Source of the DNA: Marsupella aquatica
Lineage: Eukaryota; Plantae; Marchantiophyta
Assembly: GCA_973895155.1 (NCBI GenBank)
Contig: OZ316893.1
Coordinates: 9,239,839-9,303,838 of the forward strand
Length of the DNA stretch: 64,000 bases
Reading direction: 5' to 3'
The notes below the pieces were generated by a model, which was not told where the DNA came from, did not search any database, and saw only the letters and a program-made list of their open reading frames with translations. Positions 1 to 64,000 of this stretch are shown here, piece by piece (position 1 is the stretch's first letter; each line of letters opens with the position of its first letter). Both the position numbers and the translations under genes were made by a program.

Positions 1-246
1 TGTGCTGGAATTTGTTACCAAGTACAAGTGAGAAATCAAGAATGTATGTTTTCGATATTTCACCATCGTGGGCGCTTGGTTTGAGCTCACATACCTTTGC
101 CCGTTGATCACGTTTGCGAACCTTCATGCACTCTACGTACAAAACGCTCTAAGTCTGTAATGTTGTGTATTGCAAGTTTGTTCTACACGTACGTACTTCA
201 GTTGATGCATCTCAATCACCGTTGTTTCATCAAAATTTGGACGCAG

Positions 247-3200
247 ATATTTGCAAAACAACAACTTGACCGGAGAAATTCCAGATTTTCTTGGCATGCT
301 TCCGAATCTGACCAGATTGTAAGTTGAAATTGGACTGATCGAGCCAATATATTCTGAGGAGAATTTTGATCATGCATGAACCAGTGGCATAGTGAACCCG
401 GGAGTGAACCAGTAACAATCTGAGCAGATTGTTACTGGTTGTAACAATCTGCAGTCAGCAGTTGTTCACATGCACCCTATGGATATAATCATGGACTATT
501 TATACGGGGCTCGTCACCCTAATTCGACAATCAAGCGGCGCACGTTATCAATCACAGTGCATCGTGAGATTGGACACCTCTGTTGGATAAATGTCGTGTG
601 TTTCATATGCATGTTCTTGAGCTTGAGTTGATGAAAACGCAACACATATTTATTGCTAAACGTAACTCAAACTGGTTCTCGCTTGTAGGGCCTTAGACAA
701 CAATAACTTCAGTGGAACGGTGCCACCGGATCTCAACAAACAAGGTTTCAACCTCACGTAAGTCCAGACACCTAATCGAAGGCAGGTTGTTTAGGTGACC
801 CCTCCCAATTTTCTGCACGTCATGAAGTTTTCACCCGTTGCAGGCATGCATATTTCCGCACACTGGTCCCAAATGTGGTAAAGCCAGTGGCACGAATTAA
901 TAGTTTGAGTTGATGTGTGTACGTCTGACCTTGCAACCTGAACATGTTGGAATGAATTGATACAGCTTTACAAACAACCCTGAACTTATAGCTCCGTCGT
1001 GGTACAACCCAAATTCCTCGACTTCCTCCAGTTCGTCCAGGTCAAGAGGGACAACCATTGGAGCTGTTGTGGGTGGCATCATCGGTGGTCTGATTGTGTT
1101 AGCGATCGCCACGGGGATCATATGGCTGCTCTGCACAAGGAAAAGTAGAGCACGATCTGACATCATCAGAGCCATAGAGAATGCAGGTGAGTACTTGAGA
1201 ATTTTATCACTTTCCCACGTACTAATACTCAAATGCACCCGAGCTCATAAAAATTTTGTTGCTCTTCGCGGCCCTGCATGTATAATGTCATGACCGTACA
1301 TGTGACACGATTCCCTTTGCATTGCTATATACCTGCAGAAAATCGGTCTCAGAACCCGGATTCGAACACAAGTAGGAAAGTTTTTGCAGGGTCCACGGTC
1401 GTGATATCGTTACAAGAGGTCAGCGACGCGACCAAGAAGTTCTCGAAGAAAATTGGTCAGGGATCTTTTGGGCCGGTTTATTATGGAAAGCTTCCGAATG
1501 GACAGGAAGTGGCTGTCAAAGTGAAATCAACGGATTCCCGTCAAGGAGCCACTGAGTTCTTGAACGAGGTTTGTTGTTAGAACAAATCTACTCTTTTCAA
1601 GTATAGAAACCGCATCAGAGGCGGAGCTCAGTTTTTTAAAAGGGTTGGTTGTCGGCTAGCTATGCTCTTACTAGCTGGCTGAAATCTTCTGTGCACAGTT
1701 AAATTAGACACTTAAAGCACATTGCAAAACACAATGAAGCTCTAACAAACACATTGCGACTTGAAAGCTGGATGATATCTACTCCTAGACTCCGATCATC
1801 CGCGAGATGTTCCGCAGGAGAAACATTTCTGTTTCTAACAACACTCGTCCATTAATTGTACACACACAGGTTGAACTTCTCTCACGGATACATCACAGGA
1901 ACCTGGTGTCTTTGGTTGGGTACTGTGAAGAAGGAAACCAACAAATTCTAGTTTACGTTTATGTTTCCAATGGAACTCTTCGCGACCACCTTTACGGTAA
2001 ACCCAGTTTGTAGTATGACTATATCTTCCTGAGTTCATAAAATCTCGGATCCCACTTTCTAAGATTGTTTTGTCATATTCATTTCGCTTGCCTCTGTAGA
2101 TGTATGCATAGATTGAGCTGGCAAAAGTGGAAATGCTAAGTTTTTTCTAACAATGTAGGTGACAAGTCAAGAGAACCTCTGGTTTGGAGAACACGAGTCG
2201 ACCTTGCTCTTAACGCAGCAAAAGGTATATACGAGCTTTACGGTCGATGCCATGTCATTGATTGCCTGATCGGGACACGATTTTTCGGCACTTACACGCA
2301 TAACAATATTATAAATTAAGCTCCAGACTCGCTTGGTGGACTGATCTCGATCTCCTTTTAAGGACAGGGTTTAGCTTCATGTGTTTTGAATGCTTGCCTC
2401 ACCCTTTTCCTTCGTTGCTGCAGGTCTTGAATATCTGCATACTTATTGCAATCCTCGGATAATTCATCGTGACGTCAAGTCTAGCAATATACTGGTTGAC
2501 GAAAATCTGATTGCCAAGGTTGCTGACTTTGGAATCTCAAAGCAGGCCCCTGAAGGGATATTCAGCGGTGTTGATACCCTTGTGAAGGGCACACCTGGTT
2601 ACTTCGATCCAGAGTATGTATTCAGACCCTTCACCGCAAGTTTCTTGCAAGAGCTAATCGGGGAGCTAATTGAAGGTTCTACAGAACAGAACTCAGACAC
2701 GATATTATGGCATAATGGTTGTATATGCATACGGTCATATATTGAAATTGCTTGCAGAGCTAACCATACATTCATACTGAAACCCTTTTCAGATATTTCA
2801 TCACGCAAAGACTGACTCAGAAGAGCGACGTGTATAGTTTTGGAGTTGTCCTCTTGGAGATAATTACAGGTCACCATCCTCACATATCGGACCTTCCAGA
2901 TGGTACAAGTCAAACTCTCGTCCAATGGGTATGTCTTTTAATGCACTCCCCACATATGAGAAATAATTTGAGCAGGCTAAGTTCGATATAGGAGACTGAG
3001 CAGATGGGTAAACGTACTGTACGTACTCATAAAACATAAGAGATTTTATATATAAGCAGGCCTCTCTGTTCAATGTCCATAGAATATATACATATATGTT
3101 CCACAAATTTATATTAGGCTCCCAGAAACAGTGCTTACTCCGAGCTTACCATGCCTTCTAGACAAATTCTTCTTCGTCACCCTTTTATGCTGTACTCCAA

Positions 3201-3801
3201 GCTTTACCAGGCCTTTCAGTTGCTGCTTGGCAGGGTTTTAGTTCTTTTGCCTTCGTAGGGGACTTTCGTTTGGCTCCTTGGTCAACGGTGGCTTTTTCCA
3301 TGTTTTGTCCCTTATTGACTCTCCAGTCCTTTAGGATTGATTTCCGTCTCCAGGTTTTGGCCCTTTTTGGTTTCGCAGTGATACATAACTTAACGACCGA
3401 CGATCTAACAAACTTGCTAAGCCATATTCATTCTCGAGAAATGTATGTACGTGAACATGCAGGTGCGCAGCTCAGCAAATAAAGGTAGCTTGATAGATAT
3501 TGTTGACCCGTCTTTGAATGGACAATTCAACCAGCAGTCGATGATGAAGGCAATATCCCTGGCAGTCAAGAGCATCGACCAGACAACGTCGAAGCGGCCG
3601 GACATGAAACAGGTTGTGCGCACACTTACAGAGGCCGTCGAACTTGAACTCTACTCTGAGATTCTTCAGAAAAGCAATCATGATACTGATGCATCTATTG
3701 CCGAGGACGAAGATGAGGGCTCTATCGAGAGTTTCCCAGCGACCGAGGAAACTGCTATCTCACCTCGATCGGGTACCTCTAAGATCGATAACCAACGTTA
3801 G
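247..3801 (+). CDS. LRR receptor-like Ser/Thr kinase (LRR-I type), 3' part; 5' end lies outside the window
   Basis: GT-AG exons 247-318 ([24 protein letters not shown]), 689-757 ([13 protein letters not shown]), 966-1186 ([27 protein letters not shown]), 1339-1568 (GQGSFG, VAVK), 1870-1996, 2159-2224, 2424-2613 ([20 protein letters not shown]), 2793-2928 ([13 protein letters not shown]), 3463-3801. Phases join and catalytic motifs are intact. Confidence 0.93.
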
Positions 3802-4175
3802 AGCATTGGATCACGAGGGAGGATGATGATGGCTATGCACCCGGCTATACATTACCCCAACTTCAAAGTGCCAAAGTGGCCCTCCTTTTATGGAAAATTT
3901 AAGCATAATTTCACATGGATTAATTCGTTCGAATTGAAGGCATCCAAGGTGATTGACCGGTGAGGGAGACGAGTCGTTACAGTGCCGAATTTGGAGTAGG
4001 GAAATAATGAGGAGCTACTAATTGATTTATCCTGGCAAGTGTTAGCTCGTGATAGATTTCTCTATACCAGGCAAGTGCTGGCTCATGGCAAAGCAGCGAA
4101 AATGTAATATATGTTCACTCAAAGTGGTTTATTAAGGTGCTGATTTTGAGGGTATGTAAATATGTCGTGGAATTT

Positions 4176-4309
4176 TTTTAAGTGGACTCGGTTCAGGTAA
4201 AAGCTATGTTCTAGTTATTTTGGTTAGTTTCTATTTAAATTGTTTTAAGTGGACTCGGTTCAGGTAAAAGCTATGTTCTAGTTATTTTGGTTAGTTTCTA
4301 TTTAAATTG
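4176..4309. repeat. Perfect tandem duplication, 67 bp x2
   Basis: ttttaagtggactcggttcagg...ctatttaaattg starts at 4176 and again at 4243. Confidence 0.95.
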
Positions 4310-7300
4310 AAGTGTTACTCCCTCGTTGCAGCAGCTATGAGGAGTTTTAGACTGGGCTTTACCTGTCAGCCATTTGTTGTTTACTTTTTGCCTTGCAACC
4401 CTTCCCAAAGTCAAATGACCTTAGCCAAATGTATCCTCAAAAAAATCGTTGTAAGACACGTGCCCCTTTAGACTTAAAGTTATCATGGGCAAAGTTTTGT
4501 GTTATTGAGCACACTGGCCCAATTGAATGCTAGTGTGTTGCACAGTGTGGTTGAGCAATTTAAGTGCTCTTGAGCTGAAAAGTTGTGGAGCGGAAATGTT
4601 GTTCAGGAGAAGACAATATTGTTCAGTATGTGCAGTGGACGAGAAAATCAAGTTAGTAATGAAGAGGCAGGGGCAGATGGGTGTCAGGCCAGACCATATA
4701 TTTTTTCCTTCCCCTCCCACTGGCTCCTATTTCTATCCCTACTACTATTTCTTGTCCTCCCACTACTGTTCTTTTCCTACTTTTTATTTTCCTCCTGCTA
4801 CTTTCTTCCTGGGTTTTCCTCTCATCCTCCTTTCTTTCCCTTTCCAGATCATTTTTGTCTGGAGTCCTCTGTGTTCTCCTGGTTGCGCGTTGTGTTCGTC
4901 CCATGAGCATGCTAATGAAAAAGGAGTGTGTACATAGTGACTGAGGAAGAATGGCCAAAAAGGAGGGATGGCTCTTTCCTGAAATGGTTTTCTGGAGAAT
5001 TAACTAAATATACCCCTACAAGCAGCAAAATTGACCAAAATACTCTTCCAAATTCTCTAAAATGCAAGACAGCATAAGCTCCTTGTGCCACCACCCCTGT
5101 CAACTACCATTTCAACTAGTAAATATGCAACGTGTATTGTTAATTTATTGTCTTCACACAGTACAGTACAATACAGATTAATATGATCTGCTGTGAGTCG
5201 ACAGAGTGCAGCAACCTTGGAAAACAAGGTAAGACGTTGCTAAGGTATTTTTGTAATTTTCTAATCTCATGTGTAATTAGGTAATTTGGGTAACTTCTGG
5301 GTGGCTCTATAAAGAATCTTCCCAAAACAAAACAGAAAAATATTAGCCAATCCTTACAATAGTGCAATTTAAGCTTAATCTAAGGAAACAAATGCAAACT
5401 CCCCTTGATTGGGTCTTTAGTCTGCGGGAATGGATCATGTCTCCTGGTTCGGCACCTTTTGTTTCTTGGCAGTTTGATATATATTAGGTCATCTGAAACC
5501 TTTATGTCCGCAAAAATGTCCCTGGTCCAAAAGGACCAGTTTTGGTCTGTGGTAACAAATATGTAGACAAGATTTTTCGTGTCCACCCACTTCAGTGACG
5601 GGAAAACAACCTTGACTCTGACCAGAGGCAAACTCACGGGTTTGAGACGCCCTAGTAGGTCCCTCACTTTGTCTTATAATTTGTGAAGTCAATTAAAACA
5701 AGTGAAGTCAATTAAAACAAGTGACTGGATAGAATCCACTGCAAGTACCCTGGGTTTTCTTCCAACTCATCACTTCTAATGAGACGGAATTCAATTAGGG
5801 GGAATACTTTACAATTTTTTTGAAGAATGTTAGAAGTGTTTTATTCCCATTTTGAGAATTATAAAAACAATAGTGGTTTTCAATAACAAATTTGGGAATT
5901 TTCCTAGAATTCTCCATGAAATTAGGGGTTTAAATAGGGTTTAAAATAGTGCAAGTAACTAGTTTATTTTCTTAAGTATTTGGGTGTTGATGACTTGCAA
6001 ACTTTGCTCTGATATATGGTATCTCCCTCGGAATAAGGCCCCCTAGACAAGTACATAATAGTACACTCAGGAACCAAGGTGTGCTTTTGCCCAAGATCTT
6101 GATTCCTAGTTGTACTATTTAAGGGTTCCATTTGGCAAGGATTCCATCTCTACCTTAGAGTCACCAGAAGCTCCAATTTAAGTCATACTTAATTTTGGAG
6201 GAAGTTAGCAATTCAAGCAGTTTGTGTTAGAGCATCTCCTAATTATGGTGAAACAAGTTCAATCCTTGTGCGTTGCACAAAAGATGTATTTGCGCAAAAG
6301 ATGCAATCAAGTAAAATATGTCATTATGCAAAAGATGTACTAGTTTACTAATTAAAAGATATTGTTTGGCAAAGATGTCAATTGTGATGTTGTGCTAAAG
6401 ATGTAGTTGAGAAAAACATCATGGCACAATATCTCAAGTAAAATATTTTATGAAGTAAAAAAATCTCATTGCGTAAAAAATATCGTTAGGTACGTAAAAG
6501 ATGTCATGATGCAAAGGAATGGCAACAAAGACCACCAAAGTACAAAGTGAGAATGGCTATTAATTTATTTTTCTCTATTAAACCTCAACACCTGCTTATC
6601 CCCTCCCCCAACCCCCCCTCTCTCTTCTCACTACATTTTGGTCTCCTCTTTCTCTCATTGTGCACTATTTTATTGATTATGTAATATTTACCATAGAACT
6701 CCTGTCATTATTACATACTTAGGACTATCATGCAATATGGTATGGAGCATGTAACACTTCCTAGGACGATATAGATGGTACAGGGGAAGACTTGATCTCA
6801 TGCACAGTTACCTCTAGTTCATTGTTTCTTGGAAAAGCCTACATTCACACTAAATGTAATTCTCTTTTTGTTTATTCCTTCCACTTTTTCCAGTTTCTTT
6901 TGTTTTCACCCAAGAAACCCAGCCAAATTTGAAAGACAACCACTGTATAAACTAAAAGGGCACAACTTTGTATAATAGTTTTCAATGGACCTCAGTCTCA
7001 ACTGGATTATTTTATTATTTTCCTTCACACTGTAAATCAGCGCTACACCATTACAGATTCTAATCCTGGATCCCAGTAGCAAAGCAAACAGAAAGTCAAA
7101 TTTGCTTCGGGACTTATATGATGTCTTGCAAATATCATTCCAGTAGTGAAAAGCCCAGTGCCCTGAAAACCCATAAGCTTCCAGTGAGGTGTTGGATTTA
7201 GTGTATTTGGGCTTAGTTATTGGGTTCACTCAACAACCCAGTAGCACGTGGCTGTTCCATAAGGGTTGGAGATACTCTTATCCAGGTTTCAAAAATCATA

Positions 7301-7313
7301 CCCTCATAGAACA

Positions 7314-9492
7314 TTCAGGGAGACGAGTCCCTGCATTGTCATTCAATGCACCTCGATTCTCCCCCATAGTCCACCGGAATACTCTCTTCATTTTTGTGTC
7401 TCATTTCAGTTTCAGGCGAGCCCCATTTTTGGGTCCCGGTTCAGTTTTGAGGAGGGCACAGATTTTTGATTGAGGAGTTCTAATGTTTGATGGTTTTAAC
7501 TTATTCACAAATAATGTATAACTATAATATCAATTTTTTAGAATTTCAATATATGTTTTTAATATAAAATATAAAATAATTATAAAAGATTAAATGGTAA
7601 TGAGCATGGAGAATTGATGCACAGAAGTAGTGTGTGACCTAGACAGTGGTATTGGAGGTCAGTTGAGACTAAGACGTGGCGTGTTCAAGGCACACAATGG
7701 GCAACTTTTCTTTCTGTGATTGAGGGCATGGAAAGGAATGAAAGTTGGAGGGGGCGGGGGTATGTGTCTAATTGTATTTGAAAATGGAAATGGTAAATGA
7801 GATATAAATGGGGGGTTCAAGTAATTTGGAGATAGCAAAAATAACAAAGGAAACACCCATGAGAGCTAGGGAGATAAATTAACCTCTTTTGTTAATTTCC
7901 TATACCTGCCCATTGTTGTGAGGTGCCAATCATGTTCCTGGTGGGTAGTTGCTTTCAGTTTTAGGAAGAATCCAACAAAAGAGGTTAGAAGTCAAAAGGC
8001 AAACAATATTAGAGGTGGTGTTGACAGGAGAAGAAAAGCCTTGTGCAACAAGCTGAGAAACCAGTAAGACAAATGAAAGCCCCTATGAAAAAGGTACAAA
8101 AACCAACCCAGCAGAAGGCCCCTATGAAGCAAGTCCAAAAATGTGTGGTAGAGAAGACAACAGGGCCAGGAGTGGTAAGTGTGCTCCAATTGACAGGTTT
8201 TGAAAGTTTGCAAGGAATTGGTGCAAGCATGGGTCTTATAATTCTTTGAGTGTCTTGACAAATGTGTCGCACAACACCTTTGGTACACTTGTTTTCCACG
8301 GTAGCCAACTTAGACTATTTCCAACCTTGTATGTAGAAAAGATATGTGATTGAGTGATTAATTGTAGGGTGGTAGACTGCCATTGGCTTCTAGGTTTTCT
8401 ATTGATTTGAAAACAAATTACATGAATAAAGTTTTGCTTCTTATACAATAAGATGTGTGCTTACCATAAACAGTTTTAGGAGATAAATGGTTTTTTATGT
8501 GATCATGTCTCCTCAACTTTTCTGTTGCTGCTATATGGCGCATCCTTGGTTCATATCCCCAAGTCCAGTTTTTTTTGGACATTATTTTAATTTTTATGCC
8601 TGGCTCTGATGGGTGTCTCCTTTGTTATTTTTTCTATCTCCAAATTACTTGAACCCCTCATATATATCTCATTTGCCATTTCCGTTTTCAAATACAATTA
8701 GACATCCCTGCTCCCTCTAACGTTCATTCCTTTCCATGCCCTCAATCAAAGGAAAGAAAAGTTGCCTGTCATGTGCCTTGAACACGCCACCTCGTAGTCT
8801 CAACTGAGCTCCAATACCACTAGGTCATGTTAGGATTTACTCTTAGGTCTAGAGTTACGACTGTACCGTAGTTAAGGCTAACCTTAGTCGCAGACTTGGT
8901 TAGGTTAGTCTTGCTGTGCGCACTCTATAACCAAGCGGTGTTTGCTTGGAGAGTGGGAACTCAGGCTCATTTTTACGAAGCTAGTTGAGAGATAGAGAGA
9001 GCTTGCGATGTGGATGCTTGGTATGGCCGGTCAGCCTAGAGTGCAGTAAAGCTCATGTGTATTCCCGTGGACGTAGCCTCATGTGGATGTGAACCATGTA
9101 TCTCTCTGTGTCGACTCTTGTGCGTTAGATGGTTCATGAGCTTGCCATTGCGATTGTCATCTATGCTCAACGGGTCACACACTACTTCTATGCGTCAATT
9201 CTCCATGCTCATTACCATTAAATATTTTAGAATTATTTTATATTATATCTTAAAAAATATATTGATATTTTTAAAATTGATATTATAGTTTTATGTAATT
9301 TTTGAATAAGTTAAAAATGTCAAGCATTAGAATTCCTAAAAAATCTGTGCCCTCCTCAAAACCGAACGGGGACCCAAAAATGGGGCTGGCCTGAAACTCC
9401 TATGAGACACAAAAATGGAGAGAGTATTCGGGTGGGCTTTGGGGGAGAATCAAGGTGCATTGAATGACAATGCAGGGACTCGTCTCCCTAAA
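7314..9492. mobile_element. Non-autonomous Mutator-like (MULE/foldback) element with ~570-bp TIRs and 10-bp TSD
   Basis: 7314-~7880 is the diverged reverse complement of ~8590-9492 once the nested LTR is removed. Termini are ttcagggagacgagtccc...gggactcgtctccctaaa. Direct repeat tcatagaaca flanks both ends (7304-7313 and 9493-9502). No transposase seen inside. Confidence 0.88.
8828..9172 (+). mobile_element. Solo LTR (family A) nested in the right TIR of the MULE
   Basis: Starts tgttagg and ends ctcaacg (CA>CG). 5-bp TSD ggtca at 8823-8827 and 9173-9177. Absent from the left TIR. Near-identical to the reverse complement of 53992-54335. Strand is relative to the other copies. Confidence 0.92.
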
Positions 9493-11699
9493 TCATAGAA
9501 CATGCAAGTAAGACAAGAACTGGGAGACACAAATTGGGTAAAACAGTACTGAATCTAGGATTGTTAAATTCACACGAGAAAGCAAGATATTAAGAGAACT
9601 GAACTTTCAATTAAAATGGAGAGCTAGGAAAGGAAAAGCTGAAAGCAAGCTGTATATATATTTGGGGCATCACTTGGATGATTTTGTAATCTCCCATCAA
9701 GCAATCAAAGGCTACTAGTTTATTATGACTCAATGTTTTGGAGGGTGCTATATAGTGGGACACTTTTTGGTTATCTTGTTTCATTAGATTTGATTGAAAT
9801 GTATTTTTATGTTAATTTGACCTAGTCTATGCTTTAGACATGTCTTATTTAGAATTTAGTCCAGTGTTCTTTTTAGTGGCCAAAATTTGCTAGATTCTAC
9901 CTCCCCAAAAATCCTTCGCCACTTTTGGCAAAAAATTGCTACTATTTTGCTGGCTCATTAGCCAGTGTTTCACCTAATCCCAGGGCCCCATTAGCCAGAA
10001 TCTAACGGTCAGCCTTAAATCTAGGGAGATCTGACAGTCAGGAAAATAATTGAATAGAGAATCTTCTGAGCATCTTCTCCCTCACACACTTTCCATTCCT
10101 TAAAAAATATGCTGAGTAAGTCATCTTTGGCATATTTCTTTACTTGCATGAGAGGTTCCACCCTTCATCCAAGTAACTCATTTACTATTCATTGATAAGT
10201 GAACCTTATATGTCATTGGTTATAGAATTTACATTGTTTATGGTTTATTCAGGAACAGGTGTCACCTAAATAAAGAGCCCAAAATAGAGCAGAAATTAAA
10301 AAAGCAAAGTTAAGTAGTTCACCTCTTCCTCTTTGAATCATAAAGTGCTATAGTTATATTAGTACATTGACTAGTACCTTGAAATAAATTAAATTAATGC
10401 ACATTGTACTTTTTTTACTATTAAAGATGTGTGCAATTTATTGATTAACTTTTTTATAATCATTCTTTCAATACTTGTTTTTCATAACTAGTCAAATTCA
10501 AATGTCTCCTCATTTCACTGTTTTTAGATAAGTGAAAATATGTAGTATGAACATGCTATATCAAAATGGAAAGCCCTGTTTACCAATAGAGGCCCTACTT
10601 CAATTGGAAACCACATTCTGGACGACATATTATTGGCAATAGAACCAAGGAAAAACTCATCCATCTCAAATCTCAGTCGAGCATTTCGAGGGGAGACAGT
10701 ACAGCAGAATCGCGAGCATCAGCGATTAAAATCTTCCGATGAAGAAACATTGTGTTTATCGATTGCGTGACTTTAGCTGTCGTTCCACCTAGCCTTGTGA
10801 GCAGGAAATGTACATTGATACCGAAGACTGGCAACACCAGAACGTCATCTTAACTTTCACGTTTGCACGTTGCAGTTCTCCTCATTTGAATCCCTCCTCG
10901 AGTAAAGTTTCCGAAACTCCGAATTGGACTTTCCGGATGTGATCGTGTTGAATTGTGACTACAGTCTTTGAATAATAGATGTGCAATGTTAAGCTTCATT
11001 CTGCTGTCGTTGCAGTTAAATAATAACTAATACAATGGATACTTTGATTCGATCAACCTGCTCGTTTAATTACAAAACGACCTGGAGTTTACTTGCGGAC
11101 TGTCTGTCAAAAGTAGTTCATGTTGTACGATCTGATTGATGTAATCGAAGGTTCAGAATTCTAGCTTAGATTCAGCTGTTTTCAACTCAGTAGAATTTAA
11201 TATTAACAAACTGTACGCAACTCTTCCTATTCCATACGTGGGCTCATTCTGGAAATGTTTCAAGCAAGAAATAGAAGTCAGTACCCCATACTCTATCCAT
11301 GAAAGACTTTGTAAAACATTGACTCTAACCAAGCATGAAGTACAGGTTACAAATCCACAACACTGCCAAGTTTGAAAGCATCAATGAATCCATGACCAAC
11401 AACGTACGCTCAGACTAGCTAGAGGAGTTTTGATTGATGCATGTCGATATCAGGTAAGCTGAACTCACCTCATCCACATTCACATTGACAAAGCATTTGG
11501 TCCCACAATTTGGTCTCAGGCAGACGGACAGATCGTTTTGTTTCCTTCGAACAATCATTGTACTGGCCCCCTAAGTGTGGGATTTCTGTACTTTGGAGTA
11601 ACTGTAACAAAAGTTTGCATCGTACATACCTACAAAGTGGCGGTTCAGTCTTCAGGACCCTTCCCGACCCCCGTCCCGACCATCCCACCGATCTCTCAG

Positions 11700-14480
11700 A
11701 AGAAGTTTTCCTCACAAGTACCGCGGCCTTGTTCCATTGCATCTCACGCCAACTGTTCTGTGGACGGCGCTCTGAAAAATCCGACCTCTAACTTGACGTA
11801 ACCACTGGCCACTCGTGGGATTCTACTCGAAAAGTGACTCTCACTCTAATCCTAGACTGCGAAAACTGTGCAAACGGTATCGTCCTACACTTTCACCATC
11901 TCATTAAAGCCAAGCCTTTCTGGTGATGCTTATCACTAGTTGTCGTCCAACAAACACTCCGGTGGAAAGTGGACGGTCCATCAACTTCCAATGAATTGAA
12001 GACGCCGGAAATCAGCTGCCATCAAGACTTAACATTCCGAAATATAATCCGAGCAACTCTCAACTCTAACAGCTAGAGCCACTTATAGCAATGCCGGGCT
12101 GCATTACTCACGGCCAGCCTTAAGATTCTATCTTCCCTCAGCCACGTAATGTGCGCAAAAAAGTCGAGGATGCAAGACTGTCGGAGGACAGTGTAGGCAC
12201 AACGGACCGCCGTAGAAGTTCACGATTGGATCAGTATGCTTAACATTTGAACTGGATCACTTGCGTGCGACAGGAGTGCATGAGTTTCTAGACTGATTAA
12301 GGATTCGTGTTCCCACACCGACAATGCCTTCCTCCATCGATACTACAGCTGCGAGAAGATAGCGGTACGTAGGGTGATCAAGTAGGCGACGAAGTGGGTG
12401 TATGCCCCTCACATGCTCAAAACGAATGACAGGGTTCTGTGAAGCTCAGCCACTTTTGTCGAGAATCTTATCATCTGTCTGTAGGAGAACTACAGAAGCG
12501 ATTCTTTCTAGTTTACGGAGGCTTCTTTGCATAGTAAGAGAATATAGAACGCCAACCACCAAAATGCTTGAAGGAGGTGTCACAAGCCACATCCCTGACA
12601 ATTACAGCTCACCGGAACAAATCTGCAGAATCCGAAGGGTTGGATATTGCAATTGATGGTAAAGCAGCACGGAAGTTTGTAGCATGTAGTTTGTGCTGAG
12701 TCGCAACAAGTGCAAGCGGAGCAGCTCATAAAGCCTCCTAGCTTTCGCCGAGAGTTATTGAATCGTGACAGCTCGAGGTGAGGCTCGGATACCGGAAACA
12801 ACTCGATCGATGCTCCGTTTTCTGTCCAGTGTTTGTTCGCTTCCACTGATGTAGGTTTGGGACTGTCGTCCATCTCGTAATTATCCTGCGGAGAGAATAA
12901 CTGTCAATGACGAGCGCTCCACTCGATGAACTTCACTTTTATGTCAATCCCTCTTTACTAGATTGAGGCTCATTTCCTTCCAACTGCAACCCATGCGCGC
13001 CTCTACACATAGAATTCTACGATTGGGGCAAAGACAATTTTCGATATCACTAGAACATCTAGAAGATTCTTGGTCCAGATAATCACGGACAACCTGTTTC
13101 CGAATAAAGCTCCTTAAAGGAAAGTTGCGCGATATATCCATCGTAGGTACGTACCTCGAGCCAGCCATATGCATGCTACGGTATTCAGGGCTGTCAGTGT
13201 TGCAGGTTAAGAACGACAGGCCCATACTGCTGACTGAAATTTTGGGATTTAGATTCTAAAGTTTCGATCTGGTGTTGTCATTATACTTTGCAGCCTTCGA
13301 ACGGTAGTAGGTAGCATCGAGAACTACTAGAAAGCATTCCTCATCATATTTCTGTACTTCAATTAATTTTTGCAGACTACGATCATAATATTGTCAGGTC
13401 TTAAAACGAGACCATTCTATCCAAGTCTACTAATCGGGTAGCGCAGGCCTCATTATCTGAATCTGAATTTGAATCTGAATTTGAAACATTGATAACCTAT
13501 GAATTTTCCATGAAGTTGAAGAAATGGGCAGAACATCGAGGGTGGAATCCAGAATACGTTGGCATTGCAAGTATACTAACCAGAGATTATCCGAACCCAT
13601 TCAAGGCAAAGTAAGCGACATAGATTTCATTGAACTTGGCTCGCGAAGCCCTACATCCTGCTGAATGTGTGGGCATCGAGGAGACTAACATACTAGGGGT
13701 AGCATCTCAACCTTCCACCAGCAAACTAAGCCATTCCTAGTGAAGCCTTAATTCAAGAGAAAGAGAATACCAACCTCAGCAAGTTTGAGAGCAATCCCAG
13801 AGACCACCTCACCTGCCACCAATGAAACCATTTGAATGAAACGTTAGTCTCGATCGGTTCAATAGCTTGTTTTTCGGAATCCCAAAAGGTTTACCAAATA
13901 ACAGCACCGGTGCAGGATTACGACATAGACGTGTGCCACACAAACTGCACGCTCTCAAGTTACAAACTCTCGGCTCTACTTTCGGATCAAGCAGCATCTT
14001 GGACAATCGCACACACCAGAACCGTGCCAAAGAGATCCATTTGGGATCAACGGCCCAACCCCACATCTAGTACCAAATCTTAGCCGTCTTTGACCCTAGA
14101 TATGTACCGTTTATCCAATTCACGACGCGGCTACCGTAGGTGCTTACGCTGCTAGAAAATAAGGAATTAGGTTGAACTGACATCAATGGGAGCTTGCATC
14201 TGAACCACAACTTTGCAATTGCTTCACAGAAATACAATCATGGGTAAGTCTAGCTATCCATGGACCTCAAAAGGGTTTAATGAGAATCGCACATCTACCT
14301 TCAGGGGAGAATCGATGCTACCAACAGCCATAAGGGCTCCTGAACTTTATTTAGGGATTCCAAAGTCATTGTGATCGACACGAAGAGAATTGTAACTTTG
14401 TCGAGCCACTTACTTGCTAGATAGCTGCTGAGCACCGCGAAGGCAAGAAAGAACACAAATTGTAGTTCGTACTTAGCCAT
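11700..14480 (-). pseudogene. Highly decayed LRR(-malectin-like) receptor kinase relic
   Basis: Signal peptide MAKYELQFVFFLAFAVLSSYLA followed by a gtaag donor (ATG 14480). Fragments FLTCNTDSP (LRR N-cap-like), LFGNRLS (LRR-like), ILVVGVLYSL (TM-like), IVNFYG, WLREDRILRLAVSNAAR...RIIFRNVKS and ADF (kinase-like) occur in the expected order with many stops and frameshifts. The 3' boundary is approximate. Confidence 0.5.
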
Positions 14481-17400
14481 CTTGACGCCAGGCTCTCGTC
14501 GATCTCAAAATCTCTCACAATCCCCTGACTACAGTAGCCCTGTTAGAGGACGTGGGATTGAAGAAGTGCCCTGGTCTGGCCAATGCAGAGGACAACAAGA
14601 TGTCGCAAGAGCTAAAGAATACTGTCGTGCCTGAGTCCGATTGATCATCGGTGGTCATGGCTTTGTTAGTACTATATAAAGGAGATCCCTCCGCTTCGGC
14701 TGGAACCTAGACTGTAGCCACGGTATTGCCGTCAAAAATCATGGTGGACCCAACATGTCTATTCCATAGTCCAACGCGACATTCTACTAACAAGACCCCT
14801 AACTAAGGTTTCCATCTATTAATAGATGGGACTAATCCGTTATCTACCTTCCCATTTGCTCTCTCCGAATCTTTCAAGAATGCTTGTGATGCGAATTTTT
14901 CTTTGCTCCGCTTTTTGGGATATCATGATTATGTCTGGCAATTGTTTGCTAAAATAATGGAGCAAGACTGCAAGAGTCCTGCATTCGGAGGTGAAAGGAA
15001 TCTACAGTAGGCTATTTCCTTGGATTAAAGACTCGATAAGAGACCAGGCATGCAAAAATTGCAAGAGCGCGAGCAGCAAAAACTTTCTCAGATTTAAAGT
15101 CAGCGCTTTTGAAACGAATCTCAGACATCGCTGAGGGGGAGGGCACTTTTTTGGCCGGTGCTTTCAGCACTATGGTTCTGTACTAGGACCTGCTACAAAT
15201 TTTAAAAAACAGTTGACCTCCGCCGATCATTATTCCACTTTTGATGGGCTGATAGAAACGATAAGTCAATCAAACATAGCTGTAGCTTCGACTTTCAGCT
15301 CAAAAGTTGGCAAAAGGGCTCAAAATGCTTTTGTCCAACATTGAATGCCGAAAACTTCCTCTACATTAGCAAATAGTTTTCCAGTTTATTGCATTTTGGC
15401 ACAATCATTGTGCAGCAATCCTATAAGATAAAACGAAGCAATCCTTTAGGTCTGAATTGGGAGATAACCGCTCCGAAGATAAGTACACGCTTGTAAGAGC
15501 AGCCCATTGATCAAAGGCTTACTTCAAGTGAAGAAAAGGGAACGACGATCGATTGTTGTCTGGATATTCAAGTACTAAACTACAGTAAGCTTGTCATTCT
15601 TCTTCGGAATGTTTTGGCACACACACTAAGGAGATTTGATGACTCTGACGGGAAGTTTAAACCTCCAATCGAGATACCCAGCCACTTTTCTGTTACTGTA
15701 GAGCTACAGTTGGATTTCTCAGAACTCACTGGCCGGCGGGTTCAGGGTTAGTCCCAGAACTCAGGTTTATGGAGCCAAGTTATCAAATTTCAAAAATCAG
15801 GGGAACTACCTCACCTCAGTCTGAACGCAAATATCTCTTATCCCTCAATCCCTGTCCGTAAGCCGCCACCCCGGCCGACATAAGTCCAAAGTTCACGTAC
15901 ATGCTTTCACTCCCAGCTTTCCAAATTACCTCAGTTCCAGATTCACACCTAAAGTTAACGTACAGAATTTGGCTGTGTTGGTCCCCACAACTTGTATGAG
16001 AGTCCCATTATTGGAACTGTCCTGGACTCACCCAATTATGAAACGCCCTGTTATTGTCTTCGGAATTTAAGCAACCAATGTGCATAATGGGTTAGCAAGA
16101 GCCACGAATGAGGAAAACTATCGACACTTGCGTATGCTCCGGACCAGCCAAAATAGGTGCTGAATAGTTTCACGTCAGCTGAATTGACGCAAAATGCTCC
16201 TTGCCAATGCCTTTCGAAATTCTTCTGGGCCCCAAGTGCCGGCGCACATCATTGAAGGATGCCGACAAAATGTCAGAATTTTGAGTGCATTTACAGCACT
16301 AAACTCTGTACTCTGTAGATCAGAAATCTACAAACAATCATGATGCGGAGAGTAAGCGTTGTCAAATTCGAGCCAGAAAATGACCACAGTAACTGCAGAC
16401 AAGATTGTCGTGAGTATGAACCTCCCAGAAGGCCAGAAGAGCATATTACCGCAACAACCGTCGACAAATCTGATCACTGTACGTGATGTTTTGGGGGTCC
16501 ACCTGGAATAGTGTTTGGACACGGTCCAGGAAAAGACAGTCGAGAATGTCAGATTGAGGGGGGGGCAGGTTGTGACTCGTTGTGGCTTTCGTGCTACTCT
16601 TCCTTGCACACACATGCCTGTGGTCCACACTCAGCCTAGAATGTAAGAGTGGGGCCGGATCGAGGGTTGTAATGGTGCAGTAGCGTTGGAAAGAAACCTC
16701 CAGCCGTTGATCTCATTCCCATAGTGAGGTGTGCAGAAACCTACAGCAGGAGGGAAGAGTACCTGCGGAGATGTCGGAGGAAGTCTTGACTGACCTTAAA
16801 GTTATCCTCTCGTCATCTCGTGGACTAGACCTGGGCCAGGAGTCACTCCAGAGTTGCCTGTCCCCTGGAGGTGGGGCCAGATTTTGACCGTCGATTGTGG
16901 AGCACATTAATGACACACGCAAAAAGTGAGGGGATGGCACAGAGCCCAAAGTGGCGCTCATCTGGAATGGTCCACTTCACGGAGCTCCGTCGCAATCTCC
17001 GAGAGTTTCGTTTCGATAATCGCATTCAACCAAGCTAAATGCACTTCTGGGGCCTTTGAGGTGTCGATTTCTATTGACCCAGTACTGCATGTGGTGCGCA
17101 TCCTGACCGCGAAATTCTGATCCCCAGAGCTCACATGACTCGTGCAAAAAGTGGTCGAGCCTGAAGTCCTGCCTGAGGTAGGGACAATGCAAGGCATAGC
17201 TGGGTGCAGTGGTTCAGATTGGTGGTATATGACGTTATTTTACGACGGTGACATTGCCCTTGTGCATCGGACTCACACATATCTCACATTGCCTCGACCT
17301 GGACCGAGGAGGTGGGCCAAAGGTCCACGTGTTTTCATGATGTCTGGTCGAGAAATGGGGAGCAAATGGTTCTTGCAGACGATGGACCAGTTATCTACCT

Positions 17401-18357
17401 TCATTCCAGAGGTATCCCATTCACATCGTATGTTTGATTCAAACAAAAGGGCCGAACGAAAGAGCCTCTGCCTAAAAGAATAAGGCTCACACCACCATTG
17501 CAACCACCAATATATTAAAGGGAAAGATTTTGCCCCTCAGTTCTTTCACATTTTAGTCTACTCGGTACCATCCTCTCCGACTAGGACGCCTGCCTCAGCA
17601 AAATGATGCCAATATAGTGAATTCTGAGATTATCAGCAATCCCTAGTGACAGTGGTAGTTTAACCAGAAAGATTCAGTAGCATGCTGCAGTATTCATTAC
17701 AATCTCTGGATCCAATTATTCACATTGTCATCACTCAGAGCTTCCGTCTACAATGATTGGTTTTGGTTTGGTAGATTTTTTGTTTTGTTCTCACTGGCAT
17801 CTTCTTCTCCATCCTTTTTCATCCTACAAAAAAAATCAAAAAGAGATCTGCCAACAAAGGCAACCAGGAAGTGGATGTAGTCGGTGTCCTAGAATTGAGA
17901 CTGCACATGGCTTCCCTGACCCTTGGTGGTTAGTAGTGGAGCTTTCTTTTGTTAATTAATGACTCGGCTGTAGGGTTGGAATCGCTAGTCTACCATCTTT
18001 TAGCTTCAAAGCTGGATGGGATAAAAAAAGGACATTCAATACAGCACAGCCTTCCTCATCAAAGGGACCAAGGAGCATTGATAGCTAGATCCAATTCCGT
18101 TGAGCGGCTGGGTTTTCCCTTTCCTCCCCCTCCCACTCACAGAATAAAAGCAAGAGGTTTTTTCATTCAATCCTGTCAGTGAGTTTGAGAAAGGTTGAGC
18201 ACGCTAGGTCAAGGTACTAATCTGGTTGTTAAGAGATTCAACACCAAATCAAGGATAGGGATTCAGCAGGGAGAGTGAAACTAAGGTGGACAAATGATTA
18301 TCAAAAGGGTGAATGGAAGCACTATATAGATGATGACATATTGTAGCAGCCTAAGCT

Positions 18358-18471
18358 AGATTTCAAGAACATTATTTCTTCTTTCTGAAGTAGTTAGTAG
18401 CTAGGTTATAGAGCTGTTTCAGATTTCAAGAACATTATTTCTGCTTTCTAAAGTAGTTAGTAGCTAGGTTA
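18358..18471. repeat. Imperfect tandem duplication, ~63-bp period
   Basis: agatttcaagaacattatttct...gtagttagtagctaggtta at 18358 and 18421. Confidence 0.85.
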
Positions 18472-18582
18472 GTAGAGATGAGGACCCTAGCTTCCAAATA
18501 ATTCTCATGCATGCAATAGAATCCCAAGGAAATGCCTCTATATTTTGACATTTGCCTCTTTAGTATGTACTTAACATAGAAG

Positions 18583-18978
18583 TGTTAGCCACTTACTTTT
18601 AGGTTTAGGGTTACGACTGGAACTGTAGTTAAGGTAACCTCTCGGCTAACCTTAGTCGTAGACCAGGTTAGGTTAACTAGCCTGTTGCACACTACATCCC
18701 AAACGGTGTTTGCTCAAGTGTTTGCTTGGATAGGAGGAACTCAGAATCATTGTATGGAGCCAGTTGAAAGATAGGGAGATCTTGCCGGGGATCTTGTATT
18801 GTGGAGACTCAACATGGCCGACGGGCCTAGAGTGCAGTAAAACTTTTGTGTGTTCTTGTGGACGTCGCCTCAGCCAAGGTGAAACACATATCTCTCTCTG
18901 TCAACTACTTGTGTGTTGGACGGGGTGTTGGATGATCATCGGCTTGCCGTAAGTTGTGAATGTCGTCTTTGCTCAACA
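18583..18978 (+). mobile_element. Solo LTR (family A, diverged copy)
   Basis: TG...CA termini (tgttagcc...gctcaaca) with flanks agaag/agaaa (4/5 TSD). Colinear similarity to 8828-9172, e.g. gctaaccttagtcg and gcctagagtgcagtaaa. Confidence 0.85.
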
Positions 18979-21900
18979 AGAAACCTGCAGTTTGATTGAA
19001 TCAAAGTATGAGATGCATTGTAACTCTAGGAGCTTTTTTCCTTCTTGCATGGTAAGGTGCCAGGGCACACTAGAGCTTTGAGACTTTAAAGCATACATTT
19101 GGAAGGTACACTACAATCAACCAAAGACTCCCCACCCCCCTCTCCTTTGTGGTAGGCAGCTTTCCCCTTAAGGAAATCTAACCACCTTCCATCCCACAAA
19201 ACACTAGCTACAAAAAAAGCAAGAAACACAAAACCTTTAAAACCATTTGCAATAATGTGGAACCTTTTACATGCACAATGCAAAAGAGTTTTTAAACACA
19301 TTATCCTAAACATATGTACTGCCTTCCTTTTCTTAAAATAAAGCCCTCGTAACTACCCTTGTCTACAATTGTTTACCTTTGCTAAATGGGACAGTAAGAC
19401 CCTATGGTTCAAGCCTAGCTACTATAGCAATGAATCAAGGATCAAGAATCAAGTAAACGGTTTTTTGGCCTTCTATGAGAAAGGAAGAGATGAATTATCA
19501 AGCAACTAGCCAATGCCTGTGTGTTGCACACATATTGAGGCCCAAGGAAATTACCAAGGCAACTTACATGTTGTTGTGGCCATGCAGTCATCCCAGCCAT
19601 GAGGTCATTCTCAAAATGCTATCAAGGAATGTCCAAGTTTGATGTGCAGACTTGTCATTGTGGCCATGTTAGCATCATGGAGATGAGGTTGTTGCAAAAA
19701 GTGTTGGAAAGAATGGATGCACAAGTTTAGTGTGCAAACCTTTCATTGCGGCCATGTCATTCACACAAGGTTATTATTGAGGAACGGAAGTGTTGCAGAG
19801 GCAGGAACTCAGGTGTCATTGAGGGTGTTGTTGATGCCAGGGTTGATGTAAAAGTTTTGTCAAGGCAAAGCCTAATTAGAGGTGTTGTGCTTGGGTTAGC
19901 CCATAGCACCATTTGTCATAAGGGCAGGGTGGAGCTGGAGTTGGCAAGTGGGGGCAATGGCAAGGGAATTGATGGAGAGGGCAAGGCACACAAGACAGGC
20001 AATGGCGGCCATGGGGATGTGGTAGCTAGAGATTATATAACTTGGACAATTTTTAAAAATACCTTGTTGAATAATGATCAAGAATTTAATTTCTCATGTG
20101 AGAAACAGTTTTTAGTGATTAGAGATGAATGCAAAAACAACTTTAGATCATGTACAATTCAAGGCCCATCAAAAGATTGCCGAATGCACACTTTATCAGC
20201 CCCTGTGGTTCAAATAAAGGCACTAACTAATAAACACATGGCCGTAGCGTTTTCTTTGTGTAAAAGTTTTCTTTTTCATTTTTTCACTAACCACTATAGT
20301 GGCATATGACTAATCTTTATGACAAAAAGTTTTGGATTGCAAATTTGGTACTCCAAAACTTTTTGTGTACTTAACCTTAACTTAGTAGTTAAGGCCCAAT
20401 CATCAAATTTTGAGGTTTGAGACCCTGATTGGAAGTATGACAAAATGACCCATGACCCTTGGCGATCTTGTACTTGTCCATTTCGAGTCTCTCTCAACAG
20501 CACCAGAAAAACCCATATGATTAGAGCGCTTGTTTTGGGTGTAAAATGGTGATTGCAGCAGATTGAAACCAAGTAAATCTGCAGAGGCTCGCTCCCATCT
20601 CGTCACAAAAGCTTCGGAATCAAATAAACTCCAGGATGATCGCAAATCAACTTAAGGACAAGCGCTGCAAGATTGCATAAGTGGTAAAGGGTGTCTTCAT
20701 ATTGATTCTGGCCATAAAGAAAAAGGCCATAGCTTTTTCATATTCTCAACATTCCCGTGGCTACGAAGCTTCAAAGCCCTACTGTGCCAATCACTGCAGC
20801 TGAGGTGTTCGCGCACTGTCCTGTTCTTCAAGGTTTCCGTTTGATTTGCACTAAAACAGGTGAAGTTTTGAGCACTTCTCTCCATCAGCTCAAATCTAAT
20901 TCGTCCCATGCTCCACTACCCTATGAAGGACAACTTATTGCAACTCCCAATTCTTCCCCAGATTCGGAAAAGAACATTCTCAGCATTCCATGTACAGTAT
21001 TGTAAGTGATATGAGACGTGAACATTGATGCACAACATAGATGCACATTCCCTTTGGAATCCATTCGCTGCCAAGGCAAACAATTTAGGACGAGTTCTAC
21101 CTTTCCATGTTGGAAAGGCATTTTATTAATTGGAACACAACTTGAGTTTGGAAACATGACAGTAGGACAGCGTGAGTCGAGACCTCTTCGAAACCTGTAG
21201 ATATGAATGGTCAAGGTCAGAATGTTCATCTCGATGGAACCGGTACCCAATTTTATGCAAGTGCAGGATCCTATTCATCTGAAGTATCGAATTTTTAACA
21301 TCAATGACCTATCGGCCCACATCGGCTACTCTCACCGATTTACCAATTTTATTTCATGTGCGTGCATATTTGCATGTGTCAGCTACAGGGGTTGAGTTCA
21401 ATGCCATTTACGCTCCAACCATTAGCAAACGACTGATGAGGAAATTAATGGGCTAGAGAGTTCTGTGTCTAATTACAATTATTTAACTATGTAGGGATGT
21501 CCGGACAATGGGCTCCCAAGAACTTTCAATGAAGGTCTAATCAGGGGCTAAGAAAGAGGTCAGCAGAGGTAATACCTCAAGGGTTTGCATTCACGTAACA
21601 ACTACTTAGCTTTCCGGCGAGCATGATTGGTCGCTCCAGTAGCGCAGGCTGGTTCACAACGTTACTGTAGAGCAAAATAATAAGAGGGAATCCGACACAT
21701 GAAGGATAGACATCCGTGGATGGGAGACGGACGGTCACATAACTTCTAGCAAGGTGCGTAATCCACCGCTCACGCTGCTCCTGCACTCAAAGAATATATA
21801 TGGCAGGGACGTTTGACTATGCCCCGGCAACGTCATGACGGCATGGACCAGACCTCCAGCAACTACCTTCCTAAAAATGTTCATGCAGGAGACTCCATTA

Positions 21901-22980
21901 TCGTGGGATAGCTGGGCACGCTGATCGATGAAGTGGGAATTATTTAGTTGCGCGAATAGTTCGCGGGAAAGTAAATGAAGAATTTCCGTGACTCTCCAGC
22001 ACCCCAGTACGTCATAAGCGAAGCAATCCCGGCTGCCATGTACAGTAGCGTGCACCAATTCGTGCACGCAGGACATCTGTTTAAACAAACCCTTGCTTTT
22101 GGCAGGTAAGGCGCGCTACGTACTAACGCCTTACGTGAACTAACCGGTGAAAGATTGCGCAAGACGGTGAATTGCGAACTACTGCACTTCGAAAATAGGT
22201 TTTTCCAGACAATGAATGTTTGGCGTCAATCTACATTACTTTACTGAATGTATTGTTGGGCACAATCCGCATCGTCAAGAATGAAAACGATCGACCGCCA
22301 GCCATCGAAAACGATCCTGTAGAATGGACGTCGCATTCAGCAGAATTACTTCCGTACCTAACACATATTGCATACTTTGAAGGATCTAGGCGATTAAGTC
22401 TTGGTTCCATAAAACTCTCGTGTACTTTGCTAGGCTCCAAAGCAACAACAGACGGGACAGGCCCCTATTACATGGAGATGAATACGTACGCACCTCTCAG
22501 GTCAGGAGGTGAACCCCAGACATCCGTTCATCGGGTTGCTCCGGAGAGTAACGCTGAGCAGCGCAGATAGATGTGTTGGCCGGTAGTACACTGATCGATG
22601 CGAACAGGTACGCCCGCAGGTACGGAGATTTCCCCTGGCACTTGAGCATCGCCATGTTGTCCTCCGCAAAAACCCACGCTAGTGCCTTCTTCCCACAATC
22701 TACGGGTATATGAAACGTACCTGGCAAACCGTCATTAATGCTCATCGCACCGAGATCGACCAGTCGATTCAAGTTGATTCGAACTGTCACTTCGCTACGT
22801 GAAAACGCTGAAACCTGACCATGTAGTCACCTTGATCCGAGGTAGTGGTAACCTTGATCCGAGGTAGTGGTAAAGCTGGGATCCACAATTCATGCACATT
22901 GATCGATTGAGTGTCAAAGAAAGCATTGTCGGTCCAAAACATGGGACCCCGGTTGAGATGAATAACTAGCCAAATTATCC

Positions 22981-25296
22981 TCATGGTCGAGAAGTTTCCG
23001 ACAGGGAAACGTTGTTCGTGACAGAGAGCCACCAACTGCCTTGAATAAAGTTGTCGATTGAAAAGTACGAAGCCTCATCTCCCGTCAGCTGGTTGGACCA
23101 AGGCACACGAGAACTCACGTTTGCAGCTCCAGGACCGGAGGAATCGTACTCCCCGTACAACAGCGAATCCAACGCGAAAACTCCACTCCATGGCAACCAA
23201 CCTGTCGAGGTGATAAGCGAATCCATGAAAGTACTGACGAAGATAGTCCGTGAAAATAGCTAGCGTCCATGGTCGGCCCAAACACACTTCGTGATCTTTT
23301 ACATACTCTGGCGAGCTAGTTAGTGTGCAATTCTGAAACACTAAGCCTGTCTGGCCTGGGTCGGCTCGACCGGCCGTGAGCAATAAGAGTGCTTCTAACT
23401 GTTCCGGGCAATTTAACCTCACAGCCAGTTGGCAATTCTGAAATAGAGCAGCTGAATTGCCAAAAGATGAAGTCGATCGTCCCCCTAATTGTGCAGTCTT
23501 TGAAGAATTGCCGCACTGCGTGTGAGTAAAGGGTGTCTTGGTAGCCATCAAAAGAACAATCCTGAAAAATGGAGATATCACTGTCCACACGGATCGCCAC
23601 GGCCTGTGACGCATTGGGCCCGGCGGTGTTCTGGAAAGTTATGCCCATTGCTATGAAGCCGTCACCTATGACGAGTGCAGAAACATGTCATGGAATTTCA
23701 TAGTCAAGCAGACCGAAATGCTTTCTTAAGCCAATGTTGTCGATGGTAACGCTGAATGCAGAGCCAAATCTGCAAGATTCGGTTTCAAATAATAGAAAAA
23801 TGCAGCCCTGCAGTTGACGAGACTATGGGTTCCGTTCCAGCATGTGGGAATCTGCGCAATCTATTTCACTGATCTCAGAGAAATTCCTTTGAAATGAGTC
23901 GTTTGAGGTTTCTCAAAGCTTAACAAACATCGATTTGAAACTTCTTCACTTCAGGGTTAAAATGTCAAGTTCGTAATCACTGAAAGAGCGCTATACCGAT
24001 CTTCGACATTACCACTGATCGATTCGTCAAGATGGAAAAAAACTGGAGTTGAAAAGATGTCCCAACAGTTTAATCTGCTACCAAATCGACTTTCCCCAGT
24101 AATGTGCACAGACATGTGAATTTTACTCAGTAATGTAGGCGACATCTAGATGGGAAATCAAACACTTAACTTTCAAGAACACGCACATTAAAATCCACTT
24201 TCGATACACTAGGGTACTTCTCCCAAGTACGTGGAGTAACAATACTCACCGACAGATACAGTTTGATAAGTGGCCGTCCCGGGATGGGACACATTGTTAT
24301 TTCCGGTGAGAACTGACTTATTTGCTCCCTCTCCAACAAAAGTGATCCTCGTCTTGTTCTGGTGCACACGTATAGGTTCTCTGTAGATCCCCTCCTTGAT
24401 GTAAACGACGTATCTTTCATCACTGTAGGTTGGAACATTTTCCAGGGCCTCCTGCACGGAAGAATAGTTGAACACTCCATCGTGAGATACAGTCACGTTT
24501 CTTAGAAGCCCGCTCAGCGCTAAAGGCTGTAGGTCGATGTCTTGGCCTATCCACTTGGGACTGGTGTGGGGGAGCAGGTTAGGGAGGAGAGATTCGCAGG
24601 CCTCGTTTTTGCTGGAGGCAACCATCGTGACAGAACTGACCCATAGAATGCAAGGGCATCAGTCAATGCATGCAAAGCGCATTGCTGATGAGTTTCATAG
24701 TGGAGTTAATTTGCGGGAGGATCACACTAGTCACATCCTCAGGACGATTCACCACGTTTGATAATGCCGAAAAGCAGTCACACTGAAACTGGAGCCCCGG
24801 ACTGGAGCCCGGCATTAAGTTAAGCCACGCTTGTATGTCCTGCATAGGTTTCACAAGCAATGAGTCTCTGGACTAGCTTGGCAAGGCGTGCCCACCCGTA
24901 TCCTAATGTTTCTTCACAAACCAGAGCCGCTGAAGTACTGTTCACGTCCAGAACACTGGACTTCCTGAAGTCCTGAATCAATCTGACGCTCTCCTCCTCA
25001 TTGATCCGACCCACACCTATGGCAATCCTCCCAGGTTCGTTGAAGTGGCTGCAGCTGATGAACCTAAATCTGTAGACAGCGACGAGGCGCACAGTTCGGG
25101 ATAATTATCTGGTAGTTAATTTGACAAACCAACGTATCAAGTTATAGCTGTTTGTCCCGATATCGTTTAGATTTACTTTCAAAACTTTAGAGGGAATTAC
25201 GTGCCCTGACAAGACTCTTCCTTACCAGCAAAACGTCAGGAGAAGTTCCAGCAAGCCCATCAGCGCTTTAAACCTTGTCGCCATTGCCATTCTCAT
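22981..25296 (-). pseudogene. Pectin methylesterase with PMEI pro-domain, frameshifted pseudogene
   Basis: PME motifs VYIKEGIYRE, FQNTAGP, QAVAIRV, YQDTLY, GTIDFIF|GN, LGRPW and YGEYDSSGPGA are split across frames. Lesions include an extra T after DFIF (23462-23465), a frame swap around KLPG..AHGR, a 4-bp gcta duplication after GRPW (~23257-23264), and a frameshift and stop in the PMEI part. Confidence 0.88.
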
Positions 25297-27688
25297 CCCT
25301 TCACCGCGCGAACACTTCATTGCAACGAAGCCCACGAACAAGAAGTCGATAATAATTATGGAGCCACGCTGTGTGTTCATCGTCACACGAGAGAAATTGG
25401 CAAAATCCTCGTCTACCGTACCGATCCTGATGGTGCTCAGGCACAGCACCATCAATTGACAGTTCGGCAGAAATATCATTTCGACTCCCGATGTGATGTG
25501 CAATTATTACGTATCAACTGACTTTCGAGTTCAAATTCCTGCTTGACAAGAGTTTCATGAAAACAAATCTGTCTTGAATGGAACTTCAATCTTCTTTACT
25601 GCTAGGACTGGAAAGGGCACTCATGCAACCAGCCCATGTTATCTTGACGATGGTTCAAATTAACTGCTTTATGTTCTACTGTAATCACAATTTGCCGCAG
25701 TTTGCAGATTCAGGATCGCTTTGAACCTTTCTAAGTGAGCTGAGTGAATCTTCACATTCTTATTGACTGTGGCAAGTGAGATCAAGTAGTCTGTGGGACT
25801 TCAAAATCTTACATTCATATACTTTTAATGTCGCACTTCTCAGTGAGCTTCGTCACTTTTCAATTTTCACATTATTCTTATTGAATGTACGAAGTGAGTT
25901 CAAGTAATGGGACCTGCCAATCTGCAACAAGAAGTGAGGTCAAGTAGAGGGACCTTCGTTCTGGTGTGATCAATCGTTCCGTCTTGGAATGTAGAAGTGA
26001 GACCTCAAAATCGGCAATTCATAGGCATACGAAGTGAGGTCAAGCAGAGGGTTTTTCAGTCACGTGTAACCAGACTCTTGGTCACGGACCTGGTTTAGAG
26101 CCTCTTACGAGATTTTCCAACTGTGAGCATTACCCAGTCAGGGGTTTGCCTGGGTTGTTGGTTCGGATAAAAAACTGTAAGATCGAGCTGTTGCCTTCGA
26201 TCTTGCAGCAGCTATGCGTAATGTTGACAGAAGCTGCAGGAGACCAATTGAAGCTAATCATTGAAGTCCACGCAAGTTGATTTTTTAGTGATGGACCCCA
26301 CTTCTCACAATTAAGTGAGGCCAGGATTGAATATGAAATCAGGACATCTTTGAAGGTTCCATAAATCTTCTACTATAACCAAAACCAATCAAGCTTGGGA
26401 AACCAGGGGCAGAAACGATAGTGGGAAGCCCGACATAAAATGGATGTGTTGGGTTGATTTTTGTGGAGCAAGGATAATCAAAGACCACGGTGGGCAAAGG
26501 AACTAAGGTTACTTCTTTTCTTTGTGGAGTCTCTATGTAAACATGATTAATTTCCACCAATCAAAGCATGTCGTGTAATTTCATTGAACACGACATGATT
26601 TCATGCACATTACAGATACGAAGTAACAGTTCATTTCTAGAGGAAAAGCAATGGACACGATCTGAATATTGAACGTACCGATGCCTCTTTCGTTTGGTTA
26701 CATATATAACAAGGACGGATAATGGCATGCATGGCATTCAATTATAAAGAATAGGTCATAACTTCTGGATAATGGCATTCAATCATAAAGAATAGTTCAT
26801 AACTTTTTCACAGTATTGTGTAAAAGTTTTTTTTTGTTTTTGTTTCACCAGCCTCTATAGTGACTAATGGATTTGGAAAACCCATACTTCCTCCCTAGTT
26901 AAGGTACATCAAACTTTTTGTGTCGGTAACACATAATTCCTCCCTAGTTTCAAATTGGCAATTCTGAGAGAGAGCCCCAATTCTGAACAGCGAACTGAAC
27001 GATCAAATGCCAGTTTTGAGAGCCCTAGTTCTGAAACAGCGAAGTGAACGATCAAATACACAGCACGTGACAGGACAGACTTCACTCCCTCATATACACA
27101 GCACGTGACTAGGACAGACTTATATGCTGGAACCTTAAGACCCGTGCCATCTCAAATTCAATGGCCTGGATACGATACGCGTCATCATTGTGTGGTACCC
27201 AAGGTTGTCCAGTTCACATATGATAAAGGCTACTGTGTGATCATAATGTTGATCGGGCCACTGCTGGACGTCCTCAGTCATAAAGTACAGAAGACGTCTC
27301 AACATGGCATACAGGTTCAAGTTATGATCTGCAGGTACCGAGCTGGATAAATCACAAACCAAGCCGTCATTACCTCAATGCTTAGATTTAGTTATCAAAT
27401 TCTGCACTAACCTTGAACACAGGTATGAGTGCATCACAAGAACTTAGAGCTACTCCCCCGCAGCTGCGTCCCTACTCTCCACCACATTACGTAGCCAGCT
27501 ACTGTACTAGGGCTTTGGAAGTTTTGATTGGATCTGATCTACTCTGCAGTCATCTTGTCAACTGCTTCATGTGCAGACATATGGTCTTCCGGTCTTCCTT
27601 CATTGGCATTCAGCGCCACAAACGTAGTTCAATCTGAACAATGTGGTCTATATATAATGTTATACAGTCACGTCTCAACTGCATGCTA

Positions 27689-30600
27689 TCACAAATTTGG
27701 TGATAGATCATACGGGACAGAGGTCTTGACATTACTTTTATGGAAGTCATTTTTCGTGCCTTTGCCCTCTGATGCACTACAGTATTGTTTTGGTGAGCTC
27801 GAGGAGCTTGCCTCTAGAACTGGATCCGGAATCTGCTTGTACCTGTACCATTTGGCAGAGACAACATAGAAAACCAGATTCAATGCGCTCAGGCCTACAA
27901 GAAGCCAGTAGAAGTAGTCGATATGGCAACGGTTCAAGTCGTTTCCGATCCATCCGCCGTTGGAATTCCAAGTCAATTTGGTGACGATACTGACTAGTAA
28001 GCTGCTGACGAAGCTCCCTATAGCCACAGTGCTGAGATAGAGAGCAGCCCCTACGCTACGCATGGAGTCAGGCACCTGGTCGTAGAAGAACTCACATTGT
28101 CCGACAGAGATAAAGACCTCAGACGCTCCTAAAAGCATGTACTGAGGGAGAAGCCAAAAGATGGACATGGGAAGGGTGTTAGGCTTGACCGTCCCGTTTG
28201 CGTCCATAGCTGAGAAATAGTTCTTGGCTACCCTCATCCGTTTCATTTCCACAATAGCTGCCAGAGTGATCGATAGCGTCGAAATGACCTGCCCCACTCC
28301 GATTCGCTGCAGGAGCGTCAGACCACGGTTGTTACCAGTAAATCTACGCACGAAGGGTACAAAAAGCCTGTCATAGAGGGGCAAAAGTGCACAGATGGTG
28401 GCCGTGATGAAGAGAGGGAACGAAGCTGCGGGGATTTGGAAATTGGGGCTAATGTGTCTGTCCATTGTGGTGCCTTGGCTCAGGAACAACGTCCCGACTT
28501 GTGCAAATACAGCTGAGAACATGAGATTTGTCACCCAGATGGGCAGCATTCGAATCAGCAATTTCACTTCTTCCACCTGCGTCACGCTACATAATGTCCA
28601 CGGGTCGGGTTTCGTTCCGTTGAATTTGTAAACCTCAATGTCTCCCGAGGTAACTGCTGCCTTATCCAGAAATCTGCACATAATTGCATCATCTTCAATT
28701 GTCAACTTTGAATGAAGTGCTGATCGATATCGATCTGATGAATGGTTTCAACTTGACTGTTAGTGGTAACAAATCAATGCTTTGCATGATGAGGTAACAA
28801 GGCTTTGACAATGAATTTTCTATTTTACTCCGCACGGAGAGACTATCTCCCGAATGTGAGGTTTGGATGGAGACATGCTTCGATTCCTATAACCGGTAAT
28901 TTGTGTTCCAGACCATGCCAGACCAGCTTTGTACTCAATACATATTCTTATCGGAATCAAACCTTGTACCCTGGGACGTGCATTAATAGTGAGCGGTCAC
29001 AGTAAAACCGTACCTAAAGTCATTGCTGTGAGGGAGCTTGCGCTGTGCTGGATCGAGGTACTCTTTGTCGTCGATTTCATATAGTTGATCATCGTCATTC
29101 GGCAGCTTGGCGTTCCAGTGGCGGATCGCAGCAACTATGACTTGCACAACACGAGTCAGCGGGCTCCCTGTTGGTTTCTGGTTGCGATACAAAGGTGTTC
29201 CGAGTAGGTATGCCCCGGTGGCGACTGCAGAAATGACTGCAGGAATCCCATAGCCCCAGGTATAGCCCATTGTTATTTGGATCCATACTAAACAACTTAC
29301 AGACAGCATCGTCCCGAAACTGATGCTCACAAACCACCAGTTCATAAACGACATTTTGCGCTTGTGCTCCTTCGCATCGCCCTCGTCGAACTGATCGCCA
29401 GCAAAGCCTGCGACGCAAGCCTTGATTCCACCGGCTCCTAGCGCCATCATGTATAAAGCACAGTAGAAAAATGTGATCTGCCTTGGACTGGCTGGTTCGC
29501 AGCTCCCTTGGGTAAATATGTCACACGTTGGCGGCTTTAGTGTTGGCACGGATACCGACATTACGACGAATACAAGAGCCTGCAAAAATTGAGCGTATGA
29601 ACTTGGCCATTCGATAAGTCAGATCTTGATAATATAGTCGTAAGGAATCCTCGACCAATGAATTTGCTATTCATCTCAGATTAGTCTAGCTTACTTTTAT
29701 GAAGTTCACTAATGCAACAGCGCCACGCTGCATGTCATTGAGCATGCACACATCTAGCTTAACAGCTTGCCTTTGGGTATTACAACTACATATGGTATTA
29801 CAGGAAATCAGATGTAAACCATGGATTTACTCGGAACAGCATTTGATGGTGTGAATTCCAAGTTTTCTTCGAATCGACAGTCTACGTGTTGACTTTGCCT
29901 TATGTACATTGAAACTAGTACGTTACAATCTATGTATAGAATTGGATTTCCAGTACATCATTGACAAATGAATAAACTGGTAAACCGAAACTGTAAACAT
30001 CAGTTTTCACATACCACGAAATAACCACAGGAGAAGTTGGCCAGGGTCCAGTAGCGCCCAATAAAAGCATCGGCAATAAATGCGCCTATGAGGGGCGTGA
30101 GGAAAGTAGTCCCCATCCAATTGTTCACATTCCTGGCCGCCACCGAAACATCCTCCCTCAGGACTATTGTGAGATACGTAACAAGGTTGGCCGAAATTGC
30201 GTAGAATGCCACTCTCTCACACACCTCACATCCTGCACAGAAATCATGCAGTGAGGGCGTGGTTTTGATGCACACCTTAATTATATACAGCCATGATGTG
30301 TGCATTTCCATATGACGGACTATCACATGCATCGACTTCTACCAAAGCTCTCCAGGTTTCAGAACGCCTAATTCAGAAATTGGAGTCAGGTTTAGACATT
30401 TGCTCCTCGTCTATGTAGGAAATATTCATGCTCAGACTATTATACTGTATACGCAAGATTTCCGATTCATCAATTATGTACTATGGTCTCCAAAGCTACG
30501 GATCGGCCGGCCGTCCCATCAGTGAGCTTCAGATATGATCATCTCGAACTTCTAGACACACTACATACTGCAAATTACCGGAATCTATGTACAGACAGCC

Positions 30601-31032
30601 GTTAGAAACTCTGACAAATCAAGCGAGTTCAATAAAACAAGCAACTGTATAAATTCTGTAAGGTGATTGCTAAAATGTGATTGTCGAGTGGATCTCGTTG
30701 CGGGGCAATCATGTCTTGTCTTGATAGCATTGGCTGGAAGTCTAGGTAGCTAAACTTAGCAGAAGCAAATTAACATCGTCGCTGAAATTGAACTTTACAA
30801 TTTCTTTCATAACATACAGAGTTCAAAGTCGAAGGTACTTACCGAATACAAGGAAGCAGGGTGTCCAGTTGCCAGTCTTTGACCTGAGAGCTGGTGAACC
30901 TCGACAGTTGAGACTCCCATCTGTAACTTGATCCGCCAGCGCAATCTCATCTTGCATTTCGGTTTCATAAACAGTCTTGCTTGGGCTAACGCCACAAGGT
31001 AGCACCCAGACCTTGGCTCCATTCTGCACCAT
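27689..31032 (-). CDS. NRT1/PTR family (NPF) transporter, most like the peptide-transporting NPF8/NPF5 type
   Basis: Exons 31032-30843, 30232-30015 (ExxER motif EVCERVAFY, GAFIADAFIGRY), 29579-29014 (GAGGIKACV, GDQFD, NWW, GSPLTR), 28673-27689 (QVEEVK, LQRIGVG, EFFYDQVPDSMRS, DYFYWLL). Canonical 4-exon layout with consistent phases. Confidence 0.95.
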
Positions 31033-32707
31033 GATCCAATTAAACCGACTACCTGTTTCAAGTGACAGACTTTACAGGTTAGAGACAAACTCGAGGCTTC
31101 CATCGATCAAATTCGAGTGATCGCTTAATTAGGGCTTTGATCATGCGCGACAGCTGAATGAATTTGTCATAAAACCCATTAAGGTCCTAAGTATAATCTG
31201 CCTAAAATGCAACCCGAATGATTCCGAGACTGCTGTAGGTATTGTTTGTAGGTCCCATGAGCTTCCGAGAGGAGAAAGTTCAAAACCTTGACCGATTGAT
31301 GCGTGGACATTGCAGCTCAAAGAGAAAATGGAGTGTTCAAACCTGGTTACGACAAAAGAGTCAAATGATCGAAGGGACCGGAGCTAACCTCACGCCAGCT
31401 GAGTACGTTTAGGAGATCGGAAAACTCTGTTGAGCTTGTAAACTTGAGCTGCATGGAACTCGGGCCACAGAGCAATGAAGGAACAATGATACGTTGAATT
31501 CTTCGGACTAAGCTATGACTAATTTGTTGGAAGAACAGTGGGGGCAAAGTTGGGTCACGGCAAAATTATTTCTATGTTACAGTGTTGGTGCTCGGAAGAG
31601 CTCGAAACTATGAGAACGGATCGAAGTACTTTAGTCAGCCGTCTACCAGCCTAGAACTCTTTCTAGATCCCGCCTTGTGTCTTTCAAGCTAATACCTATG
31701 GACGGGCTTGAATGACGAGAGAAACCACAATTAAACTTGCAGAGCGATTTCAACGTGACCTCACAACTACAGCAGCGACATATTTACTAGCTTGCAGCAC
31801 AGTATTGGAAATTTTGTGAATGGAACCATTCACAGCTGCACCTCTCTATGTTCTTGTGTGATATTTACATCCAGTGTGATCAATTGAGAACGATTTAATG
31901 CTGCGAGAAAAGGTCGAGCTGGCTCCCAACTTAATGAATGCTACTGACGAGTGGCGGTTCATATGCACAGGCTGCACGAATTTCTAGACTGCCGGCTGGG
32001 TACTTATGAAGAACGTGAAGGGTATGATCGAATACCCGCAATGCTACAAATGTAACTTGCGCTTGGCTATAACTTATACAGGCTTTCTACTTTCTTAGCC
32101 TAAAATATCCCCCGACCGTCTGCTTGCTGTCTGTCCATCCAGGCCTTCGGCATGCGCCTACCTCGGCTCCTGCACCAGCTAGTGCCCAACGCAGCCATTA
32201 TCATGTGTCAAGCTTTCTCCTCCTCAAGTACGGCTGCTTTGCCTGCTGGTGGCCGGATATATTGTACATGTACCAGGAGGTCCATATTCTTCGTATATTT
32301 CCAGCAAAATCAATCTATATCCCGCACTTCTGGCGCGTGCCTTTCATTGATTTCTTCCCGAGACAATAAATCCAATTTGCTCTCTTATATATCAAACAAA
32401 ACAGAATCGGAACGAAAAAATTAGGGGAGCCCCTTAATTTCGGGAATGTCCGAAATATTGGAATGTCTGACACGTTTAGAGCCTTCGGTTTCGGATCTAA
32501 TCATTTGTGCAGGAAGCCTTCCAACTTCCATGAGGTCTGCAGTCCCATCTTTCGATTTTCAATTTTCCTGATATACATTGTAGCTACTGGCTTGAATCTG
32601 TATCTCACAGTAACGTCCAATCTCAACAGTCTAGAACTAATGCAGTGACGACACCACAATGTACGAAATCGGACATACAAGTACATTATCGAAGGTACCT
32701 CCGTGCT

Positions 32708-32882
32708 CCAGCAGGTACCTGTAAATTGCACGGAAGTACCTTTGATCATGTATGGATCATCAGGTAAAGCTCGATCTCTACCTGGGCCGCATACACCAGC
32801 ATGTACCTGTAAATTGCACGGAAGTACCTTTGATCATGTATGGATCATCAGGTAAAGATCGATCTCTACCTGGACTGCATAT
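32708..32882. repeat. Tandem duplication, 88-bp period
   Basis: gtacctgtaaattgcacggaagtacctttgatcatgtatggatcatcaggtaaag...ctacctgg occurs twice, 88 bp apart. Confidence 0.93.
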
Positions 32883-33013
32883 ACGTATTGAACAGCAGCA
32901 CATAATTCGAATTGGAGCATAGCTGAGAGTTCCACAAGATCGCAGGTAGAATGCTCACCGGGCGTCACGTCAGTCCACCGAGCAAATCAAACCCCGGCCC
33001 CAATAAAGATTAG

Positions 33014-33280
33014 ATTCACGTTTATTGCCGCATGTGTAGTGCATGGCCGACGGCATCATCATTCTGACGAGAGATAGTTCGGCCATCTATCAGGAGGAAC
33101 CCGTAAATGTCTCGTGTATGTTTTCACGTGTATTTGCCGCGTGGGCAGTGCATGGCCGACGGCATCATTGACAGATGTTTAGGCTAGGCCTTGGAGCACT
33201 GTAAATGCCTCGTGTAATTTTTTCTGTGCAGCTTTGTTTACGATCGACATTGTGGCACCAGCTTTGTTTACGATCGACAC
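33014..33280. repeat. Imperfect ~105-bp duplication followed by a ~30-bp duplication
   Basis: ttcacgt..attgccgc..agtgcatggccgacggcatcat..gtaaatg.ctcgtgta x2, then cagctttgtttacgatcgaca x2. Confidence 0.8.
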
Positions 33281-35902
33281 AGTCATAATAATCGTTTATC
33301 ATGTACACCAGGTGGCCAGTCTAAAATAGGGGTAATGAGCCTGGCTATGAGATTTCCACATCACGTGGCCAGGCTAGCTCAGCCTAGATGAGAATTTGTA
33401 AAATAGGGCAAAACGACACTTGAACCTCATCTTGGCATGTTCATCCTAGCACTTGTTTAAGTTTTTTGTGTATAGCAATTTAGACTATCTTCAGTGTTCA
33501 CATTTAAAAACTTTGTGGTAGTCACCTGTTTGGGGTCGAGAGACAATCCTGGAGTCAAGAAAATAGCTATAGGATAATGGGTTTAGCGGAAACGATAGAA
33601 CTGTTAACGGGGTAAAGCTTTACTTGAGTGTTATAGGGCTATGACAATCGATCAGAATCTGTCTGCCTCTCTAAATCTGATCATCCCAGTCGAGTAGATC
33701 ATCAACATCCAATTTGCACCACTGATGGGCACACAAGTGTATTTAGTGAGCCGTTTAAGTTTGTGTACAAGCTAGGACTTGGGCAGTGAACTCACAAGCA
33801 GAATTTATTATTTCATTATCTCTGAATCAATGCGTGTACAAGATAGCTCTACAGTCTTTGTTCACATCTCGTGCTAGTTTGTGCTTTAGCTCAAATTATT
33901 GACAGGTTATGGGCTAAAACACATACTTTTTTTGAATACAATTCATGGTGGCAATCTTTGTATCTTCTGTCTAGATCTTTAGAAGCCTAATCATTAGAAC
34001 GATATTACTCCTTTTTGGTAGATTGCAGAATTAATTTTTCTCTTCAATTAGATCTTGAATACGTTCACCTCGTTTGACTACAGAAGTTTCTCCTTCGTCT
34101 GTCAGAGTTTATGAGTTCTTTATCATCTGCTCAAAATTATATCGATGACCTTTGTGATACGAGTCATCTACTTTCTAAGCTCGAAGGTGGCTCGGAAGGT
34201 GGCTCGGAAGGTGGCTCAAGTTATGAACAAGACAATTTAATTTCTCCTGTCCACAAGTCTTGCCTCAGCAGGCGTGTGTAAATTCATTCACTAAGCTTTG
34301 TACCCATTGGATAGATGAGCGTGATTATCATTTTTCAGGCCCGCCTTGAAGCTAAGCCTTTCTTGTACAAGACGCTCATGCTAGGATTTTGATTAGCACG
34401 ATTTGTAAGCCCCTCACATACAGTCAACACTACAGAAATTGACTGCCAAGGAGTGCTGGGAGAAGTTGCAGACCACATACCAATCACAAGGGCCCATTCA
34501 ACAACATTATACCTGGACTCGGTCGTGATTCCCGAGGTGCAAGGGTGAGGATACGGAGATCTGAACCATTAGGTGGAAATATACCTTGATAGCAGCCCCA
34601 CTGGTGAGGCTAGATATTCTGTTACATTTGGTGCCAAAAATAGAAGTCAACTATACTCGGACACAAGTGGTCCTCCACCATTGGTGTTGTGGATCGAGTC
34701 TTTCTTGTGGACAGAACAGGACGTGAAGAGTAGCGAACTATACCGGAGCAATTAATGCGTAAAATTTTCTGTAGGCTTCGCTACATGGGTAGACCCGAAC
34801 CTCAATGTAGCCTATCAGTGGCAAACAGACCTTCTCCAGAAACCACCAGATGTGACTACCTAGTCCACCGGTGGAGATGTGCAATCTAAACCATCCGCAG
34901 CGGAGTTTCTTGATATCAAAAATCTATACTATCGGTACTTATGCTGATCAAGGAACTGAGTGTTTTGCAGCAGTCGTGAATTGCAGGTGCTCCCAGAATT
35001 GCTAATCAATCGGCACACTTGAATGTGTATTATCTTCCTCAACACAAACAGAGTGATTCAAGTTTATGACCTGTTCGACGACCTGTTACGAGCGTTCCTG
35101 GCCTACCGGTTGCAGGAAATGCCCGGTGGGGACGACTTTTGCGTGACTGAAGCCCCCAAGCCTCACTTTCCATGTGGGATGCCATGGTGATTTCCCTTTC
35201 AAACAGTTGGCAGGAGAGTTTTGAGATTATCTCGTTAATTAGAAGTTTGCATCACAGAATTGAAATTGAATATATTGTTCATCCTGACAATTTGAAATTG
35301 GGGCCATAAGTATTGGTAGTACTCTAAAGGGAATCAGCACCTTTACAAATAACTTTAACATGTGAGTAACTGTCCACTGAATCACAAACCATGGGCCGGA
35401 AAGTTAAAACATTCTGTTAAACCGTCTCCTTTCAGGTACCCCAAAGTTCTGGACTCATGATATAAGTCAGATCGTCAATCAACATGTTGCAATTGAATTG
35501 ATAAATAAGTGGAGTACTACGTAGATAGCTCGCATAAAAGAGAGGTCATTTTCTCGGCATAATAACACCAGAAAATCAAAGGTTACAAGTACATTAGGAA
35601 GTCCTCCTTTGGGAAAAGTCATTGAATCACTCAAGAAATCTTCAACCATAGTTTCAGACTCGGTGCTTAAAAAGCTAAAGCTCCTATGCTTGTAACTTCT
35701 CTGCTCATGTCTGCTGAATTCCGTTAACTAAGCACGTTAGGACTCGTTGGGCAAGTCACTGAATCGCTGATTGAAGCCGGGATTGAAGAAGTCTAGAACC
35801 AGAGCTTCAGAGATCAGTGCCTCAAAACTGTAGACAGTCCATATTCGAACTTCTCTGTTCATGGCTTCTGAATTCGGCTAATAGTATCAAGAAATAACGC
35901 TC

Positions 35903-38900
35903 TCAGGTGAAGTAATTTACCTCGGGCGAAAATTGGTTCGACGAGTCCAATGCTTCACTGTATGAATCACTGAGGCTCGCTCCAGGTCCTTCGGAGCCCA
36001 TCTGCTCTGCACGTTTTGACTTTTCAAAATTGCTGAGATGCTCATATTCTAGCCTGCATTGGTACATTTGACGGCCAAGAGAACGAAAAGTTTAAAAATG
36101 CATTTCACGAGCCACTATAGTCCCCAGAATGAGGACGCTCAAACGTGCACCGGACGAAGCTCCCGACGAACTGTGCCTAGCTTATGATAACCTTCATGGT
36201 CACCGTTGTGGGTTCGATGACACAACTTGTACTGGAAACTATCTTTTGGCCTAGACATCATACTAGGAACTAAGTAGATCGGGCTACGTCTACAAACAAG
36301 ATTCCCCGTTGACGATGTGATGCTGCCATACCTTAATCACTAAACGATTACAAATGACATACAAGTTTTTTTCAATAAATAAAGCCGCTTTACTAGATGT
36401 TGACTTTACCTTTGACTGATCATTCTACATACGAACACGTACAATATATAGACAAACAATGGCACTCTGTGACTGTCCTGTGGGAGACTGGAACGTACAC
36501 GAACCTGTAGAAATTCCAGTGGCCACGGCGGAACACTTCCAGTATCGCTACCACTACATCTGTGATTTCGTGGGCTACTCCTCCTGGCACATGTAGCAGG
36601 GCGGCTAGCCATGCGAGTCTCAAAATTAAGTTGAAACCCTGCAGCATGTTTCGAACACTTGTTGAGGACAAGTTTTTGATGAAGGTTTCTGGGCGCTTTG
36701 TTCAATGAGAAAACTATCATGATTCAGCCAAGGCCGTTTAGTCTATCTAGAGATACATGAGATGCATTTAGAGTAAACACGTCCTGTAGACGTACATCCA
36801 TTGCTGAAGCCGACAAGCATGAGCAGGCTCTGCCAGTCTACAAGCATGAATCCGGTGGTTGAATGGGATAAGGAGTTACCATCGAGAAGTAGTATATGCA
36901 TTTGCGCCTTACAATCAACCGATTTCTCAGCCAAGGATTTACAGAATTGAACTGCATTAGGCCCCAGTCCATGACAAGGTCCCAGTAGAGATTGTAGATG
37001 GTGGAAATCCCACCAGACCCAATGAAGAGGAGAAACAACCGTGGCTCCGATGCGCCCTCCTGCCGTGAATAGGCTACTTTGATGAAAGAAGCGAACAACG
37101 CGGACAAGTACTTGCCGCCATTTATCGCTTGTTTGATGTCCCGCTCATCTATCCACCTTCTTGCACACTATCAAACCAGGCGCCAGGTAAAGGGAATGTG
37201 ATCATCTTCATATCCTTATATTTGTTTCTTCTGAAAGCTCATCTACGAGTTTTGCAAACGGAACGAGCCTTTGAGAACAATGACACAGTTTAAGTACGTA
37301 AAACACATTTCCGCGTTTTTGAGTGAACAGGATCCCTTACTCTGCCGTCCACTTACTACCCAAAGATATCTCTATGAGGACCTGAACATAAGAAAACTGA
37401 ATGAAGCTTAGCCGTGAAATCCAGGTCAGTAGGGCCCTAGCCAGTGGTTGCAAGCACTCATGGTAGGACGCCAATCAACGCTCTGGACATTTGTATCAAG
37501 GAGATAGAGCCTAACTACTAGACCGTCTGAAATTATTGATGTACACAACTTGTGATGGCCTGAAGCGAAGCTTAAGAGTCTCACCTGCATCAGTCTCCAC
37601 CAGAAGGGCAGCACACACACCAAATACTGCAGCGCTTGGTATATGCGACTATCGGTGCAAAGCTTGTCAGCCTCTTGTGAGTGAAAATAACCTCCGAAAT
37701 AGTAACATGAGATGTATGGAAGGTACTTCAACGCCGTCACCTGCCATTTATACATGATTTTGGAATGTGGAAATCATGAGGTTGAGGCTCAATCAAGCAC
37801 TATCGAATATCACCAATTTTCATCTGAATCAGGTCAACTTACTTGTACACAAAACTTTGATTCAACTAGAGTCAATCCTAATGAGTAAGTTTGAGTAGCT
37901 AGGGAGACTTGTCACAGCAATTGATTCTAATGTACATGTGCGTGATATACTTTCCAATGTCTCTAAGAGAAGCGTTTCAGGAAGTTACTAGTTCTGTCAC
38001 GTACACCTGCAAGTCATATTCAGCACAGTGGAATATCAGGCTGCCAATGATGACAAATACACTAGAGTTGGAAGCTGAGTAAAGAATACTACCTGGCTAC
38101 ATAGCTGGTCTGCCAGGAAGAAATCTGCCAATACAACCTACAATTTCCACATCAAGTTAGATGTCAATTTCAGTTCCGGATACATAACACTTTGTATGTC
38201 TGGGATACTCATTTTAAACATTTATTGATCAATCCAAAGAGATCTAGGGACAACCTAAGTTATTAAACCCACCATGCCAGGATTCTACAGCATTCTGTAT
38301 TTTGCACGCATTAATAATGTCCAACACAATAGCAGAGTATATCAGGATTCCGACATCCTGAGCACCTTGTAAAATGGCGAGCTGATAACTCGAAGAATGC
38401 AACGGAGGAAGACAACCCGCGTTGATCGATAACAGATATCGAGAGGTAGGAGCAAGATGAAGACAAAGATCTGCACGGATATCATTCACTGTATTCGTCA
38501 GTACAATCGTCTGGTCAGTTTTGGATATCGGCTAGCGATGTATATAACTTACTGGAATAGCAATTCAAGCTAGAATAATCACCCCTAGGAGAAAAGTGCT
38601 GTGATGGGGTACTTGTGTAATCTTCACAAATCTCAACAATGTAGGATATTCTCGTCGGTTGTCATATTATTGGATCTTAGACCTTTCCTGCCGAAATCAA
38701 GTTCGAGGGAGAACGTTGAATTACCAGAAGAACAGCGAGAGTAATGAGATCACCGTGTGGTGCGTCAGGGTATAGCTTCAAGATGACCAGAAGTAACATC
38801 CAAAAGCTGGTGAGACAACTACTCAAGAGCAGCACCTCTTGACATCGAAGCTCTACTCGCGGCGTCCACTGAAAAAGAACTGTATAGTTGATGTGAACCC

Positions 38901-41900
38901 GTCGCCAAAGATACATATTCCAGCCATACATGTACAAGTGCAGTAGAATCAAGCCTACAGTGCTGTTCACGCAGTCAATGACTAAGTTAAGTGTCCAATA
39001 GAAAGTAGAGGCTATGGACACAGCTTACAAACATTAAAAAATCCAACAATATACAGAGTTGTTGGGATGAGCACAAATTGCTGGCGACCCCCCTCTCTGA
39101 TAACTGCAGCTGTCTCAGGAGAAAGTGTGATGTGTACATACCAATCTAGCCCACTTATTATTTAATTGCACATTCTTACTGGAGAAAAGCAGACAAATTG
39201 AACTTGCGACTTAAAAATTAAAAATTAATGTCACGACAAATAATTCCAAGATCTTGACTTCGTGATCATTTTGGTTGTACCTATAAACAGGAAGAAGGTG
39301 TTGCATGATATTTTTCGGATACTGTCCAATCGGCCGGACTCTTGTAGATGGTAAGACTAGTGTCAATGCCAATGTGGAAAATAGGGCGACAGTGCATCCT
39401 GTGAAAAATCCTGCCAGCCAAATCATTGAGTTATTATCGACAGCCAGCACATTTAATAGACACTTCCTGCAGATTGTAATGGTTGTCTTACAGAACATGA
39501 TCTTCGGAACGGCCAGGATAGCCAGCAAGCATAGAATTAGATGTATTGCACACTTCCTCACTCAGGTGAACTTGCACTGTACAAGCCTATTGAACTGCTA
39601 AAATTTGATGTAGAACCAAAGGATCTATTTGCATGAATTTTAGAATCTAAGATTGATCAAGGAATGCGTGAAATCTGCTTGAATGATTGCTAGAAGAAGA
39701 AGAAGAAGGGAAGAAGAAGAAGAAGAAGGGAAGAAGAAGAAATGATTGTCCTGTCTAGACCAAAGCTAGCTTAATGAAAACAATTTTCTGGCTGATAACT
39801 TTTAGAAAATTTGTGCCAGGAAAATTTGTATTAGTACCCTGGAAATAAGACAAGCTCTCACACTCTGAAGGCCTTTGGACCGGTCTCAAGTAGACCATGG
39901 CCTGCTTATAGTTTCGCTTGGCAAGATGCTCAGTGAACAAATCTTCAACTCTATCCATCAATTGCCGAACCTGCTGCATGGAATCACCGTGATGATGCAA
40001 TAGTTAAGTAACAGTCAGTGATAGAATTAACGGGAGAAGACTTCTAACTGAGAGTTCCAAAATGTCCTCAGACTGAAAGATAGATTCAATCTACACATAT
40101 GTGTAAAGATATTCCTGCCGAACCTGCCTAATATACGATCTAGTTCATTGGAGGTGAAAACCCACGCAAACGCAATTGTTAAATTCGTGCAATTATCTCG
40201 AGGAGATGGACCCTGAATAGATTCCGGCACATGCATATCCAACTAAAGCCCCGTGTCCCTGACTAGTTTCTTGCCTTGTCTGAGCCTGCAAAGTAAGAAC
40301 TTTCGACAACTCTGCAATACGTCAGAGAAGCATTCCATCCTGTTACCTGCTCATTCACCATTTCAACACACAGATTGTAGATGGCGATTATTTCCATGGA
40401 TCACACGAAAACATTTTGGTTTGGGAATTTTTACCAGTCCTCTTATACAAACAGTCAGATCGAGAATGGTGCAATTACTTACTAGTACATTGTTTTATGC
40501 ATGGTTTTCCTTCGAGATCCTCTGTTCCCATGTTGATTCTTTATACCGACCTGAATTACGAAATACTACGGACATGTGCTACCAAGCAACGAAGAGTTTG
40601 AGTAAATTAATATAGAATCTGACCTTGTCATATTTCTTCAAAATCTTTGTAAACGCCATCATGTTTAAGGCACTGCGTACACTCCCAAAAGAGTTAGAGC
40701 TAATGCCGGTAGTATAACTCTTCAATCTGTAGGTCAAAAGCTGAAGTCGTATGGACGTACGAAGACTGATGTGGAGTCAGGACTTGAAGCCTTAGTTGGC
40801 TAACATTGCTGAGCAACAGAGGCTTTCTACGGAGAAGGTAGGTTACAGATATTGCAGCATATGCACAAGCTTCTGCTTGAATTGCAAGTAAAGCTAGCCC
40901 AACCTGAAGTGTTTAAGTTGCCCCAAGCCGCGGTAGAAATCAACAAAAGCAGCACGCATGATCTTCTCAGCGGCACGCACATTGTACTCAGCGCTCTGCA
41001 CCTGGCTCTCGACTAACGAAAGATCAGCTTCGTAACTTCGTTTCAATACAATTGAATCGTTACCTGTAGGCACAAATTACTTTTATAACAGAGTGCTTGA
41101 GCTAATGATCTAGTCTACTTGACGTCAACCACTTCATATAATGGGCTCTACATGGAAGAAACGTCGACTCGGTGGACCGCAGAGAAAGGATACTAGGGAG
41201 CGATCAAGGGACGGTCCAATTGCACCTGCCCAACACTCGTGAGATGTTTGGTGGGAACCTCTGACATCACATGAAGTTTTCTATACGTCTGCTTTTGAGT
41301 TCTGCTGATCGCCTACATCGCGCTTGCGACATGGTACCCGTGCTAAATGGCTTGAAGTCCACTGACCCGACATTTCAATCCAAGTGCTAGATAAAATGAG
41401 TGATCAGTCAAAATGAGTTCATGTATACCTGATCTATTATCGTCTATGTCGACAACGGAGAAAGGATTGATCATATTCCGGCTGATATTACTGCAGCCAG
41501 AGATGTCAAGTGCTTTCCGTGCGTCCAGAAGAGCTCCCATTTCAAGCTGCAGACTGTGGGCTCGAAGGTTGTATTCCTCCTCTGTAAGCCTGTAGAATCT
41601 GTTGACCATGTTCAGTTGCGCATCCAAAGTCTTAAAGAAGTCTGTGGCGAGCTGCGTGGGCTTATGTGCTGGAATGAGTGCTGCCATAACCTCGGTTTCG
41701 TAAACCTCGTCTTCATACTTGGTACCGCCTGGTCCGAGATGCCGCAGGTGCACCTATGTATGTAACCCAAAAGTACTGTGTCAGTTTTGATCGATCAAAT
41801 GCCGCCTATGTAGATACGTATATATAATGGGCTGTTCAAAGCTACTCTACATTTTTATGGTAAACCTCTGCAACCAAGCCGTCTTGCAGGGTGTCTGTGT

Positions 41901-42412
41901 AGGGCAGGCCGACATGCGAGTCAGACTAAGGTTGTATAAGAAATTCATACTATCAGTTACATTTCTTAGTTCGGGTTCTAACATCATCCAGCCAATGTGA
42001 AAGGGGATTCTGTTTTAGTCCATCATTGACCCTTACTTAACTACGTCTAGAATAGTTCGAAAGATTCTACGTTAAATTGTGTGAAGAGGACTGCACAATA
42101 TGGCAGCACCGTTTCTGTTGTCATCTTTAGTCGCAGGTAAGACGGTAGAGGTACCGTAATGTGGTCCACATTAGCCCAGAGCAGTCGCGGGCTCTTCACG
42201 CCTCTGCCAGAGAGCGCTGCCAGTGGGTTCCCGAAAAACTTCAATACTTCGAAAGAGTTGGTCGGGATGTTCTCTCCTGATACACTTCCATCCACGAGTT
42301 TATAATACTCTTTGATACGTTTGACCTTTCGTTTTAGCTGCTTGTAATTGCAGTACGCCTCCCTCCATTCGGGTACGAGTTGTCCCTCCAGTTGCTTTTG
42401 AAATTTCACCAT
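35903..42412 (-). CDS. PHO1: PHO1-family phosphate exporter (SPX + EXS)
   Basis: Exons 42412-42155 ([27 protein letters not shown]), 41753-41429, 41063-40904 (AFVDFYRGL), 40672-40624 ([15 protein letters not shown]), 40346-40275 (GC donor), 39970-39838, 39410-39281, 38962-38725, 38470-38366, 38137-38093 ([11 protein letters not shown]), 37740-37585, 37167-36880 ([15 protein letters not shown]), 36638-36505 (RRGHWNFYR), 36053-35903. Family-level call only, not a specific orthologue; the last exon end is uncertain. Confidence 0.92.
39692..39741. repeat. (AAG)n microsatellite in a PHO1 intron
   Basis: agaagaagaagaagaagggaagaagaagaagaagaagggaagaagaagaa. Confidence 0.9.
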
Positions 42413-42770
42413 TTCAAAAGCGCTGGAATCTTCCCCCAATGCAAGGGGAAGGCCTTCTCAATTGCCTAATGGCTTCTGAACAGCTAAACTCGTGAAGAGA
42501 GGCGGCTCTCGTGTACAGTATACTCTCGGTCCTTCCTCGCGCTTTCTTCGATCAACCTGGACCACCATAATTGTCAACTGCCACGAAAATCATTTATCTG
42601 GGAGCTACTGCGAGGGAATTTATTCTTCAGATTGGTTCCCGTGGCCCACATACTCCAGGTCGAGAGCAGCCTTACATATTTGAAGAAATGCCATCCCGTT
42701 TAAGTCTGATACACCCTGAAAGCCATACGAAGAAATATCATCAGATGTCATTGGAGAAAATTAAATAAGT

Positions 42771-42778
42771 GGATATAC
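42771..42778. promoter_or_regulatory. Candidate P1BS (PHR1-binding site, GNATATNC)
   Basis: GGATATAC ~360 bp upstream of the PHO1 ATG. The motif is short and also occurs by chance. Confidence 0.4.
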
Positions 42779-44980
42779 AAGCGAAGTGGCTTTCACAGCA
42801 AAATAATCTGATGGTACACAACAAGGTTGCAGATTTTTAACACGTTATTTACACCTATCAGAACGATTAGTCCGCTGTTCCTCAAGCCGGTCTTCCAATC
42901 GTGTATAGAGAGCTGAACCTGGTGCCAACTATTCTGGCATCTGTGACAGAATCGTCTAGATAAATTCCACATTTAAGTTTCTAGCGATGGGATATTTTGA
43001 GTCGAAATCTTGTGCTAGACTGGCCTGGACCGAACATAATAGAATGCCACAGCAACTGCTGCCGATCCTGATCGTGGATGTGCAATCGTACGATGATGCG
43101 ATTTGAAGGAGACTCAGTTTCTCGATCGAAACCAGGTACTCGGCTTCTGACCAATATATGCATGGGCCATACCGCAAGTCTCGTCGTAGCTAGCCCTGCC
43201 CATGCAAGAGCAAGCTGTTCCCAAAGCTTGAATGCAAACAGTGGGCGTCATGAGTGCGTCGACCGATAATGGGCATGAAATGGAAGGAAGGCCCGGACAT
43301 GCACCCTCAACCAGCATGCTCTCTAGCAGCAACAACCATAACGACTGCATCTGAACGTACCGCTCGTCTCTATCTATTAATCATCATCCTCTTGAATCAG
43401 GAGACCGCAGTCCTATTGAATTCTCAGCTACAGTAGTCACCTTAGAAATGCGGCTACCAGCAGCCGTGTCCCGACTCCCGACCCGGGCCCTTGAATCGAG
43501 CACGGAATGCCCAAACGCAGAGTCGCTACTCTAGCAAACTACATCCGCTCAGAGCACTAAACTCGTGTCCCGGCAATCCCACTCCAATCACTCGTTGATC
43601 AGAGATCATAGACCCGTGAGTGTGTTTCCTTCCCGCCTGACTGCATTGTCGTCCATTGCTCCCAGGCGCTCACTGTCAGATACTTCGATGATGTTGACCA
43701 CTCACCCTCCCGCTTGCGTAGCAATTGGAGGAGATCAAGGAAGTGGATGCTCTGCTCGTCTGCTCACCTCACCGTGCAGCTAGCCGGAGTGAAGGTGCAC
43801 CGCCCATATGCATGGAGGATGGAGAGGAGAGATGGTTAGTAATGGTAGCACTTGGAAGTAGTAACAGTAGCCTGGTTGGTAGGTCCGTGGCCATAGTAAA
43901 CGCTTTTGGAGACATCGCTCCTGAAAAGCGAAGTGTGGGACAGGTCTCAGTAGAACGTTACGCAATCGTATGAGCTCGGCTTGGCATTCGGCCCATCGAG
44001 TCACATGTTCTGTGCAGCATTTATCCCTCCTTAGCTTGGACGACAAGTCGTACACCAGACACCCACTAGATTGCCAATCTCTTTCCTTTCGATCAGAGAC
44101 TGTTCTTGGCCGGAATTTCTCCTTCAATCTAATGAAAGAGGTATTAATATGAGATCGAAGCCTGTCTGAAACTTTCATGAATCCAACGATTTCTGAGATT
44201 CTGGCATACGTACGTACTACATATGGATCATCGTTCGTTTTGGCCTGTGCAGGAAACTTCTCTGGTCAACCAGAGCAGCCTTTGCGTTGTGCTTCGTTCT
44301 CTTGTCTGTTGTTTAGAGCTTGAACTAAGTTTTCTCTACTCCTTTAATCAAAATTATCGAAGCCCCCTTCTTGTCTTGGCTTCTCTTGCAGCTGTCGGTC
44401 CCCATCATAGAGAGTTTGGCTTGTTTCCTGTGGTCAGTCGAGGCCGTTTTTGTGATTCCTTGCTCGGTAGTATCTTTTCCGTCCTTGCTCGCAAGATTTT
44501 GTGAGATTTGATTTTGTTTTTCTCTCAATCAAAGACAACCTCATAAATTGGTTTGCTTCCTTCTTTAGACTCTTTATTCTAGAGATTTTTTTATTCTTGT
44601 ACGATCGCAGAGACATTTGTTATTGCACTAGAAGTTTTTCATTCAATCCAGGTTCTTTGTCCTCTGTCCTTTGTCTTGGCTTCGTTAGTTGATGTACTGT
44701 ATATCTTTGTGTTCTGGTTTCTAAAATCTTGGGAAGACTTGTTGGACGGCCAAAGGCATTGGACAAGGGAAGTCAGGGCCCCACAAGTTTAAAAACATTG
44801 TAGTTAGGACCAATTCTACAATTGTAGTGGGGCTAAAGAAGTGAATATCAAGAGTGGTAAGCTCAAATTAAGTGAGGCTACTGTAGCTGTTCTTAGTGTA
44901 AATAGTATCAAGACTAAATAAGTGAATGAAGAGTGTTTAGCCCAAATGAAGTGCAGGATAATGATAGTCTCGGCACAGGG

Positions 44981-45066
44981 TACTATGCCATAACCTGTGA
45001 CGAAAAAGTGAAGAGAAATTAGTTACTATGCCATAACCTGTGACCAAAAAGTGAAGAGAAATTAGT
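44981..45066. repeat. Tandem duplication, 43 bp x2
   Basis: tactatgccataacctgtgac(g/c)aaaaagtgaagagaaattagt at 44981 and 45024. Confidence 0.93.
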
Positions 45067-46441
45067 AGAATCAAGTCCCAAAATTCTGAGCATTTTGGGA
45101 CCTGGGTTTCCTTTGGAAACCCAGTCCTGACCATCCTTACAGTAAAAGTTTTTTTAAGTTTTTCTGAGCATTATAGGAACAGGGGTGCAGACTAGAACCC
45201 CAGTCTAGACTGTCCTTATAGTCTGGACATATGATATGGACAAAAGGTAACGATCATGACTTTCCTGGCGGGAGATTATGGATATAGCAGGGACCAGAGA
45301 TTATGGATATAACAGGGAACTCCAAAAATGGTTATACACCGGTACCCTTTCTTCCTTACCGAATTTAAGTTCTCAGGCTTGCCTTTCTTACTGTACGTAG
45401 GGTCAAAGCTGACAGGTACACAAACCAGGACACACACTTGTGACACCCGCGCAAACTTAACACCTACCGTCCTGCCAGAACACAAAGCAAGAGTCGCATT
45501 TCTTCGCACCCCTTAGTTTGCAGTTCACAAATAAACTATTCGCGCAGTCCGGAGGTCATAACTGGGCGTTAGCTTTAAAGAGTCCAAAAAAGAGAGAAAT
45601 TCGTGCTACGTAGATAATAGGATTTTACTGTCTTGCTTGCTGATGACGCCTCTAAACAGCACCCATTCCTCAGGGCCAGTAAAACACACACCAGAAAAAT
45701 GAGAAAGATTTTATTAGAGATTCGATTGCAAGGACATGCTCGCCTCACAACCGAAAGTTGGGAATACAGTACCAATTAAGTTAGATTCACTAGTCAAGAT
45801 GGGGGAAGGGCGTGCAAGTATTTAATTGGACGGAAGCTTATAAGTCCAGTGCTGGGCCCACACTTCACGACCGCATCACATCGTTTGGCACATCTTCCGG
45901 CGGATCTCCACGTGGCTACTGTCGGTGGCAGAAACACTTCTCGACAATTTACAGGACACAACAAATCAAATCAACGACAGCCCTGGCTCTGGCAAGTCAT
46001 CAGTAAAGTGGTACATGTGCTGCACCCAAAACACTAAGATCATATTCGAAAAGAAAACTGCAAATGGACCTCGGTCCTGGGAAGATGCAAAATCATCCCG
46101 AGTACCTGATTCAATGTGTTCTAATATAAGGGCTTGTGGTAGAGCCACAACAGTCATTTCCATTCAAAGGGGAAACTTCCATGGTCTGCACGGTTTGAAC
46201 TGATAACTAGTTGCAGTCATTTGTAACTAGGTTACATGCTCTATCCATGTCCTATTCTGCGGCTACCTATTCTGCGGCTACCTACGTCAGGCACCTGCGT
46301 TATTATGACTGCAGGAAAAAATGAATTTAACAAAAAGTCAAAAATATATACGGACTCTGGCAGGAAGCAGGGTCCCAAGATCTTCTAGGGCTACAATGTA
46401 CAAGTGCAGACACTTCTGTACATAGCATGGTTACACTGGTC

Positions 46442-49400
46442 TCATTCTTCCAGATCCATGCCTTGTACAAACTCAAACTCCTCCTCGCTGGACAAGTCCT
46501 CAATTGACGATTCTTCCGTCCCCATAGTACTACAAAAACGCGTGTTACTGTCATTGCCATATATTGCAGAGTAGGAAAGACCAAAGATCCTCACCTTTAC
46601 TTTAAATTCCTTTTCATGGCATACTTGAAACCCAAAGGTGATTCGCCTTCACTGCGTAAATGAATCAAAAAACTCCACAGGAACCCAAAGAGAGAACGAG
46701 GACGACAATAGGTGTTCATCGGGGTTTACCTCAAGCATCGACAGCTGAAACATAAGATGCGCTTAAGTTTTTTGTTGTAGAAAAAGTAATTGAAAGACCA
46801 TCTGCGAGAATTTTGTCGAAGATTTACCCCAAGAATTAGGGTACATATGCGGTATCACGGAATATTTTAGGCCCTGCATCTTGACTGACTCCACCAAACA
46901 AATGATTCTAAGCAGTCAAGACTACAAGCTCCGTACAGACTATCAGAGTTAGTAAGACCAAAATGCGAAAGAAAACATACATGCTTCCACGGTCAGCAAA
47001 TGGATCTCCTTCAAAGTCGGGAACACAGCTGTAAACATCACAATCACCGAGCTCCATCACCTGCGATTTTTCGACCCATTAATCAAAATTCTCGAGAATA
47101 ATTAGGACGACATCATAAGTATTTTGAAACTCAAAATTATTTAATAATTCATATAGGTCAGTTCATTGAGCTTACTTCGTCAATTGCTGTCCAGATGCTG
47201 TCCATAAAAGGAGTCTCTTCTCCGGCCTGTGCTTCCCAGATCTGTGCCTCAAAAGTAATAGAAACAAGAATTTATAGATCTGTAACTAAGAGATGAACAT
47301 GAATGCTGAATCCAGGGAGCTCACGCATCAGATGTCCTTACGATCAAAATCTCTGGCTATCCAGAGATTCCGCAGAAACAACGATATTCAGCAGTCAACG
47401 CGATTAACGTATTCAAATACTCCAAATCAACTCTGTTAAGGCCTCTTCTACCTTAGTAGCTTCAAGCATGAATTGCTCTATCTTCTGCTTTGAAGCACAG
47501 GGTCCCTGTTCTTTAGAGAAATGATGAGCCCGCAACATGCTGTTACCCAATGACAAATTACAGAGCAGAACAAGAGAATCGGGTCAGACTACGATGGTAC
47601 TCAAACACTGCTATGAAACGACATGCCCTGCACATTTCCCTCGCTGGACGCTGTCAATAACTACCTCTGGGTTCTGAGGTACATTATTTCTACCATGGAT
47701 ATTTGAGTAACATCCACATTGGCCAGAAAAGTTGTCTCAAGGCTAATACAGTATGTTAAACTGCAAACATGGCAACACTGGGAACTCCACCTCCAAAAGT
47801 TCAGAGAACGACTCGGAAGAGTATACCAACATCAATAGCGACAAAGAGGGTTAAACAAACTACTGTCCTGCAGGATTTTCTAGCGGTTGACAAGATACAC
47901 AACTAATCTCCAAGGCATTGAATATACTATCGTGACTTCCTCCCCTGCTGCCAATGACCTTCACAGAAAAATTCGACTCTACTGTTCAAAGTAATAAAGT
48001 TCAAATACCTAGTTGCAAACTTGATAAACTATCAACAAGTTCTATAAATTAATTCACCAGTACTTTCCTCTACCATGCCGACCCTGTCCCTTGCCCCTTT
48101 GGAAACCTTGAAAACTTTAAAATACTCATTGGTTCATTCAAGTCAGTGCTAATGCCAGACATATTGAACTACTACCGACTCTTGTAAGATCATTCTCCAT
48201 TCCTTGCACTTCGGGAATCTTACTGTGACACCGCCTCTCTAAAAGACCCCGGGCACTTCAAAATATACACCTTACTCCCATCCACACGCAGTGCTAATGT
48301 GCGGACGATTGTCACTGTCAACCCTCCGACGCACTTTCTCAGTTAATCTCTCTGCGCACACTTCGTTATCCTGAAAAATAGGAAATGGAGAGATTTGAAC
48401 TCTCAGCCCCGCTAGGAGCAACGGTTTTAGGCCGCCTGTCAACCCTTGACAACACTTCCTATTCCCCTCGCTAAAACTTCGGGTTGCCGAGCGACTCCTG
48501 AGAGCCGACAAGGCATTACCCGCTTCTCTCAAGACATTGTGGCGAGATTTATAATCTCAGCTCCCACTGGAGCAACATGTGGACGCAGCTAACCAATTGT
48601 GGCCGCTTACGCCCTAGTTTCATACGTCCATCAAGTGTGTGCAATATGCTATACAACGTAGCACTGCGAAACCTACACGAGCCAGAACTGACAATAGAGT
48701 TTAGAGCCACATGCAATCAAAACCAAAAACCACCCGATGCCTACAGCGAAATCAAATAAATGCGTACCTGAAGTCGTAATCCGGATACATGTGATTTAAG
48801 GTGAGAATGAGGTAGATCAGCGTCTTACGACTGCACGTGTACAAAAACGTATATGAGAATCGCGGTTCTAATGCTTTTCAACATTTACCTGTCTGAAAGT
48901 TTCACAAAATCAACTCCGCAGCACTGTGCTGCATACAAGTGGATAATTTGCAGTCAGAGCATCCAGAACTGACATCCAGAAGCGAATATCGCAGCTTACC
49001 AAAAAATCGAAATTCATCTTCTAAACTTTTCTTCTGAATCATAAGAGAAGATATACCTGGCCGAACTAGAAAGAGGTCCAACTGGAGATGTTGACAAATT
49101 TGGAAGAAAGCAAAGCGAGTCGAGAACCTGTAATTACGGCCATATCAGAGTTTAATAATTTAAGGGATCGAAACATATCTACCACATTGATAGTGCTAAC
49201 AGATGGTATCGCCCCGCGACAACTAAGATGACGGACATAGTAACGAAGAAGCTTTGTTACCGACTTAAATCCAGACCATATCAAGGGCAATGCCAGATTA
49301 TAATCATCCGGTGAATCAAGTCCCAAGAAAGGCTCACCTCTTGCTCTAAACTCCGTGATAGCTTCTTGTCCATACCTGCAAGCTTGCCTGAATCAATAAA

Positions 49401-50300
49401 CCAACCAAAGAAAGTCGTAAGAAAGCGCGAGACAAAAACACTCCCTCCAAAGGTCGAGGCAGAACGTTAGAAGCCTCGAGGGATCAGGTGGAATAGAGCA
49501 CACGGTTCACTCCCCCTGAAGCTACCGTTGATATGAAAAACAAACAGTGACCAGAAGCGTTTCAGTGACCACAAGAGGTTAATTGAGGAATCCTTGTCCA
49601 GAAACTGCAACGTACAACCTGTGCACCAAGCTCTGAAGACTGAGAAACCGTAAACCTGCTGAAAAACTGCTACGTGGTCCACGACAAAGGTCCAAACCAG
49701 TGTAACACTATAAGATCAAGAAAAAGACATAGGCATGACTGCTGCAGAGGAAGGAGGACTATACCACAAGACTCAATCATTAGCTGCCTCAGAAGTCATT
49801 AAACGCAAAGGAGTAGAAGACCATTTAGACCATTACATTACTCTGTAACGGAGTAGTTATCGATCTACACGAACGCAAGACCTAGAAGTTGAGACTCACA
49901 AGAATAGGCCTCCAGAGCTCCTTGTATGAGGCAGTCGCCGAGGTTGACATTGGACAGGAAAGCGTTTATTCTGCGCGAGAAAAGCGACAGAAACCGAATT
50001 ACAAGACAACGTCCTCATGATATAAGGTAGACATGATGAAAGACTCTTTCACAAGAACTCTCAAACAATTGGCACATACGCACATGTTGAATAAATGCAG
50101 CAGCATGTTCAATTTCCAAATAATTGAACATTGGGGACCGACTTGGACAGAATTGGGACCAACAACCTCCAAACTTGCATTAATAACAGAATCGAAGTAC
50201 CAAAGCCATGCAGGACAACGAGGAACGAAAGGAAACGAAAGGACAAACAAATGTAGGAAGAAGCCTACCTTGCAAGCGGGGTGTATTCGAGGTACTTCAT
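46442..50300 (-). CDS. MAF1: Repressor of RNA polymerase III transcription MAF1
   Basis: Missed by the ORF track because the exons are small: 50300-50269 ([11 protein letters not shown]), 49970-49900 ([23 protein letters not shown]), 49387-49338 ([17 protein letters not shown]), 49127-49057, 48830-48768 ([22 protein letters not shown]), 47539-47452, 47241-47176, 47060-46981 (DCDVYS), 46801-46730 ([17 protein letters not shown]), 46529-46442 (acidic tail [24 protein letters not shown]). All introns GT-AG and in phase; PDYDFS and [11 protein letters not shown] are Maf1 signature motifs. Confidence 0.96.
48276..48370 (-). other. Candidate poison (PTC-containing) cassette exon in MAF1 intron 5
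   Basis: Acceptor ttcctatttttcag|G and donor GGA|gtaagg. 95 nt (not 3n); in-frame TAA at 48345-48343 when joined to the PDYDFS exon. Confidence 0.6.
48381..48459 (-). ncRNA. Intronic tRNA-like element (class II, long variable arm), probably a tRNA mimic rather than a decoding tRNA
   Basis: GGAAGTG TT GTCAA-GGG-TTGAC A GGCGG-CCTAAAA-CCGTT GCTCC-TAGC-GGGGC T GAGAG-TTCAAAT-CTCTC CATTTCC. The 7-bp acceptor, D arm, 5-bp anticodon stem with 7-nt loop, 5-bp variable arm and canonical T arm all pair. C at position 33 and the tiny D loop are non-canonical. Confidence 0.85.
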
Positions 50301-50948
50301 AGCACTTACGGTTCATGTATCCTTCGTGAAAACCGAGAAAACTGGACGTTCCCGTCCCAGAAACCGACGGAACCCTCGCTCGGACCACCGCACTCCACCA
50401 AAGCATCCAAATCGAACTCGATCGGTCTCAAACCAAATGATCACCCTCGACTCGCGGATTCAAAATCAGAGCGCCATCATCCTTCCAAACACAATCGAGA
50501 GCCAAACGCCAGAGGCAAAACGCTCGAGGCAAAACCACGCTCCTCGTCAGCAACTGCGAGAACAGCGAATCGAGACGGAGGGCAAAGACGAAACGCAATT
50601 GAACTAAACGTAAGTTCGCACGTTTCGACGTCTTCACTTCTTTCTTCTTTCTGCTTCTGCATCTGCATCTGCTTACCGCGGTACCAGACCACGGCTGCCG
50701 ACCACGTGAAAGAGGAGGACGAAGAAGGGCAAAAGGCTAGCGCGGGCCAAAAGGAAGACGGGCCGCAGAGGCAGAGCACAGCAAAGAAAGACCCACTACA
50801 ACTGCAAAGGAATCGTGGGGTGAGGGTAGGGACCTACAGTAATAATAATAGGGCCGTGGCCAGGAATGGTTCGAGCTCACCCGGTCACTGATGGCATGAG
50901 CGGACACCGTCGAGAGATGGATACGGTCAAATACAAAGCCAGTAACTG

Positions 50949-51203
50949 GCTTAGGTCAGGGTGGCCAGGGGAGTATGGTAGCCTAGAACTGGGAGGCCTA
51001 CCCAGGTTTGTGAACCCCTATCCTGAATTTTTGTTGGATGGTCATGTAAGATTCTAAGGCATTAGAGCTTAGGTCAGGGTGGCCAGGGGAGTATGGTAGC
51101 CTAGAACTGGGAGGCCTACCCAGGTTTGTGAACCCCTAGCCTGAATTTTTGTTGGGTAGTCTTTTCTGTTGGGTAGTCATGTAAGATTCTAAGGCATTAG
51201 AGC
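50949..51203. repeat. Tandem duplication, 118-bp period, upstream of MAF1
   Basis: gcttaggtcagggtggccagggg...gtaagattctaaggcattaga at 50949 and 51067; the second copy carries a further short internal duplication. Confidence 0.93.
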
Positions 51204-51501
51204 GTGTCAAATTCCTCAAAGTGTTACTGCTTGATTTATTTTTTCATTTCCACATTTATGGGGTATGTATTGTGGTAACAGGTATTGATTTTGTCCTGGC
51301 CATTAAAGCACTTTATGTCCTAAGATGTAACTGAGCTACATTATTGCTTTGACACTCCCTATTACTCCATGGGTGAAGCCATAGTACCCCTGTGCAAGCC
51401 TGGCTTGGGGACTCTCATCCTGGACCAACATAAATTTGTAAAAATGCACATGGTTGTCACAGTTGCAATTAAAAAATGACTAAGGAAAAAGTGAACAAGA
51501 A

Positions 51502-51788
51502 TGTAAGAAACCATCGGCTCCAACTAGACAACAAATATGGAACATGAGAGAAACACTAGATCACACTTTACACTGATGAGACACCACAAGTGGAGAAACT
51601 CCTAAAGGACCCATAGTATATGAGAATTCATGTGCAAAATGAGGGAGAGAATGTTCTCCCTCTAACCTATAAACTCTAGGGGAGCCAAAATGTGTGGGCC
51701 TAATCTAAGGGGATCTTATCCTAATGTAACCCAGGGTTAACTAACCCTAGTAACAGATTAAAGAACTAACGCAAGTCAATTCCTAACA
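51502..51788. mobile_element. Solo LTR (family B), 287 bp
   Basis: Inverted termini tgtaag...ctaaca (TG...CA) with 5-bp TSD aagaa at 51497-51501 and 51789-51793. Confidence 0.75.
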
Positions 51789-53389
51789 AAGAAGACTGAG
51801 GTTGAAAGTGAGTATTGCTCAGTTCTTTGAGCCTTTCTTGAAATTCTTTCTTTGTATAATTGAGTTCTAAGTTTAGTTTTGTAATAACATGTGCAAGTTC
51901 TTTGTTGATCCTGCAATTGTAAATATTAATTGAAGAACACAATAGAGCAATTTTGGTTCATATCGACCATCAAGTGATGTCAAGCCATGGATGTCATAAC
52001 CATTCAGGCTGGGTATTTGTGGAGGAGTGGAATTGTGGAATTTGCACCTGGATGATATTACTATCTGCACTGATGGGTTTGGGAAAGATTATGTTAAGTG
52101 AGTGCTTAATACATGTCCCACTGTCCATGACAAGACCTGGATCCACCAGGTTTCACAATTTTTAGACCTTTTCTCCTGAAATTGTGGAGCAAGGTCTCAC
52201 CCTAGAGGAGAGAACTGTGAAATGTGAAAAAGTGAGAAGTATTGGACACTTTTCCTTTTATATGGACAGTGGTGGTCTAAGTGATCATGTTATTCAGTTT
52301 CTTGGAGAAATATCAGAGAAATCTGCTTACACTTTTGACTGGTTGTCATGTGGCAGGTTTGAGGCGTATGTGGCTGAGTAAAAACAAGAGCTATAGCATG
52401 GACTATTACAATGAAGAGCAATTTAGGAATGTTTATCAATGCTTACCATAGTTCAGAGAACTTAAAGCCCCCATGGACTGACCCAGTTTTCCATGAAGCC
52501 CTCATGGACAAGCAAAACTTGGATGGACTTGTTTGGATACTATTTTTTACACTTCTATCCAAAAGTACCATGTTAGATTTCCACTTCTATTCAAAGGTAT
52601 CATGTACTGGTCAGATCAGTATTGATTGCAAGCTTTTGTTGTATTCTCTTTAAATATCTTTTTCACTTGAGATAGTTACTCTAACCATTTTTTAAGAGAT
52701 CAATAAAAGGTTTCAAATGTAAGGTATACTTATGTATAATTTGAGTACATTATCTGGCCTTTACGGTAAATAAATTTGTGTAGACTAAGCGCTTCAGATT
52801 TTACTCATAGTGCCTCAAGTAATTTGTTCAATGATCAAAAACAAAATAAACTGAATTTTTCTCAATAATTTTTCTATGTTTATAATAGACTGCAAAAACC
52901 CCGCTGAAGGGAGAATTAAGCAAGCAGCACAATGATCCATGAACCAATGAAACAACTCTCACCAGCAAATCTAGGGGAAAATCTTGATTTTCATGAAACA
53001 TTTTGTTGAGCACAGATGACATTCACAACGGTAAACCCATAATGTTTTTGTTGTGGAGCTCCAAAAAGTCATGTTTAATTAGTAAAGAAAGTTGCTCTTG
53101 TTACAATATTCATTTGGGGTACTTTGCCGCTGCAAATGGTACCAAAGATTTCAAATGCACTACTAAATGACATAAACCTTTGGTCTATTCCATGCAGGTT
53201 TTTATCTCACTTCTAGGTGCGTTCAATCTCCTTATTGTGACGGAAAATATAGGTAAACAATCAATGAGAATATTTATTATCTAGATTCTCTCACGACTAG
53301 GTATAAAGTGCTTAGTCTCCCTGACACTTAGTCCATCCAGGCTTTTTATATTCTAGTTATGAAAATGATTTTGTGATGACAATGACACA

Positions 53390-53792
53390 ATACAAACACC
53401 ATCTGCCATGTATTAAGAAGGCCGAAAAACCAGATTTGTTGAGGGCAAGCTTTAACTAACCCTCTTGGCATGTGTGGTACACTACTACTCAGAAAGTTGG
53501 GAAGGGGGCTCCACAAGGTTGGTTGAAGAATATGAACTTGTTTGTTGGACTGCCCCCTGGGATTTTCACAAATCAAAGTGGGAGAGCAACATTGGTGGCA
53601 CGTATGGCTTCCAAGGGAGTCCTCGATGAGGTAGACATGACCATAACTGGTCATCGCAACACTATAGGGTACAAGAGGTACAATCAAACTCAGATTGAGA
53701 GTAGAGGCTACAATTTTTGTCTCATGTGTCAAGAACATTCCTGGAGGAGGAGCTCGTTGGGAGTCCTCTACATCATTGAAACCCCTGATTGA
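53390..53792 (+). mobile_element. Decayed tyrosine recombinase (DUF3504/Crypton-like), C-terminal catalytic region
   Basis: WYTTTQKVGKG..WLKNM..VGLP...TNQSGRAT....ASKGV..VDMTITGHRN..GYKRY matches the pattern WY..G...M..AGL..TNHSxRAT...GV...M..TGHRS.....Y. HxxR His is changed to Gln and the upstream region is broken by stops. Confidence 0.72.
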
Positions 53793-53991
53793 TAGATTCA
53801 ATGACAAATCCAACTTGCAGTTGGCATTTATAAATCGAGTAAAGGTAAGTTACAGAATTGCAATTAGTCAATTCTAGTTGGCTTTGAGTTTAATTTGTCC
53901 CCGTCTCTTTTTATTGCCATTAGTAACTCATAATGAGAAAATGTGGTGTGAGGTTTAGCGTCAAGTGTGATGACCAGTTTGACTCGTATTT

Positions 53992-54335
53992 TGTTGAGCA
54001 TAGACGACAATCGCAACGGCAAGCCCATGAACCATCCAAAACACAAGAGTCGACATAGAGAGATACGTGGTTCACCTTCACATGAGGCTACGTCCACAAG
54101 AACACACATGAGCTTTACTGCACTCTAGGCCGACCCGTCATACCAATCATCCACAACGCAAGCTCTCTCTATCTCTCAACTAGCTCCGTAACATGAGCCT
54201 GAGTTCCCACTCTCCAAGCAAACACTGCTTGGTTATAGATTGTGCACAACATGACTAATCTAACCAATTCTGCGACTAAGGTTAGCCTTAACTACGGTAC
54301 AGTCGTTACTCTAGACCTAAGAGTAAATCCTAACA
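53992..54335 (-). mobile_element. Solo LTR (family A)
   Basis: Reverse complement of 8828-9172, TG...CA termini, TSD tattt at 53987-53991 and 54336-54340. Confidence 0.93.
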
Positions 54336-54688
54336 TATTTGACTTCACATCTGCCTGATCTGTTAGGAGAGCAAATTTTCAAAAGATCCAGGCAATCCTT
54401 TATAGAAAAATGTGCGAATCATTTAAAGGGCCTAACATTTTAGTAAAAACTAGCCTCACAAGGTACTAGTTTCACAATTGTTTGGTCACAATCCAGAGTG
54501 TGCAGCCAACTAAGGAGGAGGAGAAGGAGGATAAGGAAAATGTGGCATGATTATGAATTTAGATTTGGTAATTATTTGTTAGATTGGATCTTGGGAGTCT
54601 CACTATGTGGAGCACCCACACCACCTACAACATTTTTAGTTCAAGTACACCCTAAAACTCAAGAAAAAAGTTTTAAATCATTTTACCC

Positions 54689-55227
54689 CTATTAATCTTT
54701 GGGGGTTTCACTTCCACAAAAATGACATATCACGTGCGACGAAGGATAGGGTTGTTTTATTGGTTCTAAGGGAAGACTTAAGAATTTTTGCAGATAAACA
54801 ATAGGGTCTTTTAAATACAATTTTGAGACTTGTAAGGACATTAGAGTCTTTTTAATTCAATTTTTTGGAAATATTCCAAGAATATTCCAACTTTATAGGG
54901 GTTAAAAAACTTTTTTTTTACATTTTAGGGGGTCTGAGGCCTAAAACGTCGCAGGCGATGGGGAGGTCCCCATATAGTGAGACCCCCTAGTATTAATCTG
55001 GAATATTATTGGAATATACAAAGGATTGGTTTAAGACCCTATCTGTCCAATAACAAAAAAACAAAAAAGTCCTATCTTTCCTTGTAAGTCTCAAAATTGT
55101 ATTTTAAAAACCTAAGTTCTGAAAGAAATTGTCGCAAGTATTCCCTTAAACCCCATAATATGACCTTATCCTTCATCGCATGTGATGTGTCATTTTCACA
55201 AAAGTGAAATCCCCAAGGATTGGATAG
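54689..55227. mobile_element. MITE/foldback-like element with ~150-bp diverged TIRs
   Basis: ctttgggggtttcactt..aaaatgacatatcacgtgcgacgaaggata..aatacaattttgagactt versus aagtctcaaaattgtatt..tatccttcatcgcatgtgatgtgtcatttt..aagtgaaatccccaagg. No clean TSD. Confidence 0.75.
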
Positions 55228-57238
55228 TTTTAGGAGTAGAGATCATGAATCTGTCTACATTTTCTCTCAATTATAAGCGACTAGACAGATCAATCATGCA
55301 TGCAATGTGACTTACATTGTAAATGGATGCTTTGGTCACCTACAAATAAAGTGGAATTTCTTCAAAAAATGTTAGCGTTAATTGTACATAAGTCTTGCAA
55401 AATATGTCATGCATATCCACGGTTAACATGATACCTATTCCATGCTGAGTTGATGAAGGTGTTAAGAAGCTACTAAGTTCTTATTTGATGTTCAATATAA
55501 AAGAACAGGGTAAGTGGAGGATTGATGCCACCTACTTCCGTGTGCTGGCACCAATTTCCATGCGATACTTCCATTCGCTGGCTGAACATTTATAAATGGA
55601 ATGAACTCCCTCGGTAGTCCACACATAAACTTGTTGTGTCAGGAAGCAAAACCATGGTGTCAAGAGGCAAAATTACAAACAGATTGCATAAACCAGTTGT
55701 GTCAGGAAGCTACATCATCACATTACAAGAGAGATTTCCATGTGTTGGATTTGGGCATTGGTAATGCATTTTAATCACTTGTGATGATAATGACTAAAAA
55801 CAAGTAGTCATGCACAAATGATTGAATGCCCTAATTATGGACTGGCCAATTTTTACTGATTATTTTTGGTAATTGGACATATGAAATGACTATATAAATT
55901 ACTTTAATCTTAGTAAGAAATACACAATTGGTACTTGTGAGCTGGTAACTTGATTTGTTGATGACAACTGTGAGTGGGGACAAAGGTTTGGCCCTAGCCC
56001 CCACCCTAGGCCTAGAGAACACAAAGCCAGTTGGGGGAGAATAGAGTGCCCATGGAGAAACTCTTAGTTCCAGCTTCCAGATAACTATTTTTACTAACTT
56101 GTCCCCCAAACTATCCTATGTTACTAAAGTGCCACTCAAAAAAATTTAATTATCGACCTGTTCCCCATTTCATATTTGGGCCAGTATTAACTTGTATACT
56201 AGTTCCGGTTGTCATGTGCAAGTCACTATTGGCTAGCCTCAACCCACTGCCATCCCCCTCGGCCCCCCTTCCCCATCCAGCTGCATTTTCAAGGCTAAAA
56301 GTGTTGGGTTTTGGTGAGGGGAGTGTGGAGCAAAAAACACCCAATATCTGCCCCTCTTGGACCTGCAACTGTGCCTTGCTTCCGGGAAGAGGGGCCAGAG
56401 CAGTGGCAGCAGGTTAAGGCTGGCCAATATTTATGAGTTGTCATATGGCAACAAGAACCCATATATAAGTTAATACTGAACCACATACAAAATGGGGGAC
56501 TAGCTTGGGGATGAGATGAGAATTAATTGTTTGGAGAGCACATTAATAATATGGGGTATTTTAGGGGACAGGTTAATCACTCTATTCATTAAAAGTGTAT
56601 TTTATTCGCATCTAGGCCTCTACATGTACACTTTTTAACACCAAATTGTACATATATTATAGTGCAATACTCTACACCTAAATGGTCCATTGTAAACTTG
56701 AGGGTGCAAAAAATATTTTACTAGAAGTATTTGAGTCCTAGTTTATTTACAAATGATGAACATGGTGGTATGTGTAATGGCCATGACATTTGTTTTTTGT
56801 CAAAATATACACTTTTTGAAAGCCAAAAATACACTTTATATTTTATTGCCCAAATGTTTATAAATTGAATTCACTTTTAATGAATGGGTTGATGTTAGTA
56901 AATGTATTAATTTTCCAGAGAATAATTGCTTTCAATCCCGCTTGCAATCTAACTTTCAAAATTGAGTTGTGACTGCCCGTGCTTTGCTCATCAAGATCCT
57001 TAGGTACCCCTATCAAATCTGCCCAGAAAACACAATTTATTAAGTTCAAAAGATCAAGAGATATACTCTTGAAAAAGTCTTATTTAATATGAAAAAGTAT
57101 ATCTCCACATGAAAAAGTCTTGTTTAATAGACCTCATGAGTGATGGTCTTTTAATTTTTAATTTTTTACAATTGATTTTCCTTAAATCAGAGCCTTGATG
57201 TACCTTTAATCCACGTACCTTAAAACCTCATGGGGTCC

Positions 57239-57331
57239 ATCAAATAACACTTTTCAATTTAGGGGTCATCATGTATATCAAATAACACTTTTCAATTTAG
57301 GGGTCATGATGTATATCAAATAAAACTTTTC
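57239..57331. repeat. Tandem repeat, 38-bp unit, ~2.4 copies
   Basis: atcaaataacacttttcaatttaggggtcat(c/g)atgtat repeated. Confidence 0.9.
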
Positions 57332-58839
57332 CTTTTGAGGTCCCTCACATATATCTCTTTGAAACTATCACAGGAAATACACTCCACGATTCATTCCATT
57401 ACAATCAGAGAAAATCCTACCGATTTGATCGCCCACCACATAGATTCTTCTAAAACGCGGAGCCCTGCATATATACAGTGAGAGCGCGGATCCCTGCAAA
57501 AGTGAAAATTTAAAGTGCACTGTAAAGTGCGACGGTGGCGATTTCACCCACTGCACTTCATATATAGCAACGCGGATCCTGCAAAGCGGACTTTTTCTTG
57601 TGGTATTATTAAAAGCACGTGGCGAATACATCCACTTCCGTAGGTTCTATTATTATACAGTATCCAACGCGGTCCCTGACTGATTGATTCCCGCGGACTG
57701 GGTTGGGAGGAAGGCACGCCCACAAAAAGCGACACGGAACTGGAAAGGAGGAGGGCCTACAAAACAGAGCTCTGTAGTCTGTACAGTGTCCTCCTCCGTC
57801 TAGTACTCTAGTAGACTAGATGCATTCGTGGTGTAATGAGTTTGTTGTTTCGTATTGATTGATGGATTGATTGACGAGCGACCTTCCTGTGCCGCTGCTT
57901 GTGTAGTACTAGTGTAGTGTAGTATAGTATAGTAGTGTAGTGAGGTGGGGTGGAGTGGAGCGGCTGGGTGACCCCACCCACGAACACATTGCTGGGCTCC
58001 GGATTGAGAGGCATGTGGGTGTCTGGCTTGGTGTGCTGTGGATTTGTACAGAGGATCAGGAAATTCTATGCTTCAGAGTCGTGCTGTCTGTCTTGGGACC
58101 AGACCCCTGGCTGAGTAAGTGGCTGAGTGGGCTCTGGCCGGCTGGGCTTGTTCGCTTCCTTGCTTCCGTTGAGCAGAGCAGAACTGGCTATTAAGTGATG
58201 CTCGGGATGCTGGTGGAAGCGTTGTTTTACTGTCTCTTCTTCATCTTCTACTTCTTTGGCGCCATCGGAGCATGGAAGTGTCTTCGGGGACGCCGTCGAT
58301 TCCGTCGCTGCAAACTGGAGTTGGCTTCGTAGAAAGTATTGCGCAGTTGATGAGCATAGCCCGTTGCAGTCTATGCATTGAGGTCTACAAGGCCCAACCA
58401 ATGGGAGGGGTGCTCTGCCGGTGAAGATCAGGAGTAATCTGAACTGGGGCCAGAGTACATGCACTTCGGCAGTCTTTTGTAGTGAATTTTGAATGGATGG
58501 CTGCAGGTTTATTGTTTAGGTCATCCGTTTTGTGGACACCACCGTTCGGATGTGTGATGTGCGATCTTGGCCGTTTCTCCCTGCTATTGTCTTTCAGTAT
58601 TTCTCAATTGTGAGCGCAGTGTAGTTTTTGGCAAGGTTAAGGGACCAAGGTGCATTTGCTTCATCCCCTAGTGTGTGCGCTGATCCTTTGACAATTGGGT
58701 TCAACCTTAATTTCCTTCTCAAGTGTGGCGAATGGAACATGCAATGCACGGAAGTCGAAGGTGAATAGGGTAAAGCTCAGAAGAATGGTTGTGCCATTAT
58801 AGAAATAGACCGTGTGGCTGCTTCACAGAGCCGGTGGCA

Positions 58840-59805
58840 ATGGGTGGAGCTTTGGCAATGGCAGCATCTCTGCTGATGTTCCAATGGTGGACATTCTGTG
58901 GATCAGTTCTGCGTTCCCTGCTGCTCGTTACCCGTGTTTGGATGGGTGGTAAGAAGCAGCAAGAAGATACCGGAAACGGCAGCATGGAAGAAGAGGATAG
59001 CTCTGCGATTTATGAAGGTGTGGTTTGGCATGAGAGAAGGCATCCTATTCACCACCAGTTCGAGTATAAAGTCAGATATGCTTTTGTGAATTTGGACAAA
59101 GTGCCTTCATGGTTTACTGCTTCTGCTCATCACCATATGACAGCAGGGCTGGTACGGTCCATTGCAGGGACCTCGGGCTCTGTATATTTGCTATGCATGC
59201 CTCAAAGCGTTGGCTATGAGCAAAACCCCATTAGTGTATACTACTGTTACGATGGGGATGCAGGAGGGGCTCATGGATCTTCAACTCTGTCTAAAACAAT
59301 TGCGGAGGTGACGAATACTCCTTGGGGGGAGAGGGTTACTTTTACGTTTGATTCAGAAGAGGATGGCGTTCCCAAACCTCTCCACGTCAGCCCGTTCATG
59401 GATATGGAAGGAACTTGGCGAATTTACGCACCTGCGCCGGGGGAAAAACTTTATTTGACGGTTGGGGTCGAGCATCCTGATTATGGCAATTATTTTTTAG
59501 CCACATTGAGAGCATGGAAAGTGGACCCAGGTGAAAGTCCCGAATGGTTTTTGTGGCTGATGCCGCACAAGGTCGCTGTTTGGATCTATTGGCAGGCTCT
59601 GGTTCTCATGTGGAAGGGCGTAGCATTTGTACAGCATCCTAAATACATCGATGGAGACCTTTACAGAGCCCGTGCACAAGACCGAGATGAAAAATTGAAG
59701 GTCAAAATGGTAGCAGGGGAAGAAGCTGCTAGTAATGGGACTGCAAGAGTTTTGTGCCCTCGGCTATGCAAATGGCACAATGCTGGTGGATACCCATGGT
59801 TGTAG
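58840..59805 (+). CDS. DUF1365 family protein, single coding exon
   Basis: IYEGVVWHERRHPIHHQFEY, GYEQNPISVYYCY, AEVTNTPWGER, KPLHVSPFMDM and IYWQAL are DUF1365 motifs. First ATG at 58840, after a candidate acceptor ttcacag. Confidence 0.9.
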   Translation: MGGALAMAASLLMFQWWTFCGSVLRSLLLVTRVWMGGKKQQEDTGNGSMEEEDSSAIYEGVVWHERRHPIHHQFEYKVRYAFVNLDKVPSWFTASAHHHMTAGLVRSIAGTSGSVYLLCMPQSVGYEQNPISVYYCYDGDAGGAHGSSTLSKTIAEVTNTPWGERVTFTFDSEEDGVPKPLHVSPFMDMEGTWRIYAPAPGEKLYLTVGVEHPDYGNYFLATLRAWKVDPGESPEWFLWLMPHKVAVWIYWQALVLMWKGVAFVQHPKYIDGDLYRARAQDRDEKLKVKMVAGEEAASNGTARVLCPRLCKWHNAGGYPWL

Positions 59806-62409
59806 GCGCTGTTGTTGATAATAATTTTGAAGGTATTTTGAAGGGAAGGCTTAGTTCAATGGAATCCCCTTTTTATTCGAATTTCATTCGAAAACACACC
59901 ACTCATTTGATAGGACAGCACCAGATCTGCTTTGGGTGAAGGATGCAAAGCAGACCTGAATTCTGGCGCTGCTTTACAACCATGTTCCACATTTATGTAG
60001 GTCTTCGTCTGAGAGTTAATTAGTTCTAATTTTTCTATCTATTCGGAAACACGTCAATTTACACGTACCTAAGTCGTCGGGTCATATGGATGCTTGGTTT
60101 TGCTCGTGACCGTAATCCGAAAGGGGATCCAGTTCTTTGTTTGTAATATATTGATGATTCACTCTACTTAAAAGACAATACCAGCAAAACTGGTCAACCA
60201 GGTTGCTAGACGTGGCGTTTCCGGTAGACATTGCAAATTGGGCGAACATTGAGGACGTTCGTAGCATAGTCGGAAGGAGAGTTTGATATCAGGGAAGGAG
60301 GAGGATGCATGGATAGTGAGCAGGTAAAATAGGAAGCTAGTCCATAGTTTCTCTCCGCCCAAGGACACCGATGAGGAGGAGCACCTGCAGTGCAAAAGAG
60401 TAATCATGGCAGTGCAAGGTCGCTGGAATCTCCAAGGTTCTCCCACTCAAACTCTACGTAGAAAGAAACAACATCAGCAGGAACGGGAGATTGGTGCCAC
60501 ATTTTTGAAGGAAATGTTGCTCATTGTGGAATCCAACTAGTCCTTCTGCATATGTAAATTTGTCTTGACGACGAATATTACCTGTAATGAAAGCGTAACC
60601 AACCCCGATTCATGCATACGGACTACCAAGTATAGCTTTACTTTATGGCAGTCTAAGGCTTGCGCACCTGTTTCACATGTTCAGAAGAGTAACTTTTTCA
60701 GTCACCTACAGCTTCTTCTTTAGTATCTCGATCTCGATGGACCCATATGCAGGATTGAAGTCGATTTTTTGCATGGTAGGTATATCTGCTTTCGTATATG
60801 GTTCAAGGCAGCTGGGGCACGGCAATTTGATCCCTAATAGAATGGTACGCGTGCAGGTTGCTTTTAACTGCAGGGTGTCATTTCTCTCTCTCTCAACTGT
60901 AAATCTGGTGGTTCGATCATGTTCCTATTTCAATGGTTGGTCCTATATTATCAAGAAAAATCAGTCCTTGTATGGATCCAATGTCACACATGGTAAGTGC
61001 GAAACCAAAAGGTCAAATCGAATGTGCTTCTTGAAGTGAACGGTTGGGCAACCACGAAGCACATTGTTGTACTTCTGAAGTGCAACAAACAGCTACTGCA
61101 TGACTGAAGCTGCAAAACTCGGAGCTGCAAAGGGCTTTTACGCAAAACAGATCACCATGGAGTCGATTTTAGTCTAGATGATTCAATTTTTAAGGTTAAA
61201 GAAATTCAAAGTGTATATTCGAAACAATCATCTAAACATACACCGAATCTATACTAGGGAATTGATGTGAATAAGGTAAAACTCTTGCTTTGTAACATAC
61301 CAATCAGATCTTGCCAGCCGCTCGCACAAAGGGATTTTGAGCGGATCATTGTTTAGAAATGAACATTGCTCTCAAAAAGTAGCCACTGATTGGGATTATA
61401 AACTCAGTTGTGTCCCATTTCATGACTACTTTGTAGTAAACAAGTCCACGCATGGAAGATATGAAAGAGGTAGCAGTTTCACCGATGCTCAGATACTGTT
61501 GGAAATGCATGAAAGTCATGCTATACATATTTTGATCATGTTACTGAATGATCAACTATGGACCTCCGCTCTAATGCTGTAGATTCGCCTGTATGTTAAG
61601 GTCAGATCATTCATAATTCATCCTCTCATGGCTTGTGCATTTCGCAATCTAACCCATATTATTCACATCAGATATCAGATACCAATATACATATTCAGAG
61701 GGGAATCTCCAAGGGATTTAGGAAAGTATGTGACTCCATACTTGGAGAAGGTTAAAGCCAACCTCAATAATCATCAGTTGCATTGCTATTTGGTCAATGG
61801 TTGTTGAGTTGTTCGGGGCCAAACTGTGGATTTACGAGTCTCAGGAACTATTTTTGGAAGCACTGTACACTCTAATCTTTTCAGCCTGGTTTGCAGTGTA
61901 TTGCAGCATGTATTTAGAAACATTTCAGCATGTTTGCAGTGCATTAATGATATGGATAAAAGGACTTGTTTTTCATTTCAATATACCATCCAGCTATGAA
62001 CTAAATTTATTCCAACTTACCATAAAATCACTCCGTATATCGTACATCGAATAAAAATGTCTCATTCATTCCAGAGAGAAGAGAGTGATAACCGCGTTCT
62101 TTCATGCTACTAAGTTTGTTATGGTCTATGTTCGGTTACAGTGTTTCGTTCGATTAGGCTATTTGCAGTGGTGAGAGTATGGGGTTTCACTTGAGACTTT
62201 TCCCTTGTCAAAGAAAATTCTCCCCGATTTGGGACTTGCATTTTTCCGAAGTGGCATCATCAGGATGCCAACGTTAAGTCCTGATGCCAACTTTAAGTCT
62301 AGGCTATTCTTGGCTACCAATTCAATCGGAAGAGCAAATAAAAAATCTCAGACTGGTTGGGCTCGGTCTGACGAATTCGAGCATACAATCGATGTAGTAG
62401 GTGATAGCA

Positions 62410-63770
62410 ATGTTTCCCGGGCGAGTGACAATCGAGATAGAAGAAGCCAAAGAGGAATTAGCAGTGCTCTTGACGAGATTGGACGAAAAGACCGCTCAAG
62501 AAAAAGATCTAGGGAGGGAAATCGATAGTGCAACGCATGAGCTGAACGCAGTGAAGTTGCACTATGAAGAGCAGAAGACCGCTCACCAAGAAGCACTCGA
62601 GAAAATCCGGTTCCTGAGACTGCCGGATGCCGATACTTTCAGTGAGACTTTCAGAGGGGATATTACGTTCGTCATCCAGGCGAGCATCCCCAGAGTTATA
62701 CATGCTCATCGTTTGATATTGGTGAGCGTCACGACCGTCGTTGGGTTGTGTAGAGTTCATGGAATGAGTACCTAAAATAACCTTGGAAACTTAAAACTAA
62801 CCTTGGAAAAAAGCAAACCAATCAATGAAAATCAATGAATGGATGGATGGTTCTTAAAATCAAGTCACTTATACGGAGGCACCGTTTTCCATATTTGGTC
62901 GCTCTGTCCTCTAGTTTATATTTTTAATTTACTTCAGTTGTCTATGCGTCAGAACAATCGTCTTGCAACTTTTAAGCTTCATTTTTCTTGGAATCAACCA
63001 GCAAGTTAGAGTGGATCATGACACTGCCAACTTCCAACAGTGCTTCATGTTATGTAGTTTTGGTTCAACATGTGTGAGCTAAGTTCCAGCCAAACTCGTC
63101 AAGGTCACACATGTACATTGACTACCTCATCAAATTCATAAATTCGTTGTTGCTGTAGGTCCTTTTTTGCAGAGTGGATTCGCTACGTACCTAGTTACCG
63201 GAAAAACTTTTCAATTCAATTGACTTGGGACGAAACTGTTTGTACCTTGTATCTAACTATTCATTTGGCTTTAGACCCAAAATCGACATAGACAACTAGA
63301 TCGAATTAATCAATGAGGGGGGTTAAAAATTCTATACTACTATTAACTCAGTACGAGATGGCACGACCCTGAACTTTACGATTTTCCAGGCCGGCCGATC
63401 GTCGGTGTTCAGCAGAATGTTCGAAGCGGGAATGTTGGAGGAGAAAACTGGACGAATAAAGATCACTGATGCGTCGTATTCTACGATGAGGGCGGTTGTC
63501 AACTTCTGCTACACAGCGGATATCATCTTTGGCGGCGATGTGCATCCGGAGGAGGTACTAAAAGTAGCGCACAAATATGACATCGCTCCACTGAGAAAGC
63601 TGTGTGACCAGGAGCTTTCCAATCGAGTCACCGCTGAAAGCCTGCCCGCGATGCTAAGACTGTCTCGAACTTACGAAGCGCCCAGTCTTCAGCGAGCGGC
63701 TATGGCTTACTTCAAAGAGCACTTTGACACTGTCCACGAGATCGTTCTTGAGAACTTGCTCCCGAACTGA
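62410..63770 (+). CDS. BTB/POZ domain protein with N-terminal coiled coil
   Basis: Exon 62410-62721 (coiled coil, then GDITFV...IHAHRLIL|gtgag) joins exon 63390-63770 (AGRSSVFSRMFEAGM..EKTGRIKITD..FCYTADI..VAHKYDI..LRKLC). Start codon uncertain. Confidence 0.88.
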
Positions 63771-63778
63771 CAAACGTA

Positions 63779-63939
63779 AACGCAAATTCTAAACCTTCAA
63801 AGAATTCCTATTGTAAACCAGTGCCGCTGTCACAGTTTTCCCCACCAAATCCTCCAGTGAACGCAAACTCTAAACCTTCAAAGAATTCCTATTGTAGACC
63901 AATGCTGCTGTCCCTTCCCACCAAATCCTCAAGTGAACG
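63779..63939. repeat. Imperfect tandem duplication (~81 bp) in the BTB gene 3' region
   Basis: aacgcaaa.tctaaaccttcaaagaattcctattgta.acca.tgc.gctgtc...cccaccaaatcctc.agtgaacg x2. Confidence 0.9.
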
Positions 63940-64000
63940 AGGGCTGTACAAAATTAGTATCAGGATTTATATTGCCTTTCAACTCTGGTGTAGCCAATGA

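Follow-up and report, generated by a model that had tools for sequence, protein, structure and literature searches.

The window (the whole 64,000-nt stretch of DNA that was analysed) carries on its minus strand the gene for MAF1, which represses Pol III and thereby acts as a brake on tRNA synthesis. The gene was laid out as follows:

46442..50300, minus strand: MAF1 coding region, 226 aa, ten exons with GT-AG boundaries and an open frame
50300-50269, 49970-49900, 49387-49338, 49127-49057 and 48830-48768, minus strand: MAF1 exons 1-5
47539-47452, 47241-47176, 47060-46981, 46801-46730 and 46529-46442, minus strand: MAF1 exons 6-10
47540..48767, minus strand: intron 5, 1228 nt, directly after the exon encoding PDYDF; it hosts the element described below in all relatives

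The Pfam Maf1 family (PF09174) was matched by three of the six MAF1 exons tested. The protein is 96% identical to that of Calypogeia fissa (P0057/P0196), 77% to that of Riccia and 70% to that of Ceratodon, and because of the match to C. fissa we regard it as a liverwort-type MAF1. Intron 5 is the longest intron of the gene, as an earlier note on this DNA had stated. Green-alga-type MAF1 fragments (P0007-P0115, on long contigs) run uninterrupted across the PDYDF junction, 14 of 16 by a strict pattern and the other two by eye, which suggests that intron 5 is absent from these lineages, the lineage being assigned from similarity only.

Two further observations were made at the 5' side of the gene. 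The 5' half of MAF1 (48815-50900, from the upstream region to part of exon 5) was present at several-fold baseline depth, in diverged contigs, in all four runs, and the loose ends of these contigs near 50828 carry telomere-type repeats. This multicopy segment looks like a transposon-captured gene fragment with many copies, which end before intron 5 and the element. Upstream of MAF1, an imperfect direct repeat of ~120 nt was seen by eye at 50950-51205, within which Tandem Repeats Finder reported a 17-nt unit only.

Within intron 5 we delineated these features:

48480..48522, minus strand: bulged hairpin, the 'MAF1 motif', defined by its fold (z -2.18), covariation and a published consensus
48498..48500, minus strand: CAG of the hairpin loop, by analogy a candidate acceptor; unpaired in the ensemble and polymorphic
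48460..48467, minus strand: purine-rich leader that extends the acceptor stem, in bryophyte rows only
48381..48459, minus strand: tRNA-like class II cloverleaf, CPIR-1, defined by ARAGORN, Rfam, fold and alignment
48459-48453/48387-48381, minus strand: acceptor stem of the cloverleaf
48450-48438, minus strand: D arm
48436-48420, minus strand: anticodon arm
48419-48406, minus strand: variable arm
48404-48388, minus strand: T arm
48371..48380, minus strand: U-rich trailer plus CAG, in this lineage only, with the dinucleotide unchanged in runs X2 and X4
48276..48370, minus strand: 95-nt candidate poison exon, a stretch of sequence that is not conserved

The complete class II cloverleaf that the earlier note had described, sense to MAF1, was recovered in the centroid fold (7/4-6/5/5/5), together with the C33, the D loop of 3-5 nt and the TTCAAAT T loop. 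It is the sole tRNA-like call of ARAGORN in the 64 kb and scores 38.2 bits against the Rfam tRNA model RF00005 (gathering score 29; E 4.2e-6). Folded alone it has a z of -2.08, with 7 of 200 shuffles equally stable; together with the 8-bp extension of its acceptor stem, which was likewise reported before and is present in the window fold, z is -3.95 and none of 200 shuffles was as stable. The view that this cloverleaf is unlikely to decode also holds, with a C33 in the window and an anticodon loop that is changeable among relatives.

The element has a second half, absent from the earlier note. This hairpin (48522-48480) consists of a 5-bp stem, a 2-nt bulge (48517-48516), a 4-bp stem and a variable top, and its end is separated by 20 nt in the window from G1 of the cloverleaf. 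A stop-free frame of 94 codons (48272-48556, minus strand) spans the hairpin, the cloverleaf and the 95-nt stretch; a protein match was sought for it and none was found, and the frame is probably due to chance.

Both halves have been published. Sack et al. 2025 reported the 'MAF1 motif' as a hairpin in MAF1 introns of 105 Magnoliophyta species, followed by the tRNA-like structure that Akkuratov et al. 2014 had named CPIR-1 (PMC12218528; Gene 548:81; RNAcentral URS0000C5172F). In the available text of Sack et al., an AG is present in all sequences of the motif, a RefSeq alternative 3' splice site is given in Hevea only, and an NMD-associated site near the motif was not found in Arabidopsis; the motif is assigned no function there and is not classed as cis-regulatory (PMC12218528). 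By eye, the hairpin and cloverleaf of the window match the consensus in the supplement of that paper. Judged by sequence, the window element is thus the liverwort copy of a land-plant MAF1 intron-5 element, consisting of CPIR-1 and the MAF1 motif. Within the literature searched (with most subscription journals, theses and bioRxiv supplements outside), only PMC12218528 treats the element, and no functional or feedback study of it was found.

The published and the window elements share the location in a MAF1 intron sense to the gene, the two-part anatomy and near-identical stems. The MAF1 motif was published for Magnoliophyta; our analysis extends it to a liverwort, to two types of moss and to one unplaced lineage. 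The CPIR-1 region was reportedly seen in moss too by Akkuratov et al. in 2014. Compared with angiosperm CPIR-1, the acceptor stem of the window is extended; compared with the angiosperm MAF1 motif, the window has no long lower stem, and GG stands in place of the AG of the invariant position, the polymorphic CAG lying 6 nt further on. Since the AG feature was defined on angiosperms only, we take this GG as a lineage difference and not as a sign of another element. Poplar-type loci, including L001, carry a second, decayed copy in tandem, ~125 nt upstream of where the intact hairpin lies; it comprises a hairpin together with the cloverleaf's 5' half. Tandem copies are also present in the published alignment (PMC12218528).

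Two candidate splice sites were considered and weakened. The loop CAG at 48498 as acceptor of the window is lost in run X4 (G at 48498 to T) and would form an in-frame exon of 222 nt with the donor of the 95-nt exon. A protein search with the loop-CAG frame left none of 80 candidates with an E of 10 or below, which is weak evidence, and the loop-CAG tail in the window frame was in none of 198 proteins examined, few of them from liverworts. The conserved GGUA(A/C)UG as an alternative 5' splice site was weakened because GC replaces GU in four rows of the available PMC12218528 supplement.

To follow the element across species, 241 million metagenome records were searched with a 26-nt pattern from the T arm and the 3' acceptor strand. 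This yielded 26 exact matches, every one of them in MAF1 intron 5 with the donor of the PDYDF exon upstream. By the similarity of their MAF1 exons, these loci are of angiosperm types, of Sphagnum type (L013, L015, L021 and L023), of another moss type (L008), and an unplaced pair (L003/L018) with about 50-65% to moss MAF1 exons. In this pair (element at L003:975-1150 and L018:1636-1812) the anticodon loop has 6 nt and the D stem 3 bp, and the hairpin shows a compensatory change. If the lineage of L003/L018 were a streptophyte alga, the element would predate land plants.

The window and 10 of the 26 loci, chosen as distinct, were aligned (11 rows). Pairing was 100% for the anticodon stem, which has two compensatory pairs, 95.5% for the D stem, 90.9% for the variable arm and 96.1% for the acceptor stem. 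For the hairpin, 99% of cells are paired, three of nine pairs show compensatory change and 0 of 500 shuffles reached the observed pairing, although such shuffle tests are inflated because the aligned rows are related. Invariance of the T arm is circular here, since the T arm and 3' acceptor strand were the search pattern; it is also visible in the published alignment, as far as this was available (PMC12218528). The D-loop GG is present in the window and in the nine distinct loci tabulated. The anticodon loop varies from 6 to 9 nt with changing sequence, position 8 is U, G or A, and ARAGORN run on 10 loci gave four different outcomes for six of them and none for the other four.

Allelic variation and copy number were examined as well. 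Of 37 differences between close alleles in the intron, none fell in the cloverleaf (2.4 expected, P 0.085) and one in the 151-nt element (4.6 expected, P 0.048). In run X1, which may stem from the window's own source, a single contig spanned all of intron 5, at baseline depth throughout (80% likeness), and single-copy status rests on this contig depth. In all four runs the introns were intact and contained no splice joints. The conservation and covariation that the earlier note had asked to see are therefore present, with covarying cloverleaf stems in the same intron from liverwort to angiosperms, and the many dispersed copies by which it would have recognised a SINE head did not turn up, given the single-copy depth and the 26/26 matches in one intron. 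On these comparisons the element is a selected RNA fold, and neither a SINE nor a decoding tRNA, because it occupies one orthologous intron, its stems covary and its anticodon loop changes freely. Features of a functional tRNA, namely a fixed 7-nt anticodon loop with U33, a conserved anticodon and U8, are missing. Typical of tRNA-Sec are a long D stem, a short D loop and a long variable arm; an origin from tRNA-Sec was considered, and the 7/5 fold and the variable anticodon argue against it.

Clues to the use of the intron came from 198 proteins, collected by two protein searches and one cluster look-up, where one search contributed 120 of 306 matches. In one Sphagnum-type cluster, four of five members (P0032, P0189, P0190 and P0191; 15 contigs) end 7 residues after PDYDF. 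This tail is the exact translation of L013/L023 when the exon-5 donor is joined to the hairpin CAG, with a TGA next (0 of 20000 shuffles). The upstream exons of these proteins directly adjoin in the protein but are separated by 0.55-1.3 kb in the locus, which is why spliced RNA is their likely source. The fifth member, P0192, ends as retention of intron 5 predicts. From these tails we infer that the acceptor with evidence of use is the AG inside the upstream hairpin, in Sphagnum-type relatives. In such hairpin-AG forms the cloverleaf does not cover the pyrimidine tract but falls on the exon side, downstream of the acceptor, as is also the case in P5SM. The place of the AG in the hairpin differs: +12 in the Sphagnum type, +18 in angiosperms, +24 in the window and +31 in L003/L018, with none in L008. 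Angiosperms retain a hairpin CAG with a bulged A, and gene models of Ipomoea and cotton, which are predictions or untied leads, are compatible with use of this AG. Specifically, cotton P0126 (97 aa) stops one residue past PDYDF and fits three supplement rows with a stop behind the hairpin AG, rows that are themselves not tied to cotton. A donor in the D loop, suggested by Ipomoea models P0068/P0193 that may be pure predictions, was rejected, as many rows lack GU after GG.

In summary of the comparisons, the element is conserved and covarying, has lost constraint on its anticodon, and retains the D-loop GG, the T loop and the acceptor stem. Because the elbow and acceptor stem are fixed while the anticodon and the exact splice site drift, we favour, at an even chance, a cis sensor: a tRNA mimic that, once bound by a free factor reading the elbow, would shift intron 5 toward unproductive outcomes. 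The ligand would read the elbow and acceptor stem of the mimic, the best candidates being nuclear RNase P/PRORP or tRNase Z, and a class II synthetase second. At low Pol III output the factor would be free to bind the mimic; the bound mimic would favour use of the hairpin AG or intron retention, followed by decay and less MAF1. Abundant pre-tRNA would titrate the factor away and MAF1 would rise, closing a negative loop. Since MAF1 is a repressor, homeostasis needs the free ligand to lower MAF1, a sign opposite to that in P5SM. According to the text available for PMC11740979, PRORP reads the G19-C56 elbow pair, and tRNA-processing enzymes read the elbow and the acceptor stem. Caution against naming PRORP alone is warranted because moss with a knockout of nuclear PRORP is viable with mostly normal tRNA levels, as described in the available part of PMC4201334. 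Against a cis sensor, the AG has no fixed place outside angiosperms, and chance alone will often put a YAG into 45 nt; splicing noise could account for the isoforms, with the structure next to them working in some other way.

A broader form of the cis-sensor reading, which we hold with slightly less than even confidence, is that CPIR-1 and the hairpin form a land-plant-wide pre-tRNA decoy through which the tRNA-processing machinery sets the MAF1 level, as the tRNA counterpart of P5SM. Free enzyme would divert MAF1 pre-mRNA to decay, and an excess of pre-tRNA would spare it. The unproductive acceptor would have moved by lineage while the fold stayed fixed, lying in the hairpin stem in Sphagnum and angiosperms and, in leafy liverworts, possibly behind the acceptor stem. 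P5SM is a 5S rRNA mimic in plant TFIIIA, and binding of L5 raises TFIIIA, according to the available text of PMC3378873. Both cases would involve a mimic of a Pol III product in the pre-mRNA of a Pol III regulator, tied to a stop-carrying splice form. The two differ in that P5SM forms a highly conserved cassette exon and has an established ligand, L5, which raises an activator upon binding; in the MAF1 element, acceptor positions differ by lineage, a shared donor is lacking and exon limits are not conserved.

The main rival would be direct cleavage, in which RNase P and tRNase Z cut the mimic in the nascent transcript in the manner of MALAT1/mascRNA and destroy the MAF1 pre-mRNA, with the odd isoforms as by-products. 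A stable small RNA would perhaps be released, and such cleavage could coexist with a cis sensor. We judge it unlikely as the main explanation, at roughly one chance in four. The constant features, elbow and acceptor stem, are those that processing enzymes read, splice-site positions wander, and a structure lies just 5' of the putative cut site at a fixed spacing of 58-71 nt. Bryophyte rows, by contrast, pair -1 with 73 and extend the stem, which in terms of enzymology hinders clean cleavage. The discriminator is moreover U or C, and a CCA in register is absent from the rows tabulated. A plant precedent for a released tRNA-like RNA is GUT15 of Arabidopsis, where an intronic tRNA-like sequence inhibits splicing of its own intron and is released as a stable RNA, going by the available text of PMC6152437. 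GUT15 resembles the MAF1 element as an intronic tRNA-like structure in a Pol II transcript; unlike it, the host is a lncRNA, a CCA motif is present, and no upstream hairpin is described in the available part of that source (PMC6152437). The mascRNA module of MALAT1/MEN-beta likewise places a tRNA-like fold behind another structure in a Pol II transcript, with cleavage there by RNase P, but it serves 3' end formation of a vertebrate lncRNA and does not lie in an intron of a coding gene.

A third reading returns to the acceptor that the earlier note had placed at the centre, and holds that the liverwort lineage, without an AG at the angiosperm position, uses the CAG at 48371, hidden by the extended stem, to open a frameshifting exon of 95 nt. 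The sequence facts are as had been noted: a CUGAG with its A at -33, a CAG at 48373-48371, 95 nt to GA/GTAAGG and an in-frame TAA after 9 codons. The polypyrimidine tract before this CAG is predicted to be paired (unpaired probability 0.03-0.27), in agreement with the claimed occlusion. With 11 of 12 pyrimidines it is the strongest tract of intron 5, though partly forced because the 3' acceptor strand is pyrimidine-rich; 23 such sites occur on both strands of the 64 kb. Neither splice dinucleotide differs in X2 or X4, in contrast to the variable loop AG, and in X4, where two indels remove the in-exon TAA (frame read by hand), 95 nt would still shift the frame. Against this, a YAG at that offset is present in 0 of 26 orthologous loci, and occlusion of the 48371 CAG as the conserved switch is not supported: the first YAG ends at +3 in one locus and at +26 to +118 in the others, and mosses that share the purine leader and stem extension have TGG or CGC at the position of the window's CAG. 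For the 8-bp extension itself, 57% of cells are paired, with pairing in effect confined to the three bryophyte rows. Seven of the 37 allelic differences fall in the 95-nt stretch (2.9 expected, P 0.02), which thus varies faster than the intron mean, and a protein tail from it was found in none of the 198 proteins examined, among which liverworts were few. The 48371 CAG may be a lineage-specific site, not part of the conserved core, and we consider its use as the operative acceptor improbable. What stands of the proposed tRNA-mimic splice switch is a conserved, covarying, single-copy and non-decoding mimic sense to the MAF1 pre-mRNA, and of the proposed poison isoform that stop-carrying isoforms probably arise from this intron in at least one relative, not via the 48371 CAG.

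The element might also act as DNA, its intragenic A and B boxes recruiting TFIIIC or Pol III and interfering with Pol II on MAF1. The B-box-type T loop is invariant, a T5 run follows the element in the window, a TATA-like run lies at -21 to -26 in angiosperm rows, and a precedent is found in POLR3E, a gene of the Pol III system with a conserved tRNA-related element, a MIR, in an intron (PMC5358760, as available). We regard this as very improbable. Covariation, for which DNA boxes have no need, is seen in the anticodon, variable and hairpin stems, and the A box is degenerate, with position 8 being U, G or A and position 9 always U. TATA is absent from the window and from Sphagnum-type rows, and the TATA-like run of angiosperms is one strand of the lower stem of the hairpin. 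Of the nine other rows tabulated, eight have their first T5 at a distance of 73-203 nt, and the 68 nt available for the ninth contain none. The POLR3E MIR, moreover, is antisense, Pol III-transcribed and acts by transcriptional interference according to the available text of PMC5358760, whereas the MAF1 element is sense. Finally, a neutral tRNA pseudogene or SINE head that sits in the intron by chance would explain the Rfam tRNA score, but is refuted by the orthologous position from liverwort to angiosperms and the compensatory changes, with a single match in the window at 3 mismatches and baseline depth in run X1, and its probability is negligible.

What is new here is that the hairpin is traced to liverworts and mosses, that the elbow stays fixed whereas the anticodon is free of constraint, and that a stop-carrying isoform with a hairpin acceptor is deduced from proteins in a moss. 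With this, an orphan motif in print since 2014 becomes a specific way to test how plants adjust MAF1 to tRNA output. If the cis-sensor reading is true, it would provide a feedback loop on tRNA production as the partner of P5SM, and a new splicing switch that synthetic designs could use.

Follow-up and report, generated by a model that had tools for sequence, protein, structure and literature searches.

MAF1 represses Pol III (PMC12218528), and in flowering plants its gene carries a two-part element, in which, according to Sack et al. 2025, a hairpin with a conserved AG (the 'MAF1 motif') precedes CPIR-1, the tRNA-like element of Akkuratov et al. 2014 (PMC12218528). In the sections of that study drawn on here, the MAF1 motif/CPIR-1 is explicitly not called cis-regulatory, no function is assigned to it and no NMD-linked site was found near the motif in Arabidopsis (PMC12218528). 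The element is also cited, without being described, in PMC4987954. A literature search, whose coverage left out most subscription journals, returned nothing that ties CPIR-1 to splicing or to PRORP. CPIR-1 had reportedly been seen already in a moss in the 2014 work of Akkuratov and colleagues.

As far as the consulted parts of the respective papers go, two further systems are relevant. In TFIIIA, binding of L5 to the 5S mimic P5SM controls a suicide exon (PMC3378873), and PRORP1 is described as needing the elbow and the D arm, and not the anticodon arm (PMC4836652). The window, as the whole 64-kb stretch of liverwort DNA analysed is called here, carries a liverwort member of the described plant family (MAF1 motif plus CPIR-1): nucleotides 48521-48380 of MAF1 intron 5 are the land-plant hairpin and CPIR-1 element.

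Results

MAF1 and its fifth intron

The 226-aa MAF1 product of the window (Table 1) is 96% identical to MAF1 of Calypogeia fissa, 77% to that of Riccia and 72% to those of mosses; with the best match of a neighbouring gene, also in C. fissa, this places the DNA in a leafy liverwort. Three of five single-exon peptides of the gene matched Pfam PF09174 (Maf1), and spliced alignment with the Calypogeia protein reproduced the 10-exon chain. As stated in a preliminary description of this DNA, intron 5 (1,228 nt) is more than twice as long as any other MAF1 intron, the other eight coding introns measuring 115-512 nt. Its surplus length sits downstream of the conserved element: the distance from element to exon 6 is 841 nt in the window, compared with 114-222 nt in the 24 of 26 related loci that have a complete exon 6. 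These ~840 nt found no match within the 64-kb window or the 26 loci.

Table 1. Features of the MAF1 locus, in window coordinates.
Feature	Position	Strand	Basis
MAF1 coding span, 10 exons, 226 aa	46442..50300	-	exon-chain translation and spliced alignment to Calypogeia MAF1
MAF1 coding exon 5, with a phase-2 end	48768..48830	-	Pfam PF09174, 32.7 bits; spliced alignment to Calypogeia MAF1
MAF1 intron 5, 1228 nt; same intron position carries the element in 26 of 26 related loci	47540..48767	-	
MAF1 coding exon 6	47452..47539	-	exon-chain translation, spliced alignment
Hairpin orthologous to the published 'MAF1 motif', base GGGU-AA-UGCC ... GGCA-ACCC	48481..48521	-	fold z −2.24; published alignment compared by eye
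Candidate alternative acceptors in the hairpin loop, CAG/48497 and GAG/48494; predicted counterpart of the Sphagnum acceptor	48494..48500	-	score 2.2
tRNA-like element, CPIR-1 orthologue	48380..48459	-	ARAGORN tRNA-???; Rfam RF00005, 38.2 bits, E 1.4e-5; fold z −2.79
Weak candidate donor in the D loop, AGG/GTTGAC, exon would end at 48444	48439..48446	-	score 0.6
Pyrimidine tract of the 95-nt segment's acceptor; predicted 3′ strand of the extended acceptor helix	48373..48389	-	mean unpaired probability 0.02-0.05
95-nt segment with in-frame stop, probably a pseudo-exon	48276..48370	-	splice-matrix scores, shuffles, 26-locus comparison

The hairpin and the tRNA-like element

The tRNA-like element lies on the sense strand of MAF1 and comprises a 7-bp acceptor stem, a D arm with GG, a variable anticodon loop, a long variable arm and a T arm with UUCAAAU; the cloverleaf is its minimum-energy fold. 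Its 3′ end is 9 nt before the acceptor of the 95-nt segment discussed below. The bulged hairpin GGGUAAUG...CAACCC ends 21 nt upstream of it.

Gene and layout, a hairpin and then a tRNA-like element, are those of the MAF1 motif and CPIR-1, and by eye the window's tRNA-like sequence is nearly base-for-base with the consensus in the consulted part of PMC12218528. However, the motif alignment there lists flowering plants only, whereas the window is from a liverwort. Furthermore, the outer stem of the window's hairpin is weaker, and the conserved UCAG, which provides the AG in angiosperms, reads UCGG; in its stead, the terminal loop offers an AG at a distance of 6 nt downstream. This shift makes the hairpin of the window a variant and leaves the CPIR-1 assignment unaffected. 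With a type II cytosolic tRNA (Leu/Ser; Rfam RF00005), the element shares the cloverleaf, the long variable arm, the D-loop GG and the T-loop UUCRA, yet it is without a fixed anticodon or a conserved terminator and has a short D loop and an extended acceptor helix.

A second haplotype (run X4) shows 37 differences from the window across intron 5, none of them in the tRNA-like element and one in the hairpin. For the 142 nt that hold both parts, this single difference compares with 4.7 expected (P about 0.05). Three further small hairpins were seen upstream of the MAF1-motif hairpin (48614-48540, minus strand; z −1.89 for 48625-48530) and were not evident in the other loci.

Conservation at a single intron position

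Related loci were collected by scanning metagenome contigs for the T-arm motif, which yielded 26 loci with 13 distinct element sequences; the T arm being the search pattern, its invariance among them is by construction. All 26 matches lie in MAF1 intron 5, with exon 5 upstream in 25, a complete exon 6 downstream in 24 and at least one flanking exon in each. The loci are Sphagnum-type (L013 is 100% identical to S. magellanicum over 122 aa), of another moss type (L008), of an unplaced lineage (L003 and L018) or, in several cases, angiosperm-type.

Pairing was kept in 96.6% of cells among 11 representative sequences, as against 36-49% in slid controls, and five pairs had changed on both sides, three in the anticodon stem and two in the hairpin, where 97% of cells were paired; relatedness among the representatives inflates the shuffle test. 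The acceptor stem, the D-loop GG and the T loop are near-invariant in the loci and, by eye, in the published rows. The anticodon loop is free in both length and sequence, so the element is no decoding tRNA. Element, fold and single intron position are conserved from liverwort and mosses to flowering plants.

In the Populus-type loci, as in L001, intron 5 also contains a second, degenerate copy in tandem, made up of the hairpin together with the 5′ half of the tRNA-like element. One gene model from Populus (P0269) places an acceptor just before this duplicate, with a stop after eight codons.

Stop-bearing splice products in relatives

Four Sphagnum-type proteins from JGI, P0152, P0270, P0271 and P0272 (2, 10, 2 and 1 contigs, respectively; 15 in total), end in YPDYDF-SVNSKVA followed by a stop. 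The tail SVNSKVA is the exact phase-2 product of exon 5 joined to the AG at hairpin offset 10, where the stop comes after seven codons. As the N-terminal part of these proteins reads across exons between which L013 and L023 have introns, we infer that they come from spliced RNA. Since these spliced products use the hairpin AG and stop seven codons later, unproductive splicing at intron 5 is real in a moss, at another site than the 95-nt exon. The preliminary description had proposed regulated unproductive splicing of MAF1 through that exon: in Sphagnum-type products the unproductive splicing was found, whereas the specific exon, with chance-level sites and no conservation, was not supported. 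Normal exon 5-6 junctions were present on at least four JGI contigs of the same collection (15 of the 17 members of the cluster being listed; numbers of contigs do not measure expression). The stop-bearing Sphagnum splice product that uses the hairpin is new here, the consulted sections of PMC12218528 containing no NMD link for the motif.

One protein among the same matches listed ends in R and a stop, as intron retention would give. Spliced-looking MAF1 proteins that end in YPDYDF-R and a stop, as retention of intron 5 would give, were also seen in Logan/JGI (P0257, P0263, P0273, P0313 and P0315; Arabidopsis-type, Sphagnum-type and others).

Among 191 MAF1 proteins that include the end of exon 5, four carry the Sphagnum tail and two an Ipomoea insert. 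The latter, Ipomoea batatas gene models P0188 and P0274, contain 22 additional residues that correspond to a 66-nt cassette from the hairpin AG to the D-loop GU of a published row (translated by hand); both look like ab initio predictions and carry little weight, and P0188 has another odd insertion. A search of 1.8 billion cluster representatives for the angiosperm junction peptide returned one match, an unspliced read-through. In the consulted part of the PMC12218528 alignment, every angiosperm row retains an AG within the hairpin, which is annotated as an alternative acceptor in Hevea only.

Candidate splice sites around the element in the window

Splice sites were scored with a weight matrix built on the MAF1 introns of the window and seven loci (45 donors, 48 acceptors), leaving out the rows from L012 and L023 (near-duplicates), one doubtful L006 intron, the last L009 intron and two L016 introns common to L009. 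The score of CAG/48497 in the hairpin loop (Table 1) compares with 1.6 for the Sphagnum-used site and 0.8-3.7 in angiosperm-type loci. The first hairpin AG (48498) is lost in the second haplotype, in which the weak GAG remains. Together with the D-loop donor, the position of which is also implied by Ipomoea P0188/P0274, the hairpin CAG bounds a 54-nt in-frame cassette. From CAG/48497, reading through to exon 6 leads to a stop; closing at the D-loop donor, or at the donor of the 95-nt segment (222 nt), gives an in-frame insertion. Two of the three window isoforms from the hairpin acceptor would thus stay in frame without a stop. The tail predicted from this acceptor was found in none of the 191 MAF1 proteins, of which only seven are liverwort-type.

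Neither site is fixed across the family. The offset of the hairpin acceptor drifts from 10 in Sphagnum to 16 in angiosperms, 22/25 in the window and 29/31 in L003/L018, and the hairpin of moss-type L008 contains no AG at all. At the D-loop donor, many species have something other than GU.

Two other candidates were considered and rejected. A GT at the hairpin base (48519; score 4.9) as a conserved alternative donor is paired, reads GC in some published rows and could not be told apart from intron retention with any of the proteins compared. The D arm also holds an acceptor (48435; score 8.0), but mosses and several of the published rows lack it.

Discussion

A putative pre-tRNA mimic in MAF1 pre-mRNA

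The reading favoured here, by analogy with P5SM and with a probability of roughly 0.45, is that 48521-48380 imitates a pre-tRNA within the MAF1 pre-mRNA and so directs it towards unproductive splicing, the 95-nt exon beside it probably being a chance pseudo-exon. The conserved elbow and acceptor arm, the needs of PRORP1, the role of MAF1 and the P5SM precedent together suggest a pre-tRNA mimic that is read by a tRNA-processing protein. Under such a scheme, a tRNA-processing protein of the nucleus, with protein-only RNase P or tRNase Z as the likeliest candidates, would recognise elbow and acceptor stem and occupy the mimic whenever competing pre-tRNAs are scarce. Once bound, it would promote use of the hairpin acceptor (in the window liverwort, CAG/48497 or GAG/48494 is predicted) or retention of intron 5, so that MAF1 would fall and Pol III be de-repressed. 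Abundant pre-tRNA, conversely, would titrate the protein away and restore the exon 5-6 junction, and the resulting increase in repressor would close a negative feedback on tRNA synthesis.

Equally tentatively, and on the same analogy, this circuit may be the tRNA counterpart of P5SM in TFIIIA. As P5SM is presented in the consulted parts of the literature, the two have in common that the intron of a gene regulating Pol III harbours a structural mimic of one of the polymerase's own products, as is the case in the window. The stop-bearing alternative exon of P5SM may have a counterpart: a stop-bearing isoform overlapping the element is present in Sphagnum-type products, and none was seen for the window liverwort among the MAF1 proteins compared. 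They differ in that P5SM mimics 5S rRNA and binds L5, with exon skipping raising an activator, whereas the MAF1 element is tRNA-like and its gene encodes a repressor; in addition, the splice sites of the MAF1 element are less conserved. A somewhat more doubtful extension is that a tRNA mimic has been kept since before liverworts, mosses and flowering plants split, sensing free pre-tRNA-processing enzyme and switching MAF1 between productive and stop-bearing splicing.

If this is true, a tRNA-sensing loop in MAF1 would pair with the 5S-sensing P5SM loop of TFIIIA, and CPIR-1 would gain a function; if the feedback operates, plants would adjust a Pol III repressor to their pre-tRNA load, sensed through RNA. 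The Sphagnum stop-bearing product and the liverwort member make the function of CPIR-1 and the MAF1 motif, both strongly conserved intron elements of plants, a testable matter, since the junctions are defined, partner proteins can be named and suitable hosts are tractable.

Alternative readings

Conceivably, though we consider it unlikely, the element is cut and not merely bound: protein-only RNase P and tRNase Z would sever the MAF1 pre-mRNA or free a small tRNA-like RNA (predicted cuts between 48460 and 48459 for RNase P and near 48380 for tRNase Z), splicing to the hairpin AG would be a by-product, and the same feedback would be possible without a poison exon. The 7+5 bp acceptor/T geometry and the elbow are indeed kept while anticodon loop and splice sites drift. 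Moreover, in the sections of the sources consulted, PRORPs are described as cleaving tRNA-like t-elements that are without an anticodon arm (PMC4836652), and Sack et al. leave a trans role open (PMC12218528). However, the Sphagnum-type contigs with the hairpin junction reach lengths of 1746-4159 nt and the collection they belong to also contains 130-aa products that begin in exon 6, which suggests uncut transcripts running past the element. In addition, pairing of leader and trailer extends the acceptor helix and might hinder 3′ cleavage.

It is decidedly unlikely, in our estimate, that the 95-nt segment (or a 100-nt version of it) is a real lineage-specific poison exon whose acceptor is hidden when the tRNA-like element folds and exposed otherwise. 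The elements of such an exon are in place as first described: the 95 nt are bounded by ...TTTTTCAG and GTAAGG, and, when joined to phase-2 exon 5, they read RITKCAQRD followed by a stop that ends at nt 28, with five coding exons downstream. A stop upstream of several exon junctions is what the segment shares with NMD-coupled poison cassette exons, such as the 45ABC and PTB2 motifs in the consulted part of PMC12218528; it is without the conservation and transcript support that define them. Both of its splice sites had been called strong, which is borne out for the acceptor (8.0, 65th percentile of true sites) but not for the donor GGA/GTAAGG (2.3, 2nd percentile); the 100-nt version would use a better donor, found 5 nt further downstream (48271). 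The top AG/GT pair in intron 5 scores 17.8, compared with 10.3 for that of the segment, and 74% of 500 dinucleotide shuffles of the intron hold a pair at least as strong at both ends. A premature stop is likewise created by 1,504 of the 1,592 (94%) AG..GT segments of 40-250 nt in the intron. The splice matrix is small and gene-biased, so these scores show only that nothing about the segment stands out.

No AG occupies the position of the segment's acceptor in any of the 26 related loci, and in 19 of them, including all seven non-angiosperm-type loci, the 25 nt next to the element contain none. L009 and L016 do have a fair AG, 21 nt past the element, which favours a real exon. Similarity to the segment was absent from all 10 representative loci compared. 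The second haplotype differs from it at seven places (five substitutions and two indels), against ~2.5 expected from the rest of the intron, but leaves both splice dinucleotides unchanged. Its peptide tail occurs in none of the 191 MAF1 proteins, a weak test as only seven of these are liverwort-type, and the segment has no significant fold (z 0.07). The location of the acceptor's pyrimidine tract within the predicted acceptor helix would make a plausible switch; however, the tract is already explained by pairing with its predicted partner upstream, a purine run at ~48467-48453 that is also present in Sphagnum. The segment lies outside what is conserved in intron 5, namely the hairpin and the tRNA-like element, both of which the preliminary description overlooked; it is probably a chance pseudo-exon, and by itself it would matter little.

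Very improbable is a role at the level of DNA, in which an intragenic TFIIIC/Pol III site, or a small Pol III gene, would be occupied and thereby disturb the transcription of MAF1 by Pol II. At 48400 the T arm does match the B-box consensus, and in the window the element is followed by T5, yet such B-box strings occur nine times in the 64 kb and only 3 of the 26 loci have a run of T4 or more within 10 nt of the element. The compensatory pairs of the hairpin, like the spliced Sphagnum products, argue for a function within the Pol II transcript. That the element is just a tRNA gene that happens to be intronic, or a tRNA pseudogene in decay, and does nothing for MAF1, is largely excluded by conservation: the Rfam tRNA score of the window is above the gathering cut-off, but only one of seven related loci reaches that cut-off, ARAGORN assigned no anticodon, the element has neither a fixed 7-nt anticodon loop with a conserved anticodon nor a conserved Pol III terminator, as a functional tRNA would, and, from liverwort to angiosperms, it always comes at the same intron position and behind the same hairpin.

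Other features of the window

A 57-nt segment of MAF1 intron 9 (46651-46595, minus strand) has splice sites whose scores, 8.1 and 8.7, exceed the respective medians of true sites, and contains an in-frame stop (…KRNLK-stop). By splice sites alone, it is a better candidate for an alternative exon than the 95-nt segment. It is absent from Calypogeia protein models, and by eye nothing similar was seen in L001, L016 or L018.

Contig depth was uneven along the gene. The region 46300-48900 looks single-copy, unlike 48900-50400 (MAF1 exons 1-4), where depth was several-fold higher, with many variants of 90-95% identity, in all four runs. The depth of 48900-50400 suggests repeated or captured MAF1 5′ fragments elsewhere in the genome. 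The contigs of these four runs, which come from two studies and include none listed as RNA, showed no splice joints; a joint with non-canonical ends that skips 47006-48815 was present in one contig, and this says nothing on expression. Upstream of MAF1, a direct repeat of ~120-137 nt with 85% identity is located at 50949-51203. Finally, an intronless-looking DUF1365 (PF07103) reading frame at 58843-59805 (plus strand) encodes a product that is 81% identical to a Calypogeia fissa protein and 57% to that of Marchantia.
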